Assembly (NCBI GenBank): GCA_963834935.1
Contig: CAWIDS010000001.1
Location: 367,642 to 431,641, forward strand
Length of the DNA: 64,000 nucleotides
Reading direction: 5' to 3'
From: Candidatus Nomurabacteria bacterium
GTDB lineage: Bacteria > Patescibacteriota > Minisyncoccia > Phycocordibacterales > CALRBL01
The notes beneath the pieces are model-generated. The model had not been told where the DNA came from, did not search any database, and worked only from the letters and a program-made list of their open reading frames with translations. Below are positions 1-64,000 of this stretch, piece after piece (positions within the stretch are counted from its first letter, which is position 1; each line of letters opens with the position of its first letter). The position numbers were made by a program, and so were the translations under genes.

Positions 1-4
1 AGAA

Positions 5-1087
5 GTGAAGGAAGGCTTCATGTCGCGCCTGCAAGTGCCGCTTTTCATCGGCGGAGTGAAGATGCACGACAAGATAATCTTCGCTAGAAATCTCGGCGGC
101 ATGCTCGAAGCGGGACTTTCGCTTTCCCGCGCCCTCCAGGTGATGGAACATCAGAGCAAAGACAAGCGCCTCAAGGGCATTTTCGGCAGCTTGAATGCCA
201 CGATCAGCCAAGGCAAGACATTCCATGAAGCGCTCGCAGTTTACCCTCATGTCTTCAATACCCTTTTCATCTCCATGGTAAAGGCTGGCGAGGGATCGGG
301 CAATCTTGCAAACTCTCTGAAAGAAGTGGCCGACCAGATAGAAAAGAGCTATCTTCTCCAGAAAAAGATACAAGGAGCGATGATTTATCCGTCGATCATA
401 TTCACCTTGATGATAGTCATCGGCGTGCTGATGCTTATCTACGTGGTGCCTGGCCTCACAAGCACGTTCCAAGACCTTCATACCCAGCTTCCGGCCAGCA
501 CCCAATTCGTCATTACCTTGAGCGATTTCCTGAAGAACCACTATTTCAGCTCCTTTTTGATACTCGTTGCGGCAGTCGGAAGCATTTATGGCATCTTGCA
601 TACGGAAAAAGGCAAGAGGACTTTTGATTTTCTGGTGCTCCGCCTTCCTGTTGTCGGCAATATAGTCATCGAATCCAATTCAGCCCGCACCGCCCGCACC
701 CTTTCTTCGCTCCTGAATTCAGGCGTCGATCTCATCCTTGCCACCCAGATTACTTCCGAAGTCTTGCAGAACTATTACTACAAGAAAGTCCTCGACGAAG
801 CCAAAGTTCTCATTGAGAAAGGCCAGCCGATGTCGAAAGTCTTTTCCGATAACGAGAATATCTATCCTGCTTTTGTCGGCGAAATGATGAGCGTAGGCGA
901 AGAGACCGGAAGGCTTGGAGCGATGCTTGTCGGAGTGGCAGTCTTCTATGAAGGCGAAGTCGACCAGAAGACGAAGGATATGTCGACTATCATCGAGCCG
1001 GTACTCATGATCATCATCGGTCTTGCTGTCGGATTCTTCGCCGTATCGATGATCACCCCTACCTACACCGTCCTCAACAACATCTAA
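5..1087 (+). CDS. pilC: Type IV pilus / type II secretion platform protein PilC/GspF (5'-truncated at window edge)
   Basis: Translation shows the two-repeat GspF-type polytopic membrane architecture and conserved GspF-family motifs. It lies directly upstream of prepilin genes. The ORF is open to the window start. Confidence 0.75.
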   Translation: MKEGFMSRLQVPLFIGGVKMHDKIIFARNLGGMLEAGLSLSRALQVMEHQSKDKRLKGIFGSLNATISQGKTFHEALAVYPHVFNTLFISMVKAGEGSGNLANSLKEVADQIEKSYLLQKKIQGAMIYPSIIFTLMIVIGVLMLIYVVPGLTSTFQDLHTQLPASTQFVITLSDFLKNHYFSSFLILVAAVGSIYGILHTEKGKRTFDFLVLRLPVVGNIVIESNSARTARTLSSLLNSGVDLILATQITSEVLQNYYYKKVLDEAKVLIEKGQPMSKVFSDNENIYPAFVGEMMSVGEETGRLGAMLVGVAVFYEGEVDQKTKDMSTIIEPVLMIIIGLAVGFFAVSMITPTYTVLNNI

Positions 1088-1088
1088 C

Positions 1089-2891
1089 ATGGCATTGCAT
1101 TTCAAAAAGTCATCCGCAGGCTTCACTTTAGTCGAGATGCTCATAGTGATAGCCGTCTTCCTGCTTATCACCACGGCGATCTCGACGACTTATATAAAAG
1201 TATTCAACGTGCTTTCTTTGAACAAGATGAAGATACTTGCTTTGGATGCGGCAGATGAACAGATCGAGCTCATCAGGAATCTGCCGTACAGCCAGGTAGG
1301 GGAAGTGAATGGCATTCCAAACGGCAAGATTCCTCACACGAGCACCATAACGGAAGGCGGAATACCTTTCACTCTGACTACGACGATCCGCAATGTGGAT
1401 GATCCATTCGATGGCACGATCGGAAGTAGCACCAATCCTGACCTTTCTCCAGCCGATTACAAATCAGTGGAAGTGCAAGTGGATGCCTCTTCGTCTGTGC
1501 CATTCAAGAGCCTGAAGCTCGATACTATTGTGGCTCCACTCAATCTTGAGACCGCATCCACAAATGGTGCCCTCTTAGTAAAAGTCTTTGATGCAAATGG
1601 TAATCCGGTTGCTGATGCCAATGTCCATATCGTCAATGTCGCCACCACAACACCGATCATTATCGATGACGTTACCAACGACGCCGGCAACCTGCTTATC
1701 GTGGACGTACCGCCTGGTACGAACGCTTACCAGATTACTGTCTCGAAACCGGGCTATTCGATTGATCAGACTTATCCGGTAGGAGGTTCAGGCAATCCTA
1801 ATCCAACGAAGCAGAACGTCACTGTCCTTCTCCAGCAGCTGAGCCAGGCAAGCTTCTCGATCGACAAGGTGAGCTCGCTGACCATCAATACCGAGAATTA
1901 CCTTTGCGCTGCCATTCCGAATGTCACCACCAGCATTACAGGCTCAAAGCTTATAGGCACGCCGAACGTCTACAAGTACTCCTCAACCAGCACAACTGAC
2001 GGCACGGGGAGGCTTGTGCTTTCAAATCTTGAGTGGGATATTTATTCGCTTTTGGTGAATGATTCCACTTATGAGCTTATCGGATCAAATCCGACATTCC
2101 CTTTAAGCATCCTTCCTGGTAGCACGCAAAGCGTGAATCTGATTGTCGAACCGAAAAACCCTGACACGCTCGTAGTTTCGGTCACCGATTCCACCACCAA
2201 TCTTCCTCTGACAAATGCTTCGGTGACTCTTTCGAATGGCGGATACAATTCTACTCTGACTACTGGGCAGGGCTTCATCCGCCAGACTGATTGGTCGGGA
2301 GGAAGCGGCCAGTCTGACAGCATCAATGCTAATCAATATTATTCCGACGATTCGAATATTGATACTACAGGAACTCCGGGCGGCGTAGTGCTCAAGCAAG
2401 TATTCGGCAGCTATGTTTCATCTGGACAGCTCGTTTCCTCAACTTATGACACGGGCACGAGCACCAATTTCTCGCAGATCCTTTGGAATCCACACGACGA
2501 GCCAGTGCAGACCGGCTCAAGCACAGCATTCCAGATCGCTACTTCGAATACGGACACTGCAACTACTACGTGGAATTTCGTCGGTCCTGATGGGACGTCT
2601 GCGACCTATTTTACTACGGCTGATCAGACAATAAACGCGGCTCAGAACGGCACGCGCTATATCCGCTATAAGATGTATCTTTCGACGGCTAATTCGGCGT
2701 ATACCCCGAACATCTCCGATGTCACCATTACTTTCGCTTCCTCATGCATACCGCCGGGACAAGTTTTTTTCAGCGGCCTCTCTTCAGGAAGCTATACGCT
2801 TAGTGTGTCGGATGCTGGTTATCAGACGAGCAGCCAATCTACGAGCATTGCTTCGCCATGGCAGTCAGCTACCGTCCCTTTATCCCAATAA
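1089..2891 (+). CDS. Giant type IV pilin-like protein (prepilin-type N-terminal cleavage/methylation domain plus long Ser/Thr-rich domain)
   Basis: N-terminus is MALHFKKSSAGFTLVEMLIVIAVF, the canonical class-III signal (G|FTLxE followed by a hydrophobic helix). The start follows pilC by 1 nt. About 550 aa of Thr/Ser/Asn-rich beta-type sequence follows. Confidence 0.75.
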   Translation: MALHFKKSSAGFTLVEMLIVIAVFLLITTAISTTYIKVFNVLSLNKMKILALDAADEQIELIRNLPYSQVGEVNGIPNGKIPHTSTITEGGIPFTLTTTIRNVDDPFDGTIGSSTNPDLSPADYKSVEVQVDASSSVPFKSLKLDTIVAPLNLETASTNGALLVKVFDANGNPVADANVHIVNVATTTPIIIDDVTNDAGNLLIVDVPPGTNAYQITVSKPGYSIDQTYPVGGSGNPNPTKQNVTVLLQQLSQASFSIDKVSSLTINTENYLCAAIPNVTTSITGSKLIGTPNVYKYSSTSTTDGTGRLVLSNLEWDIYSLLVNDSTYELIGSNPTFPLSILPGSTQSVNLIVEPKNPDTLVVSVTDSTTNLPLTNASVTLSNGGYNSTLTTGQGFIRQTDWSGGSGQSDSINANQYYSDDSNIDTTGTPGGVVLKQVFGSYVSSGQLVSSTYDTGTSTNFSQILWNPHDEPVQTGSSTAFQIATSNTDTATTTWNFVGPDGTSATYFTTADQTINAAQNGTRYIRYKMYLSTANSAYTPNISDVTITFASSCIPPGQVFFSGLSSGSYTLSVSDAGYQTSSQSTSIASPWQSATVPLSQ

Positions 2892-2892
2892 T

Positions 2893-3516
2893 ATGAATTC
2901 AAAAATCACAGCAAAAAAAGGATTCTCATTGCTTGAAATGCTCGTGGTGATGGGCATTCTCACCCTTTTCATCGCCCTTGTGTCCGATTTCCAAGCGAAG
3001 ATATTTATCTATGACGAAATCTTCCAGGGAGGAAATACCACGGATTTGGAAGCACTTTCAGTACTCAAGACCATGGCTGCCGAGATGAGGTCGATGTCGC
3101 CTTCGAGTGCAGGTGCTTATCCGATAGATAATGCAGGAACGAGCACAATCACCTTTTACGATGATATCAATAATGACGGCAGCAAGGAGAAAATACGCTA
3201 TTTTTTATCAGGGACGACGCTCGAGCGCGGGCTTACATATGGATCAGGCAATCCTGTCGTTTATAATCCGTCATCCGAGACGATCACCACGCTCATCACC
3301 AATGTCCGCAATGCAAGCACGACGCCGATCTTCAGTTACTATGACGATACATATTACGGACAAGCCTCTTCAACCCCGCTTTCGTACCCTTTGAATATTT
3401 TCAGCATAAGCCTGGTCAATATGAATGTCATCATTGATGCTGATCCGAACAAGCCGCTGTCGCCGCTTAATGAATCGACAAGCGTAACCATCCGTAATCT
3501 GAAGAATAATTTATGA
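2893..3516 (+). CDS. Type IV pilin / pseudopilin-like protein
   Basis: ATG at 2893 gives MNSKITAKKGFSLLEMLVVMGILTLF, a prepilin-type N-terminal motif with Glu5. The six-frame ORF extends further upstream, but that extension overlaps the previous gene. Confidence 0.7.
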   Translation: MNSKITAKKGFSLLEMLVVMGILTLFIALVSDFQAKIFIYDEIFQGGNTTDLEALSVLKTMAAEMRSMSPSSAGAYPIDNAGTSTITFYDDINNDGSKEKIRYFLSGTTLERGLTYGSGNPVVYNPSSETITTLITNVRNASTTPIFSYYDDTYYGQASSTPLSYPLNIFSISLVNMNVIIDADPNKPLSPLNESTSVTIRNLKNNL

Positions 3517-3776
3517 AAAACTTAGCGAAAAAAAATAAAGGCTTCATGCTCGTGGGCATTCTCGTCTTCGCTTCGATCGCCGTGCTCATCATGAGCACTA
3601 TCGTCAGCGGAGCTGTGTCGAATATCGAGCTTACGGAACGGTTGACTGACAAGGAAAAAGCATTCCAGATAGCGGAAGCAGGCGTGGATTATTATCGCTG
3701 GCACCTCGCTCATGCCTCGCAGGATTTTCAGGACGGCACTGGCAAATCGGGTCCTTATGTCCCATCAATTCTATGA
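3513..3776 (+). CDS. Minor pilin / PilX-like N-terminal module (possible 5' part of a frameshifted larger gene)
   Basis: MKNLAKKNKGFMLVGILVFASIAVLIMS is a pilin-like N-terminal TM segment without Glu5, then AEAGVDYYRW. The ORF ends by a frame change that overlaps the next ORF. Confidence 0.4.
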   Translation: MKNLAKKNKGFMLVGILVFASIAVLIMSTIVSGAVSNIELTERLTDKEKAFQIAEAGVDYYRWHLAHASQDFQDGTGKSGPYVPSIL

Positions 3777-4983
3777 CAAGGATAGCAATCTGATCGGAAG
3801 CTTCTCGCTGAATATAATTCCACCGCTTACCGGCTCGACGGTAGTGAAGGTCCAATCGACGGGTAATGTGGTCACTTCTTCGGAAAGCCGTGAGATACAA
3901 TCTACTCTTGCTATTCCGTCGCTCGCCCAATTCGCTGTCGTTGCCAACGACAATATGCGTTTCGGCCAAGGAACTACGGTATACGGCCCTATCCAATCCA
4001 ATTATGGAATCCATTTTGATGGCGTCGCTCACAATCTTGTCTCGAGCGCACTTTCTTCATACGTCGATCCAGACACAGGCTACACGCAGTTTGGAGTTTA
4101 CACTGCGGTCATTCCCCCGCCAGGAAGCGGCACGTACAGCGGATCCATTCCAGCTGAGGCTCCACCAAGCACGCCCGCAGCCCGGAGCGACGTCTTCATG
4201 GCAGGCAGGCAATTTCCCGTGACGACATTTGATTTTACCGGAATGACCACCGACCTTGCTTCGATGAAAGCCACTGCCCAGGCTTCCACCTCGAACAGCT
4301 ACTTCGCAAGCTCCGGCTCTTACGGCTACAACATTATCCTGAAGACGAACGGAACATACGATTTATACAAGGTGACGCAGCTGCAAACGCCTACGAATTC
4401 ATGCACCACTTATAGCGATCCCAGTCCAGCGACAGTAGGATGGGGATCGTGGTCAGTCAAGACGCAGCAATTCCTCAAGAATTATACTTTTCCTTCAAGC
4501 GGAGTGATATTCATCGAGGATAATGTCTGGGTCGAAGGTCAGATCAATCATGCTCGCCTTACTATCGCTTCAGGAAAATTCCCCGATAATCCTTCGACCA
4601 GGACAAGTATTACGGTGAACAACAACCTTCTCTACACTAATTTTGACGGAACTGACTCGCTCTCTCTCGTCTCTCAGAATAATGTCAATGTGGGAATGTA
4701 CGGCTTGGACACACTTACGATCGATGGCGCTTTGGTTGCCCAGAACGGCAGAGTCGGCCGTTTTTACTATGCTACGCAATGCAGCCCTTATGCCACTCGC
4801 ACCAATCTCACCCTTTACGGCATGATTGCTACCAACACTCGCTACGGCTTTGCTTACAGCGATGGCACGGGCTATACCAACCGCTATCTCAACTACGACG
4901 GCAACATGCTTTACGCCCCTCCGCCTGATTTTCCTTTGACTTCGAGTCTTTACAGCGTGATCGGCTGGCAATCGATTAAGTAG
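3712..4983 (+). CDS. Large pilus-associated protein, probably the C-terminal body of a PilX/PilY-like minor pilin
   Basis: The 423-aa ORF overlaps the preceding pilin-like ORF by 65 nt in another frame. It is Ser/Thr/Asn/Gly-rich with beta-rich repeats and has no N-terminal signal of its own. Confidence 0.45.
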   Translation: MPRRIFRTALANRVLMSHQFYDKDSNLIGSFSLNIIPPLTGSTVVKVQSTGNVVTSSESREIQSTLAIPSLAQFAVVANDNMRFGQGTTVYGPIQSNYGIHFDGVAHNLVSSALSSYVDPDTGYTQFGVYTAVIPPPGSGTYSGSIPAEAPPSTPAARSDVFMAGRQFPVTTFDFTGMTTDLASMKATAQASTSNSYFASSGSYGYNIILKTNGTYDLYKVTQLQTPTNSCTTYSDPSPATVGWGSWSVKTQQFLKNYTFPSSGVIFIEDNVWVEGQINHARLTIASGKFPDNPSTRTSITVNNNLLYTNFDGTDSLSLVSQNNVNVGMYGLDTLTIDGALVAQNGRVGRFYYATQCSPYATRTNLTLYGMIATNTRYGFAYSDGTGYTNRYLNYDGNMLYAPPPDFPLTSSLYSVIGWQSIK

Positions 4984-5017
4984 AGTCTCGTTTTTTGAGT
5001 GTGATATACTGACGGAC

Positions 5018-5785
5018 ATGAAAAAGAGGAAAAAAATCGTGATAGGCAATTGGAAGATGAACCCTGATACTTTTAAGGACGCGAAAGCATTGAATGATTC
5101 GATAAAAAGGAGAGCGTTGTCGGTAAAGAAGACATCAATCATCATCTGTCCGCCCTCGATTTACCTCCCGAATCTGAAAGGAACCTCATCTTCTAAAAAG
5201 ATCAGCTACGGCATACAGAATATCGGAAAAGAGAAATCAGGCGCATTTACCGGCGAAATTTCCGCTTCAATGGCTAAAAGCATGGGTGCTTCATACGCCA
5301 TCGTAGGTCATTCTGAGCGCCGCGCGGCCGGCGAGACTAATGAAGATACTTCGAAAAAAGTGGCATTGCTCATCGAGCAGAAGATAAGCCCGATACTTTG
5401 CATCGGGGAAAAGGCCGTAGACGAGCATGCCGGGCATCTTGCTTTCGTGAAGGAACAGCTCTCAATCGGCCTATCGAAAGTGACAACGGCGAATATCGGC
5501 CAAGTCATCATCGCCTACGAGCCGGTATATGCGATCGGAGCGAAGGATCCAGTGACCTCGCATGAGATACATCAGAGGAATATTTTCATAAAGAAGGTGC
5601 TTACCGGCATGTACGGCAAGGCGAAGGCATTCGAGATACCGATACTTTACGGAGGATCAGTCAATGCCGAGAATGCTTATGAATTGGTCAAAGGAGGTGA
5701 TGTCGACGGCCTTCTTGTCGGACGCGACAGTCTGAAGGCAGAAAATTTTATCCAGATTGCCAAGAAAATGGATTTACTCTCATGA
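5018..5785 (+). CDS. tpiA: Triosephosphate isomerase
   Basis: Motifs IVIGNWKMN, AIVGHSERR and AYEPVYAIG are present. Confidence 0.9.
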   Translation: MKKRKKIVIGNWKMNPDTFKDAKALNDSIKRRALSVKKTSIIICPPSIYLPNLKGTSSSKKISYGIQNIGKEKSGAFTGEISASMAKSMGASYAIVGHSERRAAGETNEDTSKKVALLIEQKISPILCIGEKAVDEHAGHLAFVKEQLSIGLSKVTTANIGQVIIAYEPVYAIGAKDPVTSHEIHQRNIFIKKVLTGMYGKAKAFEIPILYGGSVNAENAYELVKGGDVDGLLVGRDSLKAENFIQIAKKMDLLS

Positions 5786-6912
5786 TACGGAACCTTCGAG
5801 ACCTGTCTCCATCGGATATCCAAGGGAAAAAAGTGCTCGTGCGCGTTGATTTCAACGTGCCGGTGAAGGACGGCAAAGTGGTTGATGATTACAGGATCAT
5901 CAGGGCGCTTCCGACCATCAATTTTCTTCGCGAAAATGGGGCAAAAGTGCTTCTGTTAAGCCATATCGAGACAAAAGATGTTACGCCGACGCTCGTTCCC
6001 GTCTTTGATTACCTCTCGAATCTCTTTGAGCTTTCTTTTCTGAAAGATTGCTTCAATGACGAGGCAAAACTGAAGATTTCTTCCCTCAAGGACGGCGAAG
6101 TGATCCTGTTCGAGAATATCCGCCAGTATGAACAGGAGAAAAAGAATGATATGGATTTCGCAAAGCATCTCGCTTCGCTTGCTGATATCTATGTCGACGA
6201 TGCTTTTGCTGTCATGCACCGAGAGCATGCGTCGGTGGTCGGCGTTCCGAAATTCATTCCTTCATACGCAGGATTTTTGCTTTCGGATGAGATCAAGCAT
6301 CTGAAGATCGACGCAAGCACTCCGCACCCATTCCTTTTCATCCTCGGCGGAGCAAAATTCGAGACAAAGCTTCCCCTCATAAATACGTTCCTTGGAAAAG
6401 CGGACAAGGTTTTCGTGGCGGGCGCGCTGATCAATGATATGCTGAAAGCCAAAGGCTATGAAGTGGGTGTGTCCGTGGTTTCAGATCAGCTGATCGACAT
6501 AAGCGACATCATTAATGATCCGAAGCTCATCATTCCTGTCGATGTGGTGGTCAAGAATGGAGACGAGACAAAGACAAAAGCTATTTCTGCCGTAGCCAAA
6601 GATGATATGATAATGGATATTGGAGAGAAGACGATGAGTACGATCGCCGAAGAAGTGAAGAATGCGAAATACATTCTCTGGAACGGACCCCTCGGCTTTT
6701 ACGAAAAAGGATTCAAGGAGGCTACTGTCTCGCTTTGCAAGATGATCGGCGGAGGCTCAGCAGAATCGGTTGTCGGCGGAGGCGATACGCTTGCTTCGAT
6801 CCAGGAGCTTCATCTTGAAGATAAATTTACCTTTATTTCTACCGGAGGAGGAGCGATGCTCGAATTCCTTCTCAAAGGCACTCTTCCAGGCATCGAAGCT
6901 TTAGACAAATAG
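5782..6912 (+). CDS. pgk: Phosphoglycerate kinase
   Basis: VLVRVDFNVP near the N-terminus, the WNGPLGFYE hinge and GGGDT. It overlaps tpiA by 4 nt, consistent with coupled translation. Confidence 0.9.
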   Translation: MIRNLRDLSPSDIQGKKVLVRVDFNVPVKDGKVVDDYRIIRALPTINFLRENGAKVLLLSHIETKDVTPTLVPVFDYLSNLFELSFLKDCFNDEAKLKISSLKDGEVILFENIRQYEQEKKNDMDFAKHLASLADIYVDDAFAVMHREHASVVGVPKFIPSYAGFLLSDEIKHLKIDASTPHPFLFILGGAKFETKLPLINTFLGKADKVFVAGALINDMLKAKGYEVGVSVVSDQLIDISDIINDPKLIIPVDVVVKNGDETKTKAISAVAKDDMIMDIGEKTMSTIAEEVKNAKYILWNGPLGFYEKGFKEATVSLCKMIGGGSAESVVGGGDTLASIQELHLEDKFTFISTGGGAMLEFLLKGTLPGIEALDK

Positions 6913-6922
6913 GTATCCATAC

Positions 6923-8629
6923 ATGAAGAAGGTCGTCATCCGGGAACAGGAAGGGGAAACATTGCTTGATCACTTGCTCTTTCATCGTGGGATCGTCGGA
7001 CAAGACGAGAAAGAACGATTTCTCTATCCTTCATATGAAGAAGGCCTGAATGACCCTTATTTGCTTTCCGGCATGGAGAAGGCGGTTTCCCGCATAGATG
7101 AAGCGATAAAAAAGGAAGAAAAGATTCTCATATACAGCGATTATGACGCTGACGGTATTCCAGGGGCAGTCGTGCTCTCTGATTTTTTCAAGATGATCGG
7201 GTACATGAACGTCACCAACTACATCCCACACCGGCATGATGAAGGGTTCGGCCTGCACGAAGAAGCGATCGAGATCATTTCAAAAAACGGAATAACTTTG
7301 CTCATTACCGTCGATTGCGGCATAACTGACATAAAGGAAGTGGAAAAGGCGAATGGATTAGGGATTGACGTCATCATTACTGATCATCATCTACCCGGAG
7401 AAGCGCTGCCTGAAGCGTTCGCAATTATCGATCCGAAGCTGAGCCCGGAATATCCCGATCAGATGATTTGCGGATCGGGTGTCGCATTCAAGATCGTGCA
7501 AGCCATGCTTTCCAAAGACAGGAGGGGAGTTCCGGAAGGGAAAGAAAAGTGGCTTCTCGACATGGTTGGCTTGGCTACGCTTTCCGACATGGTTCCTCTC
7601 AAAGGCGAGAACAGGATTTTTGCCAAATACGGATTGAAGGTCCTCCAGAAGTCGCCCCGTCCCGGAATCCAGAAATTGCTTTCTTCGTTGAAGATTTCCC
7701 AAAAGGACGTCACTGAAGACGATATTGCCTTCATGGTCACACCGCGCATCAACGTGGCTTCCCGCATGGGTAGTCCAACAGATGCTTTCAAGCTTCTTTC
7801 CACTGATGATCCTGCTGAAGCTGCGATGCTGGTCGAGAAGCTTAATCTCCTGAATGACGAGCGCAAAGGGGTCGTGGCTGCAATAGTGAAGGAGATCAAG
7901 AACAAGATAAACAAGCGCGGACTTAAAGAGAAGAAAGTGATTGTCCTCGGCAATCCCTCATGGAAGCCAGCAGTGCTCGGCTTGGTTGCCAACAGCCTGA
8001 TGAAGGAATACCAGAAGCCAGCATTTCTCTGGGGCAGAAGCGGTAGTGAGTCGGGAACAGATGAATTGCTCAAAGGTTCCTGCCGGTCGGAAGGACAGAC
8101 AGATGTGGTTGCCTTGATGAGCAATGTGCCGAAAGGATTGTTCGACGATTTCGGCGGCCACAAGATGTCGGGAGGCTTTTCCGTATCCACCGAGAATATC
8201 CATCGATTAGATGAAGCCTTGAATGCCTCCTACGAAGAATTATTTTCAAAAAATATTAAAGACGAAGAAAAGCAGGCGGTTGATAGGGTTATTTCTATCG
8301 ACGATATCGATTTTTCACTATGGAACATCGTCGAGAAGCTCGCTCCTTTCGGCATAGACAATCACAAGCCAATCTTCCTTTTTAAGGATATCGTTCCAAC
8401 CGTTGTCAAACGCTTCGGCAAGAAGAGCGAGCATCTTGAGCTAGTCTTTAACAAGCAGAATCAGAAAAAGGTGTCTGCTATTTATTTTTTTACCGAGGAT
8501 AATCCTGAATTCAGCGCACTTTCGGCAGGAACGCCTTTCACCCTTCTTGCAACTCTCGAGAAGTCTACGTTTCGCGGATTCCCGGAACTGCGGCTCAGGA
8601 TCGTCGATGTTTCCGTCGTGTTACAATAG
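6923..8629 (+). CDS. recJ: Single-stranded-DNA-specific exonuclease RecJ
   Basis: DHH-family motifs are present: IYSDYDADGI, DHH (TDHHLP) and a DHHA1-like C-terminal half. Confidence 0.85.
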   Translation: MKKVVIREQEGETLLDHLLFHRGIVGQDEKERFLYPSYEEGLNDPYLLSGMEKAVSRIDEAIKKEEKILIYSDYDADGIPGAVVLSDFFKMIGYMNVTNYIPHRHDEGFGLHEEAIEIISKNGITLLITVDCGITDIKEVEKANGLGIDVIITDHHLPGEALPEAFAIIDPKLSPEYPDQMICGSGVAFKIVQAMLSKDRRGVPEGKEKWLLDMVGLATLSDMVPLKGENRIFAKYGLKVLQKSPRPGIQKLLSSLKISQKDVTEDDIAFMVTPRINVASRMGSPTDAFKLLSTDDPAEAAMLVEKLNLLNDERKGVVAAIVKEIKNKINKRGLKEKKVIVLGNPSWKPAVLGLVANSLMKEYQKPAFLWGRSGSESGTDELLKGSCRSEGQTDVVALMSNVPKGLFDDFGGHKMSGGFSVSTENIHRLDEALNASYEELFSKNIKDEEKQAVDRVISIDDIDFSLWNIVEKLAPFGIDNHKPIFLFKDIVPTVVKRFGKKSEHLELVFNKQNQKKVSAIYFFTEDNPEFSALSAGTPFTLLATLEKSTFRGFPELRLRIVDVSVVLQ

Positions 8630-8633
8630 GGGA

Positions 8634-9380
8634 ATGCAGCAGGGAAAAATAATCATATTCACCGATGGCTCATCTCGAGGTAATCCTGGCCCAGGCGGCT
8701 ATGCCTATATTTCAATATATCCCGATTCGCACGGCACGTTCAAAATAGATGAAGGCGGAGGCAAGGAATCGCTGACGACGAACAATCGCATGGAGCTTCG
8801 CGCTGCCATCGAGGCTCTGAATAATTTTGACGGCTATTTTGACTCGGCGGAAAATACTCAGAATGCCTATCACATTTATCTCGACTCGGCTTATGTCTTG
8901 AACGGCATTACCAAATGGGTCTTCGGCTGGGAAAGGAATGGCTGGCTGACCTCGCAAAAAGAAAAAGTAGTGAACGAGGATTTATGGAAAGAGCTGAAGT
9001 CATCGACCGAAGGAAAAAAGATTGAATGGCATCTGCTCAAAGGCCATGGCGGAATAGCAGGGAATGAAAGATGTGACGAGATTGCGACTGCTTTTGCCGA
9101 TTCAGTTACGGACCCAACGGCAGAACCGTCCCTTTTCAAAGGCAAAGCCAGCGACTATAAGATAGACATTTTCAATATGGAGATGAGTGCTGGCGTATCG
9201 AAAAGTTCCAAAGGCAAAAAGGCATATTCATATGTCAGTTCGATCAACGGCAAAGTGATGATCCATCGGACGTGGGCGGAATGTGAAGCTCGTGTCAAAG
9301 GCGAGAAAGGCGCGCGTTTTAAGAAAGCCCTGAGCAAGAGCGATGAGGATGAATTGATAAGCACTCTAGGAAAGATTTAG
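8634..9380 (+). CDS. rnhA: Ribonuclease HI with a C-terminal RNA/DNA hybrid-binding (Cauli_VI-like) domain
   Basis: ATG at 8634 gives MQQGKIIIFTDGSSRGNPGPGGYAY and HLLKGHGGIAGNERCDEIA, the RNase H catalytic core. The C-terminal 70 aa, KKAYSYVSSINGKVMIHRTWAECEARVKGEKGARFKKALSKSDE, matches the hybrid-binding-domain pattern. Confidence 0.8.
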   Translation: MQQGKIIIFTDGSSRGNPGPGGYAYISIYPDSHGTFKIDEGGGKESLTTNNRMELRAAIEALNNFDGYFDSAENTQNAYHIYLDSAYVLNGITKWVFGWERNGWLTSQKEKVVNEDLWKELKSSTEGKKIEWHLLKGHGGIAGNERCDEIATAFADSVTDPTAEPSLFKGKASDYKIDIFNMEMSAGVSKSSKGKKAYSYVSSINGKVMIHRTWAECEARVKGEKGARFKKALSKSDEDELISTLGKI

Positions 9381-9412
9381 AATGATTTTAAGATTACGCG
9401 GGAAAATAATGC

Positions 9413-10900
9413 ATGCCTTCGGCAAAGCTTTATTCTTTCATTTGCAGCTTTCTGTGCGGAGTAGCCGTTGCTAGCGCGTGGCGTGTCCCTTGGCAGCTGT
9501 CAGCATTGATGATTTCTACCCTTTTGTCATTGATGATTGCTGAAAGGAAGTTTCGGAATGTCATATTAATAGGATTGATCTTATTTTTTATAGGCATTCT
9601 TCGCTTGGATATCAACCAACTGATGAATAAGCCACTTCTTGATCCTTATGCCGGAAAAACATTCTCAGGAAAGGGTATCGTCATCGATGAGCCGGGCGAG
9701 GCGGATCATTACACGGAAATTGCGGTTAGTCTCGAGGGTATTAAAAAGACGCAGAATATCATCATAAAGTATGGAGGGAATGAGCGTGTCGGATACGGCG
9801 ACGAGATTTCCTTCTCAGGCACGCTGAAGAAGCCCCAGTCATTTGTCGCTGACAATGGTAGGATATTTGATTATCCGCACTATTTAGCCAAGGATTCCAT
9901 CTTTTATATCATTTCCACCTCGCATATCCGGCTGATCGGAAGGAATAAGGGAAATATGCTGAAAGCTTTTCTTTTCAAGGCGAAGCAGTCTTTCATAAAT
10001 CATATCGAATATGTCATTCCAGCGCCGGAGTCGTCGCTTCTTGGCGGCCTGACTGTCGCAGGCAAGCAGCTTCTCGGTGTGACTTTGGAAGATGAATACA
10101 AGATGGTAGGTCTCATTCATGTGGTCGTGCTTTCCGGATACAATGTAACTATCGTCGCTGAGGCGCTCGTCGCTTTGTTGTCGTTTCTTCCTTCTTTCAT
10201 AAGCTATGGCAGCGGAATCATAGGAATCATTCTCTTCTCGATCATGGCTGGAGGAAGTTCGACTATCATTCGCGCCGCAATAATGTCCATCATCGCCCTT
10301 ATAGGGAAACTGAACTACAAGAAGTATGATGTCTTGCGCGCCTTGATGATATCGGCAGGCCTGATGGCTTTTGCCAATCCGCTGATACTTGCCTATGATC
10401 CCTCGTTCCAACTCAGCTTCCTCGCGACGCTCGGCCTGATCCTTTTTTCTCCACACGTCCAGGATTTCTTGGAAAAAAGAGCGCGCGTCTCTCCTTCATC
10501 TTCTTTCGGACAAGTTCTTTCTTCGACTATCGCTACGCAGCTTTTTCTTTTGCCGTACCTGATATATTCGAATGGAGCGCTTTCTATCGTCGCCTTGCCT
10601 GCCAATCTTCTGGTGGTTTCTTTCGTTCCTCTGACCATGCTTTTCGGTTTCATCGCCGCTTCCACTTCCTATGTCTCCATTGTCCTGTCCTATCCGTTTG
10701 CTTTCATTTCTTTTGTGCTTCTGCGATACCAGCTTCGGATCGTAGGCATCTTCTCGTCTATCCCTTATGCCTCGGTCTCGGTGGGATCAATTCCGCTATG
10801 GCTGGTATTCTTATGCTACGTCATCTTCATCCTCGTCAAGTGTAAGAATCAAATTCTTCAGACGTCTGTTGGATTCAGGTCGAATATTAGTAAGCTTTAA
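9413..10900 (+). CDS. comEC: DNA internalization competence protein ComEC/Rec2 (DUF4131 plus competence domain, no C-terminal MBL domain)
   Basis: Polytopic membrane protein with the HVVVLSGYNVTIV motif typical of the ComEC competence domain. The OB-like N-terminal region follows the first TM helices. Length is 495 aa. Confidence 0.75.
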   Translation: MPSAKLYSFICSFLCGVAVASAWRVPWQLSALMISTLLSLMIAERKFRNVILIGLILFFIGILRLDINQLMNKPLLDPYAGKTFSGKGIVIDEPGEADHYTEIAVSLEGIKKTQNIIIKYGGNERVGYGDEISFSGTLKKPQSFVADNGRIFDYPHYLAKDSIFYIISTSHIRLIGRNKGNMLKAFLFKAKQSFINHIEYVIPAPESSLLGGLTVAGKQLLGVTLEDEYKMVGLIHVVVLSGYNVTIVAEALVALLSFLPSFISYGSGIIGIILFSIMAGGSSTIIRAAIMSIIALIGKLNYKKYDVLRALMISAGLMAFANPLILAYDPSFQLSFLATLGLILFSPHVQDFLEKRARVSPSSSFGQVLSSTIATQLFLLPYLIYSNGALSIVALPANLLVVSFVPLTMLFGFIAASTSYVSIVLSYPFAFISFVLLRYQLRIVGIFSSIPYASVSVGSIPLWLVFLCYVIFILVKCKNQILQTSVGFRSNISKL

Positions 10901-10916
10901 AAAACAAAAACATCAT

Positions 10917-11108
10917 ATGATATGGCAACACTGGGTTAACTTTATTGTCGGAGTGTGGCTTATCCTGTCTGCGTCATTCGGCGTTTCCCTCGGAAGCATG
11001 ACGACCAACTTGGCTGTCTCTGGAATAGTGGTCGCCGTCTTGTCTCTCTGGGGAGCATTGGCCAACCAGTCAGAATATAGCAGGATGGGAGGACATAGGC
11101 ATGCATAA
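10917..11108 (+). CDS. Small membrane protein, SPW-repeat-like
   Basis: ATG at 10917 gives MIWQHWVNFIVGVWLILSASFGVSLG, which resembles the WxxxGxWLIxSPW motif, followed by a second TM helix. The longer ORF upstream overlaps comEC. Confidence 0.35.
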   Translation: MIWQHWVNFIVGVWLILSASFGVSLGSMTTNLAVSGIVVAVLSLWGALANQSEYSRMGGHRHA

Positions 11109-11152
11109 GCTGAAGATATTCAATTAAAAACGGGGCAAGGGGCTCCGTTTTT

Positions 11153-11734
11153 TTATTTTGTGAATCTTTTCTCAACGGTTGCCCAATTGAGATTTTCGAA
11201 GAAAGCATCGATGTATTTCTTCTTATCCCCAGGCACGTAATCGAAAAGGTATGAATGTTCCCACATGTCGAGAGCGAGGATGATGTCGACGCTGTTTAGT
11301 TGTCCGAGATGTTGTTCATCCACCCACGAGTGCACGAGGCGATCGTTCTTCTTGTCGTATGAAAGGATTGCCCAACCGATGCCTCGAGTGAGAGCGATCG
11401 CCTTGAAGCGCGCAAGCCATGCGTCGAATGATCCCCATTCGGCGGCAAGAGCTTCCTTGAGGGAAGAGATGTCCTGATTTGCTCCGCCTTCGAATTGCTC
11501 GAAATAATATTCGTGATTCTTCATTCCGCAGAATTCGAAACCGAAGCGCCTCTGCATCTCGCTGATGGCATACGAATTCTTTTCAGGATCCGCGCCGAGC
11601 TCATTTATCTTCTCGATGATGAGGTTTGCATGCTTCACGTAGCCAGTGTAGAGCTTTATGTGTTCGTCGATCGTTTTCGCCGATATTCCTTTAAGTTCAG
11701 GAATAGTAAAAGTCCTTGCTTCAAATGTTTTCAT
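11153..11734 (-). CDS. sodA: Fe/Mn superoxide dismutase
   Basis: DMWEHSYLFDY and GIGWAIL match the Fe/Mn-SOD metal-ligand regions. Length is 193 aa. Confidence 0.85.
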   Translation of the reverse strand: MKTFEARTFTIPELKGISAKTIDEHIKLYTGYVKHANLIIEKINELGADPEKNSYAISEMQRRFGFEFCGMKNHEYYFEQFEGGANQDISSLKEALAAEWGSFDAWLARFKAIALTRGIGWAILSYDKKNDRLVHSWVDEQHLGQLNSVDIILALDMWEHSYLFDYVPGDKKKYIDAFFENLNWATVEKRFTK

Positions 11735-11775
11735 ATTTTTTAAGGTTAGCTGATAAGTACAGCTAGTATATCAAA

Positions 11776-12018
11776 TTAGATCAAACCTGCTTCTTTGAGC
11801 GTGGCAAAAGCGCCTTTTTTCTGGATAGTCTTGATAGCCTTGGTTGAAAGTGTGAGAGTGATGCTTTTCTGGAGCTCAGGAACAAAGATCTTCTTTTTCT
11901 GAAGATTGGCATAGCGTCGTCGCATTCCGGTAGGGTTGAACTGGGTAGCACGAGTGCGGTTTGAGTATCCGCCTCCGTTGATGCTTCCTTTATTTGTTAC
12001 TGCGCATGTTTTGGCCAT
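11776..12018 (-). CDS. rpmB: 50S ribosomal protein L28
   Basis: MAKTCAVTNKGSINGG..RTRATQFNPTGMRRR matches the L28 N-terminal pattern. The protein is small and basic. Confidence 0.85.
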   Translation of the reverse strand: MAKTCAVTNKGSINGGGYSNRTRATQFNPTGMRRRYANLQKKKIFVPELQKSITLTLSTKAIKTIQKKGAFATLKEAGLI

Positions 12019-12051
12019 AAGTGAGAGTCATGCTAACATATCTTCCATATT

Positions 12052-12675
12052 ATGCAAGGTACCCTTACAGACACCATTTTCTATATAATCGTCCTTATTT
12101 TCTCTATTGTCGTCCATGAAGTATCACATGGACTGATGGCTCAAAGGCTTGGCGACAAGACCGCTGAGTACGAGGGAAGGCTTACTTTAAACCCTATTCC
12201 GCACATTGATCTCGTCGGTTCCATCATCTTGCCACTGATTCTTATCCTTTCTGGATCGCCTATCTTGGTTGGCTGGGCGAAGCCAGTTCCTTATAATCCA
12301 TACAATTTCTACGATAAGCCCTGGATCAAGAAATGGGGAGAAGCGTTGGTTGCTATTGCCGGTCCTGCATCAAATATAGCCATAGCCCTTTTTTTCGGCC
12401 TTTTTCTGCGTTTTTTTAATCTTCTCCCCGCTGCAACGCCTCTTATTCAGACCATCATCTTAGTCAATATCGTCTTGGCGACATTTAATCTCGTTCCGCT
12501 CCCACCTCTCGACGGATCGAAGATCCTCTTCGCCTTCTTTCCGCTTCCGTGGGCACGTTTTCGCTTCCTTCTCGAGAAGCATTCTTTGGTTATCTCGCTC
12601 ATATTCATCCTTTTCTTGTGGCAGTTTTTTTCGCCTTTGATTTTCATTATTTATAGATTTATAGTAGGTGCATAA
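12052..12675 (+). CDS. Site-2 protease family (peptidase M50-like) membrane metalloprotease
   Basis: HExxH (VVHEVSHGLMA) sits inside the first TM helix, and the protein is polytopic and hydrophobic. Confidence 0.55.
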   Translation: MQGTLTDTIFYIIVLIFSIVVHEVSHGLMAQRLGDKTAEYEGRLTLNPIPHIDLVGSIILPLILILSGSPILVGWAKPVPYNPYNFYDKPWIKKWGEALVAIAGPASNIAIALFFGLFLRFFNLLPAATPLIQTIILVNIVLATFNLVPLPPLDGSKILFAFFPLPWARFRFLLEKHSLVISLIFILFLWQFFSPLIFIIYRFIVGA

Positions 12676-12917
12676 AATTTTTAAAGCAATAAAAAACCGT
12701 CACAAGCTTGTTTTGTGACGGGAGTGATAGTAGTGAGAAGTCAGAGCCTCACTTCCTGGACCTTGGGGAAGTAAGTTTTTTCTCCAGGTTATCGCGAAAT
12801 TGTCTCACGCTACCAAGGGCAGTTGCCGCAAAGTCATTGTAACCCATGGAGTGTTCCATTTCCAGCTGTTTATGCAATACGACAAAAGGTTAACATGTAA
12901 AAAAATTAGCCAATATG

Positions 12918-12946
12918 TTGCGTATTATAAGGTTGTATAGTATAGT
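12918..12946 (+). promoter_or_regulatory. Promoter-like element upstream of rpsL (TTGCGT-N17-TATAGT)
   Basis: TTGCGT at 12918–12923 and TATAGT at 12941–12946. It lies about 130 nt upstream of the rpsL start. Confidence 0.4.
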
Positions 12947-13076
12947 CTCCCTCACGTGTTCGGCCCCTTCGCGAATGCTTATTATCAAGAAGATAAGAAT
13001 GAGTAACTGACCTCTCGCACTAAGCGGAAGGGATGTGAAAACGCAGTCTTATCAAACCGTAACAAAAAAATTAACA

Positions 13077-13493
13077 ATGCCTACAGTCAACCAACTAGTG
13101 AAGCGAAATCGCAAAAAGACAGCTCGAAAGCCAAAAGCGGTCGCTTTGCAGCGAAGTTTTAACTCGCTCAAGAACCGTCCTCGTTTCTACCCGTCTCCTT
13201 TCAAGCGAGGTGTGTGTACAAAAGTGACCACAAAGACTCCTAAGAAGCCTAACTCAGCTATTCGAAAGATCGCCCGAGTGCGACTTACTAATGGAATGGA
13301 AGTTACTGCCTACATTCCCGGAATGGGCCACGCTCTTCAAGAGCACTCAGTGGTTCTTCTTCGAGGAGGAAAAGTGAAAGACGTCGGAATCCGATACACT
13401 ATCGTCCGAGGAAAGCTTGATGCCACAGCAGTAGATAAACGAATGAAGGGTCGAAGCATGTACGGAGCTAAGAAGCCTAAGAAAGGAAAGTAA
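13077..13493 (+). CDS. rpsL: 30S ribosomal protein S12
   Basis: [14 protein letters not shown] at the start, with a conserved S12 core including PKKPNSA and LRGG.VKD. Confidence 0.9.
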
Positions 13494-13510
13494 AATCTAA
13501 TTAAATATTT

Positions 13511-13981
13511 ATGCGAAGAAAAATAAAAAAACAGCCAGCTCCCGGTCCTGATGTTATCTACCAATCTGAAAAAGTTTCGAAGTTCGTCAACTACGTTATG
13601 GAACGAGGAAAGAAAGCGGTTGCTCGAAAAGTGGTTTACGATGCTTTCCAGGCTATCAAAGATAAAGAAAAAGTAGAGAATCCTCTCGAAGTCTTTGATA
13701 CAGCTCTAAAAAACACTGCTCCTTCAATGGAAGTCCGCTCACGACGAGTTGGAGGCGCCAACTATCAGGTCCCTCGAGAAGTTCGAGAAGTTCGACGAAA
13801 TTTCCTTTCAATGAAATGGATCATCGACGCCGCTCGATCAAAGAAAGGCCAGCCTATGCACTTGAAACTCGCTGATGAAATCATCCTTGCTTCAAAGAAC
13901 GAAGGTGAAGCCGTAAAGAAACGAGAAAACACTCACAAGATGGCCGAAGCCAACAAGGCTTTCGCACACTTTGCTTGGTAA
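13511..13981 (+). CDS. rpsG: 30S ribosomal protein S7
   Basis: MRRKIKKQP..DVIYQSEKVSKFVNYVM..GKK match the S7 family and it follows rpsL. Confidence 0.9.
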   Translation: MRRKIKKQPAPGPDVIYQSEKVSKFVNYVMERGKKAVARKVVYDAFQAIKDKEKVENPLEVFDTALKNTAPSMEVRSRRVGGANYQVPREVREVRRNFLSMKWIIDAARSKKGQPMHLKLADEIILASKNEGEAVKKRENTHKMAEANKAFAHFAW

Positions 13982-14093
13982 AAACTACGCTTTGTCATTT
14001 ATTTAAAATACACGCATAATTTCTGCTGAAATTTGCTCTGCTCGTGCACTGCGCAAGGTATTTTAAATAAATAACAAAGCTCCGTTCACAAAA

Positions 14094-14116
14094 AACTCCC
14101 AATGGGAGTTTTTTGT
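14094..14116 (+). terminator. Intrinsic terminator after rpsG region
   Basis: ACTCCCAATGGGAGT hairpin followed by TTTTTTGTTTTT. Confidence 0.6.
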
Positions 14117-14137
14117 TTTTGTGTTAACATTTCTGTA

Positions 14138-14257
14138 GATGAAAAAACGCTCTTGTATTTGTTGCGGAACTCAAATCGAAGAATGTATGGGTTTTTGTAA
14201 TCGCCCGAGATATACTCAAACTTTTCGAAGGAATAATTTCCGGAGAACAGATCAATG
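14138..14257 (+). CDS. Small Cys-rich (zinc-ribbon-like) peptide, 39 aa; speculative
   Basis: ATG at 14138 gives MKKRSCICCGTQIEECMGFCNRPRYTQTFRRNNFRRTDQ, with 5 Cys in CxCC..C..C spacing. It lies just downstream of an intrinsic terminator and is below the 60-aa track cutoff. Confidence 0.2.
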
Positions 14258-14318
14258 AAGTTTGCGGCAAATGTGCTCTTGGACATGAAGATGAAATCCT
14301 AACTCAACTCGGTCCTGT

Positions 14319-14831
14319 GTGACCGTTTTTTTATTTTGCTTTTTGATGGAAAAGGTGTATAAGGAATTCAGTATGTTTTTTAGTTTTGAATACTTCCTAG
14401 TGGTTTGGCTTTCCTCGTCCAAAAAAGTTCAATCTTGGTTGGTAGTCTGCTGGCTCTATGGGCGATACCAAGAAGAAGATGCTTACGAAAGTTTTCTTCG
14501 TCGCCCGCTACAGGAGATAGAGAGAATCCTAAGGGTATACGTTCTTGATGTTGAGTTTCGTCAGTTATTTTCTGTGGCGGGCTTGGGTATTGATGAAGAA
14601 AGCCGAAGTAGAAAAGGTTTTCCCTTATTCTATATTCGTATCAATCAAGATCTTGACCCAGACACTCAGCTTGAAGGACTTCTTCATGAAATACTTCATA
14701 TTGCTTGTCTTGAATACGGCGCGGTTTCTCCTGACGAAGCGAGGCTCACACAGACTGTCCAAAGAATCCTTAATCGGAAAAATAGGATAAAGATCCAAAA
14801 AATTTTTAGCCACTCAATCCAAACGGATTGA
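14319..14831 (+). CDS. Hypothetical protein with HExxH motif (possible zinc metallopeptidase-like)
   Basis: LLHEILHIACLEYG is located C-terminally. The gene is inserted between rpsG and fusA. The start codon is uncertain, with several in-frame Met. Confidence 0.4.
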   Translation: MTVFLFCFLMEKVYKEFSMFFSFEYFLVVWLSSSKKVQSWLVVCWLYGRYQEEDAYESFLRRPLQEIERILRVYVLDVEFRQLFSVAGLGIDEESRSRKGFPLFYIRINQDLDPDTQLEGLLHEILHIACLEYGAVSPDEARLTQTVQRILNRKNRIKIQKIFSHSIQTD

Positions 14832-15055
14832 GTTTTTTATTTAACGAAGAAAGCTGTCTCCTTTTGAGGGGTGACAGCTTTTGTGTTCTTGTTGCTTTCG
14901 CCGGAGTAAACTCCGACCAATTTTCGGGACGAATCCCTATTCTGGAAACTTGCGCTCCGAACCCCTTCTTTTTTTAAGTTGGTTTGGCAACAAGAACAAG
15001 TACATTCTATATTATTGAAATACCCTGTCAAATATTTTTTTTTGGGGAAATAAAA

Positions 15056-15090
15056 AACCTCACTATTTCTAGTGAGGACATCAGGAGTTT
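15056..15090 (-). terminator. Intrinsic terminator for the minus-strand nucleotidyltransferase/hypothetical gene pair
   Basis: Read on the minus strand: CCTCACTAGAAATAGTGAGG followed by TTTTTT. Confidence 0.55.
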
Positions 15091-15110
15091 TTTATTTTCA
15101 ATACACGATT

Positions 15111-15362
15111 CTATTCGACCAGTTGCCAGGTAGGAATAGAGGTACCTTCAATTGCTTGGCATTTCCATTCAGGATGCTTGGTGATCATCGCGAGCGTACC
15201 TTCGACTCCACGAGGAAGCTTTGCATCCATCAGCCGGACGTACTCTTCAGAGATGGTTTCTTTTATTTTTTGCCAGCTTTCCACCGAATGGGAATCTGGG
15301 TTTAAGGGTGAAATGACAACCGCTTGGTGGTCACCTGGCAACAAGAGAACTATTGGTTTCAT
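15111..15362 (-). CDS. Hypothetical protein
   Basis: 83-aa ORF downstream of and co-oriented with the nucleotidyltransferase gene. A minus-strand intrinsic terminator follows at about 15056–15090. Confidence 0.35.
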   Translation of the reverse strand: MKPIVLLLPGDHQAVVISPLNPDSHSVESWQKIKETISEEYVRLMDAKLPRGVEGTLAMITKHPEWKCQAIEGTSIPTWQLVE

Positions 15363-15404
15363 TCACCTCGATAGTACATAACTATCTATAATAAGTAAAA
15401 TATC

Positions 15405-16064
15405 TTATTCTAAATCCTCCGGACTCGTAATCTGCTTCCAAAAGGTTGAATAATGTATCTTTATCGGTCGATCGCCAACAGCTTTACTAAATGTCTGAGG
15501 AAGGCCGAATTCATTGCTTCCATTCAGGCGCGCCATTTCGTAATTGAAAATTTCAGGGCAGAGGACACAGGCGCCGGTATAAGTGAGATTTGAAGGAATG
15601 ATATTTTCCTTATCCTCGACGATTTCTTTGAGACAATTGTTTTCATCGACTATTATCTTTCCACCACTTCGTCTCTCTTCTGATTTGTTAACCAAGATCG
15701 CCCAGTCTTTTTCTGATACGAGTTTTTCCAAATCTTCTTTCGAATAAATGTCGTCGCCCATAAGGACGAGGAATTCTTCAGTAAGGAGTTGTTTTGCTTC
15801 GAGGAGGGAATGAGCTGTACCAAGCGCTTCTTTTTGTTCAATATAATGAACATTTCTTCCATTCCATGAATTGCCAAAATACCCCTTGATCTTGTCACCA
15901 AGATAGCCGATTACCAGTACAATATCGGTGATTTCATCGGGAAGTGCATCAAATTTATGTTCAAGTAGATTCTTTCCTTTATACACAAGCATCGGTTTTG
16001 GGGTGGCAATACTCAAATCTCCCATCCTTTTTCCTTTCCCAGCAGCCAGTATTACGCATTTCAT
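15405..16064 (-). CDS. Sugar-phosphate nucleotidyltransferase (NTP_transferase fold)
   Basis: MKCVILAAGKGKRM is the G-rich N-terminal pyrophosphorylase motif (L-x2-G-x-G-T-R-M pattern), with later YIEQKEALGTAHSL. Start is taken at the Met 6 codons into the ORF. Confidence 0.7.
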   Translation of the reverse strand: MKCVILAAGKGKRMGDLSIATPKPMLVYKGKNLLEHKFDALPDEITDIVLVIGYLGDKIKGYFGNSWNGRNVHYIEQKEALGTAHSLLEAKQLLTEEFLVLMGDDIYSKEDLEKLVSEKDWAILVNKSEERRSGGKIIVDENNCLKEIVEDKENIIPSNLTYTGACVLCPEIFNYEMARLNGSNEFGLPQTFSKAVGDRPIKIHYSTFWKQITSPEDLE

Positions 16065-16079
16065 TATCGAAGATGATAT

Positions 16080-16200
16080 CACACAGCTCTGGAAGTCGGT
16101 TATTTTCTTGTTCTGCTTTTATGTAGCGTTTAGGATATCCTTCCGTTCAAGCGTAGTAAAAGTACGAAGAAGAAAATAACCGACTTCCAGAGCTGTGTGA
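16080..16200. repeat. 31-bp perfect inverted repeat (arms 16080–16110 and 16170–16200) with 59-bp spacer, between divergent nucleotidyltransferase gene and fusA
   Basis: TCACACAGCTCTGGAAGTCGGTTATTTTCTT ... AAGAAAATAACCGACTTCCAGAGCTGTGTGA; the arms are exact reverse complements. Confidence 0.8.
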
Positions 16201-16255
16201 TTGCGTATTTCCCCAAATAATGTTATTTTTCTCCTACTACTAATTAATTATATTT

Positions 16256-18397
16256 ATGAATCGCGACTATCCCCTTGAACGAGTACGTAACTTTGGAATC
16301 ATAGCCCACATCGACGCCGGAAAAACCACAACTTCCGAGCGAATTTTGTATTACACAGGTATGTCACACAAGATCGGCGAGGTGCACGAAGGGGAAGCAA
16401 CCACCGACTGGATGGAACAGGAAAAGGAACGAGGAATCACCATCACTGCGGCTGCCATCACTTGTTTTTGGACACCTACCTACTTAGGTGCTGACAAGAC
16501 TCAAATGCATCGATTCAACATCATCGATACGCCTGGTCACGTAGACTTCACAGTGGAAGTGGAACGATCTCTCAAAGTGCTCGACGGAGGAGTCGTCGTA
16601 TTCGACGGAGTTGCCGGCGTAGAGCCACAATCCGAGACAGTATGGCGACAGGCCGACAAATATCACGTACCTCGAATCTGCTTCATCAACAAGCTTGACC
16701 GAACAGGAGGATCGTTCGAACGATCATTCCAGTCAATTATCGACCGACTCACTAAGAAAGCGGTCCGAATGCAGCTTCCTATCGGTGAAGAAGGGGCTTT
16801 TGAAGAAGTCATAGACCTCTTAAAAATGAAGGCCTATGCCTTTGAAGGGGATATGGGTAACAAGATCATCGAAAAAGATATCCCTGAATCACATATGGCT
16901 GATGCTGTTAAATACCGAGCAGAACTTGTTGAGAAAATCGTTGAACACGATGACGAAGCGATGACAGATTTCCTTGAAGGAAAGGAAATCGAAATCGACC
17001 GATTGAAGAAGATTCTTCGAAAGGCAACTATTGCAAATCATATTTTTCCTGTATTCACCGGATCTGCCCTCAAGAATAGGGGTGTACAGCTTGTTCTCGA
17101 CGCCGTCGTTGAATATCTTCCATCTCCTCTCGATATTCCTCCAGTGAAGGGAATCGATCCTAATACCGACGAAGAAACATTCCGAAAGCCGTCAGATGAA
17201 GAGCCTTTTGCCGCTCTTGCTTTCAAACTTCAGTCAGATCCATTCGTCGGACAGCTCACTTTCTTCCGTGTTTACTCAGGAACGATCGAAGCTGGTTCAT
17301 ATATATACAACTCAACAACAGGTCAGAAGGAACGACTCGGACGAATCGTACGACTTCAAGCCAATAAGCGTGAAGAAGTGAAAAAAGTCTTCGCAGGAGA
17401 AATCGCCGCAGCCGTAGGACTGAAAGATGCGAAGACTTCGCACACATTTTGTGATGAAGCTCATCCGATCATCCTTGATCCAATCAAATTCGCTGAACCG
17501 GTGGTATCTCTTCGTATCGAACCCGCAACTAAAGCTGATCAGGAAAAAATGGGTATGGCTCTCAAGAAGCTTTCAGATGAAGATCCTACATTCCGAATCT
17601 CTTCAAACCCTGAAACGATGGAAACTATCATCTCCGGAATGGGAGAGCTTCACCTCGAAATCATGGTAGACCGAATGAAGAGGGAATTCAGCGTCAATGC
17701 GAACGTCGGCAAGCCTCAGGTAGCCTATCGAGAGACGATTCTTGGTTCTGCCGAAGAAGAATATAAATATATCAAGCAGTCAGGAGGAAAGGGACAGTAT
17801 GGTCACGTCAAGATTATTATCAAGCCGATGGAACCTCTTGTTGAAGGAGCCAAAATTCCAAAGAACGTAAAGCGTTATGAAGACTTCGAATTCATCGACA
17901 GCATCAAGGGAGGAGTCATTCCTCAGGAGTTCATTCCAGCCGTTGAAAAGGGTGTACGTGAAGCGATGGAGCGCGGAATCTCCGCTGGTTTCAAAATGGT
18001 CAACATTTCCTGCGAACTTATTTTCGGTTCATACCACGATGTGGACTCGTCCGAAATCGCCTACAAGATCGCCGCTTCCCAAGCATTCCAAGCTGCTGCC
18101 AAAAAAGCCCGTCCCGTCATTCTCGAGCCGATCATGAAAGTGGAAGTGGTCGTTCCGGAGAAATTCATGGGAGACATCACCGGAAACTTGAACTCAAAGC
18201 GTGCTCAGATTGAAGGAATGGAAGATCGAAACCTTCTGAAGGTCATCAAGGCCAAGGTGCCACTTTCTGAAATGTTCGGTTACACTACTACTCTTCGGTC
18301 AATGACTGAAGGACGAGGAAGCGCAACCATGGAATTCGACCACTACGATGTCGTTCCTCCTCATGTCGCTTCGACTATTGCTGAAGCGAGGAAATAA
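16256..18397 (+). CDS. fusA: Elongation factor G
   Basis: [20 protein letters not shown] and DTPGHVDF G-domain motifs. Length 713 aa. Confidence 0.95.
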
Positions 18398-18413
18398 ACG
18401 AAATTAAAATAAA

Positions 18414-18446
18414 AAAGAGACCGAGGCGTGAGCCTCGGTCTTTTGG
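18414..18446. terminator. Bidirectional intrinsic terminator between fusA and a convergent minus-strand ORF
   Basis: The GACCGAGGC-GTGA-GCCTCGGTC hairpin has an A-tract upstream and a T-tract downstream. Confidence 0.65.
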
Positions 18447-18803
18447 TTATAGCTTCAGTCTTGAAGGATAGGAATTGAGGAACACTCCGTAACAGAGACG
18501 TTTGCGGAACTTTAATGCTTCAAGCTGGCTGATGCTGCGCTTCCTTCTGTGGATCTCTTCGATCACATCATGGCATGAAGTATTCTTCTCTCCGATCCGG
18601 AGAGGAACGATTGCCATGCTTTCCTTCTCGTTCAGGAATCTTTTGATCAGCCGGCCGATATCAGGAAGAATTACAGTCTGGATTGAGCTCGCCCTTATCC
18701 CGTAAAATCGGCGGAAATGAAGAGCAAGCTCTTCTCCTGTAGCATGATTCCTGAGCCCTAGCGCAAAAATGACACCTGTCTCTCGTCGTACTCTTGTATG
18801 CAT
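18447..18803 (-). CDS. Hypothetical protein
   Basis: 118-aa ORF convergent with fusA, with a shared hairpin terminator between them. No recognisable motifs. Confidence 0.35.
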   Translation of the reverse strand: MHTRVRRETGVIFALGLRNHATGEELALHFRRFYGIRASSIQTVILPDIGRLIKRFLNEKESMAIVPLRIGEKNTSCHDVIEEIHRRKRSISQLEALKFRKRLCYGVFLNSYPSRLKL

Positions 18804-18897
18804 ATCTCAGTGCGATGTTACTCTCAATATTCCAAAAATCAAGCAAATAAAAAAGCGCCTTTTAAGGGGCGCAGGTTTGGGAAGGCTATCAGGATGC

Positions 18898-19686
18898 TCA
18901 GGAACCGCCAATAGGCACGACCCCTCCTTTTTCATCAGGAGCAGTCCTGACGGACTCGATGTATCGGGAAAGCTTCTCTTCATCGAAGAGAGACTGGAAT
19001 ACATTTCTTTGCCTGAGCGAAGGTTCTATCTCGTCGCCGACATAGAACCATGCTTGAGACATTCCTCTACGAATTTCACCGTTGACGAACGGATTTCCGT
19101 GGAGGTTGAGGTGTATCACGTCTTTCTCGCCGTTCTTGCCGACGCCGGTTATGAGGCGTTTCCTGACAAACTCTCCGTTTGCATGAATACCGGTCGGATC
19201 GGTCTTGAAGAACCTCTGGATCGGCAGGACGTAGCTTATCGGGCTATACTCAGTTGGTTCGAACATGAGCTCTCCTTCGATGAGGCCGATGTAGAGCGTG
19301 TAGTGCGTCCGATACTGCTCGCTTTGGACCATGCCAGTCTCTCTGGTCTCCGCCAAAAGCATAGCCAAGAGCTTGTCCTGGTTATTCCGGAGCTTCTTGT
19401 TGAGGATGAGGACAGGATCGATGCTTTCCCGCTTGAAGCCATAAAGGCGAAGAAGCTGATCGTGCAGAGGGTCGCCGGTAGTCTCACCAGCATCCAATTT
19501 CGCGATCATCGCTTCCTTTGCAACCTCAAGTTCTCGGCCGTAGCTTTCGCGGGTTTTTCTCATTCCTATTTCTGCTTGTCGCAGCGCTTCCTCAGATCTC
19601 AAGACTGCTTCTTTGAAAGCATTTGGTATCTTCAGGAAGTGTTCAGGATTCAGCGGTTCTTTCACATTTTCACTCATAATTCGCAA
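18898..19686 (-). CDS. Hypothetical protein
   Basis: 262-aa ORF with balanced composition, between fusA and tuf on the opposite strand. No family recognised. Confidence 0.45.
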   Translation of the reverse strand: MRIMSENVKEPLNPEHFLKIPNAFKEAVLRSEEALRQAEIGMRKTRESYGRELEVAKEAMIAKLDAGETTGDPLHDQLLRLYGFKRESIDPVLILNKKLRNNQDKLLAMLLAETRETGMVQSEQYRTHYTLYIGLIEGELMFEPTEYSPISYVLPIQRFFKTDPTGIHANGEFVRKRLITGVGKNGEKDVIHLNLHGNPFVNGEIRRGMSQAWFYVGDEIEPSLRQRNVFQSLFDEEKLSRYIESVRTAPDEKGGVVPIGGS

Positions 19687-19743
19687 AGTTCAGTCTAGGT
19701 TTAGGGTTTATCTCTTCCGAAACATTACTCTACCTTAGGGTAT

Positions 19744-19770
19744 TTGACAACAATCTTTCTTTTGTATACT
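19744..19770 (+). promoter_or_regulatory. Promoter-like element upstream of tuf (TTGACA ... TGtATACT)
   Basis: TTGACA at 19744–19749 and an extended −10 TGTATACT at 19763–19770, with a 15–16-nt spacer. Confidence 0.4.
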
Positions 19771-19902
19771 ATTGCTCCTACAACGCTTTTGCGTTTTGTT
19801 TTCGCTCGTTTTTAGCAATTTATCAAGCCGGCTCTAGGTTACTCAGAAGTTTTTAATGGCTTTTGAGAGAACTATAGCCACAATATTAACTAAATAAAAT
19901 AT

Positions 19903-21093
19903 ATGGCAGATGCATTTGATCGTTCAAAGCCTCACGTTAACGTAGGTACTATCGGACACGTTGACCACGGAAAGACCACTTTAACAGCGGCTATTCTTAG
20001 CGTCCTCGGACGAGCAGGAATGGATGTAAAGCTACGCGCAGTAGACGAGATTGACGGTGCTCCCGAGGAAAAAGCTCGAGGAATCACTATTTCCCTATCC
20101 CACAACGAGTATTCAACAAACGCAAGACATTACGCTCACATTGACGCCCCAGGTCACGCCGATTACATCAAGAACATGATTACTGGTGCCGCTCAGATGG
20201 ACGGCGCTATCCTCGTGGTAGCCGCAACTGACGGTGCTATGCCTCAGACTCGGGAGCACGTTCTTCTCGCAAAGCAGGTCGGAGTACCTAAGATTATTGT
20301 TTTCCTCAATAAATGCGACATGGTTGATGACAAAGACATGATCGACCTCGTCGAAGCTGAAATCCGAGAATTGCTTGCAAAGCAGGGATTTGACGAAAAC
20401 GCTCCAGTTATCCGAGGTTCAGCCCTGAAGGCCCTTGAAGCCAAGGACAACACTGACGAATGGTCAAAGAAAGTCCTCGAACTCGCTGATGCTCTTGATA
20501 ATTACATCCCAATGCCGGTCCGAGAGACTGACAAGCCATTCCTTATGCCTATCGAAGACATCTTCTCGATCGAAGGACGAGGAACCGTGGTAACGGGACG
20601 AATCGAGCGAGGTATAGTAAAAGTTGGTGAAGACGTAGAAATCGTCGGTATAAAGCCAACCTCAAAGACTACTGTTACTGGTATCGAAATGTTCAACAAG
20701 CAGCTTACTGAAGGTATGGCTGGAGACAATGCAGGAATTCTCCTTCGAGGTACCAAAAAAGAAGACCTTACTCGAGGCCAGGTTCTTGCAAAGGTTGGTT
20801 CAGTGACTCCTCATACCGAATTCGAAGCTGAAGTCTACATCTTGAAGAAAGAGGAAGGAGGACGACATACTCCATTCTTCTCAGGATACAAGCCTCAGTT
20901 CTACGTCCGAACAACAGACGTTACTGGAGAAGTGACATTGAAAGAAGGCGTTGAAATGGTTATGCCTGGAGATACCGTTACTTTCAAAGTTAAGCTCGTA
21001 GCCCCAGTCGCCCTTGAAGACAAGACACGATTCGCTATCCGAGAAGGAGGCAAGACTGTAGGTGCCGGAGTGGTCACAAAGATCGTAGCCTAA
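19903..21093 (+). CDS. tuf: Elongation factor Tu
   Basis: [18 protein letters not shown] and NKCD G-domain motifs. Length 396 aa. Confidence 0.95.
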
Positions 21094-21115
21094 GCGTTTC
21101 CCTAATCCTGACTTC

Positions 21116-21484
21116 ATGTCAACAACACAAACAACACCAAAAAAGAAAACAGCTCCTAAGGTTTCGAAGGAAGCAGGCGAACCCAAGCTTCGGATCCGCG
21201 TTCGCGCTTACGAGTCGAAGGTTCTCGACAATTCAGTGAAGCAGATCATGGATACTGCACTTCGATACGATGCGAAGATCCTCGGTCCGATTCCTCTTCC
21301 TACCGAAATCAAGAAATACACCGTCAACCGAGCGTCATTCGTATACAAGAATGCCCGTGAGCAGTTCGAAATGCGCGTCCACAAGCGTCTTATAGACATC
21401 CTGAACCCGTCTCCCCGCATCATCGAAGCCCTTACCAACCTTAACTTGCCATCAGGAGTCAATATCGACGTGAAAATGCTCTAA
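21116..21484 (+). CDS. rpsJ: 30S ribosomal protein S10 (with a Lys-rich N-terminal extension)
   Basis: RIRVRAYESKVLD...LPTEIKKYTV matches the S10 core. It sits 22 nt after tuf. Confidence 0.9.
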   Translation: MSTTQTTPKKKTAPKVSKEAGEPKLRIRVRAYESKVLDNSVKQIMDTALRYDAKILGPIPLPTEIKKYTVNRASFVYKNAREQFEMRVHKRLIDILNPSPRIIEALTNLNLPSGVNIDVKML

Positions 21485-21497
21485 AATCAATATCTGT

Positions 21498-22130
21498 ATG
21501 AAATACATCCTAGGAACAAAAGAATATATGACCCAGATCTTCAATGATGAAGGCGCGGTCATTCCTGTCACTCTCATCAAGGTTGCTCCTGCGGTGGTCA
21601 CACAGGTAAAGAGCAAGGAAAATGACGGCTATCAGTCGATTCAAGTCGGCTTCGGTGCCAAGAAAGAGAAAAATGCCAACAAGCCTCTCAAAGGCCATCT
21701 CAAGGATCTTGGAATGTTCCAGTATCTTCGGGAAGTCCGCCTCGACAAGGAGAAGGATGCCGCCAAGAACATGAAGAAAGATTGGACAGTAGGCGACAAG
21801 ATCGAGCCTACGGTCTTCGTTATCGGAGATGAAGTGGAAGTCTCCGCAAATTCAAAAGCAAAGGGTTTCCAAGGAGTAGTGAAGCGTCACGGTTTCAAAG
21901 GAGGCCCTCGTTCTCACGGTCAGAAGCATAGCGAACGTGAGCCAGGCTCGATTGGAACTGCAGGTTTCCAGCGCGTTTTCAAGGCTCGGCGAATGGCGGG
22001 CCGAATGGGGGGCAATCGCATTACCACCAAGAATCTCACTATCGTCAAAGTCGATGCAGAGAAGAACGAGATTTATATCAGAGGCGCAGTACCCGGCCGA
22101 AAGGGAACATTAGTAGAAATAAAAGGATAA
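21498..22130 (+). CDS. rplC: 50S ribosomal protein L3
   Basis: MKYILGTKEYMTQIF follows the L3 N-terminal pattern (GxKxGMTQ). Confidence 0.9.
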   Translation: MKYILGTKEYMTQIFNDEGAVIPVTLIKVAPAVVTQVKSKENDGYQSIQVGFGAKKEKNANKPLKGHLKDLGMFQYLREVRLDKEKDAAKNMKKDWTVGDKIEPTVFVIGDEVEVSANSKAKGFQGVVKRHGFKGGPRSHGQKHSEREPGSIGTAGFQRVFKARRMAGRMGGNRITTKNLTIVKVDAEKNEIYIRGAVPGRKGTLVEIKG

Positions 22131-22131
22131 T

Positions 22132-22803
22132 ATGGAAACTCTCATTTACACCCAGGAAGGAAAAGAAGCTCGAAAGTTCACTCTACCTGAAAGCATTTTC
22201 GGTTTGAATTGGAATGCAGACCTTGTTCATCAGGTGGTCGTCTCGGAAGAATCGAATCGCCGCACGAATGTCGCTCACACCAAGACACGCGGAGAAGTAT
22301 CCGGAGGAGGCAAGAAGCCTTGGCAGCAGAAAGGTACCGGCCGCGCCCGACACGGATCAACCCGATCTCCGATCTGGGTAGGAGGAGGTGTCGCTCATGG
22401 TCCCCGAAACAACAAGAATTTCGATCGAAAGGTCAACAAGAAGATGAAGGCAAAAGCCCTCTACACTATTCTTGCAAAGAAGTATAGGGATGGCGAACTT
22501 ATCTTCATCGATTCATTCACTTTTGAGCCGAAGACCAAGCTTGCCAAAGGCTTCATCGAGACTATGGCAAAGGTAAAAGGCTTCGAGCGATTGGGCACCA
22601 AGAAAACCAACAAGGCATACATCGCTACTTCAACAAAAGAATTGGCTGCGCGACGGGCTTTCAATAACATTAGCAATATCTTCGTCGGAGACATGCGAAA
22701 TCTTCATCCAGTCGATATCCTGAACTTCAAGTACTTGATCATTACCAACCCTGAAGATTCCATCAAGACTCTTGAAGCAAAGATGAATCCAGCAACAAAA
22801 TAA
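22132..22803 (+). CDS. rplD: 50S ribosomal protein L4
   Basis: KPWQQKGTGRARHGS..PIWVGGGVAHGP. Confidence 0.9.
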   Translation: METLIYTQEGKEARKFTLPESIFGLNWNADLVHQVVVSEESNRRTNVAHTKTRGEVSGGGKKPWQQKGTGRARHGSTRSPIWVGGGVAHGPRNNKNFDRKVNKKMKAKALYTILAKKYRDGELIFIDSFTFEPKTKLAKGFIETMAKVKGFERLGTKKTNKAYIATSTKELAARRAFNNISNIFVGDMRNLHPVDILNFKYLIITNPEDSIKTLEAKMNPATK

Positions 22804-22807
22804 TCAT

Positions 22808-23089
22808 ATGAACCAGCCAAACACCAACGTCATCAGGAAGCTTCATGTCACCGAGAAATCGAGCCTTCTTTCGGAAGGCGGAGTATATTCGTTCGAAGTG
22901 GAGAAGTCTGCCACTAAGAAGCAGATTGCCAAGAATGTCGCCCTGCTCTACAAAGTCACTCCTCTGAAGGTGAGCGTCATCAACATGAAGTCTAAGGCTG
23001 TATTTTCACGCGGAAAAGCGGGAAAAACCTCCTCATTCAAAAAGGCTTACGTCTATCTCAAGAAAGGGGATGTCATTGATATGGCATAG
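22808..23089 (+). CDS. rplW: 50S ribosomal protein L23
   Basis: Position between L4 and L2, and VIRKLHVTEKS..YSFEV matches the L23 pattern. Confidence 0.85.
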   Translation: MNQPNTNVIRKLHVTEKSSLLSEGGVYSFEVEKSATKKQIAKNVALLYKVTPLKVSVINMKSKAVFSRGKAGKTSSFKKAYVYLKKGDVIDMA

Positions 23090-23106
23090 CATTTAATAAT
23101 AAAATC

Positions 23107-23949
23107 ATGAAGCACTACAAACCAACATCACCATCGAGACGAAACATGTCGACAACGACATATCGAGGAGTCATCACTGCAAGCGAGCCTCTCAAGTCTC
23201 TTACCTCAGGCTTCAAGCGATCTGTAGGACGCAACCATCATGGCCGCGTCACCACCCGCCACAAGGGAGCAGGACACAAGCGCCTTTTCCGTGATGTTGA
23301 TTTCAAATATAATAAGCGGGATATCGAAGGAAAGATCGCCACTGTCGAATATGATCCGAACCGAGGCGGATTCATCAGCTTGGTCGTCTACAAGGACGGC
23401 GAGAAACGATATTCCCTTTTCCCCAAGACTCTCAAAGTCGGCGATGCAGTCATCGCTTCAGAAAAAGCCCCTGTTACTCCCGGAAACAAGCTTCCTCTTC
23501 GAAACATTCCAGTCGGAACATTCGTTTATGCCGTCGAGCTCCGGCCTCAAGGCGGCGCAAAGATAGCTCGAGGCGCAGGAAACTACGCTGAGGTCATCGC
23601 TCAAGATGGTGGCTATACTCAGGTCAAATTGCCTTCATCAGAAGTTCGAAAGATCATTGATACCGCTTGGGCTACAGTAGGTGAAGTAGCAAATGACGAA
23701 CGACGCTTGGTCAATTTCGGAAAAGCGGGACGGAGTCGATGGATGGGTATCCGACCAACTGTCCGAGGTACTGCTATGAACCCGGTTGATCATCCTCATG
23801 GAGGAGGAGAAGGACGACAGGGCCGAGGACGCCGACGCGCCATCTCAGTCTATGGAAAACCGACAGGCAAGGGTCAGAAATCTCGAACTCCAAAGAAATA
23901 CTCGAACAATCTCATCGTCTCTCGACGAAAAGTAGGAAAGAAGAAATAG
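23107..23949 (+). CDS. rplB: 50S ribosomal protein L2
   Basis: MNPVDHPHGGGEGR and GKPTGKGQKSR. Confidence 0.95.
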   Translation: MKHYKPTSPSRRNMSTTTYRGVITASEPLKSLTSGFKRSVGRNHHGRVTTRHKGAGHKRLFRDVDFKYNKRDIEGKIATVEYDPNRGGFISLVVYKDGEKRYSLFPKTLKVGDAVIASEKAPVTPGNKLPLRNIPVGTFVYAVELRPQGGAKIARGAGNYAEVIAQDGGYTQVKLPSSEVRKIIDTAWATVGEVANDERRLVNFGKAGRSRWMGIRPTVRGTAMNPVDHPHGGGEGRQGRGRRRAISVYGKPTGKGQKSRTPKKYSNNLIVSRRKVGKKK

Positions 23950-23959
23950 GAACACTTGG

Positions 23960-25324
23960 ATGAAAATTCCCTCAAAAGTACATTTCTGGCATAAATGCAT
24001 CGAATGCCAGTCAGTCTATACGCCTGATTCGTTTCTATATACTTGCCCGAAATGTGGCGGCCTGCTTTCTGTCGAGCGTGATGAGAAATGGATAGACAAG
24101 AAAGTAGGAAAAGGCAAAGCCGCCCAGAAATATTTCGATAATATCCGCTACGGAAAGGCTCGAAGTGTATATCCGAATGACAGCGGAGTCTTCATGTGGC
24201 TCGATCACCTTCTTCCCGGCTTTCCTAAAGAATTAGTCATCTCCCTTCGCGAAGGATTCACGGATCTGTTTGAGATTCCGCAGTGGCTCCAGAAGCAGAT
24301 CGGTCTCAAGCATCTCTACATAAAGATGGAAGGGCAGCTTCCGTCAGAAAGCTTCAAGGATCGGGGAATGTCGCTAGCTATTTCTGAAGCGCTTCGTTTG
24401 CAGAGCGAATACCCTAAGCTTGGCATCAAGTATGTTGCTTGCGCCTCGACAGGTGACACTTCAGCAGCTGCGGCTATCTACAGCGCCTACGTGAAAGACA
24501 AGCTCGGCTGCCTAGTTTTTCTTCCTCATGAGCGCATTTCCCCTGGCCAGCTTTTCCAGGCAATGGCACATGGAGCCAAGGTCCTGGCTATCAAGCACAA
24601 GAAAGGCTTCGATGGCTGCATGGAACTCATTCAGCAGTATTGCGCCAATCACCCCGAAATCGTATTGGTGAATTCAAAGAACGCTCTCAGGCTTGTCGGA
24701 CAAGAGACGATCGCGCTTGAAATATGCCAGGATCTGAGTTGGAAGGTACCGGATTGGATTTCCGTTCCTTGCGGAAACGGAGGCAACCTCACCGCGCTTC
24801 TTACCTCGCTTCTACGCATGAAGAAACGCGGACTCATCAGTAAACTTCCTAAGATTATCGTTGCTCAGACAAAAGGGGCGAACACCCTGGTGCGATGGTC
24901 AAAGAGCGATTTCAAGAAATATGCGCCAGGAGAATTCAAGGAAACCATCGCTTCAGCCATGAATATCCAAAGCCCTGTTAGCTTTCCTCGCATCAAAAAG
25001 CTTTATCCGGAGTTCCGAATCGAGTTCTTCGATGTTGATGAGAAAAAGATTCAACAAAGCAGAGCTCTATTCATGAGTGCGGGGGCCAACATCTGCCCGC
25101 AGACAGCCGTCGCCTTGAATGCTGTCCTTCAGGCCAGAAAAAAGGGTAAAATCAAGGAAAACGAGGTAATAGTGACTATTGGTACGGCTAGCGGCATCAA
25201 ATTCTCAGAATCAGGCATCGAATATCACATGGGAGGCAAGAAAAACACTCACGCTAATCCTCCTTTGATAGTCGAAGGCACCCTTTCAAGCATCGAAAAA
25301 GCGGTCGGAAACGGAAAGAAATAA
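23960..25324 (+). CDS. Threonine-synthase-family PLP enzyme with N-terminal zinc ribbon, inserted in the S10 operon
   Basis: N-terminal CIECQSVYTPDSFLYTCPKCGG is a 4-Cys ribbon. ESFKDRGMSLAISEA contains the PLP-lysine motif (SFKDRG) of fold-type II / threonine synthase. The Gly-rich loop CGNGGN is present. Length 454 aa. Confidence 0.7.
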   Translation: MKIPSKVHFWHKCIECQSVYTPDSFLYTCPKCGGLLSVERDEKWIDKKVGKGKAAQKYFDNIRYGKARSVYPNDSGVFMWLDHLLPGFPKELVISLREGFTDLFEIPQWLQKQIGLKHLYIKMEGQLPSESFKDRGMSLAISEALRLQSEYPKLGIKYVACASTGDTSAAAAIYSAYVKDKLGCLVFLPHERISPGQLFQAMAHGAKVLAIKHKKGFDGCMELIQQYCANHPEIVLVNSKNALRLVGQETIALEICQDLSWKVPDWISVPCGNGGNLTALLTSLLRMKKRGLISKLPKIIVAQTKGANTLVRWSKSDFKKYAPGEFKETIASAMNIQSPVSFPRIKKLYPEFRIEFFDVDEKKIQQSRALFMSAGANICPQTAVALNAVLQARKKGKIKENEVIVTIGTASGIKFSESGIEYHMGGKKNTHANPPLIVEGTLSSIEKAVGNGKK

Positions 25325-25331
25325 TAAAGGT

Positions 25332-25359
25332 TTGACATTAGCCCAATCTTTGCTAGTAT
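25332..25359 (+). promoter_or_regulatory. Internal promoter between thrC-like gene and rpsS (TTGACAT-N-TGCTAGTAT)
   Basis: TTGACA at 25332–25337 and TGcTAGTAT ending at 25359, with a 16-nt spacer. Confidence 0.5.
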
Positions 25360-25410
25360 TGCTTTTACGGCTCTTAAAGAGCTTTTAATTTGCCCTAGAA
25401 TTTCAATTAA

Positions 25411-25752
25411 ATGACACGATCACTTAAAAAAGGACCATACGTCGAAGAACGACTCCTCAAGAAGATTGAGGGCAAAAAACCTACCGAAACCGGGGTTATT
25501 AAGACATGGTACCGCCGAAGCCAAATTTCTCCTGAGATGATTGGATTCATTTTCGGAGTCCACAATGGCAAGCAGCATATCGAGGTCCTTGTTACCGAGG
25601 AAATGGTCGGTCACCGCTTGGGAGAGTTCTCTCATACGAAGAAGTTCCTCCGACACGGAGGAAAGATGCAGAAGGAGCAGGAAGCTGCAAAGAAGGACGC
25701 TGAGATCGCCGCAGCAAAGGCCGCAAAATCATCTGACGTCGCTAAGAAATAA
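25411..25752 (+). CDS. rpsS: 30S ribosomal protein S19 (with Lys/Ala-rich C-terminal tail)
   Basis: [11 protein letters not shown]...GHRLGEF... Confidence 0.9.
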
Positions 25753-25769
25753 GCCATATTTAATATTTT

Positions 25770-26105
25770 ATGAAATCTTACCTCAAAAACTATCGACAAT
25801 CTCCCCGCAAGGTCCGCCTTGTGGCTGATGCGGTACGAGGCAAGGCGGTCACTGTGGCTCTACGCGATTTGGTTTTCACCAATAAGCGCGCTACCGACCC
25901 AATCGCCAAGCTCATCCTGAGCGCGGTATCGAACGCAAAGAACAATTTCAATGCAAAGGAAGAGAATCTTTTCATAAAGGATATCCAAGTGAACAAAGGC
26001 GTCGTCCTAAAAAGGATGATGCCTCGAGCTCGCGGATCAGCATCAAGGATTAACAAGCGCTCAAGCCATATTTCAGTGGTCTTGGAAGAAAAGCAGAGCA
26101 AATAA
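25770..26105 (+). CDS. rplV: 50S ribosomal protein L22
   Basis: Operon position and an L22-like basic sequence ([15 protein letters not shown]). Confidence 0.9.
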
Positions 26106-26112
26106 TAATTTT

Positions 26113-26787
26113 ATGTCACACAACGTCCACCCATATTCTCATAGGCTTGGAATTATCAGAGACTGGAAGTCTCGTTGGTTCGGCGACAACAAGCAGTATC
26201 GCGATTTTTTGAAGTGCGATATCCTCATCCGGCAGTTCCTTGAGAAGCGCCTTAAGGGCATGTATGTGAGTGGTATTGAAATCGAGCGAAGCCAGAAGAC
26301 ATTCCGCATCGTCATCAAGACATCTCGCCCCGGAATGATCATCGGCCGAAGCGGGGAAGGAGCGACAAAGCTCCGAAACGACATCGTAAAGAAGCTTGAT
26401 GCGATTGGGATTAGCCACGGCGAGGAACTGAAGATTGACATCGAGGAAATCAAGTCGCCGGAATCGAATTCGGCTATCGTAGTTCAGATGATCGCTGAAG
26501 GTCTCGAGAAGCGAATGCCTTTCAGGAGAGTGATGAAGCAGATGGTAGAGAAAGTCATGGCTAATCGAGACGTTCAGGGAGTAAAGATATACCTCGGAGG
26601 CCGCCTCGGCGGTGCGGATATGGCACGTTCAGAAGTGCTGAAGAAAGGACGCATCCCTCTTCAGACATTCCGCGCGGATATCGATTACGCGATCGGCCGG
26701 GCGACTATCCCTCAGGGAGATCTCGGAATCAAAGTCTGGATCTACAAGGGAGAGATCTTCGCTAATGAGGAAAGCAAAACTAATTAA
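26113..26787 (+). CDS. rpsC: 30S ribosomal protein S3
   Basis: KH-domain region (GIEIERS..IVIKTSRPGMIIGRSG) and the S3 C-terminal domain. Confidence 0.9.
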   Translation: MSHNVHPYSHRLGIIRDWKSRWFGDNKQYRDFLKCDILIRQFLEKRLKGMYVSGIEIERSQKTFRIVIKTSRPGMIIGRSGEGATKLRNDIVKKLDAIGISHGEELKIDIEEIKSPESNSAIVVQMIAEGLEKRMPFRRVMKQMVEKVMANRDVQGVKIYLGGRLGGADMARSEVLKKGRIPLQTFRADIDYAIGRATIPQGDLGIKVWIYKGEIFANEESKTN

Positions 26788-26792
26788 TCTTT

Positions 26793-27224
26793 ATGGCATC
26801 CCTAATTCCTAAAAAAGTAAAGCATCGAAAATGGCAGACTGGCCGTGTAAATCCTAAGAAAGTAGGAGTTGAGACGCGGGGTACCACTCTTTCTTTCGGC
26901 TCATACGGCATCAAAGCCGTCAGTGCTGCTCGCATCCGCTCGAATCAGATAGAATCAGCCCGAAAGGTATTGGCCCGCTCAGTGAGCAAAGTAGGGAGAA
27001 TGTGGATACGTGTCTTTACCGACCGTCCTTACACCGCAAAGCCTGCAGAGGTGGGAATGGGCAAAGGAAAAGGAGATCCGCAAGGATATTGTTTCGAAGT
27101 GAAGCCGGGCCGAGTCCTTTTCGAAATTGATGGAGTTCCAGAAGCGGTTGCACGCGAGGCCCTTCGAAAGGCGGGAACGAAGCTTCCTGTGAAGATAAAG
27201 ATCCTTAAGCGCGAACAAGCATAA
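26793..27224 (+). CDS. rplP: 50S ribosomal protein L16
   Basis: MASLIPKKVKHRKWQTGR follows the L16 N-terminal pattern. Confidence 0.9.
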   Translation: MASLIPKKVKHRKWQTGRVNPKKVGVETRGTTLSFGSYGIKAVSAARIRSNQIESARKVLARSVSKVGRMWIRVFTDRPYTAKPAEVGMGKGKGDPQGYCFEVKPGRVLFEIDGVPEAVAREALRKAGTKLPVKIKILKREQA

Positions 27225-27228
27225 ACAT

Positions 27229-27398
27229 ATGAAAAAAGAATCACAAACGCTTTTAATAGAGAAGAGAAAGAAGCTTGCCGAGTTCCGCTTCAATATTTCG
27301 ACGGGCAAGATAAAGAACGTGAAGGAAGGCAGGGCTCTCCGAAAAGACATTGCCCGCATCCTTACTGAAGCCAACATGGAAGCGAAAAAAGCATAAAT
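27229..27398 (+). CDS. rpmC: 50S ribosomal protein L29 (56 aa; below ORF-track cutoff)
   Basis: Manual translation from ATG 27229 gives MKKESQTLLIEKRKKLAEFRFNISTGKIKNVKEGRALRKDIARILTEANMEAKKA, an L29-like helical basic protein in the expected slot between L16 and S17. Confidence 0.7.
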
Positions 27399-27400
27399 TT

Positions 27401-27643
27401 ATGAATACAACAAAAATCACAAAGAAAACCCTTTCGGGAATCGTGGTCTCAGACAAGATGAAGGACACCGCCGTCGTAAAGGTGGTCCGGTTTGTCAAAC
27501 ACCCGAAGTATGGTAAATTCCAGAAGCTTGCCAAGAAATTCAAGGCTGATGACAAGGGAAATACCGTGAAGATCGGAGACAAGGTTTCCATCGAGGAATG
27601 CCGCCCGATTTCCAAAGACAAGCATTTCAGAATAGTAAAATAA
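27401..27643 (+). CDS. rpsQ: 30S ribosomal protein S17
   Basis: ATG at 27401 gives MNTTKITKKTLSGIVVSDKM..TAVV.V.R..HPKYGK, the S17 pattern. Confidence 0.85.
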   Translation: MNTTKITKKTLSGIVVSDKMKDTAVVKVVRFVKHPKYGKFQKLAKKFKADDKGNTVKIGDKVSIEECRPISKDKHFRIVK

Positions 27644-27647
27644 TAAT

Positions 27648-28019
27648 ATGATCCAGCCAAGAAGCATCGTGAATATCAGTGACAACTCCGGAGGAAAGAT
27701 CGGCCGTATCTTCAAAGTGCTCGGAAGCTCGAAGAAGCGATATGCCGAAATAGGAGATATTGTCGTCCTTTCAGTCCAGAAGGCTGAGCCTCGAAAAGGA
27801 GTAAAGAAGAAAGATGTCCTTCAGGCGGTGGTCGTAAGGCAGAAGAAGGCGCTCCGCCGAGTCGACGGATCATACATCCGATTCGACGAGAATGCGGTGG
27901 TCATCCTTGAAAAGGGAAAGAAAGAGCCTTTAGCCGGACGCGTCTTCGGTCCTATCCCGAGGGAAATCGCAGAGCAGGGTTACCAGAAAATAGCGTCGCT
28001 TGCGCCTGAAATCGTATAA
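27648..28019 (+). CDS. rplN: 50S ribosomal protein L14
   Basis: MIQPRSIVNISDNSGGK. Confidence 0.9.
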   Translation: MIQPRSIVNISDNSGGKIGRIFKVLGSSKKRYAEIGDIVVLSVQKAEPRKGVKKKDVLQAVVVRQKKALRRVDGSYIRFDENAVVILEKGKKEPLAGRVFGPIPREIAEQGYQKIASLAPEIV

Positions 28020-28032
28020 CTGAAAAATTAAA

Positions 28033-28251
28033 ATGATTAAAAAAGGAGACAAAATAATAGTGTTGGCAGGAAAAGACAAAGGCAAGACCGGCACTGTTGA
28101 GCGCGTCTTGCCTAAGGAGGATATGATCATCGTCTCCGGCGTCAATATCAAGAAGAAACACCGCAGGGCCCGAAAGACCAACGAGAAGGGATCTATTGTC
28201 GAGGTTGCTTCTCCTTTCCACATATCGAATGCCAAGAAAGCAGACAAATAA
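28033..28251 (+). CDS. rplX: 50S ribosomal protein L24 (short form)
   Basis: MIKKGDKIIVLAGKDKGKTG.V is the KOW motif. Length 72 aa. Confidence 0.8.
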   Translation: MIKKGDKIIVLAGKDKGKTGTVERVLPKEDMIIVSGVNIKKKHRRARKTNEKGSIVEVASPFHISNAKKADK

Positions 28252-28256
28252 ATCTT

Positions 28257-28799
28257 ATGAAAAACTCACCAAACATCCAGGAAAAAGCATCAACCCTCTT
28301 CGATACCTTGAAGGGACAATATGGCTATACCAATATCATGCAGTCTCCGAAGCTTGTGAAAGTGGTGATCAGCTCGGCCACCGGATCCGTCAAGGACCCG
28401 AAGAAGAAAATATTGATCGGAGATAGGATTACCAAGATCACCGGCCAGAAGGTGAGCGAGAAATCAGCCAAGAAGTCGATCGCTACTTTCAAGGTGCGCC
28501 AAGGCGATGCTGTCGGCTACCAAGTCACTCTCCGAGGAGCACGGATGTACGATTTCCTCAATAAACTCGTTCATATTGCTCTCCCTCGAACTCGGGACTT
28601 CCGCGGCCTTGAATCGAAGTCGATCGATGAGATGGGTAATGTCACCTTCGGCATCAAGGAGCACACTGTTTTTCCAGAGACGTCTGATGAGGAACTCAAA
28701 GACGTCTTCGGAATGGCGGTAACCATCGTGACTACCTCGAACAATAAAGAGGAAACTCGAAGTATCCTCGAGCACCTTGGCTTTTTGTTCAAAAAGTGA
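28257..28799 (+). CDS. rplE: 50S ribosomal protein L5
   Basis: Operon position and an L5-like sequence (YTNIMQSPKLVKVVI...). Confidence 0.9.
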   Translation: MKNSPNIQEKASTLFDTLKGQYGYTNIMQSPKLVKVVISSATGSVKDPKKKILIGDRITKITGQKVSEKSAKKSIATFKVRQGDAVGYQVTLRGARMYDFLNKLVHIALPRTRDFRGLESKSIDEMGNVTFGIKEHTVFPETSDEELKDVFGMAVTIVTTSNNKEETRSILEHLGFLFKK

Positions 28800-28820
28800 T
28801 AGCATAGCGAAACATTATTT

Positions 28821-29006
28821 ATGGCAAAAACATCCGTCGTCGCACGTTCACTAAAGAAACCAAAGTTCAAAAGCCGAGTAGTAAGGCGATGTTTTAGGTG
28901 CGGCCGAAAGAATGGCTATATGAGGGACTTCGACCTATGCCGAATCTGCTTCCGTGAGCTTGCCAATGAAGGAAAGATTCCAGGCATTAAGAAATCATCT
29001 TGGTAA
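28821..29006 (+). CDS. rpsZ: 30S ribosomal protein S14 type Z (zinc-binding)
   Basis: CFRCGRKNGYMRDFDLCRICFRELA carries the CxxC..CxxC motif. Length 61 aa. Confidence 0.85.
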   Translation: MAKTSVVARSLKKPKFKSRVVRRCFRCGRKNGYMRDFDLCRICFRELANEGKIPGIKKSSW

Positions 29007-29023
29007 AAATTTAAATACAATAT

Positions 29024-29416
29024 ATGCGAGACTCAATTTCAGAACTAATAACCAAGATAAAGAACGCAAGCGATCGCGGCCTTTCGATTGTCACTGTTCC
29101 TCATTCGAAGATTATGCTTGCCATTTCTGACGTTCTCCTCAAGGAAGGCTATATCAAGTCAGTCACCAAGAAGGGAAAGAAAGTGAGCAAGGTCCTTGAG
29201 CTCGGACTCGCTTATGACGAAGCAAAGCAGCCTCGGGTAACCGGAGTAGACCGCGTTTCGAAATTCTCAAAGCGCGTATATGTAGGTTCAAAGGAAATCC
29301 GCCCAGTCAAAAGCGGATACGGAACCCTCATCCTTACCACGCCGAATGGAATCCTTACTGATAAGGAAGCGAAGCAGCAAAAGGTCGGTGGTGAAGTTCT
29401 CTTTAAAATCTGGTAA
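29024..29416 (+). CDS. rpsH: 30S ribosomal protein S8
   Basis: MRDSISELITKIKNA and the operon slot. Confidence 0.9.
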   Translation: MRDSISELITKIKNASDRGLSIVTVPHSKIMLAISDVLLKEGYIKSVTKKGKKVSKVLELGLAYDEAKQPRVTGVDRVSKFSKRVYVGSKEIRPVKSGYGTLILTTPNGILTDKEAKQQKVGGEVLFKIW

Positions 29417-29428
29417 TAATATAAAATC

Positions 29429-29962
29429 ATGTCACGAGTAGGAAAACAAAACATAATAATCCCTGAAAAAACCGAGGTTGTTCTTGCGGACGGCAATCTC
29501 AAGGTAAAGGGACCTAAGGGGGAGCTCAGCCGCCATTTCAAGAGCTCGATCGAGATCAAGGTCGCAGACAAGGCGATCACCCTCTCTCCGAAGCGAAATG
29601 ACATCGCTTCGCGCGCCCTTTGGGGAACCTATGCTTCGCATATCATGAACATGATTGAAGGCGTCAATAAAAGCTTCTCAAAGAAGCTGATCATCGAAGG
29701 AATCGGATTCAAGGCGGATGTCGCCGGAAGCAATCTTAATCTCGCGCTCGGCTTCTCGCACCCTGTTGTCGTCGCCATTCCAAAAACGCTTACCGTTACT
29801 CACGAGAAAGGGGTGCTTACCATTGCAGGAATCGACAAGGATGAGGTGGGTGCTTTCAGCGCCAACATCCGAGCCTTGAAGAAGCCTGAGCCATACAAGG
29901 GCAAGGGAATCCGATATGAGAAGGAAGTGGTCCGCCGAAAACAAGGCAAGAAGTCCGTATAA
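29429..29962 (+). CDS. rplF: 50S ribosomal protein L6
   Basis: MSRVGKQNIIIPEKTEV and a two-domain L6 pattern. Confidence 0.9.
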   Translation: MSRVGKQNIIIPEKTEVVLADGNLKVKGPKGELSRHFKSSIEIKVADKAITLSPKRNDIASRALWGTYASHIMNMIEGVNKSFSKKLIIEGIGFKADVAGSNLNLALGFSHPVVVAIPKTLTVTHEKGVLTIAGIDKDEVGAFSANIRALKKPEPYKGKGIRYEKEVVRRKQGKKSV

Positions 29963-29967
29963 TATTT

Positions 29968-30318
29968 ATGACTAAAATAAACACAAAACAAGAACAGCGA
30001 ACAAGACGAAGAAATCGCATCCGAGCGAAGATTTCGGGTACGGCTTCTTCTCCTCGCCTCGCTGTCTTCAAATCTCTCAAACACATGCAGGCTCAGCTCA
30101 TCGATGACGAAAAGGGTGTCACTATCGTGTCTGCTTCATCTCAGGCCCTTAAAGGAAAGACCAAGACAGAAAGCGCAAAGGCTACTGGAATCGAGCTTGC
30201 CAAGAAAGCGATCGAGAAAAAGATAAAGAAGGTCGTTTTTGACCGAGGAGGCTATATTTACACTGGCCGAGTCAAGGCATTAGCAGAGGGAGCGCGCGAA
30301 GGAGGATTAACATTCTAA
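29968..30318 (+). CDS. rplR: 50S ribosomal protein L18
   Basis: RLAVFKSLKHMQAQLIDDEKG matches the L18 pattern. Confidence 0.85.
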   Translation: MTKINTKQEQRTRRRNRIRAKISGTASSPRLAVFKSLKHMQAQLIDDEKGVTIVSASSQALKGKTKTESAKATGIELAKKAIEKKIKKVVFDRGGYIYTGRVKALAEGAREGGLTF

Positions 30319-30322
30319 ATTT

Positions 30323-30943
30323 ATGGAACCAGAAATAATCACAACTGAACAAGAAAATACTCAAGCTCCAGCCGCCGCAGCTTCAGCCGTTCCTGCAGCA
30401 GCTGAGCCTCGACGCCGCAATGAGCGAAATTCTCGCGACGGAGGAAGGGGTGGCGACCGAAAGCCTCGCCGCGAGCCTCGGGCAAAGCCTGAATTCGACC
30501 AGAAAATCATCGATATCCGCCGAGTGACCCGAGTGACCTCAGGTGGACGACGATTCAGCTTCAGCGTGGCTCTTGTTGCTGGCAACCGAAAGGGCAAGGT
30601 GGGGGTTGGAACTGGAAAAGCCGGAGATACTTCTCTTGCTATCGACAAGGCGCTCAAGAATGCCAAGAAGAACATGATTGACGTCGTCTTGAATGACAAG
30701 ATGTCAATTCCTTACGGAGTCGAAGCGAAGTTCTGCAGCTCCCGAGTGGAAATCATTCCCGCTCTCGGAAAGGGAATTTCAGCCGGCAGCTCTGTCCGAG
30801 ACGTCATTGAGCTTGCGGGAATGAAAGATGTCTCTGCCAAGCTCCGCTCTGGCTCAAAGAATAAGCTCAATAATGCCCGTGTGGCAATCAAGGCTCTTTC
30901 GATGCTTCGAAGAAGCGCCCTCGCAGCAAAGCCTCAATCATAA
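30323..30943 (+). CDS. rpsE: 30S ribosomal protein S5 (Arg/Ala-rich N-terminal extension)
   Basis: RVTRVTSGGRRFSFSVALVAGNRKGKVGVGTGKA is the S5 dsRBD-like core. Confidence 0.9.
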   Translation: MEPEIITTEQENTQAPAAAASAVPAAAEPRRRNERNSRDGGRGGDRKPRREPRAKPEFDQKIIDIRRVTRVTSGGRRFSFSVALVAGNRKGKVGVGTGKAGDTSLAIDKALKNAKKNMIDVVLNDKMSIPYGVEAKFCSSRVEIIPALGKGISAGSSVRDVIELAGMKDVSAKLRSGSKNKLNNARVAIKALSMLRRSALAAKPQS

Positions 30944-30953
30944 CAATACTGCC

Positions 30954-31394
30954 ATGCAAATAAACCAAATCACGCGAGTACATAAGAATAAAAAATCGAT
31001 CAAAGTAGGTCGAGGAGGAAAGCGCGGAAAGACCGCTGGACGAGGAACCAAAGGGCAGCTTGCCCGATCAGGACGAAAATTGCGCCCTGAGCTCCGAGAC
31101 ATCATCAAGAAGCTTCCTAAGCTTCGTGGACGAGGAAAGAATTCTTTCCTTTCTATCCAGGTAAAACCTGTTATCGTCTCCCTTTCTCAAATTGAGACTC
31201 ATTTCTCGAATGGGGACAAAGTCACTCCTCAGGCATTAATGAAGAAAGGCGTCGTCAAGCACTACAAAGGCCGAAACCAGAACATCAAGATCCTCGGAGG
31301 AACTGAACTTTCAAAGAAAGTCATCGTTTCAGGATGCCTTGTGTCGGCTAGCGTCAAGGATGCCATCGTCAAAGCAGGCGGCAGCGTCAAATAA
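30954..31394 (+). CDS. rplO: 50S ribosomal protein L15
   Basis: ATG at 30954 gives MQINQITRVHKNKKSIKVGRGGKRGKTAGRGTKGQ, the L15 G/K/R-rich N-terminus. It sits 10 nt after rpsE, so there is no rpmD (L30). Confidence 0.85.
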   Translation: MQINQITRVHKNKKSIKVGRGGKRGKTAGRGTKGQLARSGRKLRPELRDIIKKLPKLRGRGKNSFLSIQVKPVIVSLSQIETHFSNGDKVTPQALMKKGVVKHYKGRNQNIKILGGTELSKKVIVSGCLVSASVKDAIVKAGGSVK

Positions 31395-31398
31395 ATCC

Positions 31399-32685
31399 AT
31401 GAATACTTTTTTCGAAAAAATAAACCTCGTCTTCCGTGACCCGGTTTTGAGACGAAGAATACTCTTTACTCTGGGAGCGCTTGTCATCTTCCAGTTCCTG
31501 GCCTCGATTCCTATTCCAGGAGTCGACAAGAACAAGCTGGCCACATTCTTTGCAAACAATCAGTTCCTCGGACTTTTGAATATTTTCTCGGGAGGAGGCC
31601 TTTCGAATCTCTCCATCGTCATGCTCGGAGTCTCTCCTTTCATCACAGGCTCTATCATCATGCAGCTTCTCACTATGATGTCAGAGAAGCTCAAGGACCT
31701 TTACCAGAATGAAGGCGAGGCCGGCAGGAAAAAATTTGCCCAATATGGACGAATTCTTACCGTTCCTCTTGCTCTCATTCAGTCATTCGGCTTCATCATC
31801 CTTCTTGAGAAGCAGGGTATCGTGCCGGCTCTTACTCTTGCTGGACTTTTCACTAACGTCATGATCATCGTTGCTGGTTCCGTCATTCTTCTTTGGATCG
31901 GAGAGCTTATTACTGAATTCGGAATTGGAAACGGCGTATCGCTTATCATTTTTGCCGGTATCGTCGGACGCATTCCAAAGGCAGTCAGCCAGACTGTCTT
32001 TACTTACAGCTCATCTGACATTCCTTTTTATGCCCTTTTCGTAATAGTCGCCCTTGTAATCGTCTACGCAGTGGTTTATGTCACTGAAGCAGAGCGTCCA
32101 GTGGCTGTCACTTATGCCAAGCGCGTTCGCGGCAACAAGGTGTACGGCGGCGTGTCGACCTATCTTCCACTTCGCCTTACCCAGGCTGGCGTTATTCCTA
32201 TCATTTTCGCCCTTTCGCTCCTTCTTTTCCCTCAGCTCATCTTCAACTTCCTCGCCAAGATCTCATTTGCCGGCGCATTCGGGGCTTTTGTCAATAATGC
32301 TTCGACATGGGTCCTCAATGTCTTGAATAACCAGCTCATCTACGCAGTTATCTACTTCCTGCTGGTGGTCTTCTTCACTTATTTCTACACTGCTGTCACT
32401 TTCGACCCGGATTCAATCTCCAAGAATCTCCAGCAGAATGGTGCATTCATCCCTGGAGTCCGCCCAGGCGACGCCACCTCGATGCACCTTACGAAGATCA
32501 TTACCCGCATCACCCTTGTCGGAGCCGTCTTTCTCGGCGTCATCGCCATTCTTCCTCTCATCCTTAAGGCTTACTCAGGAAATTCATCGCTCGCTATCGG
32601 AGGAACGGCCCTTCTCATCGTAGTTTCAGTAGTTCTCGATCTCGTAAAGAAAATCGATGCCCAAATCTCAATGCGTGAGTATTAA
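31399..32685 (+). CDS. secY: Preprotein translocase subunit SecY
   Basis: ATG at 31399 gives MNTFFEKINLVF..RRRILFTLGALVIFQ. There are 10 TM helices and SecY plug/hinge regions. Confidence 0.9.
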   Translation: MNTFFEKINLVFRDPVLRRRILFTLGALVIFQFLASIPIPGVDKNKLATFFANNQFLGLLNIFSGGGLSNLSIVMLGVSPFITGSIIMQLLTMMSEKLKDLYQNEGEAGRKKFAQYGRILTVPLALIQSFGFIILLEKQGIVPALTLAGLFTNVMIIVAGSVILLWIGELITEFGIGNGVSLIIFAGIVGRIPKAVSQTVFTYSSSDIPFYALFVIVALVIVYAVVYVTEAERPVAVTYAKRVRGNKVYGGVSTYLPLRLTQAGVIPIIFALSLLLFPQLIFNFLAKISFAGAFGAFVNNASTWVLNVLNNQLIYAVIYFLLVVFFTYFYTAVTFDPDSISKNLQQNGAFIPGVRPGDATSMHLTKIITRITLVGAVFLGVIAILPLILKAYSGNSSLAIGGTALLIVVSVVLDLVKKIDAQISMREY

Positions 32686-32739
32686 ACCTTAAGGATTAGG
32701 CTGCGAGCCACCAGAATCCTTTTGTGTTAGACTTACTTT

Positions 32740-33345
32740 ATGGATATCAAAACAATAGTTTTAATGGGGCGGTCGGGTTGTGGAAAGGGAACGCAGTCGA
32801 AACTGATGGAAGAATATATCGGAAAGACTGACGCGGAAGTGCGGTCGCTCTTCTATCTTGAAACCGGTCCGGAATTCAGGCACTTTATCCGCAATGAAGG
32901 GTATTCCAACAGCCTTGCCCTCAAGGTCGCTCAGAATGCCGAGCGCCAGCCGGACTTCCTCGCTATCTGGGTCTGGGCGAACGTGCTTGTCGATCATCTT
33001 AAGGAGAACATGCATCTGCTTGTCGACGGCACCCCGCGCTCATTGCCGGAAGCACAAGCCCTTCACACCGCCATGCTTTTTTACGGCAGGCCGAAGCCAC
33101 TGATCGTTTATCTCAATGTCAGCCGCGCATGGTCTGAAAAGCATTTGAAAGCGCGCGGCAGGGAAGACGACCGCAAGGACGAAGATATCAAGCGCCGCCT
33201 GGACTGGTTCGAGTCCGATGTTCTTCCTGCTATTGATTATTTCCGCAATAATCCCTATTATCATTTCGTCGAGATAAATGGCGAGCAGGCCGTAGACGGC
33301 GTCCATCGCGACATACTTACTCTCTGTGGTTTTACCCAAGACTGA
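32740..33345 (+). CDS. adk: Adenylate kinase
   Basis: IVLMGRSGCGKGTQS is the P-loop. Length 201 aa. Confidence 0.9.
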   Translation: MDIKTIVLMGRSGCGKGTQSKLMEEYIGKTDAEVRSLFYLETGPEFRHFIRNEGYSNSLALKVAQNAERQPDFLAIWVWANVLVDHLKENMHLLVDGTPRSLPEAQALHTAMLFYGRPKPLIVYLNVSRAWSEKHLKARGREDDRKDEDIKRRLDWFESDVLPAIDYFRNNPYYHFVEINGEQAVDGVHRDILTLCGFTQD

Positions 33346-34096
33346 AAAAGAAATAGAGCTCATGAGACAAGGAGGCAAGATCCTTGCCTCTATTTTGCGC
33401 GAGATAAAAGGAAAAGTTGAAATCGGAGTTACGACGGATTTTCTGAATGATGAAGCAAACAGGCTGTGCGGGAAGCACAAAGTCATACCCAGCTTCTTGA
33501 ACTACACTCCATACGGGGCAGAGCGGCCATACCCCTCGAGCATCTGCATTTCAGTCAATGACGAAGTCGTCCATGGCATGCCGAATGAGAATCCGAAGAT
33601 CCTCAAGGAAGGGGATATCATTACTCTCGATATGGGCATTACCTACAAAGGATTAGTGGTTGATAGCGCAATCACTGTCGGTGTCGGAAAGATAGACGCC
33701 GAGGCAGAGAAGCTTCTCAAAGGCACGGAAGAATCCCTGGCAGCTGGAATCGCGGCAGCCAAGATCGGCAAGAAGACGGGAGATATCGGCGCCGCAATCG
33801 AAAAGGTGATTAATAAATACGGCTTCGGAATTCCCGAAGAGCTTGGCGGCCACGGCGTTGGTCATTCAGTGCACGAGGATCCTTTCGTTCCCAATTTCGG
33901 CAAGCCTCGCCAAGGAGCGGCAATCAAGAACGGCATGACCTTCGCCATCGAGCCGATCATCAACGAAGGCACGAAAAGGATCGTCCTTGCCCCCGACGGC
34001 TACACCTACCGGACCGCTGACGGAAAGCGGAGCGCCCATTTTGAGCATACGGTCGCGATCGTTGATGGAGTTGCTGAAATCTTGACTCAGGAATAA
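33326..34096 (+). CDS. map: Methionine aminopeptidase type I
   Basis: EIELMRQGGKILA, metal ligands D..D, H, E and E in the pita-bread fold (ITLDMGI, HGVGHSVHE, AIEP). It overlaps adk by 20 nt. Confidence 0.85.
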   Translation: MVLPKTEKEIELMRQGGKILASILREIKGKVEIGVTTDFLNDEANRLCGKHKVIPSFLNYTPYGAERPYPSSICISVNDEVVHGMPNENPKILKEGDIITLDMGITYKGLVVDSAITVGVGKIDAEAEKLLKGTEESLAAGIAAAKIGKKTGDIGAAIEKVINKYGFGIPEELGGHGVGHSVHEDPFVPNFGKPRQGAAIKNGMTFAIEPIINEGTKRIVLAPDGYTYRTADGKRSAHFEHTVAIVDGVAEILTQE

Positions 34097-34119
34097 TTTT
34101 TTTAGGGTATAATGTTCTC

Positions 34120-36906
34120 ATGGAACTTTTTTCTTCGCCCCAAGAAGAGATCGAACATTTGAAGCAAGAGATCCTTCACAAGGAAGAGCTTTTGAAGCAG
34201 GCAGGCGAAAAGCCTGATCGTGATGCCGCGGTCTTCAATCAGATAGAGGAGTACAAGAAGCTTCCGCAGGCCGAAATCCTCGCCAAGGGCCATCGCATGA
34301 TCGAGCCGCATATCAAGAAGGCAGCACTCGACCTTTTTCCCGAAGAGCATGACGCTCAGATGGGCGAATTAATGGCGTTGCTCGAGGGGAAAGGGGTGCT
34401 CAATACGCTCGCGGTCGTCGAGGCCATGAAGAATCCGCATATAGAAGACGATTTTCACCGTTATCTCGTCGAGTACATCAAGAGCAATCTTCCGGCTTTG
34501 AACCTCAAGGAAAAGACTCCGCTTTATCGGTCTCTCAACCACACCCTTTTTGAAGTCTCTCTTCCCGAAGCCAAGAAAGACGAAAAAGAAAAGAATCTCA
34601 AGGAGCTCATTTCAAGCATGGAACAGTTCTACGCGGGAATGCTTTCAGTGGCTGACAGCAGCGACAAGGAAAATTATTTTTCGATTGAGCTGGCCCTCTC
34701 CCATGATAGCGACGAGTTCATCTTTTACGTCTCTGTTCCCGACAAGAAAAAAAGCCTCTTTGAGAAGAATATCCTCTCGGTCTTTCCGCATGCGAAGCTG
34801 GTCATAAAGAAGGACGATTATAACATCTTCAATCCGGATGGAGCGGTGGTTGCGTCGGTCGCCACGCAGGCCAAGAATGCCATTTACCCCATCAAGACCT
34901 ACGAGAATTTCGATTATGATCCGCTCAATGTCATCATAAATGCCTTTTCCAAGCTGAAGAAAGGAGGCGAAGGCGCATCACTGCAGCTTATCCTCAATCC
35001 TGCCGGTGATTACTACGTCAAGCGCTACAAGGATGCCCTCGGTCAGATTCTGAAGGGAGTGCCAGTGAAGAAAGCTATCGATATACGTCACACATTCATG
35101 GGGGAAATCGGAAAAGGCTTCAAGGAAATGGCTTTGGATATGGTCAACGATGCCGTCTCTTCAAGCAAGAAGGAGAACGACAAGCCGAAGCCACTCGATG
35201 AGACTGCAGTCGAAAACATAAAGAATAAGATCAGCACGCCGATCATGAATGCCAATATGAGGATAGTGGTATCAGCCGAGAATGCCGAGCGGGCATCGGA
35301 AGTGATATCAGAAATCGAGTCGTCCTTCAATCAGTTCGAGAATACGCTTGGCAATACGTTCAAGTGGCAGCGTATTCCGGAAAAAAAATTACCTCAATTC
35401 GTTCGCGATTTCACTTTTAGGATGTTCGAGCATGGCGAGCAGCTTCCTTTGAGTATTGCCGAAATCACCACCTTCATGCATTTTCCCGGAGCAGGCATCC
35501 TAGGCGGAGGCCAGCTCAAACAGGCTAAGGCCGGTACTGCTCCCGCACCACTTGATATTCCTCAGACTGGGGTCTACCTCGGAATAAACAGCCACCGCAA
35601 CCATGATGTTTCTGTTTACATGTCTCCCGAAGACCGCTTGCGTCATTTTTATGTTATAGGCCAGACCGGAACGGGAAAGACGACTCTTCTTAAGAATATG
35701 ATCGTCCAGGATATTGAGAACGGGGAAGGAGTCTGCTTCATTGATCCTCATGGATCGGACGTGCAAGATATCCTTGCTCGCGTGCCGAAGGAGCGTTACG
35801 GGGACGTTATCTATTTCGACCCGAGCTACCATGACCGTCCGATGGGCATGAATATGCTCGAATACGATCCTGCCTATCCTGAGCAAAAGACCTTCGTGGT
35901 CAATGAGCTCTTTTCTATTTTTGACAAGCTTTTCGATATGAAGACTACCGGAGGACCGATGTTCGAGCAATATTTCAGGAATGCCACCATGCTCGTGCTC
36001 GAGGATCCTGAAAGCGGCAACACACTAGTAGATGTTTCTCGCGTGCTTTCGAACAAAGCCTTTCGCGACCTGAAGATTTCCCGCTGCAAGAACCCGATTG
36101 TCACCCAGTTCTGGACGGAGATAGCCGCCAAAGCCGGCGGGGAATCGTCGCTTGCCAATATCGTGCCGTACATTACCAGCAAATTTGATGTGTTCCTGTC
36201 GAACGACATCATGCGCCCGCTCATTGCCCAGGAAAAATCCTCTTTCAATTTCCGGGAAGTGATGGATAAGAAGAAGATCCTACTTGTAAACCTCTCGAAG
36301 GGCAGGCTTGGCGACATCAATGCCAATCTTATCGGCCTCATTCTGGTCGGAAAGATCCTGATGGCAGCCCTTTCGCGCGTTGATTCGCTTGCCACAGGTT
36401 TTGCGCCTTTCTACTTGTACATCGACGAGTTTCAGAACATCACCACTAATTCCATCTCGACTATCCTTTCCGAGGCCCGCAAGTACAAGCTGTCGCTCCA
36501 TATCGCCCACCAGTTCATTGCCCAGCTCAAGGACGATATCCGCGATGCAGTCTTTGGCAACGTCGGCTCAATCGTCTCATATCGCGTGGGAGCAGAAGAT
36601 GCCGAGTATCTGGAGAAGCAATTCACGCCGGTATTCGCAGCCAATGACATCATGAATCTAGATAATCTTAATGCCTATGCCAAGCTTCTAATAAATGGCC
36701 GGCCGGCGCGTCCGTTCAATATCGCAGTGCCTTTCCCAAACAAGGTAGATACTTCACACCTCGAATCGCTTAAGCAGCTTTCATACCTTAAATACGGCAC
36801 CGACCGGGCAACAATCGAGGAAATCATCCTGCAAAAATACAAAAAAGAAGAACCCGTGCCCAAACCCGCTCCCGCAGCCAACCCATTCGATAGTTTGAAG
36901 GTCTGA
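34120..36906 (+). CDS. Large soluble P-loop ATPase, VirB4/VirD4 (TrwB/TraG)-like HerA–FtsK-superfamily domain with a 500-aa N-terminal domain of unknown function
   Basis: Walker A is YVIGQTGTGKTT at about aa 515 and Walker B is FYLYIDEFQNI at about aa 770, followed by ARKYKLSLHIAHQ. This is the Arg-Lys plus conserved Gln pattern of T4SS-type ATPases. There are no predicted TM helices and the N-terminus is coiled-coil. Confidence 0.6.
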   Translation: MELFSSPQEEIEHLKQEILHKEELLKQAGEKPDRDAAVFNQIEEYKKLPQAEILAKGHRMIEPHIKKAALDLFPEEHDAQMGELMALLEGKGVLNTLAVVEAMKNPHIEDDFHRYLVEYIKSNLPALNLKEKTPLYRSLNHTLFEVSLPEAKKDEKEKNLKELISSMEQFYAGMLSVADSSDKENYFSIELALSHDSDEFIFYVSVPDKKKSLFEKNILSVFPHAKLVIKKDDYNIFNPDGAVVASVATQAKNAIYPIKTYENFDYDPLNVIINAFSKLKKGGEGASLQLILNPAGDYYVKRYKDALGQILKGVPVKKAIDIRHTFMGEIGKGFKEMALDMVNDAVSSSKKENDKPKPLDETAVENIKNKISTPIMNANMRIVVSAENAERASEVISEIESSFNQFENTLGNTFKWQRIPEKKLPQFVRDFTFRMFEHGEQLPLSIAEITTFMHFPGAGILGGGQLKQAKAGTAPAPLDIPQTGVYLGINSHRNHDVSVYMSPEDRLRHFYVIGQTGTGKTTLLKNMIVQDIENGEGVCFIDPHGSDVQDILARVPKERYGDVIYFDPSYHDRPMGMNMLEYDPAYPEQKTFVVNELFSIFDKLFDMKTTGGPMFEQYFRNATMLVLEDPESGNTLVDVSRVLSNKAFRDLKISRCKNPIVTQFWTEIAAKAGGESSLANIVPYITSKFDVFLSNDIMRPLIAQEKSSFNFREVMDKKKILLVNLSKGRLGDINANLIGLILVGKILMAALSRVDSLATGFAPFYLYIDEFQNITTNSISTILSEARKYKLSLHIAHQFIAQLKDDIRDAVFGNVGSIVSYRVGAEDAEYLEKQFTPVFAANDIMNLDNLNAYAKLLINGRPARPFNIAVPFPNKVDTSHLESLKQLSYLKYGTDRATIEEIILQKYKKEEPVPKPAPAANPFDSLKV

Positions 36907-36926
36907 AAATGTGCTAGAATCGACTG

Positions 36927-37514
36927 ATGACACATCCAAAATACGAAAGGACATTAGTGGTGCTGAAGCCTGACGCCTTGCAGCGAGGTTTGATAGGGGA
37001 AATCATTGGCCGCTTCGAAAGGGTAGGAATGAAGCTTGTCGGTATCAAGATGTTCACCCCCACTCAGGAATTTGTCGAGAAGCACTATACTTTGGACTCT
37101 GCCTGGAAAAAAAGCGTCGGTGAGAAGAATATAAAAGGTTATTTAGACAAAGGGCTCACTCCGCCAACGGCCGATCCTCTTGAAGCAGGACAGGAAATAC
37201 TCACTCGGCTTACGAATTATCTCGCCAGCGGGCCGATTGTGGCCATGGTCTGGCAGGGAGCGCACGCCGTCGGCCTGACACGCAAGCTCGTCGGTAGTAC
37301 CGAGCCTCTTTCATCAGATGTCGGAACCATCCGTGGCGACTTCGTTCATGATTCATATGTCCTTTCGGCTGATGATAAGCGTGCTGTGCGCAATCTCATC
37401 CACGCATCCGGCTCGATACCAGAAGCGGATATGGAAATTCCTCATTGGTTCTTGGAAAATGAGCTTGTGGACTACGTCTTAGTGCAGGAAAAAGTTCTGT
37501 ACGATGCAAATTAA
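36927..37514 (+). CDS. ndk: Nucleoside diphosphate kinase (long form with internal insertion)
   Basis: ERTLVVLKPDALQRGLIGEIIGRFE and NLIHAS(G)S match the active-site His region. Confidence 0.85.
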   Translation: MTHPKYERTLVVLKPDALQRGLIGEIIGRFERVGMKLVGIKMFTPTQEFVEKHYTLDSAWKKSVGEKNIKGYLDKGLTPPTADPLEAGQEILTRLTNYLASGPIVAMVWQGAHAVGLTRKLVGSTEPLSSDVGTIRGDFVHDSYVLSADDKRAVRNLIHASGSIPEADMEIPHWFLENELVDYVLVQEKVLYDAN

Positions 37515-37685
37515 AATTTGTAAACTTGTTTTTACATTGGAAAGTATATAATGAGTTCAGGATTACTTGAGGTATTAACTTAGATTAAGTTTAGTTAAGG
37601 GAGCTCGCCGTACGGAAACGCCTTGGCGTCATGTCAGAGCACCCACCTAGTAATCAACTAGGGCTAATACCCCTAGGTAATCCTA

Positions 37686-37718
37686 AAAAGCACCGCATTG
37701 CTGCGGCGTTTTTTTGTT
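37686..37718 (+). terminator. Intrinsic terminator upstream of the 37739 gene (end of candidate sRNA / leader)
   Basis: GC-rich hairpin GCACCGCATTGCTGCGGCG followed by TTTTTTTGTTTT. Confidence 0.55.
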
Positions 37719-37738
37719 TTCAGCTTTTATTTTAATAG

Positions 37739-39295
37739 ATGGGGGTAACTCCATTGTGCCGTCCCCCCTCTCATGTAGAATTAAGAGATGAAAAAACAAT
37801 AGGCCTTCTCTTGGCATTATCATTGATCGTACCCACGTTAGCGTCGGCTAGCATAGGCAGCACAGTCAGTTCGTTTTTCGATTCGATTTTTCAGCTTCTC
37901 GACCTTTCTAATCAGACTGCTCAAGTAGCTCCCGCCGTCACTACTACCACGACTGCGGTCGCTTGTACCGATTTCAGCCGTACACTCGAATATGGCCAGG
38001 AAAGCTGGATAAATTTTGCGTATGGCTATGCTAGCTACGCAAGCAGCCATATCAGTAATGACCAGCAGCAGGCTGTCGACGTAAGCAATCTTGCTACGGC
38101 AGTCAAGAATGACACTGCCAAGCTGCAGAATATTCTCACCACTAGCGAAGGCGCTTCCATAAACGATGCTAAAGGCGTCTATGGAATAGATACCGTCAAG
38201 GCAGTCTTTGCTTTCCAGAACAAATACAATATTCCTGGCGCAGTGCCGGGAGTTTTCGACGCTCCTACTTTTGCTGAAGCTAACCAGCTTTATGGCTGCT
38301 TGAACAGGGCTTCAGTGACTCTCGTATCTCCAAACGGCAAATTCAAAGTGTTTCCCGATCAGAGCATCAGCATAAAATACTCCCTTGCAAAGATCCCTAA
38401 TACTACCAACCTTACGATCAGCTACTTGACCGCCCCATCATCTGTCGATACGACTGTCGTTGGAAATGTCATAGCAGTTGTGACATCAGTCAAAAACGGT
38501 AACGGGACATATACATGGCAAGTTCCTACAGGACTTGCGCCAGGAGAATACAAGCTAAGGCTCGTCCTCACCGGTAGTACCAAGAGTGACGTGAGTGATA
38601 ATGCTTTTACGGTGACTTCTCAAGTGCCTGATCTTTCAGTTTCTTTTCCGGATTCAGGTACAGTTCTCACCACTGGGCAGGTTTATGACATAAAATGGAA
38701 GTCGCTTACGGGAGCGAATGACACTTACACCATATCTCTTACTGGTCCGGGCGTAAGCAATATCACTCTCGGGACGGTAAATGCTTTGGCTGGCGATTTC
38801 AAGTGGCAAGTTCCGACGACTATCACCCCTTCAGACGGCTTCGGGCTGCTCTTCAATAATTCTACCAACCCTTCATCCCTCCAGTCAGCCTCAAAATCTT
38901 TCTCTATCGAGGCACCGAGCACGTCAGCTCTTAATTTCCTCATCCATTCAAAATTCCTAGGGGAAGAGAAGCAGAATAATTCGGTCACTACAGAAGACAG
39001 CTCCCTTTCAATTGATTCCATTACTGGATCTTCAGCAGGAAAGATCGATCATTGGAGCATGACTTTGATGTGTCCGACGAATTTGAGCCTCTATACGTCG
39101 AACGGCACCGCAAAAACGGCTTGCGATGGTAGGACTCCATTGAACATATCGAATATCAATGCTATTCCTGAGATACGAGTGATACGAAACGATGGTATAA
39201 GCGGAGGATCCATTCAGCTAGAGATAAAAGCATATGACAAATCGGGGAATGTCCTTGGTGATAAGACGTACTCATTAGCAGTAGCTTTTGGATAA
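37739..39295 (+). CDS. Secreted Ser/Thr-rich protein with putative peptidoglycan-binding (PG_binding_1-like) domain
   Basis: A signal-like hydrophobic segment (IGLLLALSLIVPTLASA) is present. GVYGIDTVKAVFAFQNKYNIPGAVPGVFDAPTF resembles the PG-binding repeat. Long Thr/Ser/Asn-rich repeats follow. Confidence 0.55.
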   Translation: MGVTPLCRPPSHVELRDEKTIGLLLALSLIVPTLASASIGSTVSSFFDSIFQLLDLSNQTAQVAPAVTTTTTAVACTDFSRTLEYGQESWINFAYGYASYASSHISNDQQQAVDVSNLATAVKNDTAKLQNILTTSEGASINDAKGVYGIDTVKAVFAFQNKYNIPGAVPGVFDAPTFAEANQLYGCLNRASVTLVSPNGKFKVFPDQSISIKYSLAKIPNTTNLTISYLTAPSSVDTTVVGNVIAVVTSVKNGNGTYTWQVPTGLAPGEYKLRLVLTGSTKSDVSDNAFTVTSQVPDLSVSFPDSGTVLTTGQVYDIKWKSLTGANDTYTISLTGPGVSNITLGTVNALAGDFKWQVPTTITPSDGFGLLFNNSTNPSSLQSASKSFSIEAPSTSALNFLIHSKFLGEEKQNNSVTTEDSSLSIDSITGSSAGKIDHWSMTLMCPTNLSLYTSNGTAKTACDGRTPLNISNINAIPEIRVIRNDGISGGSIQLEIKAYDKSGNVLGDKTYSLAVAFG

Positions 39296-39320
39296 AAAGA
39301 AAATCAGTTATAATCAGCTG

Positions 39321-40688
39321 ATGTCCAAACAACTTAAGCTGACTTTTTGCGGCGGATCGGGATCGGTGACCGGAGCGGATTTTCTTCTAGAGAATGAGAA
39401 CGTGAAGATACTCGTCGATTGCGGAATGGAACAAGGTACGAAAGTAGCGGATCAGTTCAATCACGCGCCTTTTCCGTACGATCCTGCCGAGATAGACATC
39501 CTGCTCGTCACTCATGGCCATATCGATCATGTCGGAAAGATTCCGAAGCTTGTGAAGGACGGCTTCAAAGGAATCATTTATTCCACGCCCGAAACCAAAG
39601 ACATCTCGGCCCTGATGCTCGAAGATAGCGTCAAGATTCTCGGTCAGGAAGCAGTCCGCAATGGCGTGCTGCCTCTTTATGAGGAAAAAGATGTTCAAAA
39701 AGCTTTTTCTTTCTGGAAGACTATCCCTTATCATCAGAAGACCGCCATCTTCCCTGAATTCGAAGTGTATATAAAAGACGCTGGTCATGTCCTTGGCTCG
39801 TCGATGTATGAAATACTGTACAACGGCAAAAAAATAGTTTTCACAGGTGACTTAGGAAACTCACCCACGCCGCTTCTCCGCGATACCGAAGATATTACTG
39901 ACGCTGATTACCTGATCATGGAAAGCGTCTATGGAGATCGCAATCATGAAGAGAAGGAACAAAGGAAAGCCAAGCTCGAAGATGTCATCGAAGATACCGT
40001 GAAAAGGAAAGGGGTACTGATGATTCCGTCATTTTCACTCGAGAAGACGCAAGTGATCCTCTACGAGATCAATGACCTCATCGAGGAAGGCCGCGTGCTG
40101 TCACTTCCGGTGTACATCGACTCGCCTTTGGCTATAAAGATCACCGAAATCTACAAGCGCTATCCCCAGGATTTCAATCCTGCCACACAGAAGCTCATCA
40201 AAGGAGGCGATGACATCTTCAATTTCCCTAAACTTCATTTCACCTCGACTTCCGACGAATCGAAAGCAATCAAGATGACTCCCGACCCAAAGATAATCAT
40301 CGCCGGTTCCGGAATGTCCAATGGTGGCCGCATCACACATCATGAATTGAATTATCTTCCTGATCCGAGAAACACTCTTCTTCTTGTAGGCTATCAGGCG
40401 GTCAATACTCTCGGCCGTCAAATCAGGGAAGGAGCGAAATCAGTCACTCTTTTCGGCCAGAACGTGCCTGTCCGCGCCCGCGTCGAGCATATCGACGGCT
40501 ATTCTTCTCACAAGGACTCCGAGCATCTAGTGGAATTCGCTGCAAAGACGGCAGATACGGTGAAGAAGGTCTTCGTGGTCATGGGAGAGCCGAAATCATC
40601 CCTTTTCCTCGTACAGCGTCTCCGTGATTATTACGGGATTGAAGCATACAATCCGATGCAAGGAGACAGCGTCATCTTAGAATGCTAA
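39321..40688 (+). CDS. Metallo-beta-lactamase / beta-CASP ribonuclease (RNase J-like)
   Basis: ATG at 39321 gives MSKQLKLTFCGGSGSVTGADFLL. The HxHxDH motif (THGHIDHVG) and beta-CASP motifs follow. Confidence 0.75.
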   Translation: MSKQLKLTFCGGSGSVTGADFLLENENVKILVDCGMEQGTKVADQFNHAPFPYDPAEIDILLVTHGHIDHVGKIPKLVKDGFKGIIYSTPETKDISALMLEDSVKILGQEAVRNGVLPLYEEKDVQKAFSFWKTIPYHQKTAIFPEFEVYIKDAGHVLGSSMYEILYNGKKIVFTGDLGNSPTPLLRDTEDITDADYLIMESVYGDRNHEEKEQRKAKLEDVIEDTVKRKGVLMIPSFSLEKTQVILYEINDLIEEGRVLSLPVYIDSPLAIKITEIYKRYPQDFNPATQKLIKGGDDIFNFPKLHFTSTSDESKAIKMTPDPKIIIAGSGMSNGGRITHHELNYLPDPRNTLLLVGYQAVNTLGRQIREGAKSVTLFGQNVPVRARVEHIDGYSSHKDSEHLVEFAAKTADTVKKVFVVMGEPKSSLFLVQRLRDYYGIEAYNPMQGDSVILEC

Positions 40689-40700
40689 TATATATAGAAT

Positions 40701-41282
40701 ATGAACACTGATAACAAGCATGGCAACAACAAGATAAAGATTTGCGTTTCTGGCTCGGCTGACATGAGTTTCCTTCCGCCTGAAGATTACGAGCGGGCGA
40801 AAGAGCTAGGGCGCGAAATTGTGCGCCAAGGAGCAACCCTTCTCACTGGCGCCACCACCGGTTTTCCGCTCTGGGCAGCCATGGGCGCAAAGGAACAAAA
40901 AGGCATTTCCATCGGTTTCTCGCCGGCATCAACTGAAAAAGAACACGTCAAGACATACCGGCTACCTTTGGATTACATGGATATTATCGTGTACACGGGA
41001 TTCAACTACACTGGCCGGGATCTTCTCCTCACTCGATCTTCAGACGCTGTCATCATCGGTCCGGGAAGGATAGGCACTATTCACGAATTCACTATTTCGT
41101 ACGAAGATAACAAGCCGGTCGGCGTGCTTGAAGGAGATTGGGATACTGATGAAGTCATCAGGAACATAATGGAAAAAAGCCATAGGACTAATCCGAAGAT
41201 CATCTTCGGCAAAGACCCTAAGGCTCTCGTAGCGAGGATCATTGAGATGGTGAAAAATGAGAAAGAGGAGATAAGGCTGTAA
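40701..41282 (+). CDS. LOG-family / TIGR00725 Rossmann-fold nucleotide-binding protein
   Basis: The LOG-like pattern has an N-terminal ICVSGSA Rossmann motif and PGRIGTIHEF (PGGxGTxxE). Length 193 aa. Confidence 0.6.
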   Translation: MNTDNKHGNNKIKICVSGSADMSFLPPEDYERAKELGREIVRQGATLLTGATTGFPLWAAMGAKEQKGISIGFSPASTEKEHVKTYRLPLDYMDIIVYTGFNYTGRDLLLTRSSDAVIIGPGRIGTIHEFTISYEDNKPVGVLEGDWDTDEVIRNIMEKSHRTNPKIIFGKDPKALVARIIEMVKNEKEEIRL

Positions 41283-41320
41283 AATAATAAAAAAATAAGC
41301 TTTTTATTTTTCCGATTATT

Positions 41321-41665
41321 TTACTTTACCTCGTTGACGATTGCTTCGAAGGTGGAAGGGGATTCCTTTGCGATCTGCGAAAGGACCTTCCGGTCGAGGG
41401 CGATGTTCGATTTCTTCAGTGCGCCGATGAACTTGCTGTATGAAAGGCCGTGAGGGCGGAGAGCGGCATTCAATCGGACTGTCCAGAGGGAACGCATGTC
41501 GTTCTTCTTGTCGCGTCGGTGGGCGAATGCGCTTGCTCCAGCATGGAAGATGGCTTCTTGGGCCTGTTTTTCTTTCTTTGATCGGCCGAAACGATAACCC
41601 TTTACCTGCTTGAGGATATTTCGTCGGCTCTTTAGTGCGTTTACTCCTTTTTTAACTCGTGTCAT
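41321..41665 (-). CDS. rplT: 50S ribosomal protein L20
   Basis: MTRVKKGVNALKSRRNILKQVKGYRFGRSK. Confidence 0.9.
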   Translation of the reverse strand: MTRVKKGVNALKSRRNILKQVKGYRFGRSKKEKQAQEAIFHAGASAFAHRRDKKNDMRSLWTVRLNAALRPHGLSYSKFIGALKKSNIALDRKVLSQIAKESPSTFEAIVNEVK

Positions 41666-41680
41666 ATGTTTATGTTAAAT

Positions 41681-41869
41681 TTATTTGCTCTTGATGAGGA
41701 ATCGGGACTTGTATTTGTTGCTCATAGTGAATGAGGCTGATCGGCTCTTCGATAGCTGGCTTCGGCCTGATTCCTTAGCGTTGAAATGGTTCTGGCCCGG
41801 CTTTCGAGCGACGATCTTGCCGTTTTTTGTGACCTTGAGCCTCTTCATGTATGATTTGTTTGTTTTCAT
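41681..41869 (-). CDS. rpmI: 50S ribosomal protein L35
   Basis: MKTNKSYMKRLKVTKNGKIVARKPGQNH is the L35 pattern (PK.KT....KRF..T..GK). Start is taken at the internal Met. The longer 82-aa ORF overlaps infC. Confidence 0.7.
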   Translation of the reverse strand: MKTNKSYMKRLKVTKNGKIVARKPGQNHFNAKESGRSQLSKSRSASFTMSNKYKSRFLIKSK

Positions 41870-41876
41870 TTTTTTA

Positions 41877-42389
41877 TTATGCCTTTTCGATGATGACTGT
41901 AAGCCCTTTGGGACTTTTTTTCGGTTCATCAGCCTTGAATTCTTCGGAAATCAGCTTGAGTATCCTGTCGAGCCTTTCTTTGAGGAAATCGACATTGAGA
42001 TACTTGGACCTTCCGGGAAGGAAGAGGTCTATCTTGATTTTATGGCCTTCCTTAAGCCATTCTGACGCTTTCTTAGCCTTGAGTTCAAGATCGTGTTCTC
42101 CGGTTCCTATCTTGACCTGCAGAGTCTTGATTTCTGCGATCTGGACGCGGGATTTTGAGGACTTAAGCTTCTTGTTTTCGTCGTACTGAAATTTACCATA
42201 ATCCATGATTTTTGCAACCGGGGGAAGGGCTTTGGGTGAAATCTCGATGAGGTCCAGCCCTGCTTCCCGGGCCTTGTTCAAGGCATCCGCAAGGGTGATC
42301 ACTCCGTAGTTTTCTCCCTCAGCGCCGATGACCCGGAGTTCAGGCGCAGTTATTTGATGGTTTATTCGCGTATGTGGTGTATGTGCCAA
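41877..42389 (-). CDS. infC: Translation initiation factor IF-3
   Basis: INHQITAPELRVIGAEGE..GVI....AL..A...GLDLIEISP.A.PPVAKIMDYGKFQY. Confidence 0.85.
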   Translation of the reverse strand: MAHTPHTRINHQITAPELRVIGAEGENYGVITLADALNKAREAGLDLIEISPKALPPVAKIMDYGKFQYDENKKLKSSKSRVQIAEIKTLQVKIGTGEHDLELKAKKASEWLKEGHKIKIDLFLPGRSKYLNVDFLKERLDRILKLISEEFKADEPKKSPKGLTVIIEKA

Positions 42390-42451
42390 GTGCTAAAATT
42401 TAACTTTTAATGTGTATGATACTTTAACACATTAAGGGAAATATGAAAGTA

Positions 42452-43111
42452 TTACTTCACGATACGGCCGTAATCGTTAAACACGAGCACTTTCCAGGGA
42501 TTCTTGCTGCGCCATTTCTGGAGAGGGGAGTATTGGACAACGGTCACCGCAGCGTTGTTTATAGGATTGAGAAAATCTAGTTTGACGAATTCGTGGGATT
42601 CAAGCTTGTTGCCTTTCTCGATGTAGGAGATGACCATCTTCAGGAAGATGCGGTGAGAGACGCACATGATGTGTTTTTCCGGCCGGGCAGCGAGGAATGC
42701 AAGCAGATTCTCGGCCCGTTTCCTCAGGTCTTCGAAGTTTTCTTCGTCCGAATAACGAAGGTCGCTCTGATGGAAGCTCCGGTCGATGACATCCATTATC
42801 TTCTGGACTTCAGGAGAGTCCGCATCCTTTCCTACGATTTCCGAAGGATTCTTGCGTTCGATGAGCAGAGGGCTCTCGACGATCTTCTTCTTGAGCGTCT
42901 CGTTGATGAAAGTAGAGGTCTCCTTGGCGCGCTGATAGGGGCTCGTGAAGATGATATCGACGGGTATATGCTTGAATCGCTCTCCGACGAATCGCGCCTG
43001 CGTCTGGCCGAGCTCGCTCAAGCTCCCCGATGCTCCTTGGCGGACATTGCTGGCATTATTAGCACTCTGGCCGTGCCTGATGAAATAGATTATTTTTTTT
43101 GACCACCACAT
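42452..43111 (-). CDS. Histidine phosphatase family protein (phosphoglycerate-mutase-like)
   Basis: IYFIRHGQS is the RHG catalytic motif at the N-terminus. Length 219 aa. Confidence 0.75.
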   Translation of the reverse strand: MWWSKKIIYFIRHGQSANNASNVRQGASGSLSELGQTQARFVGERFKHIPVDIIFTSPYQRAKETSTFINETLKKKIVESPLLIERKNPSEIVGKDADSPEVQKIMDVIDRSFHQSDLRYSDEENFEDLRKRAENLLAFLAARPEKHIMCVSHRIFLKMVISYIEKGNKLESHEFVKLDFLNPINNAAVTVVQYSPLQKWRSKNPWKVLVFNDYGRIVK

Positions 43112-43161
43112 GCGGATAAATATATCATATCTTCATCATCATTTTATGATAATATGGAAGA

Positions 43162-43434
43162 ATGTTCATGAGATCTCCGGAAAGCCCCATATCCCAGGAA
43201 AGTCTCGACTCCTTTTTGGAGAGTTTTCAAGCTGACTCGCTTTCCGAAATGAAGCAGCGTCTTGCAGAATATTTTCATCCGCTCATTGGCGAATCGACCA
43301 TCGAAGCGCATTACGATGATTTTGAGAAGGGGACAGGATCAATCATGTTCGGTGACAGGAAAATCGGCACCTTTGAAATATTTCCGTTCAAGGCCGTCTT
43401 AGATAAGGAGGAGATGATTAATTGTCTTAGTTAG
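43162..43434 (+). CDS. Hypothetical small protein
   Basis: 90-aa acidic ORF with no motifs. Its 3' end overlaps the putative ssrA promoter. Confidence 0.3.
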   Translation: MFMRSPESPISQESLDSFLESFQADSLSEMKQRLAEYFHPLIGESTIEAHYDDFEKGTGSIMFGDRKIGTFEIFPFKAVLDKEEMINCLS

Positions 43435-43450
43435 TTTTTCGTGTTATAAT
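43422..43450 (+). promoter_or_regulatory. Sigma70-like promoter of ssrA: TTGTCT-N17-TATAAT with TG extension
   Basis: TTGTCT at 43422–43427 and TATAAT at 43445–43450, preceded by TGt. The position is about 28 nt upstream of the mature tmRNA 5' end, consistent with a processed precursor. Confidence 0.5.
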
Positions 43451-43477
43451 TTGAGAGTTCATTGAAAATCAACCAAT

Positions 43478-43880
43478 GGGAATGACAGGCATCGACAGGA
43501 GAAGCCATTCCTGATTTGCGGCATAGAGCTCCGGGAACTCTTTAAAAGCCCGGAAAACCGAAATGCAAAATCTGCACTTTCAATGGCCAAGTCTGTTGTG
43601 TCTCCGTATTTCGGAGCCAACGATTTCGCTTTCGCTTACGTCCGAGCCTAAATTTTAGACTCGCGCCTAGCGACGCTTCATGGTCCTAGTCCTCTCGGGA
43701 ACAGCGGAGTGTTATAAAGATGAGGATGCTTCGCCAAGCGCCCCGTACGGCGACCAAGACAAGGGGCAAAGCTGACGACCATTTTGTTGATTTCAAGGCC
43801 GTCATTCGAACAAATCATCTACATGCCGTAGATTAGTCAGGAACCTCTCTTGCACCCGAGTTCAATTCTCGGCATTTCCA
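43478..43880 (+). ncRNA. ssrA: Transfer-messenger RNA (tmRNA, ssrA)
   Basis: The 5' GGGAATG pairs with the 3' CATTTCC as an acceptor stem with a G3·U wobble. The conserved ATCGACAGG box follows the 5' strand. A T-arm CCGAG-TTCAATT-CTCGG precedes the 3' acceptor strand and a discriminator A. An internal tag ORF GCC AAC GAT TTC GCT TTC GCT TAC GTC CGA GCC TAA encodes ANDFAFAYVRA. smpB lies about 2.6 kb downstream. Confidence 0.8.
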
Positions 43881-44014
43881 CTATTTTATTGTCTTCAAGT
43901 AGGCTTTGTAAGATAGGGCGTCCAGAGACGTCCTTTTAAAACGTGAAGGGCCCCAAGCCCTCCGGATCGATATACATTATCAAGGTCGCTTAACATTATT
44001 AGCATTATAAACAT

Positions 44015-46075
44015 ATGATTAAAAAAATTATTGCCATATTGGCAGCATTTCTACTCACATTGAATTTCATCCCGTCGCTGGTGTCTGCTGATCAGACAAT
44101 GGTCACCCAGACTACCACTACCACGGCAGCAACCATTCCGTCAGGTTTCGTATTCACTCGCGACCTTACGGTAGGAAGCACCGGACAAGATGTCGTGGAG
44201 CTTCAAGCATATCTTGTCGGCAAGGGATTCTTGGTCATTCCTCCAGGAGTGTCCGAAGGATATTTCGGTCCGCTTACTAAGGCAGCTCTCGGCTTGTTTC
44301 AGGCAAGCGTGAACATTTCGCCTTCAGTCGGATATTTCGGCCCGATTACCAGGAACTATCTCAACACTCATGGGGTAGTGACCGCCTTTCCTGACGGCTG
44401 TACTTCGAACGTCGGTTTCAGCACAACCACCGGCGCTTCGTGCGACACGTCAGGCGCACAGCAGCTCTGCCCTAACGGAAACACCCTTCAGAGCAATTGT
44501 ACTGTACCTTCAACCGTAGCTCTCTGCCCTAACGGAATGACTCTTGCAAGCAACTGTACTGCAGCTCCTGTAACATCATCAACTGGTTCTACTGCTACCG
44601 GCATCACTACTCCAGGCGCAGAAGGTATCTTGAGCATCACTCAGGGTCCTATCTCAACCTCAGTAGTCAACGTCGGCCAGACTCAGGCTCCGGTATTGAC
44701 AGTTCGAGCTCAGGCTCAGAACTCAGATATCGCCGTCCAGCGAATCACTGTTGACGTTGGTTCATCAACCACCATCTACAACAAGATCTACAGCCAGTTC
44801 TACGTTACAGACGGAACCAATGTCCTAGCGACAGTTCCTCTTAACTCGACTACTGTAGTTCAGAGCGGTACAGATTACGTAGTCAACCTTACTGGCTTCA
44901 ACATCCTTGTTCCAAAGAACACCTACAAGGATATCGTCATCAAGGCTGACTTGTTCTCTTCGATCGACTCAAACTACATCGCTTCTCCTTACGTATTAAG
45001 CGTAATGTCAAACGGAGTTCGTGGAATTGACGGAGCAGGAATCGATCAGTACGGTCCAACAGGCTCAATCAGCCAGACCATTACTATCAACCCAAGCTTG
45101 ACTGACAATGCTCAGGCAAACCTTTCGGCTGATCCTTCGACTCCCCTTACCAACACACAGGCAGTTACTGACACGACAAACAATCAGTACCTCGGCCTTC
45201 CTGTCCTCTTGTTCGATATCAATGCTCAGAATGACTCATTGCATATCCACAACTTGACAGTTCGATTCACAAGCAACGCTACAAGCACATTGACCGCCGC
45301 TTACTTGTACCAGGGTTCAACTCCTATACAGTCAGCTTCGATCAACAGCAGCAACGGTACAGCAGTGTTCAACAACATTCCTGACAATACCGCAGCAGCA
45401 GTCGTCGCTTTGAACTCGACACAGCCATTCACTGTACGTGCTGACGTAACAAACGTAGGAGTAACTCCAACGACTGTTACTGCAACTATCAACAGCGGAG
45501 ACCTTGTCGCTTACAACTCTCTTGACGAGAATGCGATCGTCAACGGATCAGCTGTAGGAAACACACAGACAGTAGTAGGAAAGGGACCACAGTTCAGCCT
45601 CGCATCGACGCCGACGATTTCGGTCAATGGGGTCAATGAGAGCGGAAGCACCCAGAGTACATCTACTGTGACAGCGACGTTCTACGTCAACGTCAAAGCA
45701 GTAGGCTCGAACGTCTACTTCCATGATCAGACCCTTCCTAATCCAATGTTTACCTTCAAAGTCTTTGACGCTGCAGGAAATGACGTGACATCTCAAGTTG
45801 CTGCCACAAGCTCAGGATTCATCATCCCTACCGGATCAGGAGTCGTGACTTCAGGTCAGCCAGCTCACACGTTCTACATCCCACAGTCGAACTCAGCAAC
45901 TATCGGTCCAGTGACCTTTAGCTTCGCAGGTAAGTATGGAAACGCTCCTCTCACGAACGGACCATATTCAGTTGAGATATCGGGAATCAATTCATCGACT
46001 GATGGAGTGAACTTCACGACAACCAACTACATGGACGGTCTATCAACATGGAGGACAAACGGAGTCAATCCTTAG
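44015..46075 (+). CDS. Secreted Ser/Thr-rich protein with peptidoglycan-binding-like domain
   Basis: The signal peptide is MIKKIIAILAAFLLTLNFIPSLVSA. STGQDVVELQAYLVGKGF...GYFGPLTKAALGLFQ matches the PG_binding_1 pattern (two repeats). About 550 aa of T/S/N-rich sequence follows. Confidence 0.6.
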   Translation: MIKKIIAILAAFLLTLNFIPSLVSADQTMVTQTTTTTAATIPSGFVFTRDLTVGSTGQDVVELQAYLVGKGFLVIPPGVSEGYFGPLTKAALGLFQASVNISPSVGYFGPITRNYLNTHGVVTAFPDGCTSNVGFSTTTGASCDTSGAQQLCPNGNTLQSNCTVPSTVALCPNGMTLASNCTAAPVTSSTGSTATGITTPGAEGILSITQGPISTSVVNVGQTQAPVLTVRAQAQNSDIAVQRITVDVGSSTTIYNKIYSQFYVTDGTNVLATVPLNSTTVVQSGTDYVVNLTGFNILVPKNTYKDIVIKADLFSSIDSNYIASPYVLSVMSNGVRGIDGAGIDQYGPTGSISQTITINPSLTDNAQANLSADPSTPLTNTQAVTDTTNNQYLGLPVLLFDINAQNDSLHIHNLTVRFTSNATSTLTAAYLYQGSTPIQSASINSSNGTAVFNNIPDNTAAAVVALNSTQPFTVRADVTNVGVTPTTVTATINSGDLVAYNSLDENAIVNGSAVGNTQTVVGKGPQFSLASTPTISVNGVNESGSTQSTSTVTATFYVNVKAVGSNVYFHDQTLPNPMFTFKVFDAAGNDVTSQVAATSSGFIIPTGSGVVTSGQPAHTFYIPQSNSATIGPVTFSFAGKYGNAPLTNGPYSVEISGINSSTDGVNFTTTNYMDGLSTWRTNGVNP

Positions 46076-46117
46076 TCTCTCTTGGATAGTCGCTCACTGA
46101 ACGTGACAAAACTAAGA

Positions 46118-46150
46118 CCGCCTCATTCAAGGGGCGGTTTTAGTTTTGTC
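46118..46150 (+). terminator. Intrinsic terminator after the 44015 gene
   Basis: ACCGCCTCATTCAAGGGGCGGT hairpin followed by TTTTAGTTTTG. A near-identical sequence recurs at 63148. Confidence 0.6.
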
Positions 46151-46159
46151 TCAACGGTG

Positions 46160-46187
46160 TTGACATAGAAAAAGAGCATGCTAGTAT
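46160..46187 (+). promoter_or_regulatory. Sigma70-like promoter TTGACAT-N-TGCTAGTAT
   Basis: TTGACA at 46160–46165 with a 16-nt spacer, and TGcTAGTAT at 46179–46187. The architecture and sequence are nearly identical to the promoter at 25332. Confidence 0.45.
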
Positions 46188-46430
46188 CTTTTTCATACCA
46201 GCTTCCGCTCTCATGGTGAGCAGGGGAAGCAGGCGATCCAATAAAAATATGATCAAATCAGACCATGGCCAAAAGGCCAATTGTCAGCGTAATATCCCGG
46301 TGAGCCTCCGCGGCTGTAGCAATTATTCCATCTTGGCTTCCAGCGGCGTCGCCCTCCCTCGTCGAGACTGATCGCCCCGCGGCGGCCGAAGCCTCCCGCC
46401 AAGGCCACATCGGCTGCTGCCGCGATCAAA

Positions 46431-46480
46431 ATGCCGGTCCCATCATGGGGGCCGGCATTTACTCTTCCTTTTTTATTTTA
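46431..46480. terminator. Bidirectional terminator (GC hairpin ATGCCGGTCCCATCATGGGGGCCGGCAT plus T-rich tract) shared by the upstream GC-rich element and smpB
   Basis: Hairpin followed by TTACTCTTCCTTTTTTATTTTAT on the plus strand. It lies immediately downstream of the smpB stop on the minus strand. Confidence 0.55.
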
Positions 46481-46916
46481 TCTTCCTGCCGATATCCCTT
46501 TCAGTATCCCGTTTCTTAATGCTTTGGCGCTTGTCGAATTTCTTCTTGCTTTCGGCGATGGCTATGTCGATCTTTATCTTGTTCTTCGAAGTATAAATCG
46601 AAAGGGGAATGAGGGTCTGCTTCTTCTTCGAATCGATGTCCGCCATCTCTTTTATCTCCTTCTTGTGGAGGAGTAACTTTCTGGGACGATGGGCGTCATA
46701 TGAAGAAAGAGCGTTGGCTGGCTGGAAAGCAGGAATATTCGCTCCGACGAGGAATGCTTCGCCGCCGCGCACTATTATATATGAGCCCTCAAGAGAAGAG
46801 CCTCCTTGCCTCAGGGATTTCACCTCGGTGCCCAGAAGCTCGATGCCTGCCGACATCTTTTCTTTGATCTCGTAGTTGAAATATGCCTTTTTGTTAGATG
46901 AAAGCTCCATGATCAA
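46473..46916 (-). CDS. smpB: SsrA-binding protein SmpB
   Basis: NKKAYFNYEI.E....GIEL.GTEVKS.......L..SY...........GANI..Y.......HRPRKLLLHKKEI is the SmpB signature. Confidence 0.9.
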   Translation of the reverse strand: MIMELSSNKKAYFNYEIKEKMSAGIELLGTEVKSLRQGGSSLEGSYIIVRGGEAFLVGANIPAFQPANALSSYDAHRPRKLLLHKKEIKEMADIDSKKKQTLIPLSIYTSKNKIKIDIAIAESKKKFDKRQSIKKRDTERDIGRKIK

Positions 46917-46947
46917 ATGTTAGCATGACTTATCCTATTATTGTATA

Positions 46948-48846
46948 ATGCACCATACTATGCCTGAAAATAAACACAAGAAGAATCAGAAACGGACCAG
47001 GATGCCCCGAAGCAATAGCCTGATAAATGCCCTTGTCATATTCATCCTGCTCATCATTGCTTATGCTTTTCTGGTCTCTCGCGATACATCCAATAATTCC
47101 ATCACTCTTTCCGACCTTGCCAACGACGTCAATGCCGGAAAAGTCAGTGAAATCGTCGTAAGGGGACAGGATCTTACTATCACCTATGCCGACAAGACCA
47201 TAAAGACTTCAAAAAAAGAGGCTGAAGATTCGCTTTCCACTACTCTTGTGAATTATGGCGTGCCTGCGGCAAAGATTGACGCGGTAAAGATTGACATCGA
47301 GAACGAGGGAGGCTTCGCCTATTGGTTCATCAATCTCGCTCCGTTCGTCATTCCGCTCATCGGAGTGGCTTTCTTCATCTGGATAATTACCCGCCAGATG
47401 AAAGGGACGGGAATGCAGGCATTCAGCTTCGGCCAATCGAAGGCGCGCATGACAGGCCCTGATGACAAGAAGCAGCGTGTTACCTTCAAAGATGTCGCTG
47501 GCGCCAAGGAAGCCAAGGAAGAGCTTTCAGAGATCGTTGACTTTCTGAAGAATCCGAAAAAGTTCTTGGACATCGGTGCCCGCATTCCGAAGGGAATATT
47601 GCTTATGGGTGCGCCTGGAACCGGAAAGACTTTGCTTGCCCGCGCTGTAGCTGGAGAGAGCAATGTCTCATTCTTCTCGATCTCCGGTTCGGAATTCGTC
47701 GAGATGTTCGTCGGAGTCGGTGCTTCGCGTGTCCGTGATCTTTTCAAGGTCGCCAAGCAGAACGCGCCCGCAATCATCTTCGTTGATGAGATCGATGCTG
47801 TTGGCCGTGTTCGAGGAACCGGAATGGGCGGCGGAAACGACGAGCGAGAACAGACCTTGAACCAGATTCTTGTCGAAATGGATGGCTTTGAACCGAACGA
47901 GAAAGTGATCGTCATGGCAGCCACTAACCGTCCCGATGTCCTTGACCCTGCGCTTCTTCGCCCGGGCCGCTTTGACCGCCGTGTCACTATAGACCTTCCT
48001 GATCGGTCTGATCGCGAGGCAATACTTGAAGTGCATTCAAAAGAAAAACCTTTTGCCGAAGATGTCGATTTGAAACTGATTGCAGAGCGAACGCCGGGAT
48101 TTTCCGGCGCCGACCTTTATTCGCTTATGAATGAAGGAGCTATCCTCGCGGCTCGCGAGAACCGCACTAAAGTTGCCCAGTTCGACCTCATCCGTTCGAT
48201 CGAAAAAGTGATGCTCGGTCCTGAACGCCGCAGCCATATCCTTTCAGTAAAAGAAAAAGAGCTCACTGCCTATCACGAAGCCGGACACGCCATTGTTGCT
48301 TCGGTCCTTCCGTATGCCGACCCGGTGCACAAGGTTTCTATCATCTCGCGCGGCCGTGCCGCCGGCTATACTCTCAAGCTTCCGCTTGAAGACAGGAAGC
48401 TTCAATCCAAAAAGGAATTCCTCGACGATATTGCTGTCTCTCTCGGGGGCTATGTCGTCGAGAAGGAGATCTACGGCGACCTCACCACAGGTTCTTCGAA
48501 CGACCTACAGGTCTCGAGCGCCTTGGCGCGCGACATGGTCACCAAATACGGAATGTCCGAGAGGATCGGTCCGATCGCCCTTGAAAGTTCCGGCGGTCGT
48601 GCTATGTTTGGTCGCGGGGTGGAAGACAAGGAATATTCAGCGGAAGTCGGCAAGCTCATCGATGAAGAAGTATCCAAAATAATGAATGAAGCGATGAAGA
48701 AGACCGAAGAAATCGTCGCTACTCACCGAAAGGCGCTTGATGCGATCGCCCAGCGTCTCGTCGCTGTCGAGACTATTGAAAGGGAAGAGTTCGACAATCT
48801 TCTCATCGCCAACGGCATCGTACCCAAAAAGAAGGAAATCGTTTAA
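46948..48846 (+). CDS. ftsH: ATP-dependent zinc metalloprotease FtsH
   Basis: An N-terminal TM pair, the AAA Walker A ([17 protein letters not shown]), the SRH, and the HEAGHAIV zinc motif. Confidence 0.95.
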
Positions 48847-48863
48847 TATTCATATTAAATTTC

Positions 48864-48936
48864 GCCATTGTAGCTCAGTTGGTAGAGCACTCCATTGGTA
48901 ATGGGGAGGTCTCCGGTTCAATCCCGGACAATGGCT
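48864..48936 (+). tRNA. tRNA-Thr (anticodon GGT)
   Basis: Manual cloverleaf: acceptor GCCATTG/CAATGGC, D-arm GCTC-AGTTGGTA-GAGC, anticodon arm CTCCA-TTGGTAA-TGGGG (anticodon GGT), T-arm TCCGG-TTCAATC-CCGGA. Confidence 0.85.
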
Positions 48937-48967
48937 CAGCGATGGGTGCGGTGTCGGCCCGCGCAAT

Positions 48968-49040
48968 GCCGAAGTAGCTCAGTTGGTAGAGCAATGCTTT
49001 CGTAAAGCAGAGGTCGCGAGTTCGATTCTCGCCTTCGGCT
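48968..49040 (+). tRNA. tRNA-Thr (anticodon CGT)
   Basis: Acceptor GCCGAAG/CTTCGGC, D-arm GCTC-AGTTGGTA-GAGC, anticodon arm ATGCT-TTCGTAA-AGCAG (anticodon CGT, 27:43 mismatch), T-arm GCGAG-TTCGATT-CTCGC. Confidence 0.8.
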
Positions 49041-49091
49041 CACTGTTTCCGCCACTTAGACTTTTCTTTCCTAATTTAGTAGACTTCCGAT

Positions 49092-49793
49092 ATGAACACA
49101 CAAAAGAAATATATCGTTTCAGCCATAGTGGCAATCATAGTCATAGGTATCCTTGTTTATAGACAGCATCAATATCAAAACCTGCCGGTGAGCGATGGAA
49201 GCCTGACAAGCCAAAGCACTTCTACTAGTTCAACAGCGACTTCTACATCTGCATCTGCATCTTCAACTTCATCTGCGACAAATCCAGGCTTTGCTGTCGT
49301 TTCGGTCAATGGCTTGAACGGCTACTCGGATTTCGGCTTCAGCTTCAACTATCCTTCATCGCTCAAGCTTTCTCAATCAGCTTCGCCGGTCCAGGAAGTG
49401 ACAGGAGGATTCGTCGCTACCGCCAACGGATTGAATGACACCACCTCGATGGCAACGCCTTCGAACACCACCGATATCTCGAGCTTCAGCGTGATAAAGG
49501 CTGCAGGAGTCAGCTCGGCAGCCTGCATAGCAGCCCCTGTCGGAAACGATTGGCTAAAAGATCTTGGAAAATCGACTATAAACGCTAATACGTTCTACAA
49601 ATACGAATATGGAAGCAAGAGCGGCAGCCGGTATTTCCAGACTGATGAATACGTCAGCGAGATTAACGGCAATTGCTACAAGGTAAGCGTCAGCAATGTC
49701 GGAACCCTTCCTCAGTCCGCAGCAGAAAGCTCATCGATCACGCAGTCGCTTTCAGTCCTTGATACCGTCATAAACTCGTTCAAGGCGCACTAA
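49092..49793 (+). CDS. Secreted/membrane-anchored Ser/Thr-rich hypothetical protein
   Basis: N-terminal TM/signal segment (IVSAIVAIIVIGILVY), then a poly-S/T/A low-complexity linker and a globular C-terminal domain. The stop is 1 nt before the prfB start. Confidence 0.5.
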   Translation: MNTQKKYIVSAIVAIIVIGILVYRQHQYQNLPVSDGSLTSQSTSTSSTATSTSASASSTSSATNPGFAVVSVNGLNGYSDFGFSFNYPSSLKLSQSASPVQEVTGGFVATANGLNDTTSMATPSNTTDISSFSVIKAAGVSSAACIAAPVGNDWLKDLGKSTINANTFYKYEYGSKSGSRYFQTDEYVSEINGNCYKVSVSNVGTLPQSAAESSSITQSLSVLDTVINSFKAH

Positions 49794-49794
49794 T

Positions 49795-50676
49795 TTGATG
49801 ATAGGATCCATCGAAAAAGAAAAGCGGATCCAGGAAATAGAAGAGCTGATGCTGGACGGCGATTTCTGGAAAGACAAAAGCAAAGCGCAGGAAATCGTCC
49901 GCGAATACGAGCAATTGAAAAGTGGGGAATCGGATGCTCCCGGCTATGACGCCGGCGACGCCATCATTACTATATTTTCCGGGGCAGGTGGCGACGATTC
50001 CGAGGATTTTTCCCGCATGCTTCTTCAGATGTACGAACGCTACATCGCCAAACGCGGCTGGCAGACGCAACTTATTCACGAGAACAAGAATGACCAAGGC
50101 GGCTATCGCAATATCACCTTCGAGGTAAAAGGCAAGAATGCCTATGGCGACTTGAAAAGGGAATCCGGCGTGCATCGCCTGGTCCGCCTTTCGCCGTTCA
50201 ATTCCAAGAAGCTCCGCCACACCTCATTTTCGATGGTGGAAGTCATTCCAAAATTCGACAAGACCGCGCCGCTCGAACTCAAGGAAGACGAAATCGATAT
50301 CACTATTGCCCGCGCCGGCGGCCCAGGCGGACAGAACGTTAACAAGCGCGAAACGGCAGTCCGCATCGTCCACATTCCGACCAAGCTTTCGGTCCATGTC
50401 ACATCGGAACGCAGCCAAGCCCAGAACAAGGAGAAGGCGCTTGCCATCCTCAAGGGGAAAATTTATGCCCGCCAGGAAGAGGAGCGCATCAAGAAGGAAA
50501 AAGGCATGTATGTCTCGAAGACCACCGATATCGAGTGGGGCAATCAGATCCGCTCGTACGTCCTTCATCCCTACAAGTTGGTCAAAGATCACCGTACCAA
50601 CGTCGAGATACATGATGCCGACAAGGTTCTTAACGGATATCTTGACGAATTTATTGAGGCTGAGCGAGCGCTTTAG
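49795..50676 (+). CDS. prfB: Peptide chain release factor 2 (no programmed frameshift detected)
   Basis: SPF tripeptide anticodon motif (RLSPFNS) and GGQ motif (GGPGGQNVNK). The N-terminus aligns to the post-frameshift part of E. coli RF2. TTG/ATG start at 49795/49798. Confidence 0.85.
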   Translation: MMIGSIEKEKRIQEIEELMLDGDFWKDKSKAQEIVREYEQLKSGESDAPGYDAGDAIITIFSGAGGDDSEDFSRMLLQMYERYIAKRGWQTQLIHENKNDQGGYRNITFEVKGKNAYGDLKRESGVHRLVRLSPFNSKKLRHTSFSMVEVIPKFDKTAPLELKEDEIDITIARAGGPGGQNVNKRETAVRIVHIPTKLSVHVTSERSQAQNKEKALAILKGKIYARQEEERIKKEKGMYVSKTTDIEWGNQIRSYVLHPYKLVKDHRTNVEIHDADKVLNGYLDEFIEAERAL

Positions 50677-50757
50677 GCTATTCTGCCGCCCGAGCGAGAA
50701 AAGCACATTTTATTTGGCGTTTTTCATAGAAAATATGTTACAATTCAAGGACTCGCA

Positions 50758-51438
50758 ATGATAAATTTCGACAACGTCTCAAAAATATACTCCGATAACA
50801 CCACTGCCCTTGATAATATTTCCTTCAGGATTGCTCCGAAGGAATTCGTCTCCATCGTGGGACAGTCGGGGGCAGGCAAGACCACCATCATCAAGATGAT
50901 TCTCGGCGAGGAAAAGCCCACCTACGGCTCCGTCCATTATGAGGAAACGGACATCCACTCCCTTAATCGTAAGGAAATGAACGAATACCGCCGGAAAATC
51001 GGCACCGTCTTCCAGGACTTCCGTCTCTTGGCTCACAAGAATGTCTTCGAGAACATTTCGTTCGCCATGGAGGCGGCCGGAAGGACGGAAGAGGAGATAG
51101 TCGTCGACGTGCCTCATGTCCTTGAGCTTGTTGATCTCGGCAACAAGATCTGGAATTTTCCCTATCAGCTGTCGGGAGGAGAGAAGCAGCGAGTAGCCAT
51201 TGCCCGGGCTCTCGTTAATCAGCCGGACATCATCATTGCCGACGAGCCGACAGGAAACCTCGATCCGCTCAATACCTACGAAATCATCCAGATCCTGAAG
51301 AAGATCAATGATCTCGGCACCACAGTGGTGTTGACGACCCACAATAAGGGGGTGATCGATTCACTCGGCAAGCGCGTCATTACCATGGAGCGTGGTAAGA
51401 TAGTGCGTGACGACAAGAAAGGCACGTATATTCTGTAA
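50758..51438 (+). CDS. ftsE: Cell-division ABC transporter ATP-binding protein FtsE
   Basis: Walker A is GQSGAGKTT, the ABC signature is LSGGEKQRVAIARAL, and Walker B is IIIADEPTGNLD. Confidence 0.85.
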   Translation: MINFDNVSKIYSDNTTALDNISFRIAPKEFVSIVGQSGAGKTTIIKMILGEEKPTYGSVHYEETDIHSLNRKEMNEYRRKIGTVFQDFRLLAHKNVFENISFAMEAAGRTEEEIVVDVPHVLELVDLGNKIWNFPYQLSGGEKQRVAIARALVNQPDIIIADEPTGNLDPLNTYEIIQILKKINDLGTTVVLTTHNKGVIDSLGKRVITMERGKIVRDDKKGTYIL

Positions 51439-51450
51439 TAAATCATAAAA

Positions 51451-52377
51451 ATGTTCTGGACCAAAGTAAAAAGAATAATCAAGGCAGGGTGGGTGAGCTT
51501 CGTGCGAAACGGCTCGGTATCCCTTGCCTCGACTCTGGTGATGACGGTTACCCTTTCGGTCATCACCTCGCTCGTCTTTACCGGCGCCCTTCTCCAGTCG
51601 ACTCTTAACGGCATCAAGGAGAAAGTGGACATCAATATCTATTTCGACAATAGCGCTACCGACGATCAGATAATGGCTTTCAAGAAGGCGCTCGATGCCC
51701 AGCCGGAAGTGGCCGCCACCACATATACCACTGCCGACCAGGCTCTTGCCAATTTCCGTGCCCGCCATCAGGACAATGCCTTGCTCATGAGCGCTCTCGA
51801 TGAAGTCGGAGGCAATCCTCTCGAGCCGACCATTAATGTCAAAGCCAAGGACCCTTCTCAATACCAGACTCTCGCCGATTTCATCCAGACGGAGAACGCT
51901 TCCGGCAACAATACCGTCGGCATCGTCAAGAAAGTGAGCTATGAGCAGAACAAGGACGCTATAGACGCCCTCGACCGCATCATTCATTCATCCGAACGCC
52001 TCGGTATCGTCATCGCCCTTTTCTTCATTTTGGTTTCCATTCTCATCACTTTTAATACCGTACGCCTCGCTATTTACGTCTCGCGCGATGAGATTTCTGT
52101 CATGCGCCTGGTGGGAGCGTCCGCACGCTATATCAAGGGGCCGTTTCTCGTCGTTGGAATCATTTACGGTATAGTCGGCGCTATTATCACCTTGCTCATC
52201 GCTTATCCTGTGGCCTATTGGCTCGGCCCCATCACTTACAACCTCGGCACCGGCTTGAATATCTTCACATATTATCTCAGCAACTTCCTTGAGATCGCTG
52301 CAGTCGTCTTCGGCGCAGGAATCATCTTCGGCGCCATCTCCAGCTACTTGGCAGTGGAGAAATATATCAAAGTCTAG
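51451..52377 (+). CDS. ftsX: Cell-division permease-like protein FtsX
   Basis: It is adjacent to ftsE. The topology is one N-terminal TM helix, a periplasmic domain, then 3 C-terminal TM helices (FtsX-like permease fold). Confidence 0.8.
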   Translation: MFWTKVKRIIKAGWVSFVRNGSVSLASTLVMTVTLSVITSLVFTGALLQSTLNGIKEKVDINIYFDNSATDDQIMAFKKALDAQPEVAATTYTTADQALANFRARHQDNALLMSALDEVGGNPLEPTINVKAKDPSQYQTLADFIQTENASGNNTVGIVKKVSYEQNKDAIDALDRIIHSSERLGIVIALFFILVSILITFNTVRLAIYVSRDEISVMRLVGASARYIKGPFLVVGIIYGIVGAIITLLIAYPVAYWLGPITYNLGTGLNIFTYYLSNFLEIAAVVFGAGIIFGAISSYLAVEKYIKV

Positions 52378-52398
52378 CTTGAAAAATGAAATATAAAA

Positions 52399-52437
52399 AA
52401 GCCGCACGTCCCTGTGAGGGGAAGTGCGGCGTAGTCA
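52399..52437. terminator. Bidirectional terminator between ftsX and paralog A
   Basis: An A-run precedes the hairpin GCCGCAC-GTCCCTGTGAGGGGAA-GTGCGGC. Confidence 0.5.
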
Positions 52438-52451
52438 GCCGGACGAATTGC

Positions 52452-53117
52452 TTAAGCTGGAATGCCTTGAGGAGAATCTCCGGGCTTGAAGACGTAGAAG
52501 TAGCTTTTCGGTTCAAGAGGAAAACCAAGTTCGTTCATGACGTCATAGAGATCGTCAAAAAGGGATCCCTTTCTTCCGTCAATCATCTCTTCAGCGGCTC
52601 GTTTCAGCATGCCACCGAGCTCGCGGGCGACGATGTTGTCATCGATGACCACAGTAGCTGGATGTCGGAGCAGCGAATCGAAATTCGGGTGCTCTACAAC
52701 CTTTACTGCCAGCACCTTGACGAAGCCGCTGCGCTTCAATTTTTTCCGTACTGTCCGCCATTTTCTGGCCAGGTCGAGGCAGTCCTCATTCAACTTCGGA
52801 TGCTTCAGGCTGATCCACAATACGTAACAGTCAAAACCGACGATGTCGAGGTCTCCGATATGCAAAAGGCTTGCCAGCTTGAGTCCTGAATGGAACCATA
52901 ATCCGAACATCAGCAGGCCGAAGGCCAGGAAGATGAGGGACTGGATGATATGCGTTCGCCGGCTGTTGGCCATAGCGAGATATTCTTCTGCAGATCTGTC
53001 GATCAGATCGTCGTCGGCTTGTGCCCGAGCGAAAAGAAGCCCGAGCAGGTTGAAGGTTGATAGTGTCGCTTTCTCGAGAGAGAAAGCCCGTTGCGGGTTA
53101 GGAGTCAAAGAGCTCAT
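52452..53117 (-). CDS. Paralogous 2-TM membrane protein family member A (unknown function)
   Basis: Shares RSAEEYLAM(A/V)NSR, an (L/V)AR.W.TV..KL..SGF block and a C-terminal D.Y......GF...P..Y block with ORF 53227..53949. It has its own promoter (TTGACA-N17-TACTAT on the minus strand at 53128–53156). Confidence 0.5.
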   Translation of the reverse strand: MSSLTPNPQRAFSLEKATLSTFNLLGLLFARAQADDDLIDRSAEEYLAMANSRRTHIIQSLIFLAFGLLMFGLWFHSGLKLASLLHIGDLDIVGFDCYVLWISLKHPKLNEDCLDLARKWRTVRKKLKRSGFVKVLAVKVVEHPNFDSLLRHPATVVIDDNIVARELGGMLKRAAEEMIDGRKGSLFDDLYDVMNELGFPLEPKSYFYVFKPGDSPQGIPA

Positions 53118-53127
53118 ACGGCTTGAA

Positions 53128-53156
53128 ATAGTACTTCACTTAAGTTGTTTTGTCAA
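53128..53156 (-). promoter_or_regulatory. Sigma70-like promoter (minus strand) TTGACA-N17-TACTAT for paralog A
   Basis: Plus-strand ATAGTA at 53128–53133 and TGTCAA at 53151–53156, 17-nt spacer. It is followed 10 nt later by the gene start. Confidence 0.5.
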
Positions 53157-53173
53157 TGATAATGAATTAAAAA

Positions 53174-53208
53174 ATGACTGCACCGGCAAGGTGCAGTCAT
53201 GGGTCCTG
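53174..53208 (-). terminator. Intrinsic terminator downstream of paralog B (11-bp perfect stem plus U-tract on minus strand)
   Basis: The stem is TGACTGCACC...GGTGCAGTCA, flanked by AAAAAA on the plus strand (U-run when read on minus). Confidence 0.6.
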
Positions 53209-53226
53209 AAATGAAATCCAGCCGAA

Positions 53227-53949
53227 TTACGAGCCGGACGATGTCGGCGCAAGCACCGTGTCGTCCTCTAAGTAATACGCTATCGGACGGACAGCAAAGC
53301 CGACATCGCGAGCAAACTCGTAAATATCGCTGAACGTATCGATGAGCTCTTCACAGTGTTCCTGGAATTCTTCCTTTCTTTCCTCTACGCGGATCATCTC
53401 CGACAGCTCCAGCAGTTTTTTGAAGAACAGTTCGCTGAACATCACCTCAAGAGCATCGGGCTGCACCGGCTGGTGCAGCTCGTCTTGGATGTCGGGAGAC
53501 GACGTTCGAATGATTTCTGCAAGCTCGCTCGCAAAGCCGCTCTGAACAAGTTTTATTTGCACCGTTTTCCAGTATCTTGCCACAGCACGGACATTCTCAT
53601 CCGGGCACGGGCACGTGGAGCGAAATTGCAGGATCCAGGTGACAATGGCGGCGTCGAAGAAAAATGAGGCGTAGGAGAATCTCGCGTTTTTGGTCCACAG
53701 CCCGAGACTGATACAGGCGACAAGCGCCAAGACAAGAAACGCGGCGCAGATCATCTGGTTCCACCTCGAATTGACCATGGCGAGGTATTCTTCCGCCGAT
53801 CGCGCTGAGGCAATCTGGATGTTGATGGAGCTCACCTTGTTGATCATCTCGCGGCTGAACCTCAAGCCGAAGAGGTTGAGGATTGCGTGGCGCGCCTCCT
53901 TTTTGGTGAAGACGCGCATTTCATTAGGTTCAGTATTTAAAGGTCTCAT
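53227..53949 (-). CDS. Paralogous 2-TM membrane protein family member B (unknown function)
   Basis: See member A for the shared blocks. Its own terminator lies downstream and a TTGACA-containing promoter-like element upstream (plus 53994–53999). Confidence 0.5.
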   Translation of the reverse strand: MRPLNTEPNEMRVFTKKEARHAILNLFGLRFSREMINKVSSINIQIASARSAEEYLAMVNSRWNQMICAAFLVLALVACISLGLWTKNARFSYASFFFDAAIVTWILQFRSTCPCPDENVRAVARYWKTVQIKLVQSGFASELAEIIRTSSPDIQDELHQPVQPDALEVMFSELFFKKLLELSEMIRVEERKEEFQEHCEELIDTFSDIYEFARDVGFAVRPIAYYLEDDTVLAPTSSGS

Positions 53950-54040
53950 ATGTGCATATATCCACTAAACAAATTACGTCGATAGGCTCATTTTGTCAAT
54001 AAAAAAGCCCCGCTGGGGCGGGGCTGTTCATGCGCATGTA

Positions 54041-54604
54041 TTACGCATGAACTTCGAATCTCATATTCCAGGTGACTTGTCTGAAGCAGAGGACGTCCTC
54101 TTTTGCTGCGGCAAGCTGCCGTGTCCTCCTGCTTCGTTCCATGACATTACCGGCGTGAAGGCGCCATTCGCCGGGATCAATGAGCTGTGTGATCTCGGAG
54201 TCGATCCAAGTAATCCTTGTCTCGATGCAATCTTCGACGATCTCGATGAGAAGCGGGATTTCTTCTTCACGCGTCGCCAGGACGCGCGAGGGAATCTTTT
54301 TGCCCCGGATCTTTTGGGCTATTTCCGCCACGATTCCGCCGCGGAGCGCACACTTCCTCATTCTCGACCATTCTTTCCCCACCATGCGCTCCGTCTTGCT
54401 GACGTATATTTCACGCTTGGTGGGGAAGAAATAATCAAAGAAGAAGGCGGCGATCAAGAACAGCAGCGCAAACACCGAGGGTGTAACGATGTAGTTCGGC
54501 AGTGGATGGTTTCCCTTATTGATGTATGTTATTGCCCCAAGGACAAGAGCCAATACCGCTACAGCGGAGAGGAAGACAGCGGTCCTTTTCCGCCATCTGA
54601 GCAC
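54041..54604 (-). CDS. Paralogous 2-TM membrane protein family member C (N-terminally shorter)
   Basis: Starts directly at the RW..(A)VFL...A..LG TM block that is shared with members A/B. A promoter TTGACA-N17-CATAAT lies on the minus strand at 54763–54791 (about 150-nt leader). The antisense 312-aa plus-strand ORF was rejected. Confidence 0.45.
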   Translation of the reverse strand: MLRWRKRTAVFLSAVAVLALVLGAITYINKGNHPLPNYIVTPSVFALLFLIAAFFFDYFFPTKREIYVSKTERMVGKEWSRMRKCALRGGIVAEIAQKIRGKKIPSRVLATREEEIPLLIEIVEDCIETRITWIDSEITQLIDPGEWRLHAGNVMERSRRTRQLAAAKEDVLCFRQVTWNMRFEVHA

Positions 54605-54839
54605 CTTGTTCCGGGACTTTTCAGCATTCAGGCCGAAGTTTTTCAGATAGCCTCCCCAGCGGGCTTCAGCCCACAGGTAAGCGAAGTAGCAGCCGAGGAT
54701 TTCCAGGCCTTCGCCTCGGAGTCCTCTCCTTTAGGTTTGGGTTCGTGTGTCATAAAATGTGCTTCTAGGCGGATTATGCCCCTCGAAAGTAAAAGTGTCA
54801 ACAGGAAGCAGCTAGCCGGCTGTGATAAAATAAAATTCA

Positions 54840-56507
54840 ATGAAAAAACACAAATATATTTTCGTTGTCGGAGGAGTGATGTCCGGAGTCGGAAAGGGAA
54901 TCACCACCTCCTCTATCGGAACAATATTTGAAGCTAAAGGTTACAAAGTAAATATCGTAAAAGCAGATCCCTATTTGAACGTCGACGCAGGAACTATGAA
55001 CCCCACCGAACACGGTGAGGTTTTTGTTTTGAATTCCGGACTGGAGACTGATCAAGATATGGGAAATTACGAACGCTTCATGAATCGCGATCTGACCGCC
55101 GACGACTACATGACTTCCGGCATGGTCTACAAGCACGTCATCGACAAGGAGCGGGCACTCGGTTTCAAAGGCAAGTGCATCGACGCCGACAACATCCGCG
55201 ACGAGATCGTCCATCGCTACGAGAACGCGGCGCGTACCAATCGTTCTGACATTTCGATTATTGAGATCGGAGGAACGGTGGGGGACTATCAGAACATCAT
55301 GTTCATCGAAGCCGCCCGTGTTTTGAAATTGAAACAGCCGGACGACGTGGTCTTCATGATGGTTTCGTACTTGCCGATTCCTGGCAAGCTCGGTGAAATG
55401 AAATCGAAACCCACCCAGAATGCCATCCGCCAATTGCAGTCGCACGGCGTGCAGGCGGATTTCATCATCGCCCGAAGCGACAGGCCTCTCGACAAGAAGC
55501 GCAAGGAAAAGATTGCCTTTTCGTGCAGTGTGCCTGCGGAAAATGTCATCTCCGCTCCCGACATCGAAAGCATCTACGACGTACCTCTCAATTTCGAGCG
55601 CGATCACATCGGCGAGATGCTTTCTAAGGCTCTCGGTATTAACGGCAGGAAAGTCAATCTGAATGAATGGAAAAAGTTCGTCGGCAAGGTCAAATCAGCC
55701 AAGAAAAAAGTGAATATCGTCGTTGTGGGAAAATATTTCGACACAGGTGATTTTGTTTTGTCCGACGCGTATGTATCCGTCATCGAAGCGATCAAATTCT
55801 CCTCGTATCATCAGGGAGTGAAGCCGATTCTCACTTGGGTCAATGCCAAGGATTTCGAAAAGAAAAGCCCGCAGGCCATCAAGAAGCTGCTTCAGACCAA
55901 GCTCGGCAAAGCGGACGGCATCCTGGTGCCTGGCGGCTTCGGCGAGACGGGCATTGAAGGCATGATAAACGTCATCCAGTTCGCCCGCGAGAAGAAGATT
56001 CCGTATCTCGGCCTCTGCTACGGCATGCAATTATTGGTCATCGAATTCGCACGGCACGTCGCTCACATGAAAGATGCCCACACTTCGGAGATTGATCCGC
56101 AGAGCAAACATCTGGTCATCGACATCATGGAACATCAGAAAAAACATCTCGCAGAAGGAAGATATGGAGCCTCGATGCGCCTCGGCTCGTATCCCTGCAT
56201 CCTGAAGAAGGGAAGCATTGCCGAGACCGCCTACCGCACCGCCGGCTGGATCAAGAATGGAAAGATCGACGAGCGCCACCGCCACCGCTATGAAGTGAAT
56301 GCTACGTTCATCAACCACCTGGTCACCGCCGGCCTGACCTTCTCCGGAACTTCTCCTGACAGTGCGCTGATGGAAATCGCCGAACTGCCGAAATCAAAGC
56401 ATCCCTTCTTCCTCGGCGCTCAGTTCCATCCCGAATTCCTGGCCCGCCCTTTGCGCCCGCATCCGCTGTTCAGCGAGTTTATAAAAGTTGCAGGGAAGGG
56501 AAAATAA
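54840..56507 (+). CDS. pyrG: CTP synthase
   Basis: KYIFVVGGVMSGVGKGITTSSIG marks the N-terminal synthetase domain. GLCYGMQ plus His/Glu mark the glutamine amidotransferase domain. Confidence 0.95.
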   Translation: MKKHKYIFVVGGVMSGVGKGITTSSIGTIFEAKGYKVNIVKADPYLNVDAGTMNPTEHGEVFVLNSGLETDQDMGNYERFMNRDLTADDYMTSGMVYKHVIDKERALGFKGKCIDADNIRDEIVHRYENAARTNRSDISIIEIGGTVGDYQNIMFIEAARVLKLKQPDDVVFMMVSYLPIPGKLGEMKSKPTQNAIRQLQSHGVQADFIIARSDRPLDKKRKEKIAFSCSVPAENVISAPDIESIYDVPLNFERDHIGEMLSKALGINGRKVNLNEWKKFVGKVKSAKKKVNIVVVGKYFDTGDFVLSDAYVSVIEAIKFSSYHQGVKPILTWVNAKDFEKKSPQAIKKLLQTKLGKADGILVPGGFGETGIEGMINVIQFAREKKIPYLGLCYGMQLLVIEFARHVAHMKDAHTSEIDPQSKHLVIDIMEHQKKHLAEGRYGASMRLGSYPCILKKGSIAETAYRTAGWIKNGKIDERHRHRYEVNATFINHLVTAGLTFSGTSPDSALMEIAELPKSKHPFFLGAQFHPEFLARPLRPHPLFSEFIKVAGKGK

Positions 56508-56563
56508 CGTTATTGTAGGCAAGCAGTTTTATCGGCCCTATGTTACTAATCTGGGCCAAACAT

Positions 56564-56637
56564 TGCGGGATCGTCTAATGGTAGGACTACAGATTCTGGA
56601 TCTGTGTATCTTGGTTCGAGTCCAAGTCCCGCAGCCA
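56564..56637 (+). tRNA. tRNA-Gln (anticodon CTG), 3' CCA encoded
   Basis: Acceptor TGCGGGA/TCCCGCA (U1–A72), a 3-bp D-stem GTC/GAC, anticodon arm ACAGA-TTCTGGA-TCTGT (anticodon CTG), T-arm CTTGG-TTCGAGT-CCAAG, discriminator G, then CCA. Confidence 0.85.
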
Positions 56638-56734
56638 ACACGTGCTAGCACATTTGTCAAGAGTAACTCGTGCGCACTAGTCGCGTCTGAAAAGTAATCA
56701 TCTAACTGAGATTTGTTGCTATAATACTAGGTAT

Positions 56735-57058
56735 ATGGAAAAACCTAATTCCGCATTACTGGAAGAAAATATGAAAGCTTCTGGATCAGACTCTGAAGTG
56801 TCAGGAGAAAAAGAGGTCTCAGAAGCAGAAAACAGTCATACAGAATTAGTAAAATTTAGCAAAAGATATTCTCACGAAGGTCGTCAAAAGATAGCTGAAG
56901 AAATAAAGGAGTTACGTTTTCAGTATTTTAAAAAGGAAAAAGGAAATCCTGAACGTCAAAAAACTATTGATGAACAAGAAAAAAGTATCGAGGTACTTCA
57001 AAAAGAAAAAGAACAATGTACCGGACCCCTTTCTTTAGACACTCATTCTACTCACTAA
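56735..57058 (+). CDS. Lys/Glu-rich coiled-coil hypothetical protein, 3' end truncated by IS insertion
   Basis: The last 14 codons (..CTGPLSLDTHSTH*) are read from the IS terminal inverted repeat that begins at 57017. Confidence 0.35.
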   Translation: MEKPNSALLEENMKASGSDSEVSGEKEVSEAENSHTELVKFSKRYSHEGRQKIAEEIKELRFQYFKKEKGNPERQKTIDEQEKSIEVLQKEKEQCTGPLSLDTHSTH

Positions 57059-57856
57059 GTTTAACTCTTTTTTCTGTATTTTCGCAAATTCTGACGGAGA
57101 CATTTTAAGTGCGGAATGTATGCGGCTTTGATTGTAGTAGTGGATCAGTCGGTACATTTCTGAGACGAGTTCACCGAGTGTTTTGAATCGGGAAGGATCT
57201 CCAAGCTCCACCTTGAATTTGTCATAGAACGATTCCTGGTAGCCGTTCTCCCATGGACAGCCGGGAGCTGAACGGGAAATGGATACTCCGACTGTTTGCA
57301 ATGCTCCAACAAATGTCTCCGAATTGTACTCACTGCCATTGTCGGAGTGAAATATTTCCGGTCTTGAATTTGAAAGCATCGCATTCATCAAGGCTGACAA
57401 GGTCAGTTGCACCGAATGGTTGGTGTAGACCGACACACCAACCACTTTCCTGGTGAACAAGTCCTCAACGGTTGCCACATACACAACCTTCCCTTGAAAA
57501 GGAATTCTGGTGAAGTCCGACACCCAGATATGGTTCTCGCATGAAGGGTATTCCGTCAACAACAGATTGGGGTAAGTGACCTTGATATTCCTTGTTTTCT
57601 TCCATTTTCTGCCACGCCTGCGATATGCTTTGATGCCGAATATGCTCATGACTCTTTGAACAGGTTTTCGGTTCATTTTGAGGTGGATAGCAATCCTTCT
57701 TGAGCCGTATGAGGGATGCTCCCTGAGGGTTTCCTCAATCCGGCACTTCAGCACCCAATCCCTGTCAGGTTTCTTTGGCTTGTAGTACAAAGTGCCTCGA
57801 GAAACGCCAAGCTCCCTGGCAAGCGTTGATTTGTCAGAAGATTTCATACTCCTCAA
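57035..57856 (-). CDS. IS3-family transposase OrfB (integrase core, DDE)
   Basis: WVSDFTRIPF..VYVATVEDLFTRKVVG ... HSDNGSEYNS ... PWENGYQESF give the D, D and E catalytic residues in rve spacing. Confidence 0.85.
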   Translation of the reverse strand: MRSMKSSDKSTLARELGVSRGTLYYKPKKPDRDWVLKCRIEETLREHPSYGSRRIAIHLKMNRKPVQRVMSIFGIKAYRRRGRKWKKTRNIKVTYPNLLLTEYPSCENHIWVSDFTRIPFQGKVVYVATVEDLFTRKVVGVSVYTNHSVQLTLSALMNAMLSNSRPEIFHSDNGSEYNSETFVGALQTVGVSISRSAPGCPWENGYQESFYDKFKVELGDPSRFKTLGELVSEMYRLIHYYNQSRIHSALKMSPSEFAKIQKKELNLVSRMSV

Positions 57857-57904
57857 TTCTTTTTTTGGGATTCAGACAGCTTGAGAGTCATCTCTCCAAC
57901 CAGT

Positions 57905-58105
57905 TCAAGAAGAGCTTTGTTTTCCTTTCTGAGTCGTGCCATCTCGGCATACGAGGGACCGTCCGCCGAGCCTCCCAGCCACTTGTATATGGTGTGGGTG
58001 GGAAACTCCGTGGTCTTTAGCCGCTTCCGCTACCGATATGCCATCATTTTTAATCCTACCTAAAACCTGCTCCTTTACTTCGGGAGCGATACGATATTTC
58101 TTCAT
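57905..58105 (-). pseudogene. IS3-family transposase OrfA (HTH), apparently interrupted by a 1-nt frameshift
   Basis: The annotated frame reads MKKYRIAPEVKEQVLGRIKNDGISVAEAAKDHGVS, then non-homologous sequence and a stop. The shifted frame continues with the canonical ...PTHTIYKWLGGSADGPSYAEMARLRKENKALLELVGEMTLKLSESQKKN and ends at the slippery site. Confidence 0.55.
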
Positions 58106-58218
58106 GTATGTATTCTACAAATTAGCTGTTAATTGTGTAGAAGGGGTGTTTAAAATTTGGGGACCGGGTCACTACCACTTCAGTCTTCGAGACCGTATGG
58201 GAGAAATACAGAAAGATC

Positions 58219-58542
58219 ATGCTGAGCATTCTCAAGAGGGACAAGGAGACGTTCCTCTGCTACCGGGATGACAGGATTCCCATCATGATCCATCTCCTTA
58301 TCCTCGTTATGTCACTTCCGGTGCTCATCATCATCTCCCTGCTCGAATACAAGTCTGCCTGGACGGGCACCACCTGCGTCTTCTTCGTATCGTTCGCCCT
58401 GTCCTTGTATTGGGTAGTAGTAACCGAACTGCAGAATCCCTCAAAGAGCCTATGGTTCGTGGAACGTGTTCCCGATGAATGGTTGACGATAGACATTGAT
58501 ATGCACTTCAAATTGGCAGAGGAGGAGAAAAACCAAAAGTGA
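58219..58542 (+). CDS. Hypothetical small membrane protein
   Basis: Two predicted TM helices. It is followed by a hairpin plus T-run at about 58548–58585. Confidence 0.3.
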   Translation: MLSILKRDKETFLCYRDDRIPIMIHLLILVMSLPVLIIISLLEYKSAWTGTTCVFFVSFALSLYWVVVTELQNPSKSLWFVERVPDEWLTIDIDMHFKLAEEEKNQK

Positions 58543-58907
58543 ACCTACGACCGAGAGCTATGGAGCTCCGGTCTTTTTTATTTACTTCCCTTCACCACTA
58601 TCCGAACATCCTCCCACGTGCGGAGCAGGATCTATAGCCAATTTTTCTACAATATCTAAAATATGAGGATAATACTCTGTCTTTAGGGTTGCAATGAGTG
58701 TTTGTAATAACCACGGGACCGTTCCTCTCACTGTGTAAATAAGTCTAGGATCTTCACCTTCTTCGATCCTTAGACCCATCAACAGAAATAGCCCCGCATT
58801 CGCATGAGGTTAAATTGCTGTGCGTTTCAAAATGAATTTCAGTACCGCATTTCTTGCACTTAATGTAGGTTTCTGTTTTGTTTTGGTTTGCAACGGGATT
58901 CATAAGA

Positions 58908-60191
58908 TTATTTTTTGTTCAGATCAAGCAACCATTCGTACAAAGGCTTAAACACAATCGTCACATCGTCTTTCTTAACCTCACGCTTATCATTCCACGT
59001 CAAAATAGTAAGCTTATTCACATTGAGCTCCTTCCCAGCCTCAACAAGTGCCCGTACTTCTCTCTGCTCGACTTCTGGGTTGCTTGCCTCGTAGCAGACC
59101 TGTATAAGCTCGAGTACTTCATTTCCTTTCTTAACAACAAAATCAACCTCTTTTTGGTTTCGAGTATGGTAATAAAACAATTCTCTACCAGGCTCATTGC
59201 CTTGCTTTACCAATTCGGTAAAAACAAGGTTTTCCATCAGCTTGCCATTGTTTGGAGAATGCTGGACCGCCTTTGCCGCCACAAATCCGTTATCAACCAC
59301 GTATGCTTTCTTTGGAGATCGCAACCGGAGACCTACTTTGGCTGAGAATCGATTCAGAGTGAATATCAAATACGCTTCGGTAAGATATCCGAGATACTTT
59401 TCTATAGTAGTCCCGCTCTTTGATCCAAGTGCCAACGCCATCTTCCGTATGCTGTAGAGCGAGGTGAAATTATTTACGAGATACGTTCCAAGACCGTCTA
59501 TCTGTCCGGAAAATCGCACATGATGCCTTCGCACCACATCCTTAAAAAGGAGTGAATCAAAAAGCACATCAAGATAGCCTCGAGGATCAACGTCTTTAAG
59601 CACGACTTCGGGATAACCACCGTTTGTCATGTATTGGTTAAGAATCTGCAAAAGCTGTCCGGACCCAGTCGGAGAAGCGAGATTTCCCTCGGTAAGTTGA
59701 AATCCTTTAGCTTTCAGTATTTCATTGAAATCAAAAGGCAATATCTGTATCGGTATATGTCGTCCCGTAAGTGCCGTAGCCAGTTCTTTTGAAAGCAATC
59801 GAGCGTTCGATCCGGTAATAACCAGATTATATCCTTCACGATGAAGCCTGTTTACGAATAATTCCCATTTCGGTAAGTTTTGTATTTCATCAAAGAGAAT
59901 ATATTTCGTATCTCCATAGGCAAGTTTTAATTCTTGCATCAACTCATTGAGGTCGAGCTGATCTTCACCAGGAAGCGATTCGTCATCAAAATTAAAATAG
60001 GCAAAAGACTGATCCTTGAGCAGCATCAGCGAAAATACGGACTTGCCTGCGCGGCGTGGTCCGAGAATAACTTTTATAAGGTCAGATGAGAGCCATTTTT
60101 TAGCCTCTTTTTCCTTGGTTCGCTCTATGTAAGGAAGTGACAAAAGTCGCTCTTTTTCCTCTTTTTGTTTTAAAACAGTCGTTTTTAGCAT
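58908..60191 (-). CDS. AAA+ ATPase, COG1373-like (AAA_14 plus DUF4143 architecture)
   Basis: Walker A is ILGPRRAGKS and Walker B is ILFDEIQNLPKWE. The C-terminal region is typical of the DUF4143 family. Confidence 0.7.
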   Translation of the reverse strand: MLKTTVLKQKEEKERLLSLPYIERTKEKEAKKWLSSDLIKVILGPRRAGKSVFSLMLLKDQSFAYFNFDDESLPGEDQLDLNELMQELKLAYGDTKYILFDEIQNLPKWELFVNRLHREGYNLVITGSNARLLSKELATALTGRHIPIQILPFDFNEILKAKGFQLTEGNLASPTGSGQLLQILNQYMTNGGYPEVVLKDVDPRGYLDVLFDSLLFKDVVRRHHVRFSGQIDGLGTYLVNNFTSLYSIRKMALALGSKSGTTIEKYLGYLTEAYLIFTLNRFSAKVGLRLRSPKKAYVVDNGFVAAKAVQHSPNNGKLMENLVFTELVKQGNEPGRELFYYHTRNQKEVDFVVKKGNEVLELIQVCYEASNPEVEQREVRALVEAGKELNVNKLTILTWNDKREVKKDDVTIVFKPLYEWLLDLNKK

Positions 60192-60287
60192 AGTATTTTA
60201 GCTGTACTGGGCATAAATTGCCTTTTTTGCACAGTACAAGTATTATACTGGTCAAAAAGGAGAAAAACAAGCTATAATCGTCAACAT

Positions 60288-60593
60288 ATGGAAATCGAGT
60301 CAAAAGAGCACATTCTGGCCAAAAGAGGAGAAATCGAGCAGGAGCTTGCTGATTTTCTGGCGGAAACAAAAAGCGATTTTACCGTGGATCATATTAAGGA
60401 CATCATCTACAACGAGGATGGCCAGGACGACCTGACCGATGTCATTGCAATGTTTGACACAGGACAAGGTGCGGCAGAACTCGATTCTATTTTAGAATTA
60501 GTGAATGATGCTTGGAATTATTTTCCGCACAAGATCATCGGCGGCCTTTCGCCGGCGGAGAAGCTCTTGGAATATCGCGAGAATCAGAAATGA
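60288..60593 (+). CDS. Hypothetical acidic protein
   Basis: 101-aa ORF downstream of a TATAAT element (60263–60268). Confidence 0.3.
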   Translation: MEIESKEHILAKRGEIEQELADFLAETKSDFTVDHIKDIIYNEDGQDDLTDVIAMFDTGQGAAELDSILELVNDAWNYFPHKIIGGLSPAEKLLEYRENQK

Positions 60594-60614
60594 TTTGCGT
60601 GCTAGAATATACGC

Positions 60615-61065
60615 ATGAAGCTCCGCAGTCTCGATATCGAAATCATCCATTTCTTCAGAAAAATATCCGAGCCGACAGCAAGGATCGGGTTGTTCGTGGT
60701 CTTTTTCTGGTTCGGAGCGTTGAAAGTATTTGGTGCAAGCCCTGCCACTCCGCTCGTACCGAGCTCTCTTTCAGCACACCATTCCGTTCATGCCCTTTTC
60801 CGTATTCATAGTCCTGTTCGGACTCTTTGAAATGCTTATCGGCCTTTTATTTCTATTCAAGGGATGCGAGCGCGTAGTGATCCCGCTCCTTTTCCTGCAC
60901 ATGATCACTACGTTCCTGCCGCTATTTCTCATCCCGCAGGAGACATGGTCGGGATTCCTCGTGCCAACGCTTGAAGGCCAGTACATTATCAAGAATCTCG
61001 TCATCATCGCGGCCGCCATCGGCATTGCGGCGCATTTGCATCCGATATCTCGACGTGGTCAATAG
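60615..61065 (+). pseudogene. DUF417 (YkgB-like) inner-membrane protein, split into two overlapping frames
   Basis: ORFs 60615..60830 and 60730..61065 together resemble one DUF417-type protein, with a frameshift around 60740–60830. Confidence 0.4.
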
Positions 61066-61103
61066 CTATAGGCCCCGACTCGAATCTGTCATATAATTAC
61101 AGC

Positions 61104-62108
61104 ATGAAATCAGAAAGAAACTTTGCTTTTCTGCGCATCGCATTCGGCTGCGTGTGGGCCATCGACGCTTGGTTCAAATGGCAACCAGCATTTCTCAATG
61201 GCTTGAGCGACATGCTGACATCAATGCTCGACGGCCAGCCAGCATGGGTCCAAGCTTGGATTCATCTTTGGATCAACATGGTTAGTGTCCACCCTCATCT
61301 GTTTGCGGTTCTCATCGCTCTCATTGAGACCGTAATTGCATTCAGTCTCATCTTCGGTTTTCTCACCCGCATCGGATTGTGGGTCAGCATGATCTTTGCA
61401 TTTCTCATCTGGTCCATTGGCGAGGCGTTCGGCGGACCATATGTCGCCGGTTCCACCGATATCGGCTGTGCCTGCATATATATCTTCGTCGCTATCGGAC
61501 TGTATCTTGGCGCCTCATGGAGGGCATACAGCCTGGACGGATTGCTGCAGCAAAAGTATCCGAACTTTTTGCTGTGGAGGGACGGCAAGCAGAGCACTCC
61601 TCGTAATGACAAGAAAGACGGCATCATCAGCTTGCTCATCCTTGGGATGATAATCCTCGGTTCGATACTTCTCGCGGAACATGTGCCTCCCACTTCATCA
61701 CCCTCAATGCCAATGACTTCCGATCAGAGTATGGGCACGGGACCTGGTGCTATGGCTCCCTCGGGCATGACGCTGAAGACGTTCGACCTCAAACCATCTG
61801 ATCCTGTACCGACAGTCAACTTCACCATTACCCGCGATCCTGTTTCGATGGGAGGATGGGATGTCCATATCACCACGACGAATTTCACCTTTACTCCGCA
61901 GGATGTGAATCAGGCTCCGGTCGCTGACCAAGGGCATGCCCATCTCTATGTCGATGACGCGATGTACGTCGTCTATGGCAATTGGTATCACCTCGATGAC
62001 GTTCCTATTGGACAGCACACGATCACCGTATCGCTCATGGCCAATGATCACAGCATCTTCTCCGAGAACGGAAAGTGGATCGAAGCAACGACCACTATCA
62101 CGCAATAA
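61104..62108 (+). CDS. DoxX-like membrane protein with C-terminal extracytoplasmic domain
   Basis: N-terminal 4-TM DoxX-like region (RIAFGCVWAIDAWFKW ... LIETVIAFSLIFGFLTRIG) followed by a soluble domain of about 150 aa. Confidence 0.45.
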   Translation: MKSERNFAFLRIAFGCVWAIDAWFKWQPAFLNGLSDMLTSMLDGQPAWVQAWIHLWINMVSVHPHLFAVLIALIETVIAFSLIFGFLTRIGLWVSMIFAFLIWSIGEAFGGPYVAGSTDIGCACIYIFVAIGLYLGASWRAYSLDGLLQQKYPNFLLWRDGKQSTPRNDKKDGIISLLILGMIILGSILLAEHVPPTSSPSMPMTSDQSMGTGPGAMAPSGMTLKTFDLKPSDPVPTVNFTITRDPVSMGGWDVHITTTNFTFTPQDVNQAPVADQGHAHLYVDDAMYVVYGNWYHLDDVPIGQHTITVSLMANDHSIFSENGKWIEATTTITQ

Positions 62109-62116
62109 ATACATCC

Positions 62117-62538
62117 ATGAACACCCCACAAGAAAAATTGCAGGTCGCCATGAAATACGCGATGGCCAACAGGCCGAAGGTCGGAGGCTTTCCGTTCCTA
62201 GCCGAGTGCCTGCGGAAAGCGGAGTCGAGCATAATCTCTGGTCTTTGCCGGGAGCGCAAAGTATTTATGTCATGAAAGACGGCGTCGTGGTACAGCAAGG
62301 CACGCCGCTTGTTTCCGGCATGGCCGACGTTCCTGATTTCAGCGAGGAGGCGCTTATCGCCGCCCTTCGCACCGATCAGGCTGACAAGAGTACGTTTCCG
62401 GAATTCCTCTCTGCTTCGTGGAAAGCTGGCATCATCGGCTATGACGTGGATTTTTCCGCGCGGACTGTCTCGTATTTCGGAGCTCGCGCCGAGCGATACG
62501 TTGAATCGTATCCTGCGCTCGAAGTCGGAGAATTTTAA
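62117..62538 (+). pseudogene. DUF1398-family protein, frameshifted
   Basis: The N-terminal part MNTPQEKLQVAMKYAMANRPKVGGFPFLAECLRKA is in one frame. The remainder ..NLWSLPGAQSIYVMKDGVVVQQGTPLV...EALIAALRTDQ... is in another frame, overlapping around 62220–62275. Confidence 0.45.
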
Positions 62539-63147
62539 ATAGCTTTCGCCAACTGCTCACTCGTCGGCCGAGTAAGTTTGTAGATGCCGTCCTTCAAATT
62601 CGGGATGTAATGGAGCTCGGTTGTGGTCTTAAAATAGGTCATTATTTCGTCAACAGTTCGGAGCATTGTAGGACTCGCAACCATGAAAGGACTCTCCTGC
62701 CTTTGCAGAGACTCATCTTTTAATAGTTCGAAGGTAGTATTTAACCTAGGGACCCACTTCGGGAAAAGTCTTTGTGTCGCTACTCATGCATGATCGTTGA
62801 TCGAACGGGACGAGAAGTCAATGTAAGCAAACTTGAACTTCCTATAAACCACTATCTGGATTACAATTACCTCATTGGAATACACGCCTCGCTCCCCTTG
62901 GGGCACACAGAGGCCCCGATGCACACAAAATCAAGGACCAAAAATATTCAAAGGATCGATTGAATAACTCATCTTTTTATTAAGACTCTTTCATTTGGAA
63001 AGCGTGGGGTTCGTGGTTCTCTTGGGGATCGCCTGTCGGTATGGGTCTGGGCTGGGCACTGTTCATCATCCCGCTCGGATATTTTCTCCTTCTGCTTCAT
63101 ATGGCAGGAATTCTCCACTAAATAAAATATCAAAAGCCTATAGCAAA

Positions 63148-63178
63148 ACCGCCTCAATCAAGGGGCGGTTTTCTAAAC
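63148..63178. terminator. Terminator ACCGCCTCAATCAAGGGGCGGTTTT (near-copy of the 46118 terminator)
   Basis: Hairpin plus T-tract, downstream of the minus-strand 63198 gene. Confidence 0.5.
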
Positions 63179-63197
63179 TGTAAGGCGTTAGAGACAA

Positions 63198-63578
63198 TTA
63201 CCATGTACTACTCCACAAGTTTTGAAACATCTGCTGTTCTTGCTCAAACAGTTTCTGTTGTTCGGCAAACAGTTGTTGCAGAGCATTCTGCTCATCCTGT
63301 ATCTCCTTTTGCATCGAAGTAATATCCGTACTTGTTAAGGGTGTCGTCGTTGAGAATGTTTGCCATTTTCCATCTTTATATACCGTATAGACCTGACCCT
63401 TAAAATTATTTGGCAAGTTCATCTGGACACTGACGCCGCCATCAGGCGTCGTCGATGTTGTTACATAGGGACTCGAAGATGCTGTTTGGGCATGGGCCAC
63501 TGACGCCGTCATGAACATCAAGGCGGCTACAAACCAAGCAACTACTGAGATACTTATTTTCTGTACGTTTGTTTTCAT
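63198..63578 (-). CDS. Secreted hypothetical protein (signal peptide)
   Basis: The internal Met gives MKTNVQKISISVVAWFVAALMFMTASVAHAQ, a Sec signal with AHA↓Q. A terminator lies downstream at 63148–63178. Confidence 0.4.
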   Translation of the reverse strand: MKTNVQKISISVVAWFVAALMFMTASVAHAQTASSSPYVTTSTTPDGGVSVQMNLPNNFKGQVYTVYKDGKWQTFSTTTPLTSTDITSMQKEIQDEQNALQQLFAEQQKLFEQEQQMFQNLWSSTW

Positions 63579-63753
63579 ATTTTGACAAAAGCTACGGTTA
63601 AAAAGCCTGTCCTCCGGCGGCCGACCACTCCGCCTGACCATTGACGTCATATTAAACGTATCTCCCTCAAAAAGGTGTCGTGCCTTCTCATGTATAAATA
63701 AAAAAGCAAGTAAATTAACATTCCTGAAAAAATTGATAAAATAAGGCTACCGT

Positions 63754-64000
63754 ATGAACAACGACGACATACAATTAGTAGCTAAGGCCAAAGAAAATCC
63801 CAAGGAGTACGAGAAACTCTACACCAAATATTCCGATAAAGTGTTCAACTATTTCTGGTACCGCACAGGGCACGACAAAATGCTTTCAGAAGACTTAATG
63901 CAAGAGACTTTTTTGCGTGGCTTTCAATACCTCAACCGTTTCAATAATCGGGGTTATTCATACCTCACCTACCTCATCACCATCGCTCATAATGTTCTCG
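63754..64000 (+). CDS. ECF-type RNA polymerase sigma factor (sigma-70 region 2), 3'-truncated at window edge
   Basis: YEKLYTKYSDKVFNYFWYRTGHDKMLSEDLMQETFLRGFQYLNRF matches ECF region 2.1–2.2. Confidence 0.7.
   Translation, partial: MNNDDIQLVAKAKENPKEYEKLYTKYSDKVFNYFWYRTGHDKMLSEDLMQETFLRGFQYLNRFNNRGYSYLTYLITIAHNVL

Follow-up and report, generated by a model that had tools for sequence, protein, structure and literature searches.

The spacer between a surface protein gene and smpB in this patescibacterial genome may hold a gene for a small non-coding RNA that is specific to the lineage and transcribed on its own, read from the plus strand and about 265–285 nt long. We favour this reading tentatively and treat the element as a candidate. 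The element has a promoter match, hairpins, a terminator and an anomalous GC content; its fold is asymmetric between the strands, and it has no coding signal and no match to a known RNA family. From these features we infer that the element is transcribed and its RNA stable. The RNA would probably act by base-pairing, and one possible target can be named. The first-pass annotation had suggested an unclassified sRNA or riboregulator near the trans-translation locus. The promoter, the strand-specific fold, the GC content, the terminator, the lack of coding signal and the lack of an Rfam match all agree with an sRNA, but we found no functional tie to trans-translation.

Regulatory RNAs of the Patescibacteria (candidate phyla radiation) are, as far as we are aware, almost wholly uncharacterised, and a literature search for sRNAs in these bacteria found no relevant study. 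Patescibacteria have tiny genomes and few transcription factors, and this genome at least has few Shine-Dalgarno sites. A stand-alone sRNA gene, once confirmed, would offer a useful way into their regulatory RNAs. At present the element is a prediction from a single genome.

Location of the element

The window, the whole 64,000-nt stretch of DNA that was analysed, comes from a host genome of 47.6% GC belonging to the Patescibacteria (Paceibacteria/Nomurabacteria-like). The element occupies a spacer of about 270 bases, with the gene for a 686-aa surface protein on one side and smpB on the other, and two tRNA-Thr genes are also found in the neighbourhood. The source genome has a complete ssrA, 2.6 kb from smpB and convergent with it, whose tag was read as ending GANDFAFAYVRA, the same ending as in the closest relative. 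The surrounding features are as follows.

43478–43883, plus strand: tmRNA gene (ssrA), Rfam match of 79.7 bits
44015–46075, plus strand: gene for the 686-aa PG_binding_1 surface protein
46105–46150, plus strand: intrinsic terminator of the 686-aa PG_binding_1 gene, with 18-nt inverted-repeat arms, 94% complementary, and a 10-nt loop, followed by TTTTAGTTTTGT; it marks the left boundary of the element
46473–46916, minus strand: smpB, stop codon 46473–46475, convergent with the candidate RNA element
46948–48846, plus strand: ftsH

That the gene starting at 44015 ends in a terminator had been noted before, and the hairpin at 46105–46150 bears this out. Because the gene has its own terminator, the element is not its 3'UTR. 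A near twin of this terminator stands at 63145–63172, and a 79% paralog (P0122) of the 686-aa protein is encoded on the same source contig.

Promoter

A consensus-like promoter had been proposed at 46160–46187, and we found the proposal to be sound. We searched both strands of the 64 kb for top-grade sites, defined as those matching the consensus at 10 of 12 positions and carrying the extended −10 TG, or matching at 11 of 12. There are six, against 1.7 ± 1.1 in block shuffles, and the element's site, with ten matches and the TG, is among them. The others lie mostly in the gaps between ORFs. One, at 25332–25359, lies within the 86-nt spacer in front of rpsS (S19) and is identical to the element's in its −35 and −10 hexamers, their spacing and the TG, while another, at 43422–43450, is similar and precedes the tmRNA gene. 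The same type of promoter in front of rpsS and a similar one in front of the tmRNA gene suggest that the organism uses this promoter type. The element's promoter, as predicted from its consensus match, is a good copy of its type. Judged by the same match, the element would have a promoter of its own, placed 3' of the upstream gene's terminator, as expected of an independent sRNA gene.

GC content

At about 46290–46450 the GC content, taken in 100-nt steps, is 0.68–0.70, against a mean of 0.476 for the window (sd 0.053 over 150-nt pieces). The highest-GC 150-nt pieces of the whole 64 kb fall in the element, above the spacers of the tRNAs and the tmRNA; other inter-ORF spacers run overall from about 0.24 to 0.50. 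The enrichment is shorter than first described. It had been put at some 250 nt, which is right for the 3' part of about 140 nt, but the first 100 nt or so past the promoter (46190–46290) have a GC content of 0.44–0.48, which is ordinary for the genome. Among spacers otherwise so AT-rich, the tract must either be kept by selection or have been acquired recently.

The plus strand of 46290–46430 has 54 C and 37 G, making the minus strand the G-rich one. An excess of C over G on the proposed RNA strand is atypical of highly structured RNAs, and we counted it against the sRNA reading.

Predicted fold of the putative transcript

Starting at the inferred transcription start and ending at the terminator, the putative transcript (46194–46478) folds with an MFE of −114.5 kcal/mol, a z-score of −4.4 relative to dinucleotide shuffles, none of 200 of which did as well. 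The minus strand of the unit reaches only −1.8 to −2.1. Among 212 sampled 285-nt stretches of the genome (background −0.22 ± 1.34) the plus strand of the element ranks first, with a z-score of −4.96, a comparison that favours the element through its exact placement. The parts of the predicted unit, from the promoter onwards, are listed here.

46160–46187, plus strand: predicted sigma70-type promoter; −35 TTGACA at 46160–46165, 16-nt spacer, extended −10 TG at 46179–46180, −10 TAGTAT at 46182–46187; 10/12 consensus match
46194–46195, plus strand: inferred transcription start, 7–8 nt after the −10 hexamer, from promoter geometry alone
46198–46233, plus strand: 5' stem-loop CCAGCUUCCGCUCUCAUGGUGAGCAGGGGAAGCAGG of the MFE structure; z −3.3 for the fragment 46194–46235
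46234–46260, plus strand: A/U-rich linker CGAUCCAAUAAAAAUAUGAUCAAAUCA, mostly single-stranded in the predicted MFE structure
46261–46285, plus strand: small hairpin GACCAUGGCCAAAAGGCCAAUUGUC, in both the MFE and centroid structures
46294–46368, plus strand: first half of the C-rich, GC-rich core, which extends over 46294–46428 (GC 0.68–0.70), with CCUCC-type runs GCCUCCGCGG at 46304–46313 and CCCUCCCUC at 46354–46362
46369–46428, plus strand: 60-nt GC-rich hairpin in the MFE and centroid structures, with a 7-bp closing stem, an 11-bp stem containing two G-U pairs and a C-rich apical loop, CCCGCCA
46429–46478, both strands: bidirectional terminator hairpin, with a 13-bp stem (8 G-C pairs) at 46429–46460; z −5.8 on the plus strand and −3.8 on the minus strand

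Both the GC content and the predicted stability of the spacer are well above the genome background, with the excess stability located in three hairpins only: the 5' stem-loop, the hairpin at 46365–46428 and the terminator. The centre of the GC tract, 46290–46365, has no excess structure (z about −0.1). The linker's sole pairing in the MFE structure is with the U tail of the terminator, which we take to be a folding artefact. Several complementary GC segments had been picked out by eye; GGCTGCTGCC and GCCTCCGCGGC are indeed present, but the one quoted as GCCGCGGCGG actually reads CCCCGCGGCGGCC. The predicted fold pairs GCGGCGGCCGA with UCGGCUGCUGC.

The 60-nt hairpin is strand-asymmetric: the fragment 46365–46428 gives z −4.4 on the plus strand and −1.4 on the minus strand. 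The difference comes from its two G-U pairs, which on the minus strand would be A-C mismatches.

The terminal hairpin had been described as a 7-bp GC hairpin, which has to be corrected: its stem is almost twice as long, and it also serves smpB. Its tails are T-rich on the plus strand, where a long T run at 46469–46478 starts 8 nt past the stem, and UUUUGAU on the minus strand. The latter tail suggests that the hairpin is also, and perhaps primarily, the terminator of smpB. The element ends in an intrinsic terminator, then, but as one held in common with smpB it is not specific to the element. Without it the z-scores for the body fall to −2.25 on the plus strand and −1.29 on the minus strand, and roughly half of the signal in the predicted fold comes from a terminator that smpB needs anyway.

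Searches for homologs and known families

It had been noted that no RNase P, SRP or 6S RNA was recognisable by eye. The search agrees with this: cmscan of 46100–46500 against Rfam 15 on both strands gave nothing at the gathering score, with tmRNA, 6S, SRP, RNase P, 6C, riboswitches and ribozymes among the models. Relaxing the threshold to E≤10 brought in only fragments of miRNA, CRISPR-DR and lncRNA models at 11–21 bits, against thresholds of 35–100, which is chance level.

We then looked for the element itself. The smpB-anchored loci of relatives comprised 80 from genomes and 80 from metagenomes, within 162 loci overall, and neither blastn (word size 7) nor nhmmer found a counterpart in more than 160 of these smpB-anchored loci. 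A single-sequence covariance model (R1, 235 nt) run against the window and 96 loci found only itself. A homolog of the 686-aa gene with 61% identity (L162) is followed by a terminator only, and the element is absent there. Plasmids and phages searched with blastn in distant mode gave no match. Two 20-mers of the element each matched once in IMG/VR, on contigs of 58–60% GC; the matches extended no further than 22 exact nt or 43 nt at 81%, and we rejected them as chance.

The lineage is thinly covered. Species-representative genomes and JGI/ENA metagenomes offer SmpB matches of at most 59–60% identity, and the nearest SmpB among some 15 billion proteins, on Logan contig L161, is 72% identical; the window's SmpB, for which exact look-ups gave no record, is alone in its 90% cluster. 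With next to nothing of this lineage sampled, failing to find homologs is no sign that the element is unconserved and may reflect sampling.

The relatives are informative about the locus. Of the 20 examined, 18 have ssrA immediately after smpB and in the same orientation, and these include the closest, L161, which is without the element. As ssrA is here 2.6 kb away and convergent, the smpB-ssrA locus has been rearranged, and the element sits in the slot that ssrA usually occupies. The neighbourhood thus looks rearranged, and not like a module that has been conserved.

Alternative explanations

The sRNA reading stays at the level of a candidate because no homolog was found, about half of the fold signal comes from the terminator and there is no functional link to trans-translation. 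Counting against it are the zero homologs in the data searched, the closest relative with ssrA in the slot, the unstructured centre of the GC tract and the dependence of the z-score on the terminator.

The main rival is a functionless spacer, either left over from the rearrangement of smpB and ssrA or a recently acquired GC-rich fragment, with a promoter match that arose by chance or drives only pervasive transcription, and with a hairpin (46429–46460) that would simply be the smpB terminator. The displaced ssrA, the lack of homologs in the data searched, the usable U tract of the hairpin on the smpB strand and the unstructured centre of the GC tract speak for it. Surveys of GC-rich intergenic regions lend this some weight, as most such spacers end as known ORFs, as 'unnamed' or as low-ranking candidates (PMC11109978). 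We nevertheless think it unlikely, if well worth keeping in mind. The promoter is of a rare top grade and repeats the hexamers, spacing and TG found before rpsS, and the asymmetry of the 60-nt hairpin favours the very strand that the promoter would transcribe. A tract of 68–70% GC should decay among AT-rich spacers unless it is very recent, and the searches of translated proteins, plasmids, phages and viral contigs turned up no donor. Nor is it a remnant of the tmRNA gene. A tmRNA remnant, a displaced 3' fragment of ssrA and an island att site were all considered and rejected, as no tmRNA model matches and there is no blastn similarity to 43478–43883; the sole resemblance to ssrA is an 11/13 match to the tmRNA 3' end at 46453–46465, which has a third, chance copy at 44043.

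Function could also lie on the minus strand, as a structured smpB 3'UTR, an sRNA derived from it or a separate minus-strand RNA in the slot of ssrA. The tract directly follows the smpB stop codon, where relatives have ssrA, and the minus strand is the G-rich one; it also carries a weak −35/−10 match (46504–46475) and a weak terminator-like hairpin (46202–46180). The match is only 9/12, however, and the hairpin has only 3 G-C pairs. The fold z of this strand is −1.8 overall and −0.4 to −1.4 for the GC core, it has no tmRNA-like signal, and a transcript leaving smpB would first run into a good terminator, where most transcription should end. We regard function on the minus strand as improbable.

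The GC-rich stretch might instead be coding. Conservation of the 57-aa ORF in relatives, pointing to a small protein, had been named in advance as refuting a non-coding element, and our tests gave no sign of a protein. There is no long ORF. The best had been given as 57 aa; we found one of 52 aa on the plus strand (46213–46371) and two of 58 aa (46253–46429) and 50 aa on the minus strand. We scored them with a 3-periodic Markov model trained on 48 long ORFs of the window. The per-codon coding score is −0.20 on the plus strand and −0.10 on the minus strand, against a mean of +0.24 and a 5th percentile of −0.03 for true genes, and no ORF of the element scores as high as the 5th percentile of in-frame windows from true genes. 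Pfam gave no match to any frame of the element. The concatenated six-frame translation matched nothing at E≤10 among 5.8 billion predicted proteins, not even itself, which indicates that the source annotation has no gene at this place. The 52-aa ORF, the only one consistent with the promoter, was also searched exhaustively with HMMER against 1.84 billion representatives and gave a sole match, to an RCC1-like protein, which we rejected as a repeat-inflated chance match over 23 residues.

The ORF on the plus strand does begin 18 nt past the inferred transcription start, and GC-rich spacers most often turn out to be missed ORFs (PMC11109978). An SD-like 4-mer is found upstream of just 9 of the 64 ORFs in the window; as genes here mostly do without a Shine-Dalgarno sequence, its lack is no argument against the 52-aa ORF. 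The start codon would, however, be buried within the predicted 5' stem-loop, and the ORF sequences are rich in Arg, Ser and Gly with no domain-like pattern. Neither coding statistics nor homologs point to a small protein gene, which leaves that reading a slim chance, and the earlier view of the element as non-coding stands.

ssrA loci are classic integration sites, and the composition of the element is foreign to the genome, so a mobile or repeated fragment (MITE- or REP-like, or a phage or island scar at ssrA) or a chimeric join in the metagenome assembly was also weighed. An imperfect A/T-rich inverted repeat (46235–46247 and 46470–46482, 13 nt, 85% complementary) brackets the core, but both this repeat and the match to the tmRNA 3' end are at chance level. 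No second copy was found within the 64-kb window, about 15% of the 432.7-kb source contig, no integrase or transposase lies nearby, plasmids and phages gave no match, and viral contigs gave only chance matches of 20–22 nt. Such an origin, too, has little to recommend it.

It is highly improbable that the element is the first member to be seen of a new Patescibacteria-specific class of structured RNA, occupying the slot vacated by ssrA and acting in trans-translation or ribosome rescue, or else as a C-rich regulator; it would represent an undescribed mode of riboregulation in reduced, host-dependent bacteria with little Shine-Dalgarno-led initiation.

Comparison with known RNAs

Returning to the candidate sRNA gene, its architecture, as read from the sequence, would be that of an ordinary stand-alone bacterial sRNA gene. 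Like genes for trans-encoded sRNAs, which have their own promoter and a Rho-independent terminator, it lies in the spacer between convergent genes. It has a strong sigma70-type promoter match of its own, and its RNA would open with a 5' stem-loop, pass through a single-stranded linker and close with a 3' hairpin and U tract. Like them, too, it lacks a coding signal and, in the data searched, is confined to one lineage. At about 270 nt it is long for the class, and the GC content of its 3' half is far above what is typical. Because architecture is all that defines the class, belonging to it carries no information on function.

The Staphylococcus Rsa RNAs, with their UCCC motifs, and the actinobacterial 6C RNA (RF01066) are sRNAs with C-rich motifs. 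The element resembles them in having C-runs that are unpaired or in loops in the predicted fold (CCUCC, CCCUCCCUC, CCCGCCA) and that could pair with G-rich, SD-like mRNA. It differs in phylum and in RNA size, and their Rfam models do not match it even at E≤10. As Shine-Dalgarno sequences are rare here, the classical target of SD masking is largely absent.

In position the element is like the tmRNA (ssrA, RF00023), directly downstream of smpB as in those 18 relatives, but it is on the opposite strand, has no tmRNA model match on either strand and coexists with a complete ssrA elsewhere.

The element is also like candidates produced by the GC-IGR pipeline for the discovery of structured non-coding RNAs (PMC6429828, PMC8632094, PMC11109978). 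Such a singleton would be labelled there 'Unnamed: insufficient evidence to classify' (PMC11109978). Like the 'unnamed' or low-ranking candidates, the element is a long spacer with a GC content far above that of other spacers, and is a singleton, too few for a consensus. In these pipelines a motif earns a name only through covariation among homologs, and in the data searched the element has none.

A possible mode of action

If the element is an sRNA gene, RNA polymerase would start about 7 nt past the extended −10 promoter. The transcript would begin with a stable 5' stem-loop, which may protect it from 5'-end-dependent decay, and a single-stranded A/U-rich linker would lead into the C-rich domain of 68–70% GC. 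The 3' end would be formed by the long GC hairpin and the intrinsic terminator shared with the convergent smpB, which would also keep the two opposing transcripts apart. Such an RNA may be a base-pairing riboregulator, whose exposed C-rich runs (CCUCC, CCCUCCCUC and the loop CCCGCCA), or its 5' arm, or both, would pair with mRNA segments that are rich in G or complementary to them.

The mRNA of the neighbouring 686-aa surface protein is a candidate target. The 5' arm of the first hairpin (46201–46214) is a perfect 14-nt complement of 45636–45649 in this mRNA (site AUGAGAGCGGAAGC). A complement this long against that gene arose in 1 of 500 shuffles of the element, although the match was noticed post hoc and its blastn E-value against the whole window is about 0.06. 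The site is far inside the coding region, and the matching segment of the element overlaps an arm that is paired in the 5' hairpin; both points count against it. We give the complement, as a possible target site predicted from base complementarity, modest weight in favour of the sRNA reading. An unrestricted RNAduplex scan for targets gave meaningless whole-length duplexes and was discarded.

The window contains a second stand-alone candidate RNA unit, which has no Rfam match.

14835–15031, minus strand: predicted unit with a promoter matching at 11/12 positions, a multi-branched fold (z −5.8) with a closing stem of 12 bp, and a terminator

Since this second unit has the same architecture, the design of promoter, structured RNA and terminator appears to recur in this genome, an observation to which we attach modest weight.

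Complementarity between the candidate small RNA and its upstream neighbour

The candidate small RNA (about 46194-46478, plus strand) lies between smpB and the gene for a 686-aa PG_binding_1 protein. The mRNA of that gene carries 14 nt (45636-45649, AUGAGAGCGGAAGC) perfectly complementary to positions 46201-46214, which form the 5' arm of the small RNA's first hairpin. Among 500 shuffles of the element, just one gave a match of this length to the gene. The complementarity, which was spotted post hoc, could mark a target site, stem from a local duplication or be fortuitous. The 686-aa protein (44015-46075) has a paralogue, P0122 (673 aa, 79% identical), encoded at another locus of the same source contig (432,723 bp), and its family, of about 600-700 aa, appears in many records labelled Patescibacteria.

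Other structured elements in the window

The window holds a second stand-alone promoter-RNA-terminator unit, at 14835-15031 on the minus strand. Its promoter is as follows:

15031-15004, minus strand, promoter (TTGACA-16-TAGAAT, 11/12)

The predicted fold occupies about 125 nt past the promoter and is multi-branched, with a 12-bp closing stem (UGUUCUUGUUGC/GCAACAAGAACA), followed by a terminator hairpin (GCUGUCACC...GGAGACAGC) and a U-rich tail. The unit has a fold z of -5.8 and no match in Rfam, and no gene follows it on the minus strand.

Near-identical terminator hairpins occur at 46105-46150 and 63145-63172 (ACCGCCTCAWTCAAGGGGCGGTTTT, 26 of 28 positions identical). The latter closes an ORF-poor stretch of 659 nt (62539-63197), within which the 285-nt window starting at 62994 (plus strand) had a fold z of -4.49, the second-best among the 212 windows of that length sampled from the genome.

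Arrangement of ssrA and smpB

The tmRNA gene ssrA (43478-43883) and smpB (46473-46916) are convergent, with 2.6 kb between them. Of 20 related loci, 18 have ssrA immediately 3' of smpB and on the same strand. ARAGORN did not report the tmRNA at 43478-43883, despite its Rfam score of 79.7 bits. By our own reading, the encoded tag would end in GANDFAFAYVRA, in common with that of L161, the locus of the closest SmpB relative. Directly upstream of the tmRNA promoter is a 90-aa ORF (43162-43434, plus strand) that may not be a real gene: its coding score is low, at -0.08 per codon, and it has no Pfam match.

A gap of 1.5 kb (3436-4968) separates smpB from ssrA in L030, the locus of another relative (Parcubacteria TrH-25oct19-144, 52.5% GC). 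GC content there peaks at 73% at about 3881-4030 and overlapping ORFs occupy both strands, and the gap showed no likeness to the candidate small RNA by sequence or covariance model.

Translation starts and the ftsH leader

The start codons of smpB and ftsH are divergent, with about 30-50 nt between them. The best match to an ftsH promoter (46920-46949) runs into the ORF's first ATG, so the start of ftsH may instead be at 46960, which would leave the mRNA a very short leader. Shine-Dalgarno motifs are absent before most genes throughout the window, including those at 44015, 46910, 46948/46960 and 25411; an SD-like 4-mer (GGAG, GAGG, AGGA or GGGG) lies within 20 nt upstream of just 9 out of 64 long ORFs.

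Follow-up and report, generated by a model that had tools for sequence, protein, structure and literature searches.

What are the three consecutive open reading frames (ORFs), here called g1, g2 and g3, that lie on the minus strand between ftsE/ftsX and pyrG in a member of the Patescibacteria (CPR, Paceibacteria-like)? We address this question in a window of 64,000 nucleotides, the whole stretch of DNA that was analysed. An original prediction, made from the letters of the DNA, described a tandem array of three paralogous two-helix membrane proteins, each transcribed as its own unit, and suggested sensor, envelope or defence roles. We discuss the reality of the genes, their kinship, the predicted topology of their products and their transcription signals, and weigh the explanations that these features allow. 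In the reading that we prefer, and hold at about even confidence, the trio comprises genuine genes, each expressed separately, from an orphan family that is very small and evolves fast, and whose products are membrane-anchored, all-helical and non-enzymatic. We see the family as ordinary among orphan accessory genes, with no sign of a novel kind of system.

All three ORFs occur at the coordinates first proposed for them (Table 1), and their placement between ftsE/ftsX, recognised by Pfam, and pyrG is likewise correct. The flanks, prfB-ftsEX and pyrG, are chromosomal housekeeping genes; the GC content of the trio equals that of the flanks, without compositional anomaly. An Rfam scan of 51000-57000 matched tRNA-Gln alone. 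The 64-kb window holds no further paralog; one candidate, 42455-43132, was set aside as a weak chance match, a His-phosphatase-like soluble protein.

Table 1. Features of the g1-g3 locus and its surroundings (positions within the window)
Feature	Positions	Strand	Description
g1 terminator	52395..52430	minus	stem-loop 52401-52430 and U-tract 52395-52400; between convergent ftsX and g1
g1	52452..53117	minus	221 aa, subfamily A; P0002 in public protein sets
g1 promoter-like site	53128..53156	minus	TTGACA-N17-TACTAT
g2 terminator	53168..53200	minus	perfect 11-bp stem 53174-53200 and U-tract 53168-53173
g2	53227..53949	minus	240 aa, subfamily A; public call P0001 is 230 aa from Met11 (53919)
g2 promoter-like site	53971..53999	minus	TTGACA 53994-53999, 17-nt spacer, weak -10 TAATTT 53971-53976
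g3 terminator	54000..54025	minus	8-bp G+C-rich stem 54006-54025 and U-tract 54000-54005
g3 as called	54041..54604	minus	187 aa from GTG; P0004; subfamily B
Stretch upstream of g3 GTG	54605..54730	minus	42 in-frame codons without ATG, GTG or TTG
Short ORF from ATG 54753	54643..54753	minus	MTHEPKPKGEDSEAKA...; frame differs from g3
g3 promoter-like site	54773..54801	minus	TTGACA-N17-CATAAT, 11/12; 19 nt from -10 to ATG 54753
pyrG start	ATG 54840		divergent from g3 promoter-like site
IS3 transposase	57035-57856		beyond pyrG and tRNA-Gln

Long ORFs also run along the plus strand of this interval. When codon scores were compared over six frames, the minus frame was highest in each of g1, g2 and g3. 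The scores of the trio (0.07-0.12, vs 0.18-0.49 for housekeeping genes) fit young or weakly constrained genes and also partial decay. The original prediction had allowed that the plus-strand ORFs might be the ones conserved in related genomes; conservation sits instead in the minus frame, in the gene at 10989-11633 of L004, the closest related MAG, and in P0003, a protein from an unrelated metagenome contig. The longest plus-strand ORF over the homologous L004 gene is 75 aa. The plus-strand ORFs of the window were rejected as true genes: they have no family matches, score lower on codon use and are not conserved in L004, and one of them runs over the start of pyrG. By these measures g1, g2 and g3 are real minus-strand genes, and the long plus-strand ORFs are antisense shadows.

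Among about 15 billion proteins searched, the family numbers five in all, from three uncultured bacteria: the trio, L004p and P0003. L004p is encoded by a single gene at the matching ftsX|pyrG position of L004 and was found solely by inspecting the related locus anchored on ftsX. P0003 is encoded by one gene between ruvB and yebC, with ruvC also among its neighbours. When 1.84 billion representatives were scanned exhaustively by HMMER with a g1+g2 profile, P0003 was recovered at E=4.9e-5 and, beyond the queries, nothing else. Word-index searches of 5.8 billion clusters returned the members themselves alone, and no further relatives came from family scans of genome, metagenome and viral contigs or from tblastn against phage genomes. 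Pairwise matches link the members in a chain: g2-P0003 (1e-12), L004p-P0003 (3e-6) and g3-L004p (3e-5). Aligned together, the five diverge too much for the alignment to seed a scan of contigs. Outside the family, scans of all five members against Pfam, NCBIfam, PADLOC and PHROGs gave nothing above noise, a PDB sequence profile search gave no match, and a Foldseek search with the g2 model, covering PDB and BFVD, found nothing below E=0.19. A lineage-restricted minus-strand paralog family without a recognisable homolog had been proposed, and these five members and database scans bear the proposal out.

Kinship within the trio is uneven. Between g1 and g2 it is firm (BLASTP E=2e-20, 28% identity across 229 columns; z=29.6 for the global alignment against shuffles). 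For g3, pairwise BLASTP reaches just E=0.059 with g1 and 0.018 with g2, and the g1+g2 profile matches it at E=0.77. It joins solely via the outside relatives: against a profile made from the remaining four proteins, g3 as called scores 25.1 bits (E=1.5e-6 in a set of 2154 ORFs). The best match of L004p is g3 (E=9.7e-5). All four sequence blocks said to unite the trio are present in g1 and g2, whereas g3 lacks both RSAEEYLAM and the C-terminal D.Y..GF..P.Y, which are limited to g1, g2 and, in part, P0003. As the alignments read, the claim of three paralogs with common blocks is overstated; there are two subfamilies, g1/g2/P0003 (A) and g3/L004p (B). A recent tandem duplication of g1 or g2 was rejected as the origin of g3, since g3 is closer to L004p, and g1 and g2 are closer to P0003.

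In g1 an N-terminal helix and the RSAEEYLAM motif precede one strong and one weak hydrophobic helix; a basic helix, LARKWRTVRKKLKRSGF, follows the membrane, and the C-terminal part is helical, with an LGF..P..Y tail. For g2 the start at 53949 is favoured because the PN..R.F block common to g1 lies upstream of Met11. Within the 31-nt RSAEEYLAM block, g1/g2 differences are synonymous in four of five cases, which indicates purifying selection on it; recent gene conversion was rejected as its cause.

The annotated GTG start of g3 excludes the conserved N-terminal region. The stretch upstream of it encodes the helix typical of the family N-terminus (LEILGCYF) as well as the invariant AE (NAEKSRNKVLRW), and its translation aligns with L004p PAEKCRLEVLLWK. 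With this stretch added, the four-member profile scores 33.3 bits (E=4.6e-9); with g3 joined to the ORF from ATG 54753, it scores 35.5 bits. Because the promoter-proximal ATG is in the other frame and the conserved N-terminus has no canonical start, g3 looks N-terminally disrupted, by frameshift or by truncation. A one-base correction near 54706 would join the ATG 54753 ORF to the g3 frame and yield a full-length family protein of 237 aa; the region reads identically in an independent Logan assembly. Programmed frameshifting was considered and rejected, as no slippery heptamer was seen by eye in 54646-54730.

The order prfB-ftsE-ftsX-gap-pyrG is kept in L004, L007 and L008. In L004 the ftsX-pyrG gap of 837 bp holds one family gene, the positional counterpart of g3. 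No family gene is present in L007 and L008, which stand one step further out and keep the ftsX-pyrG adjacency, or in L005, L006, L009 and L010. The window and its relatives make a series of zero, one and three copies, and the difference in evolutionary rate is measured: flanking proteins are 75-91% identical to those of L004, vs about 26% for g3 and L004p. The DNA of L004p is identical in all three samples that carry it and is therefore uninformative on selection. The locus is a clean, well-bounded case of how ultra-small CPR genomes, at one fixed position between genes, gain, duplicate and lose orphan genes for membrane proteins. As it stands, the family is one more uncharacterised family among many hypothetical Patescibacteria membrane proteins, and its importance is modest.

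The proteins are all-helical and probably form hairpins of N-in/C-in topology, whose predicted outer loops span 1-9 residues. On the side of both termini the predicted hairpin is bordered by K/R-rich segments, with a K/R cluster after helix 2. The second hydrophobic helix is strong in g3 alone, where two strong TM helices are followed by the post-membrane helix VGKEWSRMRKCALRGGIVAEIAQKI. In g1 and g2 the second helix is weak (Kyte-Doolittle maximum 1.2-1.5) and charged, with Asp residues, so their hairpin topology is insecure. Confidence in the structure models, built on five sequences, is medium to low (pLDDT 72 and 62); the AF2 model of g2 (pLDDT 71.9, pTM 0.62) has nine helices. Two of the suggested roles find no support here. 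Given predicted outer loops of this length, with both soluble parts on the K/R-rich, presumably cytoplasmic side, the proteins would not be variable extracellular sensors. An anti-sigma or HTH fold is likewise unsupported: the N-terminal region is modelled as a single long helix, there is no Pfam/NCBIfam match, and no sigma-factor gene lies in the neighbourhood.

Predicted transcription signals accompany each gene. The promoter-like sites proposed for g1 and, from its TTGACA at 53994, for g2 were recovered; the CATAAT site of g3 had been placed at 54763-54791, 10 nt off. In g1 only 10 nt separate the -10 element from ATG 53117, so the mRNA leader is predicted to be very short or absent. The -10 element of g2 agrees with the consensus at 3/6, below the filter of the promoter scan, and the site was read from the sequence; it has ATTGACAAAA in common with the g1 site and directly adjoins the U-tract of the g3 terminator. 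The g3 site is one of just two 11/12 sites on both strands of the window. Promoter-like sites across the window number 21, vs 13.4 +/- 3.1 in shuffles, a modest excess. All three terminators combine a hairpin with a U-tract on the minus-strand RNA, as proposed, but the first hairpin is imperfect (7+4 pairs with an internal loop). Their folds reach -22.7 kcal/mol (g1, z=-5.0), -23.2 kcal/mol (g2, z=-5.0) and -18.1 kcal/mol (g3, z=-3.5), with 0/200 shuffles as good in each case. As sequence patterns, a terminator for each copy and near-consensus promoters for two support separate units. Every member, in all three genomes, has this cassette layout: a promoter-like site, then the ORF, then an intrinsic terminator that is strong.

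In the preferred reading of an orphan accessory family, each protein would insert as a helical hairpin with both ends cytoplasmic. A conserved core would lie at the inner membrane face, made up of the N-terminal helix (L..LG..F), the invariant Ala-Glu right before helix 1, and the basic helix after helix 2 with its invariant W...G...A; the remaining C-terminal helical region would vary freely. Aligned, the five proteins have F, AE, W, G and A as their sole invariant residues. No set of His, Cys, Ser or Asp is conserved, so binding or oligomerising at the membrane is most likely, not catalysis, and the missing catalytic motifs suggest tethered adaptors or scaffolds. The genes themselves would be dispensable, and their gain, duplication and decay would all take place at a variable site 3' of ftsX.

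A conflict role of the family is speculative, and the toxin/immunity or defence roles first suggested have neither a significant PADLOC or PHROG match nor a partner gene to support them. We consider it unlikely, if still the foremost alternative, that these are stand-alone conflict genes for two-helix membrane-perturbing or phage-excluding effectors, like SLATT/CBASS 2TM, Abi or superinfection-exclusion proteins, with a phage arms race driving their diversification and moron-like promoter-gene-terminator cassettes carrying them. Extreme divergence beside well-conserved flanks, patchy presence among close relatives, tandem multiplication and the autonomous cassettes of all three genomes are consistent with such genes, as are the predicted two-helix hairpin with its helical cytoplasmic part and the Asp inside helix 2 in all three window copies. 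SLATT proteins, reportedly described by Burroughs et al. 2015, are SMODS and SLOG-associating two-transmembrane effectors, the 'Effector 2TM' of PADLOC. SLATT/CBASS 2TM effectors, like the family, have two close membrane helices and helical cytoplasmic segments in about 200 aa, carry no catalytic motif and evolve fast. The similarities found are, however, non-significant and confined to the hydrophobic region: PADLOC '2TM effector' matches for g3 alone (E=0.011 and 0.014) and BFVD matches of the g2 model to SLATT-annotated proteins (E=2-6). None of the five proteins matches a SLATT Pfam family at E<=1, and the medium-confidence g2 model gave no significant fold match. Unlike those effectors, the family is monocistronic; no partner or adjacent sensor or signal-generating gene (SMODS/CD-NTase cyclase, SLOG, TIR, RT) is linked to its members, whose neighbours are ftsX, pyrG, ruvB, yebC and ruvC. 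A pore-former under a near-consensus promoter without visible control would also be hard to tolerate.

Phage morons are autonomous promoter-gene-terminator cassettes between conserved genes. Each family member is likewise a unit complete in itself, from promoter-like site to strong terminator, and the cassettes lie between conserved housekeeping genes and are patchy among close relatives, a moron-like pattern. Unlike morons, they sit in a chromosomal context rather than in a prophage or mobile element, their GC is uniform with the flanks, and viral contigs and phage genomes gave no relatives. Class II holins and pinholins come close in a predicted N-in/C-in two-helix hairpin and a charged cytoplasmic C-terminus; the family proteins (187-240 aa) are two to three times larger than holins (about 65-150 aa), have a structured helical C-terminal region, and lack adjacent endolysin or phage genes and any relevant PHROG match. 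Chlamydial Inc proteins have a bilobed hydrophobic domain and are type III secretion substrates inserted into the host-derived membrane. Nothing suggests secretion of the family, and the likeness is one of architecture alone: two hydrophobic helices in a hairpin whose loop is very short, N- and C-termini on the same side, helical C-terminal parts, tandem paralogs, and a lack of cross-family sequence similarity.

A bolder form of the conflict reading, which we regard as improbable, would make these proteins unrecognised Patescibacteria-restricted, stand-alone membrane-hairpin immunity proteins. Expressed constitutively from their cassettes, they would stop phage at the inner membrane, by blocking infection or by aborting it. 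Their diversification would be fast enough to leave positional orthologs about 26% identical where housekeeping proteins remain 75-91% identical, and the array would be a small, evolving defence repertoire in which g3 has been frameshifted off. If the proteins were phage-exclusion factors, a new defence family would be added for a phylum in which, to our knowledge, experiments have revealed almost nothing.

Accessory factors of the envelope or of division, membrane-anchored cytoplasmic partners of FtsEX kept beside ftsX, are very unlikely. Predicted membrane anchoring agrees with such partners, as does the place beside ftsX that the window and L004 have in common, but the family genes lie on the opposite strand with a terminator between them and ftsX, are absent from L007 and L008 despite the ftsX-pyrG adjacency and from the four other relatives, and occur in the third genome between ruvB and yebC; they also diverge far too fast for partners of a conserved machine. 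Least probable of all is largely non-functional DNA, whether decaying remnants of duplicated orphans or mis-called ORFs with the plus-strand genes real: the unusable start of the conserved g3 N-terminus, the low codon scores and the long plus-strand ORFs would suit it, but g1 and g2 are intact and differ in their shared motif mostly at synonymous sites, amino-acid conservation follows the minus frame across three genomes, the plus-strand ORFs are set aside on the grounds given above, and promoters and terminators are correctly sited for the minus-strand genes.

The feature found between ftsX and pyrG is genuine, though of an ordinary kind. It is an orphan family of helical, membrane-anchored proteins from a CPR (Patescibacteria) lineage, undescribed so far and very narrow in distribution. 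The locus comprises two intact close paralogs (g1 and g2) and one distant, N-terminally disrupted paralog (g3), each with its own putative expression signals. It lies downstream of prfB and upstream of a tRNA-Gln gene, and run ERR10755936, assembled independently in Logan, contains identical DNA.

Table. Features of the ftsX-pyrG locus and its surroundings (window positions), and the corresponding gaps in related loci
Feature	Position or size	Strand	Remarks
tRNA-Thr genes, two in tandem	48864-49041	+	anticodons GGT, CGT; between ftsH and a 233-aa ORF
prfB region	49092-50676	+	prfB ORF with TTG start
ftsE	50758-51438	+	Pfam
ftsX	51451-52377	+	Pfam
ftsX-pyrG interval	52386-54830		2.46-kb gap filled by three minus-strand ORFs
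g1	52452-53117	-	ORF, 221 aa
g1 promoter-like site	53128-53156		TTGACA-N17-TACTAT; 10 nt to ATG
g2	53227-53949	-	ORF, 240 aa
g2 promoter-like site	53994-53999 (-35)		perfect -35, abuts g3 terminator; weak -10 TAATTT
g3	54041-54604	-	ORF, 187 aa, GTG start
g3 promoter-like site	54773-54801		TTGACA-N17-CATAAT; one of just two window sites (both strands) matching 11/12
pyrG	54840-56507	+	Pfam
tRNA-Gln	56564-56637	+	
IS3-type transposase	57035-57856	-	rve domains
AAA_14/DUF4143 ATPase	58908-60191	-	
ftsX-pyrG gap, L004	837 bp		one family gene
ftsX-pyrG gap, L007	334 bp		no gene
ftsX-pyrG gap, L008	about 490-570 bp		no gene

By codon usage, the minus-strand frame outscores the other five in each gene interval (0.12, 0.105, and 0.066), and the antisense frame ranks second in all three, as a shadow frame should. 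Long plus-strand ORFs have no family matches, the one at 53993-54931 scores -0.083 and overlaps the pyrG start, and in L004 (the locus of the closest related MAG) no plus-strand ORF over the homologous gene exceeds 75 aa; on these grounds they are rejected as genes. Nor are they the conserved ORFs in relatives, since it is the minus frame whose amino-acid sequence is conserved in other genomes.

By sequence comparison, g1 and g2 are clearly paralogs (BLASTP E=2e-20, 28% identity; z=29.6 against shuffles). The original prediction of three paralogs with shared blocks holds for this pair, which has all four blocks, but neither RSAEEYLAM nor the C-terminal LGF..P..Y tail occurs in g3. Pairwise, the match of g3 is confined to one short stretch past helix 2, at no better than E=0.059 (g1) and 0.018 (g2), and the g1+g2 profile reaches only E=0.77. 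Its membership became demonstrable only once two outside members were found. The first is P0003, a 227-aa protein from another metagenome contig that aligns end to end (E=4.9e-5); an exhaustive HMMER search of 1.84 billion representatives with the g1+g2 profile found no protein other than P0003, g1, and g2. The second is L004p (P0006, 214 aa), the sole minus-strand gene product between ftsX and pyrG in MAG GFS_5272. A chain of pairwise similarities joins them: g2-P0003 (1e-12), L004p-P0003 (3e-6), g3-L004p (3e-5), and g3-P0003 (4e-4). Read from its GTG, g3 scores 25.1 bits (E=1.5e-6 among 2154 six-frame ORFs) against a profile made from the remaining four. The five proteins form two subfamilies: g1, g2, and P0003 (A) have the C-terminal tail motif, and g3 and L004p (B) lack it. 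The 31-nt RSAEEYLAM coding block (52966-52996 in g1, 53771-53801 in g2) retains 84% DNA identity, and 4 of its 5 differences are synonymous, a pattern in which constraint is visible. This block is also the array's only notable DNA-level repeat.

The reading frame of g3 continues upstream of its GTG through 42 codons, up to 54730, none of them ATG, GTG, or TTG. These codons encode the family N-terminal helix and the invariant Ala-Glu motif: the stretch NAEKSRNKVLRW aligns with PAEKCRLEVLLWK of L004p, and with the codons added, g3 scores 33.3 bits (E=4.6e-9). The sole ATG behind the strong g3 promoter (54753, 19 nt past the -10) is in a different frame; correcting one base near 54706 gives 237 aa, a normal length for the family, and a score of 35.5 bits. 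The 5' region (54605-54753) reads the same in the Logan assembly. Thus, either g3 became a pseudogene by a recent frameshift, or its protein is truncated and begins at helix 1, or both assemblies share an error. The g3 coding region also holds a 19-nt inverted repeat (54370-54432; 84% complementary, 25-nt spacer).

Each gene is followed by a terminator, as proposed: a stable minus-strand RNA hairpin and U-tract at -22.7 (z=-5.0), -23.2 (z=-5.0), and -18.1 kcal/mol (z=-3.5) for g1, g2, and g3, respectively, and no shuffle folds as stably. The strong individual promoters claimed for all three are near consensus for g1 and g3, but the g2 -10 is weak, and the g3 element, though present, sits 10 nt from its predicted position. 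Because of the short distance from its promoter-like site to the ATG, the g1 mRNA would be nearly leaderless. Across the window, promoter-like sites are only modestly enriched (21 versus 13.4 +/- 3.1 in shuffles). The L004p and P0003 genes also have strong terminators of their own, and, as far as sequence patterns show, the promoter-gene-terminator cassette appears to be a family trait. The P0003 gene has a 14-bp terminator stem, and its extended -10 (TGgTAGAAT), about 150 nt ahead of the gene start, implies a leader that is long and possibly structured (signals in L001 231-427 and 1134-1167).

AlphaFold2 models built from the five-sequence alignment are all-helical for g2 (pLDDT 71.9, pTM 0.62, nine helices) and L004p (pLDDT 62.3, first five helices as in g2). 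The modelled order is an N-terminal helix, a long helix holding the AE motif and hydrophobic helix 1, hydrophobic helix 2, two helices with the invariant W...G...A, and a variable helical C-terminal part. An N-in/C-in hairpin is likely, because the predicted loop joining the hydrophobic helices has 1-9 residues and the 25 residues past helix 2 contain 7-9 K/R in 4 of the 5 members. Helix 2, strong in subfamily B but weak and charged in subfamily A, has an aligned Asp in each of the three window copies. The invariant residues are F, A-E, W, G, and A only, and the five-member alignment contains no conserved catalytic-type residue set.

The best-supported mechanism, which we infer with about even confidence, is that these proteins would be non-enzymatic, membrane-tethered cytoplasmic adaptors or oligomers, the conserved core being a collar that surrounds the hairpin at the inner face of the membrane. 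A role in conflict or phage exclusion is the most interesting alternative; we regard it as unlikely, and no test in this analysis supports it directly. The nearest likeness is architectural, to SLATT/CBASS-type 2TM effectors, with weak matches (PADLOC E about 0.01, restricted to the g3 hydrophobic region; BFVD E 2-6), but the operon linkage to a signal-generating enzyme that defines those effectors is absent from family loci. Cassette build and patchy occurrence are reminiscent of phage morons, but there is no prophage, viral homolog, or compositional anomaly here. There is no significant match in Pfam, NCBIfam, PADLOC, PHROG, PDB sequences, or PDB or BFVD folds. The suggested anti-sigma or HTH regulator fails on domain content and neighbors, a role as extracellular sensor on the size of the predicted outer loop, and a holin on size and context.

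No members turned up beyond these five proteins: three word-index searches covering 5.8 billion clusters recovered nothing but the known members, and scans of species-representative genomes, JGI metagenomes, IMG/VR, and phage genomes added none. The order prfB-ftsE-ftsX-[gap]-pyrG is retained in L004, L007, and L008; with the window included, the site carries zero, one, or three copies. The position 3' of ftsX is a variable spot, since L007 and L008 lack a gene there and more distant relatives have unrelated ones. From translations alone, these read as a metallophosphoesterase-like membrane protein (L006 10925-13500), a minus-strand methyltransferase-like gene (L005 2415-5000), and a small cupredoxin-like protein ahead of a giant one of 2927 aa (L010 10925-20280). 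Identity to L004 is 88% for PrfB, 91% for FtsE, 75% for FtsX, and 82% for PyrG, and only about 26% between g3 and L004p. No functional partner is conserved with the family, because the P0003 gene sits between ruvB and yebC-ruvC; an unannotated 200-aa ORF (L001 1773-2375) lies nearby, between yebC and ruvC.

The prfB ORF matches only PCRF domain positions 97-194, plus RF-1; a 233-aa ORF without a Pfam match stops 2 nt ahead of it, and 49000-50000 contains no CTTTGA frameshift site. Past pyrG and tRNA-Gln, the transposase and ATPase genes possibly mark a mobile or variable region beside the locus. GC content is 47.6% in the window, about 50% in the locus, and 38-46% in related loci (L004-L010), a marked shift between close relatives despite the 88-91% FtsE/PrfB identity to L004.
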